Assembly (NCBI GenBank): GCA_041489155.1
Contig: JBGPQP010000018.1
Location: 1 to 16,486, forward strand
Source: Candidatus Aenigmatarchaeota archaeon
GTDB lineage: Archaea > Aenigmatarchaeota > Aenigmatarchaeia > QMZP01 > QMZT01
Direction: 5' to 3'
Length of the DNA stretch: 16,486 bases
Below the pieces are notes generated by a model. The model was not told the origin of the DNA and made no database searches. It saw nothing but the letters and a program-made list of their open reading frames with translations. Both the position numbers and the translations under genes were made by a program. The first letter of the stretch is position 1. Every line of letters starts with the position of its first letter. This document shows positions 1 to 16,486 of the stretch, piece after piece.

Positions 1-1
1 C

Positions 2-364
2 AGCCACTCCTCCCACGGTTCCCATTCAAGCCACGGCTCCCACGCCAGCCACTCCTCCCACGGTTCCCATTCAAGCCACGGCTCCCACGCCAGCCACTCC
101 TCCCACGGTTCCCATTCAAGCCACGGCTCCCACTCCTCCCACGCCAGCCACGGCTCCCACGGCTCCCACTCCTCCCACGGTTCCCATTCAAGCCACGGCT
201 CCCACGGCTCCCACTCCTCCCACGGTTCCCATTCAAGCCACGGCTCCCACTCCTCCCACGCCAGCCACGGCTCCCACGGCTCCCACTCCTCCCACGCCAG
301 CCACGGCTCCCACGGCTCCCACGCCTCCCACTCCTCCCACGGAAGTTGCTGGACGTGCCAGTAA
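2..364 (+). CDS. hxsA: His-Xaa-Ser repeat protein (HxsA-like putative precursor), 5'-truncated by the window edge
   Basis: Frame +2 reads S-HSS-HGS-HSS-HGS-HAS-...-HAS-HSS-HGS-CWTCQ-stop (TAA 362-364). There are 38 consecutive H-x-S units at 5-346 (18 HGS, 14 HSS, 6 HAS). Nucleotide variation is synonymous in this frame (CAC/CAT; TCC/AGC/TCA/AGT; GGT/GGC/GGA). hxsB/hxsD-like genes lie 3-5 kb away. Absent from the ORF track because the start codon is outside the window. Confidence 0.88.
   Translation, partial: SHSSHGSHSSHGSHASHSSHGSHSSHGSHASHSSHGSHSSHGSHSSHASHGSHGSHSSHGSHSSHGSHGSHSSHGSHSSHGSHSSHASHGSHGSHSSHASHGSHGSHASHSSHGSCWTCQ
5..346 (+). repeat. Coding 9-bp tandem repeat array (CAY-NNN-Ser codon) with higher-order 45-bp unit
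   Basis: 38 x 9-nt units. 5-49 and 50-94 are identical 45-mers (CACTCCTCC CACGGTTCC CATTCAAGC CACGGCTCC CACGCCAGC), 95-130 repeats the first four blocks, and later blocks are shuffled. Confidence 0.97.
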
Positions 365-437
365 ATTCTGAGAAATCATAAAAGAAAATATTGCTAAAAG
401 CTTAACTTTAAAAACTAGATTTTTGACCGCAAAAGCT

Positions 438-1619
438 TTAGCACATCGCCACTTTTTTGTAAACCTCGGACAACTTTTGAGCGAATATTTTTCCATCCAC
501 GTTTTTGGAATTGCTTTTAACTCTTCTGCCTATCTCATTGGCCTTTTCAGGATTCTTTACAATCCATTCAAGTCTTTTGGCATAAGCAGCAGTATCCCTA
601 GGTTCAACAACTATAACGTCAATATTGTCTTTTAATGTTGCGAAGGAAGGCTTCCTGTGGGTTTCCTGACTTATCACGACGCATTTACCGAAATAGAAGG
701 CCTCGTATGCCGTGAGCGGGGTGTGCATTTTCACAGGGAAATCAACCTCCGTTGCAATCAGGGCCGTAATGGAATTGTATAATAGCGGCATTGCCCATGG
801 AGGCTGATAGTCCAGGATTTTGGTTTTCTTTTGCAGGCCAAATTTACATAAATAGTGTTGTATGGAATCCCTGCCTGACTCCGGCGCCATGAGCAAAAGA
901 AAATCATTATCCTTTATTTTTGAAAGCGCTCTAAGCAGTTCTATCATGCCTTTGTTTTTTGAAATTTTACCGAAGCAGCCTATTATCGGTACTTTGTCGC
1001 AGGCTCCTATTTTTTTAAGAAAAGCCCTTATTTTTGCGCGGGAGGCATCGTCTTTAATGCTCATGCCAAAATCGCTTAAACATTCTATTTTATCTCTGGG
1101 TATACCCAGATTGAGCATGTCTTCAAGTTTAATTGGATCTAAGATTATCCGGTCGCTCTTTTTCAACATCTCTGTCAGAAGTTTGCTGTAAAGAGGGCTC
1201 CTCAGGAGATAAGTTATGTCGCTGCCCCCGTGCCTGGTGACCAGAGGCTTCCCTGTGATTAGTTTTGAAAAGAAGCCGGCAACTCCGTAGGGAATGAAAT
1301 ATTTGGTGTCTATGAGGTCTATGCTGTTTTCTCCTATGACGTCAACGACCAGATTTACCAGCGTGGAGATTCTTGACTTCACAAGAAGGTCCTTTTCATA
1401 TTCAGGTGCGTGAACCTTCACGTTCCTCGGCTCATAACCCCTCATCTGCTCCTTGTCTAGATTTTCAAGGTAGTTTTCACCCTCCTCGGCATGATTCGTG
1501 ACAATATGTATTTTATGCCCCATTTCACCGAGGGTTCTTGCAAGCCAGTAATTTATACTTGCACTTCCGCCCGTGTGAGGGGGGTATTTGCCTATCATGC
1601 ATATGTTCGGTCTGCCCAT
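438..1619 (-). CDS. Glycosyltransferase, GT-B fold, GT4-like
   Basis: N-terminus ICMIGKYPPHTGGS...LARTLGEMGHKIHIVT, PLVTRHGGSDI, GKISKNKG and C-terminal PLTAYEAFYFGKCVV are typical of GT4/RfaB-like enzymes. AGGAG SD precedes the ATG. Confidence 0.88.
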   Translation of the reverse strand: MGRPNICMIGKYPPHTGGSASINYWLARTLGEMGHKIHIVTNHAEEGENYLENLDKEQMRGYEPRNVKVHAPEYEKDLLVKSRISTLVNLVVDVIGENSIDLIDTKYFIPYGVAGFFSKLITGKPLVTRHGGSDITYLLRSPLYSKLLTEMLKKSDRIILDPIKLEDMLNLGIPRDKIECLSDFGMSIKDDASRAKIRAFLKKIGACDKVPIIGCFGKISKNKGMIELLRALSKIKDNDFLLLMAPESGRDSIQHYLCKFGLQKKTKILDYQPPWAMPLLYNSITALIATEVDFPVKMHTPLTAYEAFYFGKCVVISQETHRKPSFATLKDNIDVIVVEPRDTAAYAKRLEWIVKNPEKANEIGRRVKSNSKNVDGKIFAQKLSEVYKKVAMC

Positions 1620-1706
1620 AATCTCCTGTTCAATCCAAGTTTTAAAATGTTATCTTTTAAGTCAAGCCTATTTTAAAAACAAGCCGCCCATCAAAGCGCC
1701 TTTGGC

Positions 1707-3197
1707 CTAGTCGTAGGTGCAAGTATACCCACAGCAACCAGGGTCGCCTTCCCCGCCGCAGTCTTGGGTTTCACCTAAGCACGACACGCAAAGCCCCAAC
1801 TGATAGTCCATAGTAGCGGTGCACTCTTCGCAGCCACCCCAATATTGCCATTTGCAGCAGTAATTACCTCCGCCACAATCACCGTTAGTATTACATTCGC
1901 AATTCCCCAAAGGTTTGTACTCCTCCCAATTCCCTTCGCTCTGGTTTCCGACCTGCTCGCTGGGCGTGTTGGTCACGTTGTTAAGCAGGGCGTTGTAAAC
2001 GTCTATTCTGGAATAATTTGCCCCCTCGTGCTCGATTAAAAAGCCTGTTGCCCTGAGCCTGTAGTTCAAATCCATAGGTTCTAGTGATTCGTTTTCAAGA
2101 ATGAGGGCTGCTGCCCCTGCAACCACAGCGGCTGAAGCGGACGTCCCGCTTCCTATTCTGAACCCGCCCCCAAGCTTTGTTGAGGTTATATTCACGCCTG
2201 GGGCCAGAACATCAAGAAGCGGGTTTATATTATTATCGGGATAAAACGTATCATTCTTGGTGGTTGCAGCAACAGAGGTCACATTCGTTCCGCACGCAGG
2301 AGCGGTCAAATTGCTGCTATGGTCATTACCAGAGGCAGCGACAACAAACATACCCTGTTGAGCGGCGTAATTCGATTCATCCGTGACCAGAACAGCGTCG
2401 CAGTACCCGTCAAAACTCCCGCCGCCAAGGGCAAGCAGCATGACGGAGATTTTATACAAATCCTTGTTCTCGATACAATAATCTATTGCAGCTATTATGT
2501 CCGACTCATAACCTATTCCATCGTTGCCCAAAGCTTTAACCGCAACGATTTTCGCATCCGGTGCGATGCCTGCAACAATCCCTGACACATACGTTCCGTG
2601 TCCGTGGTCATCCATCGGATCAGGGTCATCATTTACGAAATCATAACCGCCGATGTATTTACCCGAAAGGTTCTCATGGTTATAATCGATTCCCGTGTCT
2701 ATAACACAAACAGTCTGGCTTTTACCAGTGAAGCCCAGATCCCACACCAAATCAGCCCCGATTAGCGGGACAGTCTCACCCAGCGTCGAAATTAATTGGT
2801 GATCCACCTGTATTAATTCCACTTCGTTTTCCAAAGAATACATGAGTTTTAAAAGACCATCCCTTTTCAATGTTCCTGAAAGAAAGCTCCCCGATTCACG
2901 TTTCTTCCCGAATTCCCCTTCGCTCAACCCTAACTCTTTGACACCTCCCCTGAACTTTATTATGACCCTGGACTCATCTTTTTTTGAAAATTTATCAATA
3001 ACCTCCTTGTTGATATATGTTATTCCCTTGGAGCTTGCAATCTCCCCCACATCAACTTTTTCAGCCCCTGGCGCTGCTGTGAAGTAACCTATAATAGCGC
3101 CTCTCAAGAAAACGAGTGCAGATAAAACTATAATTATTAGAATCAAAAGGATTACAAAATAAACCCTCGGCCCAATTTTCTTGGTCATAATGGTCAT
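1707..3197 (-). CDS. Membrane-anchored/secreted subtilisin-like serine protease (S8) with propeptide region and Cys-rich C-terminal tail
   Basis: Catalytic motifs VIDTGID (Asp), DDHGHGTYVSG (His), AASGND (oxyanion Asn), GSGTSASAA (Ser). N-terminal hydrophobic helix VYFVILLILIIIVLSALVFL. Start is uncertain: TTG 3206, ATG 3197 or ATG 3188. Confidence 0.9.
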   Translation of the reverse strand: MTIMTKKIGPRVYFVILLILIIIVLSALVFLRGAIIGYFTAAPGAEKVDVGEIASSKGITYINKEVIDKFSKKDESRVIIKFRGGVKELGLSEGEFGKKRESGSFLSGTLKRDGLLKLMYSLENEVELIQVDHQLISTLGETVPLIGADLVWDLGFTGKSQTVCVIDTGIDYNHENLSGKYIGGYDFVNDDPDPMDDHGHGTYVSGIVAGIAPDAKIVAVKALGNDGIGYESDIIAAIDYCIENKDLYKISVMLLALGGGSFDGYCDAVLVTDESNYAAQQGMFVVAASGNDHSSNLTAPACGTNVTSVAATTKNDTFYPDNNINPLLDVLAPGVNITSTKLGGGFRIGSGTSASAAVVAGAAALILENESLEPMDLNYRLRATGFLIEHEGANYSRIDVYNALLNNVTNTPSEQVGNQSEGNWEEYKPLGNCECNTNGDCGGGNYCCKWQYWGGCEECTATMDYQLGLCVSCLGETQDCGGEGDPGCCGYTCTYD

Positions 3198-3236
3198 AAA
3201 ATTCAATACTAATCTAATAATTATTTAAACTAAAAC

Positions 3237-3248
3237 TATAAAAATTTG
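3237..3248 (-). promoter_or_regulatory. Putative archaeal BRE/TATA element upstream of the S8 protease gene
   Basis: CAAATTTTTATA on the - strand, 31-49 nt upstream of the candidate starts. An identical 12-mer lies upstream of hxsD. Confidence 0.5.
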
Positions 3249-3263
3249 AAATTATCAACCCTA

Positions 3264-4712
3264 TCAAGCATTCCCCTTTGTCCAATGTTTAAAAATCTTT
3301 CTGTCCCTTTCAGAAAGGATAATTTTTTCAAAAATTGTTTTAATCATCCCATCGAATATCTTGCATCTCATATCTTCCGGGAGTTTCGGGACAATGCTTC
3401 CTTGTGATGTGTATGTGTTCACAGGGCATAGTGCGCAATAAGCAAACCATGGGCATGCATCGCATAATGAGCAAAATTTAGAGGAGATATCAATCATTGA
3501 TGTTATGGTAGGCGATCTGAAAATGTCTTCATATTTGCTTGTTTTCACATTTCCAAGCTTGAATATGTCCAACACTTTCGCTTCATCGCAAGTGAATATG
3601 TCACCTTTATGGTTGTAAAGAAGCTGGCCTATGCCTGCACCGCATGGGGATCTGAAATCGACCATATTACTGCTCTCCTTTCCCAGTATTACGCTGCTCG
3701 CCAGAACTGCCCATACCTCCCTGAATTTCTCTCCGCTCCTGTTTATCTTCAGAACGTAATCAAGGACATTTTTCCAAAATTTCAAATATTCCTCAGCGGT
3801 GTAACCTATCTTCCCCCATGTTTTTTGTGCGAATCCAAGATTATTCATAAACCTAGGCCATACATCACTAAAGCCCAATTTTCTGAATTCATCAACTATC
3901 TCTTTCGGATAATCCAGTGAGTATCTGGTAACCGTTGTGAGCGCATGAAATCGGAAATCATATCCCTTCATCTCTTCCTTCAATCTCTTTATCCAGTAGA
4001 CCACATCCTCATACGAACCCTTCCCTCCTAGGTATTTTCTGTTCTTGTCATGGACCTCTTTCGGTCCGTCTAAGGACGTGCACAAACCTATAGGTATGTG
4101 ATCTTTCAGAAATTTTATGAAATCATCATCCGCATTTGTCAGATTCGTGACAATTGAAAAATTAACTTTTCTGTTCTGCTTTCTTGCGAGTTCTCTTGCA
4201 TAATCAATGACAAATTCCACGATATCAAAATTGAAGGAACAATCCCCACCTTGGAATTCAATAGTGAAGTCTTTGGCGGTGGTTTTGAACATGAAATCTG
4301 CAATTGCTTTTGCCGTGTCCTTGTCCATGTCCCATCCTTTTGCATCAACTGGTTTGGAAAATGAGTGGCAATATACGCATCTCATGTTGCATCTGAAGGT
4401 CGGGACCATTATATGCAAATCAGGGCCGTTGAAAAGGAACCAGTATCTTTTTCTGTAATCTTCCACGACTTGGTTTATGTTATCCTTTGTGACAATTATG
4501 CCATTTTCTTTGAGCGTTTTATACAGATTAGCCTGCTCTTCAATTCTGCCTGTTCTAAAAAGCATATATTCTTTGCTGTTTAGCACGACCCATGCACCAT
4601 GATCCGTGGTTATAAGAATATGTTCATCATCAAATTTGTGAACCCTGTGTTGATTTATAAGATAGTCCTTTTCCGGTTTTTTCAACTCAAAATCTATTCC
4701 ACTATTAACCAT
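3264..4712 (-). CDS. hxsB: His-Xaa-Ser system radical SAM/SPASM maturase, HxsB-like
   Basis: CxxxCxxC (RCNMRCVYCH) in the context LHIMVPTFRC...DMDKDTAK...IEFQGG. TSLDGPKEVHDKNR and VDFRSPCGAGIGQLLYNHKGDIFTCDE resemble HxsB as I recall it. SPASM cysteines CDACPWFAYCALC...C. Adjacent to hxsD-like genes and an HxS-repeat ORF. Confidence 0.87.
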   Translation of the reverse strand: MVNSGIDFELKKPEKDYLINQHRVHKFDDEHILITTDHGAWVVLNSKEYMLFRTGRIEEQANLYKTLKENGIIVTKDNINQVVEDYRKRYWFLFNGPDLHIMVPTFRCNMRCVYCHSFSKPVDAKGWDMDKDTAKAIADFMFKTTAKDFTIEFQGGDCSFNFDIVEFVIDYARELARKQNRKVNFSIVTNLTNADDDFIKFLKDHIPIGLCTSLDGPKEVHDKNRKYLGGKGSYEDVVYWIKRLKEEMKGYDFRFHALTTVTRYSLDYPKEIVDEFRKLGFSDVWPRFMNNLGFAQKTWGKIGYTAEEYLKFWKNVLDYVLKINRSGEKFREVWAVLASSVILGKESSNMVDFRSPCGAGIGQLLYNHKGDIFTCDEAKVLDIFKLGNVKTSKYEDIFRSPTITSMIDISSKFCSLCDACPWFAYCALCPVNTYTSQGSIVPKLPEDMRCKIFDGMIKTIFEKIILSERDRKIFKHWTKGNA

Positions 4713-4716
4713 CTGG

Positions 4717-4971
4717 TCACAACCCAGCTCTATTATTCTTTACTTCAGCAAGCAAATAGTTGATGAAGTTATATGTCATCTCTTCGATTCTCAAATCACT
4801 TACCTTAAGATTCAGCGTAACTATCATATTTTCGTCCATTTTTTTAATTCTAATATCCGCGACTTTTCTGAAATCATCCGCAACCTTTCTTATAACACGT
4901 TCAGGGTAGAAATCATATCTGAGCTCAAGTTCAGCTCTTTTTCTTTTTTTGTCTATTTTCAGGTTTCTCAT
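4717..4971 (-). CDS. Small HxsD-like protein (84 aa)
   Basis: Pattern FYPERVIRKVADDF...YNFINYLL parallels IYPLEIIYSASYVF...NDFNNELLNY of the upstream HxsD. Strong GGAGG SD inside the hxsD 3' end, 41-nt overlap with hxsD, and ends 4 nt before the hxsB ATG. Confidence 0.7.
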   Translation of the reverse strand: MRNLKIDKKRKRAELELRYDFYPERVIRKVADDFRKVADIRIKKMDENMIVTLNLKVSDLRIEEMTYNFINYLLAEVKNNRAGL

Positions 4972-5515
4972 TTTCAGCCTCCTTTGGCGGCGTCCATGGT
5001 TTCGCTATTCCAAGTGGGTCATCGATAACGAAATCTTCTCCTGCTGGTTCGCTCTCTTCCTCGTGTTTTTCGCAAGTTGGACAATATTTCTCTCCGCACT
5101 CTTCGCATAAGATGAGTTCACATCCACATTTTTCGCAATATTCCTCATCCTTTTCAGAGACCTCCTTTTGTAAATTCGTCACCAAAGCCCTTTCTATTAT
5201 TGCCTTTCTCAGAGGCTGGTTTCTTACCGCCTGCACGACATAAACAGCATAGTTTAGAAGTTCATTGTTGAAGTCGTTGCCCAAATTTTCAAGGTTTTCC
5301 GTCTTGCTTTTGGGTTTCATCTGGATGAATATCTTTCCCTGCGGGTTGCCGTCTATCAGTATGTAAGCCCTGTCCAGAAATACATAAGAAGCAGAATAGA
5401 TGATTTCAAGCGGATATATTTTAGAGTTTACTGAAATTGTCAAAAAATTATTCTTCCTGTCGATTTCTATATTCCTCAGCACCCTGTCTTTATTTTTATA
5501 TGAGTTTTTAACCAT
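4931..5515 (-). CDS. hxsD: His-Xaa-Ser system protein HxsD with Cys-rich insert
   Basis: IYPLEIIYSASYVFLDRAYILID...DFNNELLNY...LRKAIIERAL matches the HxsD pattern. It is followed by CEKCGC-x4-CEEC-x4-CPTC and DDPLGIAKPW. AAGGTG SD upstream. Confidence 0.8.
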   Translation of the reverse strand: MVKNSYKNKDRVLRNIEIDRKNNFLTISVNSKIYPLEIIYSASYVFLDRAYILIDGNPQGKIFIQMKPKSKTENLENLGNDFNNELLNYAVYVVQAVRNQPLRKAIIERALVTNLQKEVSEKDEEYCEKCGCELILCEECGEKYCPTCEKHEEESEPAGEDFVIDDPLGIAKPWTPPKEAENEKPENRQKKKKS

Positions 5516-5548
5516 GAAAACACCTTATTTTTGCGGCCATGCCCGGAT

Positions 5549-5560
5549 TATAAAAATTTG
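5549..5560 (-). promoter_or_regulatory. Putative archaeal BRE/TATA element for the hxsD operon
   Basis: CAAATTTTTATA on the - strand, 34 nt upstream of the hxsD ATG. Confidence 0.55.
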
Positions 5561-5588
5561 GGTTTAAGATTTAAATACAGAAGCATTT

Positions 5589-6479
5589 TCAGAATGAGGT
5601 TATGACAAGCGGTTTTTCCTCCACCACTATTGTGTGTTCAGCTTGGGCTACAGGCATGCCCGATCTTTCCTTTAGGACAGGGTAGCTCCTTATCGCTTCT
5701 GCCATCTCAAGCTGGCGCAGCGCGAAAGAAACCTTGAAGGGCGAAAGACCCATTTTTATCATCCAGCGTTTGGCGAACGGCAGGCCCATGTACTCATTGC
5801 CTGCCAGGTCGAGTATATTCCTGGCTTCGGGTAACCTTACCGGCTTAGGCTGCACAAAGGAGAAAATTTCTACCGGTTCGGATTCTTTTACATACCCATT
5901 AGTCTCGCAGACGAAAGGCTCGAGAGCTATTACGTCGCCTTCTTTGAGTTCTTCCCTGGAATCGTTTTTTATGTTGGGGATTGTCGGCTGGCCGTGAATT
6001 ACGTACTGGTCAAGCCCGTGACCTGTAAGATTTACGACGACGCCGTAGCCTGATGCCTGAACCACCTCGTTTATCGCTTGGCTTATTTCAGAAACCATTG
6101 TGCCTGGTTTTATGACCTTTATGCCCGCTTCCAGAGCCTTCTCAACGGCAGTTATAAGGTCGTTTTTTTCAGAACAATATGTGTATGCCATGTCGGCGAC
6201 CCACCCATCTATGTGTATACCATGGTCTATTTTGACCAGATCGCCCGCCTTTATCACATTTGCATCGTCAAACTTAGGAGTATAGTGGGCTGTGATTTCA
6301 TTTATGCCGATGTTAACAGGGAATGCCGGCTTGCCACCAAGCTGCAAAATGCGATTCTCTATGAATTCAGCGAGCTCGAGAATTTTCATGCCGGGCTGTA
6401 TCTTTTCCAGAACCTCGGTTTTTAGCTTGGTCGAAATCTCGCCCGCCTTTCTGTATTTTTCCAGAGTTTCTTTATCCAT
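5589..6479 (-). CDS. map: Methionine aminopeptidase, type II (archaeal)
   Basis: AFPVNI...AHYTP, KIDHGIHIDGWVADMAYT, NLTGHGL, ALEPF, type II helical insertion (GLPFAKRW), AQAEHTI. Confidence 0.96.
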   Translation of the reverse strand: MDKETLEKYRKAGEISTKLKTEVLEKIQPGMKILELAEFIENRILQLGGKPAFPVNIGINEITAHYTPKFDDANVIKAGDLVKIDHGIHIDGWVADMAYTYCSEKNDLITAVEKALEAGIKVIKPGTMVSEISQAINEVVQASGYGVVVNLTGHGLDQYVIHGQPTIPNIKNDSREELKEGDVIALEPFVCETNGYVKESEPVEIFSFVQPKPVRLPEARNILDLAGNEYMGLPFAKRWMIKMGLSPFKVSFALRQLEMAEAIRSYPVLKERSGMPVAQAEHTIVVEEKPLVITSF

Positions 6480-6497
6480 AACGTTCTATTTGCCCTT

Positions 6498-6509
6498 TTA
6501 TTTAAATAA
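6498..6509 (-). promoter_or_regulatory. Putative TATA box for map (probably leaderless transcript)
   Basis: Palindromic TTATTTAAATAA about 20 nt upstream of the map ATG, with no SD evident. Confidence 0.45.
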
Positions 6510-6522
6510 GAAATCGTTTGGT

Positions 6523-6538
6523 AAGAAAAAAATGAAAA
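6523..6538 (-). terminator. Oligo-T archaeal-type terminator downstream of metK
   Basis: The - strand reads TTTTCATTTTTTTCTT shortly after the metK stop. Confidence 0.45.
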
Positions 6539-6545
6539 GGGGGCC

Positions 6546-7706
6546 TTACAAGCCCGCATCTTTTTTCAGCGCTTCGGCCTTGTCCGTCTTCTCCCACGTG
6601 AAATCAGGGTCGTTCCTGCCGAAGTGGCCGTAGCAGGTCGTTTTGCTGAATATCGGCCTTCGGAGCCTGAGCTCTTCTATCATGTGCGCTGGCCTGAAGT
6701 CGAAATGCTTTTTGACGATTTCAACTATCCTTTCGTCCGGTATCCTGCCAGTTCCCTCCGTATCCACGAATATCGATATCGGTTCGCTTCCGCCGATCGC
6801 GTAAGAAACCTGCACCTCGCACCTGTCGGCAAGGCCAGCTGCAACGATGTTTTTCGCCACGTATCTGGCATAGTACGCTGCTGTCCTGTCGACCTTCGTC
6901 GGGTCCTTGCCGGAGAAAGCGCCGCCTCCATGGCTGCCCATGCCGCCGTAGGTGTCGGCTATGATCTTCCTTCCCGTGCAGCCGGAATCGGCAACAGGGC
7001 CACCCATCACGAATCTTCCTGTGTTGTTTATGAAGTATTTTGTCCTTTCATCAACCAGCCTGCCGCAAACAGGTTTGATGACATGCTCCTTTATGTCCTT
7101 CCTCAGCTTTTCCAGATCGACATCAGGATCGTGCTGAGCTGCCACGACAACAGAATCGATCCTTTTCGGAACGCCTTTCTCATACTCGACCGTGACCTGG
7201 GTTTTGCCGTCCGGCCTGAGATATTTCAGGGTTCCGTTTTTCCTCACTTCAGCGAGTTTGAAGGCAATCTTATGCGCAAGGGCGATAGGCATCGGCATGA
7301 GTTCGGGCGTTTCCCTGCATGCGTAACCGACCATCATACCCTGATCCCCCGCGCCAACCTCTTTTTTCTCGCTCTTGTCAACACCCAAAGCTATGTCAGG
7401 GCTCTGCTCGTGTATCGAGACCAGAATGCCGACAGACTGATGGTCAAAGCCGTATTCGGGTTTTGTGTACCCAATGCGTTTAAGAACTGAGCGCACCACT
7501 CCCTGCACGTCAACATAAGTCTTTGTCGTTATTTCTCCTGTTACGACTATGAAACCCATTCCCGCCATCGTTTCACAGGCAACTCTCGCGGTAGGATCTT
7601 CCTTTATTATCGCGTCCAGGACCGCGTCCGAAATCTGGTCGCATACCTTGTCTGGATGACCCTCTGTCATCGCTTCTGACGTAAATAGAAACTTCCCGTT
7701 TTTCAT
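6546..7706 (-). CDS. metK: S-adenosylmethionine synthetase, bacterial/eukaryotic-type
   Basis: [80 protein letters not shown] upstream. Confidence 0.98.
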
Positions 7707-7762
7707 TGAACCACCTCAAACATCTCCATATCGCTTCGGATTGTCGTTTCAATCTTTTAGTT

Positions 7763-7792
7763 AGACGAGTCTGCTTTATATAGATTTATATA
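7763..7792. promoter_or_regulatory. Divergent promoter region between metK and HTH-CBS gene
   Basis: TTTATATA occurs twice (7775-7782, 7785-7792), next to an inverted repeat AGAC-GA-GTCT (7763-7772). Confidence 0.5.
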
Positions 7793-7825
7793 TTCAGATG
7801 TTAAAAATTATAACTGGTGGGAATA

Positions 7826-8368
7826 ATGGAAGCGACGCTCATAACGGGTGAATACATCAAAAAATTGAGGATCGAAAGAGGCCTTTCCCAGACCGAACTC
7901 GCAAAATTCGCCGACGTGTCGCAGGCGCACGTGGCGAAAATCGAGGGTGGCAAAGTCGACCCGAGGCTTTCGACGGTGAACAAAATCCTTGTCGTGCTGC
8001 ACGAAAAGGAGAAGGTAAAGCAATGCTGCAGGGACGTCATGAGCAAGGTGATGTCGGTGAGGCCGGAAACGCCGGTCAAGAAGATAATAGCGATTATGCG
8101 CGCTTCAGGCTTTTCGCAGGTGCCGGTCATCGAAAGAGGGATACAGATAGGAGAAATCAGCGAGGAAACGCTGCTGCACAATATGGACAGGAAGCTTGAA
8201 AAGCTGCAGGCGAAGGACATTATCGACAGGCCTTTCCCCGTCGTCGATGCAGGCGATTCTACTGAAACCCTGCCGCAGCTCCTGGACGCGCATCCGGCGG
8301 TTCTGGTTGCTGAGAAGGGGAGAATCACCGGCATAATAACCAAATCGGATTTGCTGGGCCTGAAATAG
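7826..8368 (+). CDS. XRE-type HTH transcriptional regulator with tandem CBS domains
   Basis: IKKLRIERGLSQTELAKFADVSQAHVAKIEGGKVDPRLSTVNKI (HTH), DVMS...FSQVPVIE...IGEISE and GIITKSDLL (CBS pair). ATG 7826 is preceded by a GGTGG SD, so it is preferred over GTG 7817. Confidence 0.93.
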   Translation: MEATLITGEYIKKLRIERGLSQTELAKFADVSQAHVAKIEGGKVDPRLSTVNKILVVLHEKEKVKQCCRDVMSKVMSVRPETPVKKIIAIMRASGFSQVPVIERGIQIGEISEETLLHNMDRKLEKLQAKDIIDRPFPVVDAGDSTETLPQLLDAHPAVLVAEKGRITGIITKSDLLGLK

Positions 8369-8406
8369 CTTTTTTAAAATACCTTTCACATTATAAGCGC
8401 ATCGTT

Positions 8407-11244
8407 ATGGTATGGGAACTGTTCTCCAAGAAGCTGCAAGACCTCATAAAAGAGCGAAAGTTCGAAAGGCCAACCTCGATACAGCGCGAAGGCATACCGC
8501 CCATAATTAGAGGCGAGAACACGCTGCTGATCGCGCCGACCGGCGTGGGCAAAACCGAAAGCGTGCTGCTGCCAGTGTTCGATGAATTCGTCAGGAACAG
8601 GGAAGGCCTGAAGCCGATATCCATACTTTACATCACTCCGCTCAAGTCGCTTAACCGTGACCTGCTCAACCGCATACTCTGGTGGGCGGGCAGGCTGGAT
8701 TTCGAGGTGAGCGTGCGCCACGGAGACACGTCGCAATACGAGCGGAGCATGCAGGCTGCGAATCCGAGCGACATGTTCATAACGACGCCGGAAACGCTGC
8801 AGGCCATGCTCGTCGGCAGCAGGATGAGGGAACATCTCAGGAACATAAGATGGATAGTAATCGACGAGATCCACGAACTAGTCGGCAACAAGAGAGGCGT
8901 CCAGCTTTCCATCGGTCTCGAGCGCCTGAAGGAGATAATCAAGGAAAAACATAAAATCCAGCTCGTAGGCCTTTCCGCGACCGTCGGCACGCCTGACGCA
9001 GTAGCGAAATTCCTGACAGCCGGCAAGCCGTGCAAAATAATAAATACCATGGAAAGAGGCGAAATCGACATTCGCGTAGAATCGCCTAAACCTGAAAAGA
9101 CTGACAGCGAACTTTCAGAAAAGGCGATAGTCAGTCCGGAGACTTCGGCGAGGCTGCGCAGAATCGCCGATCTCATCGAGAAGAACAGGTCCGTCCTCGC
9201 GTTTACCAACACGCGCGAATTTTCCGAAGTCCTTTCTTCGCGGCTCAGACTGCTGAAGCCGTCGCTGCCTATCGAAACCCACCATTCCTCGCTTTCCAAG
9301 GAAGTGAGGATAGAAGCAGAGGACAAGTTCAAGCAGGAAAAAATCAAGGCACTCGTGTGCACCTCGAGCTTGGAGCTCGGGATAGACATAGGCTCGATAA
9401 ATCTTGTGCTGCAGTACATGTCGCCAAGACAGACATCCAAACTGCTCCAGCGCGTGGGACGCTCAGGGCATCGGGTATCAGAGATTTCGAGAGGCATTGT
9501 GATTTCGACTGACTCTGACGACTGCTTTGAAGCAAGCGTAATAGCGAGGCTGGCGAAGGAAAGAAACATAGAGCCGACAGAAGTTTACGGCAAATCCCTC
9601 GACGTCCTCGGCCACCAGATAGTCGGTCTCAGCCTCGAGGAATACAACATCCCCTTTGAAAAGGCCTATGATATAATCAGAAGGGCCTATCCTTTCAGCG
9701 GCCTTGAAAAAGACGAATTCTTCCAGGTGGCGAAGATGATGGAGAAGCTCGGCTTCATATGGGTAGGCTCGAAATTTCACGATACCATGCCACTGCGCAG
9801 GAGGAAGGGCGCGTGGCTTTACTACTACCAGAACCTTTCGACCATCCCTGACACGAAAAACTACAGGATCATCGACGTCGTGACCAACAAGCCCGTGGGA
9901 ACGCTCGACGAGGAGTTCGTCGCCCTGCACGGCAGGCCCGGTACGTCGTTCATCGTCAAGGGCCAGGCCTGGAGAATCATCGACGTGCAGGAGAAATCGA
10001 TATTAGTGGAGATGGAGGAAAACCCTGCGGCGGCGATACCTGCGTGGGAGGGCGAGCTCATACCAGTGCCTTTCGAGGTTTCGCAGGAGGTCGGGAAGCT
10101 CAGGAGGAAAATAGCAGAGATGTTTGCGAAAGGCGTGGGCAAAGAAGCGATGATTTCAAAACTCATCTCGGAGTATCCGATAACCAGGGACGTCGCTGTG
10201 AAGATGTTAAAGGAGATAGACAAGCAAGTGAAATACGGCTTCGTCCCTGATCATGAACGCATTCTCGTCGAATATTTCGAGGGTTTTGTCGTGATTCATG
10301 CGCCGTTCGGCTCGCTCGTCAACGAGACGATAGGACGAGTGTTGACGACGCTGCTGACAAACAAAATAGGTTCGGTAGGTCTCGAGGTCGACCCGTACAG
10401 GATCATGGTCAGACTCCCCGGCTACCAGTACCAGCAGGTCCTCGAAACGTTCAGAGGGATAGACCCGGAAACAATCCAGGGAATACTTGAAATCACGCTC
10501 CCCTCGAGCGAGCTTTTCGAGTGGAGATTCATCCACGTGGCGCAGAGGTTCGGGATAATCGGCCGCAACGCTGATTACGGGAAGGCATACATCAAGAAAA
10601 TAATCGACGTCTATTTCAAGACGCCCCCGTACCTCGAGGCTCTCAACGAGATATTCGAGGAGAAGCTCGACGTAGAAACCTCGAAGAATGTGGTTCGCGA
10701 CATCAGGTCAGGCAAGATAAGGCTAGAGTTCCGCGCAGGCCTCTCGCCGCTGGGCGACGCAGGCCTCACCAAGAAATACGAGATAGTCGCTCCCGAGAGG
10801 CCTGACAGGGAGATTTTCAAGGCCTTCGAGAAGCGCCTGATGGAAACGAAAATAGGCATGGTCTGCACGAACTGCGGCGAGATTTTCTTCCACAGCAGCG
10901 CCGGCAACATTCCTGAGAAAATCCAGTGCAGGAAATGCGGGGCGAAGCTTATAGGCTACGCCCCTTACATCTACACAACCGATGCTTCGAGGCTCGTTAA
11001 GCGCCACCTCGCCGGAGAAAAGCTCGGAAAAACCGATGAAAAACACCTCGAGTTCATAAATGATGCGGCGAGCCTGATACTGGCGCACGGGAAAGACGCT
11101 CTCCTTTGTCTCGCGGGCCGCGGCGTCGGCGTTAGGACCGCGTCAAGAATTCTCAGGAAGGGAGCGAAGGGCAACGACCTGCTTGCAGAGATTCTCGAGG
11201 CGGAGAAGCAGTTTGCAAAGACTAAAAGATTCTGGAAGAGGTAA
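8407..11244 (+). CDS. lhr: Lhr-family ATP-dependent SF2 helicase with C-terminal Cys4 motif
   Basis: APTGVGKT, YITPLKSLNRD, RHGDT, TTPETL, IDEIHE, LSATVG, HHSSLS, TSSLELGIDIG, QRVGRSGH, STIPD, IPAWEGE, and CTNC...CRKC near the C-terminus. Confidence 0.95.
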   Translation: MVWELFSKKLQDLIKERKFERPTSIQREGIPPIIRGENTLLIAPTGVGKTESVLLPVFDEFVRNREGLKPISILYITPLKSLNRDLLNRILWWAGRLDFEVSVRHGDTSQYERSMQAANPSDMFITTPETLQAMLVGSRMREHLRNIRWIVIDEIHELVGNKRGVQLSIGLERLKEIIKEKHKIQLVGLSATVGTPDAVAKFLTAGKPCKIINTMERGEIDIRVESPKPEKTDSELSEKAIVSPETSARLRRIADLIEKNRSVLAFTNTREFSEVLSSRLRLLKPSLPIETHHSSLSKEVRIEAEDKFKQEKIKALVCTSSLELGIDIGSINLVLQYMSPRQTSKLLQRVGRSGHRVSEISRGIVISTDSDDCFEASVIARLAKERNIEPTEVYGKSLDVLGHQIVGLSLEEYNIPFEKAYDIIRRAYPFSGLEKDEFFQVAKMMEKLGFIWVGSKFHDTMPLRRRKGAWLYYYQNLSTIPDTKNYRIIDVVTNKPVGTLDEEFVALHGRPGTSFIVKGQAWRIIDVQEKSILVEMEENPAAAIPAWEGELIPVPFEVSQEVGKLRRKIAEMFAKGVGKEAMISKLISEYPITRDVAVKMLKEIDKQVKYGFVPDHERILVEYFEGFVVIHAPFGSLVNETIGRVLTTLLTNKIGSVGLEVDPYRIMVRLPGYQYQQVLETFRGIDPETIQGILEITLPSSELFEWRFIHVAQRFGIIGRNADYGKAYIKKIIDVYFKTPPYLEALNEIFEEKLDVETSKNVVRDIRSGKIRLEFRAGLSPLGDAGLTKKYEIVAPERPDREIFKAFEKRLMETKIGMVCTNCGEIFFHSSAGNIPEKIQCRKCGAKLIGYAPYIYTTDASRLVKRHLAGEKLGKTDEKHLEFINDAASLILAHGKDALLCLAGRGVGVRTASRILRKGAKGNDLLAEILEAEKQFAKTKRFWKR

Positions 11245-11252
11245 AATTATTT

Positions 11253-12455
11253 TTAGCCGCCTTCCATAAGATCCTTCACGAACTTGTTTGCGTCAAACAA
11301 TTCGATGTCCTTGTATTCCTGTCCCTTGCCTATGTAAAGAATCGGTTTCTTCACCGCGAGACACGCTGAAAGCATGCCTCCGCCCTTCTCGTTGACATCG
11401 ACCTTCGTGAAAATCATGCAATCGACGCCGACCGCTTCGTCGAAGTTCTTGGCCTGCTCGACGAGATCGTTGCCTGCCAGCGAATCCATTACGAGAATCT
11501 TGAGGTCCGGCTTGTTGACCCGCACGACCTTTTTCAGTTCGTCCATCAGATTACGGTTGGCATGCGAGCGTCCTGCGGTGTCGGCGAGGACGAAATCAAT
11601 GCCCTTCGCCTTCGCATGCTCTATCGCATCGTACACGACCGCCGCCGAGTCCGCGCCGTACTCGTGCTTTATCACCTTTATGCCGAGCCTTTCGCCGTGG
11701 ACCTCGAGCTGCTCTATGGCGGCGGATCTCCACGTGTCCCCTGCCGCGAGGACGACCTGGAATTTCCTCTGCTTCAGGTACTGGCCGAGCTTCGCTATGC
11801 TCGTAGTCTTGCCTGAGCCGTTGAAGCCGAGGAAGACGATGCATATCGGTTTCTTTGCCTTCGCGAGTTTCTCGAGGTCGATCCTGCCTTGGTCGAAAAT
11901 CTCGAGCAGGATTTTTTCGAGCGTCGTTCTTATGTCTTTTTCTATCTCCCCTCTTTTCAGCTGCTTCCCGACCAGCAGTCTTTTCATCTCGGATTTTATG
12001 AAGTCGATTGTCTCGATGGCCATGTTGGCTTCCATCAGACCGAGTTCCATCTCTTCAAACAATGAATCGATATCATTTTCAGAAATCTTTCTCTCGAGGA
12101 CCTTGCCGGTCAGCCTGTCCATCAGGCCGGCCTTTTTCTCAACGGGTTTCTCCGCTGGCTTTTCGGTTTTTTCTACCTTATGGATTTCAGGCTCTTCGAC
12201 CTTCCTTTCAATTTTCGGCTCATGCCTAGGTTTTTCCGGCGGCTTAGCTTTTGGTTTTTCTTCTTTCTCAGATATTTTTACCGGCCTTTCAACCCTTTCC
12301 ACAAGTTTCTTTTCTTCCGGCTTCTTCTCTTCAAATCTGGCTTCGGGTTTTTCCATTCCACGTTCTAATGTTTGCGGAACCTCTTCCTTGCCTTTAATCC
12401 TTTCGCTAAGCTTCTCCACAGATTCGGATAGCTTCTTCTTCAGGAAACCAAACAT
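11253..12455 (-). CDS. ftsY: Signal recognition particle receptor FtsY
   Basis: MFGFLKKKL N-terminus (start moved from 12494 to ATG 12455), charged linker, GFNGSGKTTSIAKL, GDTWRSAAIEQL, DTAGR, TKVD, GKGQEYKD. Confidence 0.96.
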   Translation of the reverse strand: MFGFLKKKLSESVEKLSERIKGKEEVPQTLERGMEKPEARFEEKKPEEKKLVERVERPVKISEKEEKPKAKPPEKPRHEPKIERKVEEPEIHKVEKTEKPAEKPVEKKAGLMDRLTGKVLERKISENDIDSLFEEMELGLMEANMAIETIDFIKSEMKRLLVGKQLKRGEIEKDIRTTLEKILLEIFDQGRIDLEKLAKAKKPICIVFLGFNGSGKTTSIAKLGQYLKQRKFQVVLAAGDTWRSAAIEQLEVHGERLGIKVIKHEYGADSAAVVYDAIEHAKAKGIDFVLADTAGRSHANRNLMDELKKVVRVNKPDLKILVMDSLAGNDLVEQAKNFDEAVGVDCMIFTKVDVNEKGGGMLSACLAVKKPILYIGKGQEYKDIELFDANKFVKDLMEGG

Positions 12456-12481
12456 AATAACCCTTTTTGGATTGCTGGTTT

Positions 12482-12790
12482 TTAACCTTTCCATTCGTCT
12501 TTCTTTACCTTCGGCTTGACGCCTGAATGGTAGGCGGCCTTCGCTATCGCGTGCGTCCCCGCGGGCGAGGTCAAGAAGATGAAGATTATCAGGAACAGCG
12601 CCTTTACGAAGATGAAGGAAAAGAAGCTGTCAAGCATGACGCCTGCAAGAATCAGGCACGTCCCGCCCACGTTAACGACGGTCTGGGCGTGCGAGCGCGC
12701 ATAAACATCGGGGAAGCGAACCAGGCCTATAGCTCCTATTATCGAAAACATCCCTCCGAGCAGCATGAGCCAGATTCCAAACATAGTCAT
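12482..12790 (-). CDS. mnhG: Mrp/Mnh antiporter subunit G (MbhC/MbxC-like)
   Basis: GAIGLVRFPDVYARSHA and FIFLTSPAGTHAIAKAAY signatures; three hydrophobic helices. Confidence 0.92.
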   Translation of the reverse strand: MTMFGIWLMLLGGMFSIIGAIGLVRFPDVYARSHAQTVVNVGGTCLILAGVMLDSFFSFIFVKALFLIIFIFLTSPAGTHAIAKAAYHSGVKPKVKKDEWKG

Positions 12791-13047
12791 ACCTTAGTAT
12801 GCTTTTTTCCCATCAGGTATTTTGATACGGTGAGAGTGCTGAGGAATGATATCATCGCGTAGACAAGCGCCACATCAACGAACATGCTATTGTTGTAGAA
12901 CAACGCCAGCAGGACGATTATGGCTATGACCGCCGAGTTTATAGTGTCAGCGGCGAGAACCCTGTCAGGCGCGGTCGGGCCTTTGATCGCGCGTATCAGG
13001 CATATGAAAATCGCAATCACCAGCAGGAAGACGGCGTATTCTATCAT
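12787..13047 (-). CDS. mnhF: Mrp/Mnh antiporter subunit F (MbhB/MbxB-like)
   Basis: RAIKGPTAPDRVLAAD and DVALVYAMISFLSTLTVSKYL. Start moved to ATG 13047, just after the mnhE stop. 4-nt overlap with mnhG. Confidence 0.92.
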   Translation of the reverse strand: MIEYAVFLLVIAIFICLIRAIKGPTAPDRVLAADTINSAVIAIIVLLALFYNNSMFVDVALVYAMISFLSTLTVSKYLMGKKHTKV

Positions 13048-13048
13048 G

Positions 13049-13510
13049 TCAGTCCCATATCTTTGCAAGGAATTTGTCAAACACTCCTGCTATCTGGTTT
13101 TTGTCCTTGCCCATGTTGAGCCAGTGGACGTAAAGCTTCTCCGGCTCTGCCTCGAGTGTGAGCGTGCCAGGAGTCATGGTTATCGAATTGGAAAGCGCGG
13201 TTATGCCCCAGCTGTGCTTGTGAGGATGCCTGACTTCGACTATGCCGGGATTTATCTTCCCGGTTATAATTCTGTATGTGACGTCTGCGTTGCACAGCAC
13301 TTCCTGCCAGATGTAATACGGAATGTAGGCAAGAAAAATGAAGAAGCCCTTTATGTAGCCGCTTTTCGCCTGCCTCAAAAAGAAATAGCCGAAGACGCCT
13401 GCTATCACCGCCGATATCACGCCGCCTACCAGCAATTCGTCGTAGCCTGTCCCGTTAAGCAGTGTCCAGAAACACCATAGCAGCAAAAAGAGCAAAACCG
13501 AACCCTTCAT
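13049..13510 (-). CDS. mnhE: Mrp/Mnh antiporter subunit E (MbhA/MbxA-like)
   Basis: INPGIV...LSNSITMTPGTLT...LYVHW signature; N-terminal TM helices. Confidence 0.93.
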   Translation of the reverse strand: MKGSVLLFLLLWCFWTLLNGTGYDELLVGGVISAVIAGVFGYFFLRQAKSGYIKGFFIFLAYIPYYIWQEVLCNADVTYRIITGKINPGIVEVRHPHKHSWGITALSNSITMTPGTLTLEAEPEKLYVHWLNMGKDKNQIAGVFDKFLAKIWD

Positions 13511-13566
13511 ATAACTTAATTGTAAGGCTGATAATTAAACATTCGCCCGAGCCGCGATAACAAGAA

Positions 13567-14307
13567 TCAGTCTTTCTTTTCGTGGTGTTCGTGCTTTGCA
13601 TGGGCAGCGTGAGAAGCGTGGTGTTCTGCGTGCTCCTTGTGTTGTGCCGGATGCTCGGCAGCATGATGATGTTCAGTGGTCTCGTGGTGCTCTTCGTGCT
13701 TTACATGCTTCGCCTTTTCACCCTTGCGTTCGATGATTTTCTTTTTCGTTTCCTCGAAAATCACAGGCATATCCTTCGGCTCGGCTTTTTCCTTGAGATA
13801 GCCTGAGAAAATTTTCTTGTATTTCGCCGGGTTCTCGACCTTGAGCTTTTCTGCGTATTCGGCAATGTGCTTGCCGGAAAGCCTTCCGGGCTCCGGGAAA
13901 ATGTCCTCTGAGTGCGGAATTGCAAGTCCGCCGTCGACCGCTCCCTTCAGGGCCGAAAAAAGGCGGTTACCCGGTGTCGTCTGGTAAAGGCCTAGGTCGA
14001 GGACCGCTTCCTTTATCTTGTGCTGCTTCGCCCTCTCGGCGCAGAGCAGGCCGGTAAGGTATGCGGCAGGAAGGTTCGCTCCGTGGAAATTCCAGCCGAA
14101 ATTGCCCAGCTCTCTGGACTCGGCTGCAACCATGACCTTGTCGCCTTTCTCTTCATACCTGACGACCTGGCATGTGATGTTTCTTATCGATCGCCTCACA
14201 ACGAGCCTGGGAAGCCTTGATTTCAGGAGCTTCAATCTTACCCTGTAGTCCGTCCTGCCTTCCCTCTTCCTCCTGTGAGGCATCATCATCCTAGGCCTTC
14301 TTTTCAC
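13567..14307 (-). CDS. rpl18: 50S ribosomal protein uL18 (archaeal type) with His-rich C-terminal extension
   Basis: RRKREGRTDYRVRLKLL, RLVVRRS, NLPAAYLTGLL, AVLDLGL, LKGAVDGGLAIPH, GKHIAEYA. GTG 14307 (GGTG SD upstream) gives MKRRPRMMMPHRR, which aligns with the usual archaeal N-terminus. Overlaps the rpl19e end. Confidence 0.95.
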   Translation of the reverse strand: MKRRPRMMMPHRRKREGRTDYRVRLKLLKSRLPRLVVRRSIRNITCQVVRYEEKGDKVMVAAESRELGNFGWNFHGANLPAAYLTGLLCAERAKQHKIKEAVLDLGLYQTTPGNRLFSALKGAVDGGLAIPHSEDIFPEPGRLSGKHIAEYAEKLKVENPAKYKKIFSGYLKEKAEPKDMPVIFEETKKKIIERKGEKAKHVKHEEHHETTEHHHAAEHPAQHKEHAEHHASHAAHAKHEHHEKKD

Positions 14308-14764
14308 GTGCAGCACCCTTCCTTTCCTTTATTATCTCGTTGCTCTTCATGTAGTAAAGCAGGTGGTTCTTGTTCCTGAACGCACCGCCCTTGACCATGT
14401 AGTAAAGCTTCCTGTAATGCGCCAATTCGATTATATTGTCGTCCCTCATTTCCTTGAGCATGCGTCTCTGAGCGCGAACCCTGCCCATCCAGTGGTCTTT
14501 CGCCTTTTTCTTTGAGAACTTCCTGCCCTTCAAGCTTCCTTTCCCGACGCGCCTTCCCTTCTTCTTCTGGCTCAGGCGATAGCCGGAATACTGCCTGCTC
14601 GTTCCGCGCTTGTTAATTTTCGTTATCACCCCTTTCACTATCAGCCTGCGGATGTCGTTTCTCGTTATCGCCTCGTCGGCTTCCTTCTGGTCGATAATCC
14701 TTACCCTTGAAACGCCGACCTTCATTACCTTCGCTGCAAGCCTTTTCTGGGCGTTGGTATCCAT
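14291..14764 (-). CDS. rpl19e: 50S ribosomal protein eL19
   Basis: MDTNAQKRLAAKVMKVGVSRVRI, AITRNDIRRLI, KKGRRVGKGSLKG, WMGRVRAQRRML, YRKLYYMVKGGAF. True start is ATG 14764 (or 14770), not 14947. Confidence 0.96.
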   Translation of the reverse strand: MDTNAQKRLAAKVMKVGVSRVRIIDQKEADEAITRNDIRRLIVKGVITKINKRGTSRQYSGYRLSQKKKGRRVGKGSLKGRKFSKKKAKDHWMGRVRAQRRMLKEMRDDNIIELAHYRKLYYMVKGGAFRNKNHLLYYMKSNEIIKERKGAAREKKA

Positions 14765-14769
14765 AAGCA

Positions 14770-15420
14770 TCACTCGGAACCGAAGTCCTTGAAAGAATAT
14801 TTGAACTCGCTGTTCTCCTTTATCTTGTCCTGGGCCCTGAGGATTTCCCTCGTCAGTATCCAGTATATGAGGGCAATGGATTTCTTGCCGTTGTTGTTCG
14901 CCGGTATGACGAAATCGACATCGCTCGCGTCGTTGAACGTGTCGCACAGGGCGATTACCGGGATGCGCTTTTTCTTCGCTTCCGATATCGCCTGCCTGTC
15001 TATCAGCGGGTCCACGACAAAGATTACGTCAGGCTCGTAGAAGTCTCGGAAAGACGGGTTCGTCAGGGTTCCGGGAGGGAATCTTCCCACCATTGCCTTG
15101 CCTCCGATGATCTCCGTGAACTTCTCGGCCGGCATGACGCCGTTGCCCTTCCTCGAAATCGTCATTATCTTCTCGAACTGTGAAAGGAAATCTGCTGCTA
15201 TCCTTATCCGTTCGTCGACTTTCTGTATGTTGAAAACGGCCAGGCCGTCTTCCCTAATCTTATAAACGAACTGCTTCATGTACTTGGTGCAGGTCTTCAT
15301 GCCTATGTGGACACCGGACGTAAGGTATTCGGTCCTGTCCACGAGCATCGGGCTCTGACTAATCTGCTGACCTGTTCCAAGCTCCTCTTTCTGCGTCGTA
15401 ACCGTCATTCCAAACACCAT
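14770..15420 (-). CDS. rps2: 30S ribosomal protein uS2 (archaeal type)
   Basis: YLTSGVHIG, FVYKIREDGL, GRFPPGTLTNP, EPDVIFVVDP, IPVIALCDT, IPANNNGKKSIALIYWILTREIL. The start could also be ATG 15408 (GGTG SD upstream). Confidence 0.96.
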   Translation of the reverse strand: MVFGMTVTTQKEELGTGQQISQSPMLVDRTEYLTSGVHIGMKTCTKYMKQFVYKIREDGLAVFNIQKVDERIRIAADFLSQFEKIMTISRKGNGVMPAEKFTEIIGGKAMVGRFPPGTLTNPSFRDFYEPDVIFVVDPLIDRQAISEAKKKRIPVIALCDTFNDASDVDFVIPANNNGKKSIALIYWILTREILRAQDKIKENSEFKYSFKDFGSE

Positions 15421-15553
15421 GTAAACATGCCACCGCGATAGCGGAAAACACCTGCATCGCGCTGGATATTCCTAATATTAAGAGTATATATTAATAAATA
15501 TACGTTCTTTTAAAACTTTCGCGTTTTTTAAGCTTTTTGCCATCTTCTAATTC

Positions 15554-16486
15554 ATGGATTTCGGATTTGACAGTTTCGGGACCTCGGATTTCGAGACCGA
15601 ATTAGAGGAATTCGAATTGGTCAAGACCAAGAAGATGGATAGGAATTTCATGATAGGTGAAGGTGGGAGCATACTGTCCACTCCGGTTGCTCATGAAGGA
15701 ACGATTTATTTCGGAAGCGCTGATAATTACGTTTATGCCGTCGACGCTAAAACAGGGAAGGAAATCTGGAAGTACAGGACCAGCGGGAAAATATTTTCAG
15801 TGCCGGCGATTGCGGACGGCATGCTTTTTATCGGTAGCTATGACAAGAACCTTTATGCCATAACGTTGGACGGCAAGGAAGCCTGGCGCTTTCAGACGGG
15901 CGGCGAGGTGGCGTCATCGCCTTGCGTTTATGGCGGCTTGATTCTGGCGGGCTCTAAAGATGGCTATCTTTATGCCGTAGACAAGAAAACGGGCAGGCGT
16001 GTATGGAGTTTCAGAACAGGCGACTGGGTGGTTTCAAGTCCTGTCGCATGGAATGACAGGATATACATAGGCTCTTACGACGGGAATTTTTACTGCCTTT
16101 CGGCAAAGGGAAAGGAACTCTGGAGATTCAGAATGGGTGCAGAAATGTGGGATCTCTGCCACAAGCCTTCCATCTCTGAGAGCGTCATTTATTTCGCTTC
16201 CATGGATGGCTACCTGTATGCTGTCGATGCCGAGACAGGCAAGGAAATCTGGCGCTTCCGTACAGCCAAATATGGCAACGCTGTCCAGCCTGTTGTCTAT
16301 GGTGATATTGTCCTCCAGCCGTCGAGGGACGCGATTCTCTATGCTTTCACAAAGGATGGAAAAGAGCTATGGAGATTCAGACTGGGAAGCCTGCCCGGCG
16401 GGCCTCTGGTTTACAATGATACGATATACATCGGGGACGAAACCGGCGCATTCTACGCCATCTCCCTTGAAGGAAAGGAGCTGTGG
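15554..16486 (+). CDS. PQQ-like (BamB-type) beta-propeller repeat protein, 3'-truncated
   Basis: Open frame from ATG 15554 to the window end (311 codons): MDFGFDSFGTSDFETELEEFELVK..., then seven ~40-aa repeats of the form S.P....IY.GS.D..LYA....GKE.W.F. Absent from the ORF track because there is no stop in the window. Confidence 0.92.
   Translation, partial: MDFGFDSFGTSDFETELEEFELVKTKKMDRNFMIGEGGSILSTPVAHEGTIYFGSADNYVYAVDAKTGKEIWKYRTSGKIFSVPAIADGMLFIGSYDKNLYAITLDGKEAWRFQTGGEVASSPCVYGGLILAGSKDGYLYAVDKKTGRRVWSFRTGDWVVSSPVAWNDRIYIGSYDGNFYCLSAKGKELWRFRMGAEMWDLCHKPSISESVIYFASMDGYLYAVDAETGKEIWRFRTAKYGNAVQPVVYGDIVLQPSRDAILYAFTKDGKELWRFRLGSLPGGPLVYNDTIYIGDETGAFYAISLEGKELW

Follow-up and report, generated by a model that had tools for sequence, protein, structure and literature searches.

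A long His-Xaa-Ser repeat protein in Candidatus Aenigmatarchaeota, probably encoded by one hxsA-type gene split by assembly and linked to an A24 peptidase

Introduction

A contig from a Candidatus Aenigmatarchaeota archaeon begins inside an open reading frame (ORF) that consists almost entirely of His-Xaa-Ser (HxS) triplets, which raises the question of what kind of protein this is, where the remainder of its gene lies and how the product might be matured and used by the cell. The whole stretch of DNA analyzed here (the window; 16,486 nucleotides) is positions 1-16486 of contig C18 in genome G000, an assembly of 1.13 Mb in 39 contigs that is 89.65% complete. The original prediction for this locus had read the ORF as an HxsA-type precursor of extreme length.

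The characterized HxsA of Escherichia coli carries five repeats (PMC13128918). It is matured by HxsB, HxsC and HxsD, N-terminally processed and exported, and the E. coli HXS antiphage system to which it belongs blocks the entry of phage DNA, with all five repeats being required (PMC13128918, Nat Commun 2026). The chemistry of the modification is described there as unsolved: a shift of +8 Da was seen on one repeat, and HxsA proved insoluble and difficult to work with (PMC13128918). The same source places 99.7% of HXS systems in Pseudomonadota, and it mentions neither archaea nor a peptidase (PMC13128918).

The HxS Array at the Edge of the Window

Contig C18 begins at window base 1, and the ORF is therefore open at its left edge. 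Translation in frame +2, together with a script count, reproduced exactly what had been predicted, namely 38 uninterrupted H-[G/S/A]-S triplets (18 HGS, 14 HSS and 6 HAS, with x only Gly, Ser or Ala) followed by CWTCQ and a TAA stop at 362-364. Thirty-eight successive fits to a motif that fixes two of three positions are far beyond chance. Codon counts bear out the predicted mixed usage, with His encoded by CAC (33) and CAT (5) and Ser by TCC (36), TCA (5), AGC (11) and AGT (1); since no single synonymous step leads from one Ser codon family to the other, the preservation of Ser across both argues for selection on frame +2. The array has a G+C content of 0.68, against 0.48 for the window, and Tandem Repeats Finder detected a higher-order unit with a period of 117 nt, or 13 triplets (2.7 copies, 91% matches, 0 indels). 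The array thus expanded in part by recent block duplication.

The suspicion that gene callers might choose the wrong frame here is plausible, as all three forward frames are open across the array. The other two forward frames and a minus-strand ORF at 3-236 were rejected as coding candidates for want of support from homology or continuity. Matches to Pfam Collagen (19 bits, under the cut-off) and to models of streptococcal collagen-like adhesins were likewise set aside, for they reflect period-3 composition only, Gly standing mid-triplet in no more than 18 of the 38 repeats. A scan of window positions 1-700 for sigma-70 promoters and intrinsic terminators was empty, and such a scan is uninformative for an archaeon. 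The features of the locus on both contigs are collected in Table 1.

Table 1. Features of the hxsA-type locus on contig C18 (window coordinates) and contig C22 of genome G000.
Feature	Location	Strand	Size	Evidence and remarks
3' end of hxsA-type gene	2..364	+	120 aa	S + 38 x H-[G/S/A]-S + CWTCQ
GT4 (family-4) glycosyltransferase	438..1619	-	393 aa	PF00534 56.5 bits, PF13439; convergent with hxsA
Subtilisin-like S8 serine protease	1707..3206	-	499 aa	PF00082 128.9 bits
HxsB radical SAM/SPASM maturase	3264..4712	-	482 aa	TIGR03978 423.1 bits (cut-off 370)
HxsD-like protein, "HxsD2"	4717..4971	-	84 aa	NF038315 (HxsD_rel) 41.9 bits (cut-off 41)
HxsD / HxsD-like protein	4931..5515	-	194 aa	TIGR03976 44.5 bits (just below cut-off 50)
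5' half of hxsA-type gene	G000:C22:2-376	minus	125 codons	ORF 3'-open, at contig end
Radical SAM/SPASM enzyme (second SPASM)	C22			Diverges from hxsA start, as do the C22 genes in the rows below
HxsC4-like enzyme	C22		309 aa	NF038332 best match, 168 bits (cut-off 500)
Archaeal A24 prepilin-type peptidase	C22			Above cut-off on PF06819 and on PF01478
Three B12-type radical-SAM enzymes and a GT2 glycosyltransferase	C22			

A Leader-Bearing N-Terminal Half on a Second Contig

When the entire G000 assembly was scanned in six frames, runs of at least four HxS triplets appeared in two places only, the window and positions 5-139 of contig C22 (minus strand). The start and leader that had been sought upstream of the array were found in the second of these, on the end of another contig. 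The C22 half has a GTG start 6 nt downstream of AGGTGA and encodes a 79-residue HxsA3-type leader, including a hydrophobic segment, followed by 15 HxS triplets. Residues 1-31 form a basic N-region (eight Lys or Arg versus two Asp or Glu), and hydropathy peaks at a moderate 1.52 over residues 40-58 (19-residue Kyte-Doolittle window). The hydrophobic segment is followed by AAAHTNSFDISW...TAKHGHH and then by the triplets, so that an AAAHTN...HGHH motif lies between the segment and the array.

The ends of C22 and C18 overlap by eight identical bases, in frame, and we infer, across a gap that no sequence spans, that the halves belong to one gene of at least 243 codons whose product contains at least 53 HxS triplets and ends in S-C-W-T-C-Q. 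In the joined protein, the 186 residues after the leader comprise 57 His, 76 Ser, 26 Gly and 12 Ala, and charged residues are almost absent. The case for the join is that the genome holds a single N-terminal and a single C-terminal half, each at a contig end; that the relative G014 is split likewise, with the leader at the end of its contig C2 and the tail at the start of C7; that the Hxs-linked genes on the two contig ends form one contiguous cassette in G005; and that complete orthologues hold the leader, the array and a Cys-containing tail in a single ORF. The array of G005 also ends in the identical GSCWTCQ and adjoins the same glycosyltransferase. Public Logan contigs contain no bridge from C22 to C18, and in them the array is broken into unitigs of 41-72 nt; two loose ends, at places 38 and 52, were considered as a bridge and rejected as C22-type sequence with about 32 nt in common with the window. 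In run X1, which is possibly the source sample itself, unitig depth ratios of 5.0, 1.8, 2.2, 1.5 and 3.4 track assembled copy numbers of 4.8, 2.0, 2.0, 1.0 and 2.5. Although the depth estimate is rough, this agreement suggests that the unassembled part is probably short and that few window-type units are missing. The proposed leftward extension thus yielded a start, a leader and 15 further triplets, whereas the total repeat number can be given only as at least 53, and only if the halves join.

Two readings would undo this reconstruction. In one, which we regard as very unlikely, C22 encodes a short, leader-bearing HxsA and C18 a separate HxS protein that is leaderless or differently led, so that 53 would be an over-count. 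The contigs are unjoined by sequence and their exact overlap is just 8 nt; their Ser-Ser codons differ (TCT-AGT on C22, TCA-AGC with CAT on C18); and HxS arrays lacking this leader do exist, as in P0077-P0079, which begin with the array. Two genes would, however, have to leave one 3'-open and one 5'-open half with no further run of four or more HxS triplets anywhere in the genome, to repeat the same single pair in G014, and to be reconciled both with the single-ORF orthologues and with the contiguity of the cassette in G005. The other reading, that the array is a collapsed or chimeric low-complexity repeat and not coding, is extremely improbable. It could draw on the position at a contig end, on the divergent G+C content and on the shattering of the array in short-read assemblies, but the same words occur in runs from several studies (two runs contain 0.88 of the sampled words), the X1 depth ratios follow the assembled copy numbers, homologous arrays with the same tail are present in independent genomes, and contigs from two runs carry the unique 3' end and its stop in unbroken sequence with the array.

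Family Assignment

The C-terminal half scores 68.9 bits on the NCBIfam model NF038313 (HxsA4), above the cut-off of 55, a score contributed by model positions 53-92, which represent the repeats; a genome-level search with the same model gave 59.9 bits with in-frame neighbors. Taken together with the HxsB, HxsD-like and HxsD genes in the same window, this match supports the predicted HxsA-type identity. The N-terminal half remains below both relevant cut-offs, at 46.8 bits on HxsA4 and 31.3 bits on HxsA3 (NF038309; cut-off 65), and leader residues 1-82 alone score 25.4 bits on NF038309. Nevertheless, the leader is by its alignment a divergent relative of the HxsA3 domain, because the alignment spans HxsA3 positions 2-81 and 24 of the 25 aligned leader relatives also match this model; on HxsA4 it covers positions 37-92. 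The bacterial HxsA model TIGR03979 was not matched at E<=1 by either half, and no Pfam domain was over its cut-off in either half. The protein is thus an extreme-length member of an archaeal, A24-linked Hxs variant that is named in NCBIfam models and absent from papers in the literature searched, where no paper naming HxsA3, HxsA4 or HxsC4 was found.

The Maturation Gene Neighborhood

The HxsB protein combines the Pfam Radical_SAM and SPASM domains, with CNMRCVYC as its CxxxCxxC motif, and its closest relatives (83-85% identity) are from Candidatus Aenigmatarchaeota or from "uncultured archaeon" entries. The small HxsD2 gene shares 41 nt with the end of hxsD and is conserved between hxsD and hxsB in relatives. 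In HxsD itself, NELLNYAVY replaces LLNDYxLRE, and a Cys4-type tail at the C-terminus resembles a zinc ribbon (weak Zn-ribbon match). An HxsC over the cut-off of 267.9 bits was not found in G000, where the C22 enzyme scores 111.6 and an enzyme on C17 scores 198.2, and no HxsC-type enzyme adjoins hxsB.

Closer to the array, the GT4 glycosyltransferase has a counterpart that adjoins the 3' end of hxsA in G005 (L023:5997-7169, 63% identity). The S8 protease, which combines a hydrophobic anchor at its N-terminus with a Cys-rich tail and is probably exported, occupies the same position only in G005 among the loci examined (57% identity); the presence of this protease and the GT4 enzyme at the locus is accordingly specific to G000 and G005. 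Searched against the PADLOC 2023 library, the locus produced generic hits of the viperin and subtilase types and none specific to Hxs. The window also codes for the archaeal ribosomal proteins L18, L19e and S2, which mark the DNA as that of an archaeon.

The Leader Family and Its Distribution

A HMMER search with leader residues 1-82 retrieved 64 cluster representatives at E<=1e-3, seven of them at E<=1e-10. The members share P-x-I-K-K-K-I-x-x-F-L-x-x-E-x-G-x-I-S-K, a hydrophobic segment, HTN and H-x-H-H-x-S-H, with F21, G27, G38, H77 and H80 invariant. Downstream of H-x-H-H-x-S-H the proteins vary widely: some have 1-3 HxS triplets and an S-Y end, others 10 triplets and a Tyr, and still others 17-24 triplets and a Cys tail, while further variants carry Hint/intein-like domains or Thr/Ser-rich or Cys-rich cores. 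Full-length relatives with leader and HxS array in one ORF include L017 (148 aa, 61.2 bits on HxsA4), L059, L051, L055, L058 and P0111-P0114. A terminal S-C-x-x-C after the array recurs in G000, G005, G014, G092, L051 and P0069-P0075.

Across the phylum, the HxsA3 model matches 21 of 371 genomes (0 over cut-off) and the HxsA4 model 16 of 371 (2 over cut-off); as this count rests on the two profiles, leaderless or divergent arrays may escape it. Among 41 relatives, 7 have an HxsB that passes its cut-off, and none of four other genomes of the same genus does; this distribution marks the cassette as accessory, with a patchy occurrence. In at least six genomes the arrays sit at contig ends (G000 and G014, twice each, and G005, G035, G310 and G092), so that long arrays are systematically broken and under-counted.

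The A24 Peptidase and Leader Processing

Among 20 flanks of leader genes, from 18 genomes, blastp of the flank ORFs found A24 homologues in 18, the two negative flanks being on contigs of only 4.0 and 3.2 kb. HxsD is present in 17 of the same flanks, and 16 encode an HxsB with at least 40% identity; the leader-bearing relatives thus co-occur with these two maturases. The peptidase is also found in G005, G014 and G035. G000 has a second A24 gene, on contig C6, which indicates that the copy on C22 is a dedicated paralogue. D22, N30, D85 and K87 are invariant in 18 aligned peptidases; we take D22 and D85 to be the two catalytic aspartates of the A24 family.

Complex prediction for the peptidase and leader residues 1-82, both supplied as alignments, gave an ipSAE of 0.81 (runs of 0.80, 0.81 and 0.81), while the best of three controls reached 0.00. 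In a benchmark, this value was attained by 116 of 157 solved complexes and by 2 of 215 mismatched pairs. The runs share at least 83% of their contacts, with a partner pLDDT of 54-55, which is low confidence, and the modeled contacts join leader residues 20-52 to peptidase residues 22, 26-30 and 79-88 and to a transmembrane groove, which puts the leader on both invariant aspartates. The model thereby supports binding of the leader by the A24 peptidase and does not specify the scissile bond. The best candidate for the cleavage site is Gly27, an invariant residue that in most members follows a charged one.

Archaeal class III signal peptides are served by the A24 peptidases PibD, FlaK and EppA, and their cleavage motif is a charged residue, then Gly or Ala, with a hydrophobic stretch directly after, such that in the classical case the hydrophobic helix begins at the cut. 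The archaeal leader resembles these peptides in its basic N-region, in a Gly ahead of the hydrophobic segment and in a GxGD-type peptidase with two conserved Asp residues encoded next door. It differs in the polar and basic residues between Gly27 and the hydrophobic segment: R26-G27 is followed by Q-I-L-K-H-R, so that the basic K31, H32 and R33 lie past Gly27, and the segment begins at about residue 34. No pilus assembly genes are present in the locus. The N-region is, moreover, long and conserved, unlike that of class III peptides, which is consistent with a second role as a docking site for the maturases. In the literature searched, no paper was found that combines "prepilin peptidase", "radical SAM" and "His-Xaa-Ser", or that describes a prepilin-pathway route for an Hxs protein.

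How Extreme Is the Array?

The longest HxS run in the 64 leader representatives has a median of 1 and a maximum of 7, and complete close orthologues (150-167 aa) contain 17-24 HxS triplets. With at least 38 triplets proven, and at least 53 if the halves join, the gene in the window has the longest array found in the present analysis. The original prediction of an extreme array thus holds in degree, relative to the five repeats of E. coli HxsA and to the close orthologues, and fails as to uniqueness, for the full-length metagenome protein P0069 (534 aa) has 43 uninterrupted triplets, after which come SCGCPF and a domain some 340 residues long. A word-index search returned no leader relatives longer than 220 aa, a weak result given that HMMER had found the 367-aa P0009. 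The length is therefore the end of a continuum and not a distinct kind.

Discussion

Comparison With Known Systems

Like the bacterial HXS systems of E. coli and Klebsiella (TIGR03979), the archaeal locus encodes tandem H-x-S triplets beside HxsB and an HxsD-like protein. E. coli HxsA combines five basic-rich repeats with a signal peptide of 22 residues and a domain that binds peptidoglycan, and the gene order is D-B-C-A (PMC13128918). In contrast, the archaeal protein has at least 53 repeats (if joined) with x = G/S/A, a leader of about 59 residues plus a hydrophobic segment, no further domain and a CxxC tail, and its gene order is different. Beyond the E. coli components, its locus includes the A24 peptidase, the S8 protease, GT4, the second SPASM enzyme and three B12-type radical-SAM enzymes.

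Another close counterpart is the NCBIfam set HxsA4/HxsA3/HxsC4/HxsD_rel, in which the C-terminal half passes HxsA4 and the 84-aa neighbor passes HxsD_rel, whereas the leader stays below both cut-offs and the HxsC4-like enzyme reaches 168 of 500 bits. Both the 93-position HxsA4 model and the complete close orthologues have several-fold fewer repeats. The proteins of the P0069 type (P0069 and P0073-P0075; 484-534 aa) share the kind of leader and have a long, unbroken array of 43 triplets in P0069 and 18-22 in the other three, which closes with S-C-x(1-5)-C. They differ in their C-terminal domain of about 340 residues, which is missing from the protein described here, and their leader is without the AAAHTN...HGHH block.

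A Proposed Route of Maturation, Processing and Display

The best explanation for these observations, and probably the correct one, is that a single hxsA-type gene was split by assembly and that its product undergoes leader-docked maturation, A24 cleavage and surface display. Assembly would have broken the gene inside the repeat, leaving its C-terminal half at window positions 2-364. The leader would dock the cytoplasmic HxsB, HxsD and HxsD-like proteins and probably the HxsC4-like radical-SAM enzyme, and these maturases would modify the protein at or past the invariant H-x-H-H-x-S-H. The second SPASM enzyme possibly acts on the terminal Cys pair or S-C-x-x-C, a guess from few loci. The hydrophobic segment would then enter the membrane with the N-terminus inside, the A24 peptidase would cut off the leader near Gly27 at the cytoplasmic face, and the His/Ser array would be displayed on the extracellular side, within reach of the anchored S8 protease and GT4, which may act on it. 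By analogy with the HXS system of E. coli, the one species in which this activity is demonstrated (PMC13128918), the function could be that of an envelope barrier to the entry of virus DNA. This analogy is weakened because the E. coli mechanism leans on Arg-rich repeats and on the peptidoglycan-binding domain (PMC13128918), both of which are absent here. With no basic x and no wall-binding domain, a charge-based mechanism would depend on protonation of His, which by the same analogy would be the array's only source of positive charge.

Three other readings concern what the array becomes and does. That the array acts as a metal-handling sponge (for Ni, Zn or Cu) or as an adhesive surface polymer of an episymbiotic DPANN cell, with the radical-SAM step serving maturation or export only, is rather unlikely. 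It would suit a post-leader part that is about one-third His and almost uncharged, an x that is never basic, unlike that of the E. coli repeats (PMC13128918), and the Cys pair past the array in many relatives; one relative also matches the His-rich zinc-uptake protein ZrgA weakly, at 18.7 bits and far below the cut-off. Yet neither a metal transporter nor a metallochaperone turned up among the locus genes, and the patchy distribution fits an accessory or defense-type cassette at least equally well. An unlikely extension of the preferred route is that all of the at least 53 HxS triplets are modified, repeat by repeat, by the radical-SAM enzymes of the locus (HxsB, the HxsC4-like enzyme, the second SPASM and the three B12-type enzymes) into a cross-linked or C-alkylated His/Ser polymer that is released by A24 as a surface coat. 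This coat would be a pH-gated polycation or loaded with metal, would stop the entry of virus genomes or mediate contact with host cells, and would have its array length tuned by duplication of the 13-triplet block. In the E. coli system a single repeat was found to be modified (PMC13128918), and modification of the whole array would thus be without precedent. Finally, the linkage of a dedicated A24 paralogue to the leader family, the placement of the leader helix in the peptidase in the complex model, and the invariant Gly27 with its mostly charged preceding residue could all be accommodated by a type IV pilin-like subunit that is cleaved by A24 and assembles, driven by its helix, into a filament bearing the HxS array. 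We consider this improbable, since the locus showed neither an ATPase nor a platform gene for pilus assembly, charged residues lie past Gly27, the hydrophobic segment is short and weak, and the conserved AAAHTN after the helix equally resembles a signal-peptidase or S8 site.

Implications

Short-read assembly breaks arrays of this kind, so that they are under-counted and mis-called in archaeal metagenome-assembled genomes. The linkage to A24 points to export and trimming of a cytoplasmically modified protein via the prepilin pathway. The archaeal variant spans the extremes of Hxs substrates, from minimal peptides with two repeats to the array described here, with its at least 53 if the halves join. 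In a substrate that offers dozens of identical sites, a large and readable mass shift would be expected if every repeat were modified, and none beyond that of one site otherwise. As a natural many-site substrate, the array of at least 53 repeats therefore makes the chemistry of HxsB and HxsC on H-x-S directly testable.

Related genes near the cassette and elsewhere in the genome

Two A24 peptidase genes are present in the 1.1-Mb source genome. The copy linked to the Hxs cassette lies on contig C22, which carries the inferred 5′ half of the hxsA-type gene; the other, on contig C6, is presumably the housekeeping prepilin peptidase. At one end of contig C17, three HxsC-like radical-SAM paralogues are clustered, the best of which scores 198 bits against TIGR03977, under the cut-off; this cluster may be a further unjoined piece of the Hxs locus.

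Archaea usually have their own type of methionine adenosyltransferase. Approximately 1 kb from the radical-SAM cassette lies a bacterial-type gene for this enzyme, which may have been acquired for SAM supply.

Genes near the Hxs cassette or related to its enzymes
Feature	Location	Strand	Model match
A24 peptidase, cassette-linked copy	C22:2649-3758	+	
A24 peptidase, second copy	C6:50184-50519	+	
Methionine adenosyltransferase, bacterial type	window 6546-7706	-	TIGR01034, 580 bits
HxsC-like radical-SAM paralogues (three)	C17:13778-17204	-	TIGR03977, best 198 bits, under cut-off

Diversity of arrays and cores

Among proteins headed by the conserved HxsA3-type leader, tails seem to fall into two classes, terminal S-Y versus S-C-x(1-5)-C. 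In many short leader proteins, the last residues before the stop codon are H-x-S-Y (e.g., L049, L050, L055, L057, L058, L068, P0007, and P0015). Longer metagenomic proteins of 484-534 residues (P0069 and P0073-P0075) combine a similar leader with 18-43 His-x-Ser (HxS) triplets; the array is followed by S-C-x-C-P-F, and a conserved domain of approximately 340 residues makes up the C-terminus. A sister array, P0036, is built of H-x-T repeats, and others (P0006, P0041, and P0044) consist of four- to five-residue H-S-S-C or S-C-H-x-S units, each containing Cys. Long H-x-S, H-x-D, or H-W-S arrays also occur without the leader in unrelated-looking proteins (P0070, P0076, and P0081; P0077-P0079; and P0082), in some cases at the very N-terminus.

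The leader family also heads cores devoid of an HxS array (L056:234-980, L063:1762-2502, L067:3013-3390, and L060:7941-8498), which are (TST)n-rich, Cys-rich with CTT(A/G) repeats, or Pro-rich; these genes share the peptidase/HxsD/HxsB setting of the other leader genes. In the leader gene L065:7653-8246, runs of X, which reflect N masking of the genome as stored, make the core unreadable. In P0009, L054:7992-8678, and L061:6825-8132, the leader and a few HxS triplets form a fusion with either one or two Hint/intein-like domains, and one of these proteins matches both the N-terminal and the C-terminal intein model. Such fusions suggest that some variants of the substrate cleave or ligate themselves.

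Follow-up and report, generated by a model that had tools for sequence, protein, structure and literature searches.

A probable archaeal Hxs-type radical SAM protein-maturation cluster with a co-occurring A24 peptidase in the Aenigmatarchaeota

The closest described counterpart of the locus analyzed here is the bacterial HXS system, which blocks phage DNA entry and carries a +8 Da modification (Li et al., Nat Commun 2026, PMC13128918). In E. coli, HxsB, HxsC and HxsD have to be present for the N-terminal processing of HxsA, for the +8 Da change and for export, while HxsA itself functions as a whole protein (PMC13128918). An arrangement as hxsD-hxsB-hxsC-hxsA was described for 99.6% of the bacterial systems, 99.7% of the distribution falls to the Pseudomonadota, and the paper does not use the word "archaea" (PMC13128918). 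A first-pass annotation of the present DNA, which saw no settled chemistry or function for Hxs systems, is outdated in this respect. Its view of the locus as the best candidate for an undescribed system held only in part, as NCBIfam contains models for HxsA4, HxsC4 and HxsD_rel, and DPANN proteins are already labeled HxsB by NCBI. A literature search found no paper on the HxsA4, HxsC4 or HxsD-like models or on their gene context.

The window, i.e., the complete stretch of 16,486 nucleotides analyzed here, is an entire contig of an Aenigmatarchaeota (DPANN) genome (JBGPQP010000018.1, assembly GCA_041489155.1), and hxsA is therefore truncated at base 1. The following features were assigned, the last one on a second contig (C22) of the same genome:

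2..364, plus strand: 3' part of hxsA, H-x-S repeats, match to NF038313 (HxsA4)
365..437, no strand: AT-rich convergent gap of 73 nt separating the hxsA stop codon from that of the GT4 gene (direct reading, ORF coordinates)
438..1619, minus strand: GT4-family (GT-B) glycosyltransferase, Pfam Glycos_transf_1 and Glyco_transf_4
1707..3206, minus strand: S8 subtilase with predicted membrane anchor, Peptidase_S8
3264..4712, minus strand: HxsB, radical SAM (rSAM)/SPASM maturase, TIGR03978
4717..4971, minus strand: HxsD-like small protein, NF038315
4931..5515, minus strand: HxsD, TIGR03976 as best family, below its cut-off
5547..5556, minus strand: TATA-like TTTTTATAAT, candidate operon promoter, about 30 nt upstream of the hxsD ATG
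C22, 2..376, minus strand: 5' part of hxsA (leader and 15 repeats), H-x-S coding

ORF coordinates and family profile searches placed all genes correctly where the first-pass annotation had put them. The convergence of hxsD, the HxsD-like gene, hxsB, S8 and GT4 on the H-x-S repeat gene over the 73-nt gap was confirmed, as were the archaeal housekeeping surroundings, with type II MetAP, L18, L19e, archaeal S2 and FtsY found in the flanks. The HxsD-like gene overlaps hxsD by 41 nt, and 4 nt separate its end from hxsB. By direct reading, an AAGGTG ribosome-binding-like element accompanies the TATA-like element before hxsD, and both together form a candidate promoter of the operon. A hairpin that resembles a terminator and has a T-run was seen between the S8 and GT4 genes, which counts against a role of S8 in the system. 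Scans with consensus promoters and terminators gave no useful excess over shuffled sequences (17 versus 11.1±3.0 and 8 versus 4.9±1.9, respectively), and the window and C22 yielded neither tRNA genes nor Rfam families. Contigs from a public run of another study span positions 293-7800 with zero differences, including the junction of the hxsA tail, GT4 and S8.

Only two places in the genome code for H-x-S repeats, both at contig ends: the window and C22, the latter in an orientation compatible with the window fragment. An intact relative of 299 amino acids combines leader, 64 repeats and tail within a single protein. We infer that hxsA is one gene, split by the assembly between C22 and the window, and that window positions 2-5515 represent one arm of a low-GC accessory cluster that measures 15 kb or more (GC content 0.395 for C22, 0.395 for hxsB and 0.397 for hxsD versus 0.493 for the genome). 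Four public runs did not close the hxsA gap, with the listed pieces over the repeat at positions 1-292 being just 55-56 nt long. Beside the 5' end of hxsA, C22 encodes a SPASM rSAM, an HxsC4-like rSAM, an A24 prepilin-type peptidase and three B12-rSAMs. If both contigs join in this way, the order would be HxsD, HxsD-like, HxsB, S8, GT4, antisense hxsA, SPASM rSAM, HxsC4-like rSAM, A24 and B12-rSAM, with nine genes of the same direction opposite hxsA. The conserved partners on this other contig, the A24 peptidase and the HxsC4-like rSAMs, had been overlooked in the earlier annotation. Three further HxsC4-like rSAMs, candidate members of this cluster, were observed at the end of contig C17, where the contig breaks off.

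The presence of an Hxs-type system in an archaeon, as originally proposed, was borne out by HxsB. The protein scored 423.1 bits on TIGR03978 (cut-off 370) compared to 132.9 bits for the next family, PapB, placing it with Hxs rather than with another SPASM family, and it is the sole such gene in the genome. The CxxxCxxC motif (C108, C112, C115) and the SPASM cysteines were invariant in 23 homologues. The nearest solved chain is 5wgg (E 7.6e-44). Identity to bacterial HxsB proteins is 30-32% across 95-99% of the length, and in the phylogenetic tree a DPANN-type clade of 76 rows was separated from 4 bacterial HxsB proteins with an SH-aLRT of 100. Phylum labels were intermixed on this tree.

The search against TIGR03976-03979 gave a divided result. 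HxsB passed its cut-off, and HxsD reached 44.5 bits on TIGR03976 (cut-off 50), which is nevertheless the best family for this protein. Canonical HxsA (TIGR03979) gave zero matches in the genome at E<=1, and for canonical HxsC (TIGR03977, cut-off 267.9) the best score in the genome was 198.2 bits on C17, with 111.7 bits for the rSAM of the cluster on C22. The latter has its best family in HxsC4 (NF038332) with 168 bits; the associated rSAMs score 160-181 bits there and four relatives or paralogues 162-181 bits, all of them far below the cut-off of 500. NCBIfam variants were matched above their cut-offs by the HxsA fragment of the window (NF038313) and by the HxsD-like protein (NF038315, 41.9 bits, cut-off 41).

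In HxsD, a conserved N-domain is combined with a Cys-rich, zinc-ribbon-like insert specific to the family and with the conserved C-terminal motif DDPxGIAxPW. In an alignment of 32 sequences W174 was invariant, and D166, I170 and P173 were present in at least 90%. The closest ESM Atlas clusters are HxsD as well (score 0.83, to be taken as a lead only), and a search for solved structures related to HxsD by sequence found none (best E-value 1). The HxsD-like protein shares 25% identity with HxsD over 75 amino acids (BLASTP, E 0.004) and is, judged from this similarity, a paralogue of the HxsD N-domain.

The window part of hxsA encodes 38 H-(G/S/A)-S repeats (X being G in 18, S in 14 and A in 6) followed by the tail GSCWTCQ, with a tandem unit of 117 nt and 91% matches. 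The two fragments together give HxsA at least 53 neutral repeats, followed by a CxxC tail. The window fragment scored 68.9 bits on HxsA4 (NF038313, cut-off 55), the N-terminal fragment of C22 alone 46.8 bits. Of 6 relatives scanned, 5 matched HxsA4 (48-96 bits, 2 above the cut-off), and 4 of these 5 aligned from profile position 1-2; hence, the leader belongs to the NF038313 model. This leader of about 27 amino acids is conserved and ends with an invariant Gly, followed by a hydrophobic segment and the repeats. P12, G27, K31 and G38 were invariant in 16 sequences. The residue before the invariant Gly is Arg in the HxsA of the window and Glu, Lys or Arg in relatives.

Compared to bacterial HXS, the cluster shares an HxsB-type SPASM rSAM, a small protein of the HxsD family, an exported substrate with a leader and H-x-S repeats, and an accessory character with patchy occurrence. 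It differs in the host, an archaeon in place of the almost exclusively pseudomonadotan bacteria, in lacking canonical HxsC, canonical HxsA and a peptidoglycan-binding domain, of which none was seen in HxsA, and in the additional HxsD-like protein, A24 peptidase, HxsC4-like and B12 rSAMs, GT4 and S8. The order hxsD, HxsD-like gene, hxsB, S8, GT4 and opposite-strand hxsA is likewise not the bacterial one; for comparison, we used four plasmid loci with D-B-C core order, three of them annotated as hxs and one with hxsA annotated. Finally, at least 53 neutral repeats stand against five basic ones in bacterial HXS: X was Arg in 1 of 524 DPANN repeats versus 4 of 8 H-x-S triplets of the Aeromonas HxsA. 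Given neutral repeats and no peptidoglycan-binding domain, an electrostatic DNA-binding model transfers poorly to the DPANN HxsA.

Related loci were compared for the genes around HxsB. Among one-per-species genomes 196 HxsB relatives were found. In 79 related loci, A24 was present in 59, HxsD in 65, HxsA in 52 and an HxsC4-like rSAM (at least 150 bits) in 43; for those 29 loci whose flanks extend 5 kb or more on both sides the respective numbers were 21, 26, 26 and 19. A small HxsD-like ORF adjoins HxsB in 36 of the 79 loci. The DPANN core consists of A24, HxsD, often the HxsD-like protein, HxsB and HxsA. Within the genus HxsB was found in 0 of 4 other genomes, and within the phylum in 33 of 371. 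The Hxs-type A24 profile was detected in 32 phylum genomes, 31 of them in common with HxsB, i.e., in 31 of the 33 HxsB-positive genomes versus 1 of the 338 others. The A24 paralogue was shown to track HxsB genome by genome, also where HxsB and A24 are on separate contigs (G335, G336, G252, G281) or 116 kb apart (G249).

The A24 protein of C22 matches Pfam Peptidase_A24 and Arc_PepC. Its catalytic D22 and D85 (the latter in WxAGDAKLF) were invariant in 14 Hxs-linked A24 proteins, and a second, separate A24 of the genome is located on C6. The likeness to class III signal peptide systems (PibD, FlaK, EppA) lies in the A24 enzyme with both catalytic Asp residues and in an HxsA with charged N-terminus, Gly and hydrophobic segment. 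HxsA could be pilin-like, its hydrophobic N-terminus driving filament formation after A24 cleavage, with the His/Ser repeats as decoration. A dedicated A24 paralogue with an intact catalytic pair is in line with this idea, and so is the best named family of the Hxs A24 proteins, the prepilin peptidase EppA, although matched weakly (38-53 bits, cut-off 450). In EppA substrates Gln follows Arg-Gly, and the same is true for the HxsA of the window. However, HxsA departs from class III substrates by its leader of about 27 amino acids, by its role as rSAM target and by x-I-S-K and other polar residues between the Gly and the hydrophobic stretch, unlike in classical prepilins, and neither the window nor C22 contains a gene for a pilus ATPase, platform or other pilus assembly component. 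Overall, we regard a filament as quite improbable. Cleavage after the Gly is a guess; a Sec-type site (AxA) behind the hydrophobic segment would fit equally well.

In contrast to the core, the S8 and GT4 genes are found in 2 and 4 of the 79 related loci, respectively, and are missing in 77 and 75; they are thus local add-ons and not defining parts. The GT4 protein (Glycos_transf_1 56.5 bits, Glyco_transf_4 33 bits) has no predicted membrane segments. Its DPANN-restricted family is rare, with 21 protein clusters at E<=1e-30 among 5.8 billion, and orthologues were found in 8 of 371 phylum genomes, in all 8 at most 2 genes away from Hxs-associated rSAM genes. The C-terminal tail of the S8 protein (Peptidase_S8 128.9 bits) is rich in cysteines and about 65 amino acids long. 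The triad is intact: D170, H203, S356, N294 and 10 tail cysteines were invariant in 3 Hxs-linked copies, which also retain the N-terminal hydrophobic anchor. S8 follows HxsB in the window and on four contigs (G337, two of G345, L178), all confined to this archaeal family.

The first-pass annotation had raised the question of whether GT and S8 recur with hxs genes. They do so in some relatives and are missing from most of the loci compared, and we weighed a rival explanation, namely a plain archaeal Hxs locus, in which S8 is a surface protease resident at a variable site downstream of MetAP, GT4 forms part of a distinct rSAM/sugar module that happens to be nearby and neither acts on HxsA. Besides the low counts, several observations agree with the latter. 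Five genomes (G344, G347, G349, G351, G352), none with an HxsB match, carry S8 domains of equal similarity (48-55% identity) within giant surface proteins that occupy the same MetK-MetAP site. The gene after HxsB varies (S8, GT4-like, SPASM rSAM, B12-rSAM) even at 77-85% HxsB identity. In 4 of the 8 genomes with a GT4 orthologue HxsB was absent (E<=1e-60), and an HxsA leader profile found 0 of 5 in these four plus G221 compared to 5 of 5 positive controls. On the other hand, S8 and GT4 are enclosed in the cluster, with HxsB on one side and hxsA plus the rSAM/A24 arm on the other. The order HxsB-S8-GT4 with convergent hxsA and the SCWTCQ tail is repeated in G337 (68% identity for HxsB, 55% for S8, 63% for GT4). 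The tree places the short Hxs-linked S8 copies apart from the clade formed by the giant, MetAP-adjacent S8 proteins of genomes of the same genus, which weakens the notion that S8 is simply their orthologue. Furthermore, no member of the very rare GT4 family was seen apart from these rSAM genes. We therefore treat the plain locus as a serious possibility, albeit one that we do not favor, and prefer to assign A24, GT4 and S8 roles in an archaeal Hxs rSAM protein-maturation cluster, which probably yields an envelope-displayed modified His/Ser polymer. The locus form with S8 and GT4 suggests that the position after hxsB is a swappable tailoring slot.

The locus combines what a RiPP pathway calls for, with a conserved leader, core repeats, a maturase and a protease dedicated to it. 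S8 might then cut the repeat region into small secreted His/Ser peptides for antagonism or signaling. The presence in the cluster of an rSAM/SPASM enzyme, of a precursor with a leader and of a protease is compatible with such a product, as is the proximity of HxsB to the peptide maturases PapB, SCIFF and QhpD and to chain 5wgg. S8 also weakly matches QhpE-like and PatA-like models. The Qhp proteins (QhpC/QhpD/QhpE), which mature quinohemoprotein amine dehydrogenase, likewise combine a SPASM rSAM, a leader-bearing polypeptide and a subtilisin-like protease; the scores of HxsB on TIGR03906 (120.5 bits) and of S8 on NF049966 (39.5 bits) are both far below the cut-offs. QhpE, the subtilisin-like protease of that system, is cytoplasmic and removes the leader. 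Unlike QhpE, the S8 protein here is anchored in the membrane, and its ectodomain tail is rich in Cys. Small secreted peptides appear improbable, as S8 is missing at most loci, neither the window nor C22 holds an exporter or immunity gene, the hydrophobic segment of HxsA suggests membrane retention, and the bacterial HxsA works as a whole protein (PMC13128918).

A different question concerns the role of the polymer, which might mainly bind metals, with capture or storage of Ni, Zn, Cu or Fe at the cell surface in place of an antiviral barrier. At least 53 His in neutral repeats, the near absence of Arg over 524 DPANN repeats and the Cys-containing tails of HxsA and S8 speak for metals. No defence-island context was found, and PADLOC 2.0, which is without an Hxs model, gave generic pVip-like, subtilase and PDC-M51A matches, none of them specific. 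Against metals, neither the window nor C22 shows a linked transporter or metal-regulator gene, the sole tested Hxs system is antiviral (PMC13128918), and the patchy HxsB distribution with its mixed tree labels fits a defence-like accessory at least equally well. Due to the neutral repeats metal binding is about as plausible as a virus barrier, and a mainly metal-binding polymer is considered somewhat unlikely.

Under the preferred reading, HxsB, aided by HxsD and the HxsD-like protein, and the other rSAMs would modify HxsA in the cytoplasm, as is the case for E. coli HXS. Removal of the leader after the invariant Gly would fall to the dedicated A24 aspartyl peptidase, and the hydrophobic segment would keep HxsA in or at the membrane, replacing the bacterial peptidoglycan-binding domain. 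GT4 may glycosylate the product or an intermediate from its constant rSAM neighbours, while the extracellular S8 may trim the repeat domain of HxsA or free it. The resulting modified His/Ser polymer would be displayed at the envelope and, by analogy, could act as a barrier against virus entry.

What is new is a large, separate DPANN clade of HxsB with a different architecture, in contrast to the 99.7% Pseudomonadota and the fixed four-gene layout of the sole experimental HXS study (PMC13128918). As A24 tracks HxsB almost perfectly, it is a concrete candidate for the enzyme that processes the N-terminus of HxsA, a step so far unexplained, linking radical-SAM protein maturation to prepilin-type processing. 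Tentatively, DPANN archaea may widely make an rSAM-modified, A24-released His-Xaa-Ser surface polymer, here also GT4-glycosylated and S8-trimmed. Hxs would then be ancient and common to bacteria and archaea, and not a defence system of Pseudomonadota. At the envelope of wall-less episymbionts such a polymer would form an antiviral gate, a host-contact layer or a metal-capture layer, and thus offer a testable envelope function for organisms with few known defence or surface systems.

The first-pass annotation had read positions 2..5515 of the window as an archaeal His-Xaa-Ser (Hxs) RiPP-like cluster with a glycosyltransferase and a subtilase and without a settled function. ORF listing and family scans located all genes named there:

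2..364, plus strand: hxsA fragment (precursor) with 38 His-Xaa-Ser repeats and the end GSCWTCQ; HxsA4 NF038313, 68.9 bits (cut-off 55)
365..437: intergenic gap of 73 nt, 3' of the hxsA fragment
438..1619, minus strand: glycosyltransferase GT4
1707..3206, minus strand: S8 subtilase
3264..4712, minus strand: HxsB, the SPASM radical SAM (rSAM) maturase; TIGR03978, 423.1 bits (cut-off 370), runner-up family 132.9
4717..4971, minus strand: HxsD-like; NF038315, 41.9 bits (cut-off 41)
4931..5515, minus strand: HxsD, the small partner; TIGR03976, 44.5 bits (cut-off 50)

As to the kind of system this reading stood, while its statement on function is dated and its parts list incomplete. The window spans an entire contig (C18, 16,486 bp), and apart from the Hxs genes it holds housekeeping genes (type II MetAP, bacterial-type MetK, Lhr helicase, FtsY, Mrp subunits, archaeal L18, L19e and S2). 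Positions 293-7800 are also covered, with zero differences, by contigs that stem from a different study's run. MetK (6546-7706, minus strand; TIGR01034, 580 bits) is of bacterial type amid otherwise archaeal genes, and MetK and MetAP are syntenic across relatives of the family. A small HTH_3 and CBS-domain regulator (7817-8368, plus strand) is transcribed away from the Lhr helicase gene; the minus-strand ORF 7801-8343 overlapping it had no family match and is unlikely to be a gene. Subunits G, F and E of the Mrp-type cation/proton antiporter (12482-13510, minus strand) adjoin ftsY. Residues ~125-160 of HxsD form a Cys-rich, zinc-ribbon-like insert (CxxC...CxxC...CxxC) seen only in the closest relatives, and the C-terminal DDPxGIAxPW motif common to all archaeal HxsD may be a docking peptide.

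The Hxs cluster extends beyond the window. hxsA is open at base 1, and scanning the full genome (1.13 Mb, 39 contigs, estimated completeness 89.65%) in six frames revealed only one other place coding for H-x-S repeats, at 2..376 on the minus strand of contig C22 (9.9 kb), reading off the contig end. This fragment supplies the N-terminus, in which 15 repeats are preceded by a charged leader and a hydrophobic segment. In GC content C22 (0.395) agrees with hxsB (0.395) and hxsD (0.397) and differs from the genome (0.493). Also encoded on C22 are a SPASM rSAM (top model ACGX-like, 178 bits), a second rSAM with the top models HxsC4 (168 bits, cut-off 500) and HxsC (111.6 bits, cut-off 267.9), an A24 prepilin-type peptidase, three B12-binding rSAMs and an AglJ-like GT2. 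We infer that C22 and the window join across hxsA. With C22 reverse-complemented, nine genes become co-directional (HxsD, HxsD-like, HxsB, S8, GT4, SPASM rSAM, HxsC4-like, A24, B12-rSAM), with hxsA on the opposite strand between GT4 and the SPASM rSAM. In public contigs the hxsA repeat was unassembled; an intact relative of 299 aa with leader, 64 repeats and Cys/Gly tail demonstrates that proteins of such layout exist. The cluster is a two-module Hxs system of an archaeon. On another contig of the genome (C17:13547-17579; L016 4548-8580), three further rSAM genes of HxsC4-like type and one resembling a methyltransferase stand at the contig end, with genes for large secreted proteins rich in Cys as neighbours; the group may belong to this island or form a second rSAM cluster.

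Homologues of HxsB abound, and NCBI already lists them under that name in MAGs of Aenigmatarchaeota, Iainarchaeota and Altiarchaeota. With each species represented by a single genome, the search yielded 196 HxsB relatives, and 79 loci were retained for comparison. These span Aenigmat-, Iain-, Nanohal-, Nano-/Woese-, Micr- and Undinarchaeota and two CPR-labelled contigs, and the closest relatives carry the Aenigmatarchaeota label. In the HxsB tree 76 DPANN-type rows split from canonical bacterial HxsB (four rows only, all from plasmids) with an SH-aLRT of 100. Phylum labels were intermixed within the DPANN clade (23 changes versus a possible minimum of 8). The distribution was patchy, with HxsB in 33 of 371 genomes of the phylum, 4 of 22 of the family and none of the 4 others that belong to the genus. 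The CPR-labelled contigs L116 (Saccharibacteria) and L137 (Falkowbacteria) have HxsB matches to the DPANN query at 42% and 38% identity; both carry HxsD, and L137 also A24. L116 is the first branch of the DPANN-type clade, and L137 was too short for the tree. Both could reflect mis-binning or transfer between ultra-small lineages. Locus L119 (8424-11380, plus strand) bears two tandem full-length HxsB copies which are sister rows on the tree and therefore a recent duplication.

Six-frame ORFs of the 79 loci were searched with the window and C22 proteins.

Partners of HxsB in all 79 loci and in the subset of 29 loci flanked by 5 kb or more on each side
A24: 59/79; 21/29
HxsD: 65/79; 26/29
Small HxsD-like ORF: 36/79; 17/29
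HxsA: 52/79; 26/29
HxsC4-like rSAM (at least 150 bits): 43/79; 19/29
GT4: 4/79; 1/29
S8: 2/79; 0/29

The usual order was A24, HxsD, at times HxsD-like, HxsB and HxsA. The distance from HxsB to a contig end is in many cases 1-3 kb, which fits assemblies broken at the repeat gene. The link between A24 and HxsB is now supported by genome-by-genome counts. Both catalytic aspartates are invariant in the 14 Hxs-linked A24 proteins from which a search profile was made. At E ≤ 1e-25 this profile matched 32 of 371 genomes, 31 of them among the 33 HxsB-positive ones. As its input sequences were all Hxs-linked, the informative figure is the single match among 338 HxsB-negative genomes (G221). HxsB without A24 occurred in G042 and G169, where HxsB sits on ~3-kb contigs. 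The two genes were on separate contigs in G335, G336, G252 and G281 and 116 kb apart in G249. Contig C6 of the window's genome encodes another A24, distinct from the one on C22. HxsC4-like orthologues (E ≤ 1e-70) were found in 23 genomes, 17 of them HxsB-positive, and the gene often adjoins A24.

Alignment of 48 HxsA leaders showed the pattern LPKIKKxIxxFLxEEEGxISK, a hydrophobic stretch with Ala-rich end and an H(T/S)N...TAxHxHH junction ahead of the repeats. P12, G27, K31 and G38 were invariant in a set of 16 sequences. The A24 enzyme would cut the leader after the invariant Gly; a Sec-type AxA site past the hydrophobic stretch fits as well. In 458 of 524 DPANN repeats the X of H-x-S is G, S or A. 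Arg takes this position in 1 of 524, versus 4 of 8 triplets in Aeromonas HxsA. An Iainarchaeota-group HxsA of 487 aa (L078 16085-17548, minus strand) has H-x-S repeats followed by S-C-H-x repeats and a large C-terminal domain.

GT4 is a bona fide partner of the rSAM module and a rare, rSAM-bound tailoring candidate, for which HxsA itself is a possible substrate. Orthologues (E ≤ 1e-40) were present in 8 of 371 genomes, and at E ≤ 1e-30 only 21 clusters were found in a collection of 5.8 billion proteins; the three taxon-bearing names among these point to Aenigmatarchaeota or Diapherotrites. GT4 adjoins the SPASM and/or HxsC4-like rSAM in 6 of the 8 genomes, lies near such genes in an Iainarchaeum locus (L074) and abuts a SPASM rSAM in a Woesearchaeota locus (L112). 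One gene, S8, separates it from HxsB in G337 as in the window. HxsB is present in only 4 of the 8 genomes. A leader-profile search for HxsA gave 0/5 in G300, G248, G253, G354 and G221, MAGs 73-91% complete, and 5/5 in positive controls that are kin of the profile rows.

S8 is a family-specific addition of uncertain relevance. Catalytic triad, oxyanion Asn, N-terminal anchor and ten tail cysteines are kept in three full Hxs-linked copies. S8 lies 3' of HxsB in G337, two G345 contigs and the metagenome contig L178, in G337 accompanied by GT4 and the identical SCWTCQ tail. S8 homologues are common (145 of 371 genomes, E ≤ 1e-20), and surface proteins of 660-1,800 aa with an equally similar S8 domain (48-55% identity) occur in five genomes without HxsB match, three of the same genus. 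These giants lie directly 3' of MetK-MetAP, the chromosomal site of the window's Hxs cassette (L164-L168: G352, G347, G344, G351, G349); this site resembles a hot spot where surface genes vary. In a tree of 13 rows (all together 100/100) the giants form a clade (100/99) and the Hxs-linked short forms an unresolved group outside it; the short S8 therefore tracks the Hxs cassette and not the genus. One shared ancestry in a single family could explain its recurrence. Among relatives at 77-85% HxsB identity the gene 3' of hxsB varies (S8, GT4-like, SPASM rSAM or B12-rSAM), so that this position looks like a variable tailoring slot.

According to Li et al. (2026, PMC13128918), E. coli HXS stops phage DNA entry, and HxsA depends on HxsB, HxsC and HxsD for its export, its N-terminal processing and a modification of +8 Da. 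E. coli HxsA has five basic repeats and a C-terminal peptidoglycan-binding domain, which a region at the end of Aeromonas HxsA matches. The paper places 99.7% of systems in Pseudomonadota and nowhere uses the word 'archaea'. Our literature search found neither an archaeal Hxs system nor a link between an rSAM enzyme and a prepilin peptidase described. In a plasmid collection, canonical hxsB occurred on 405 records (316 Klebsiella; 322 typed conjugative), a distribution consistent with a mobile defence system. For the archaeal system, the product may serve as an antiviral barrier or as a metal-binding surface polymer.
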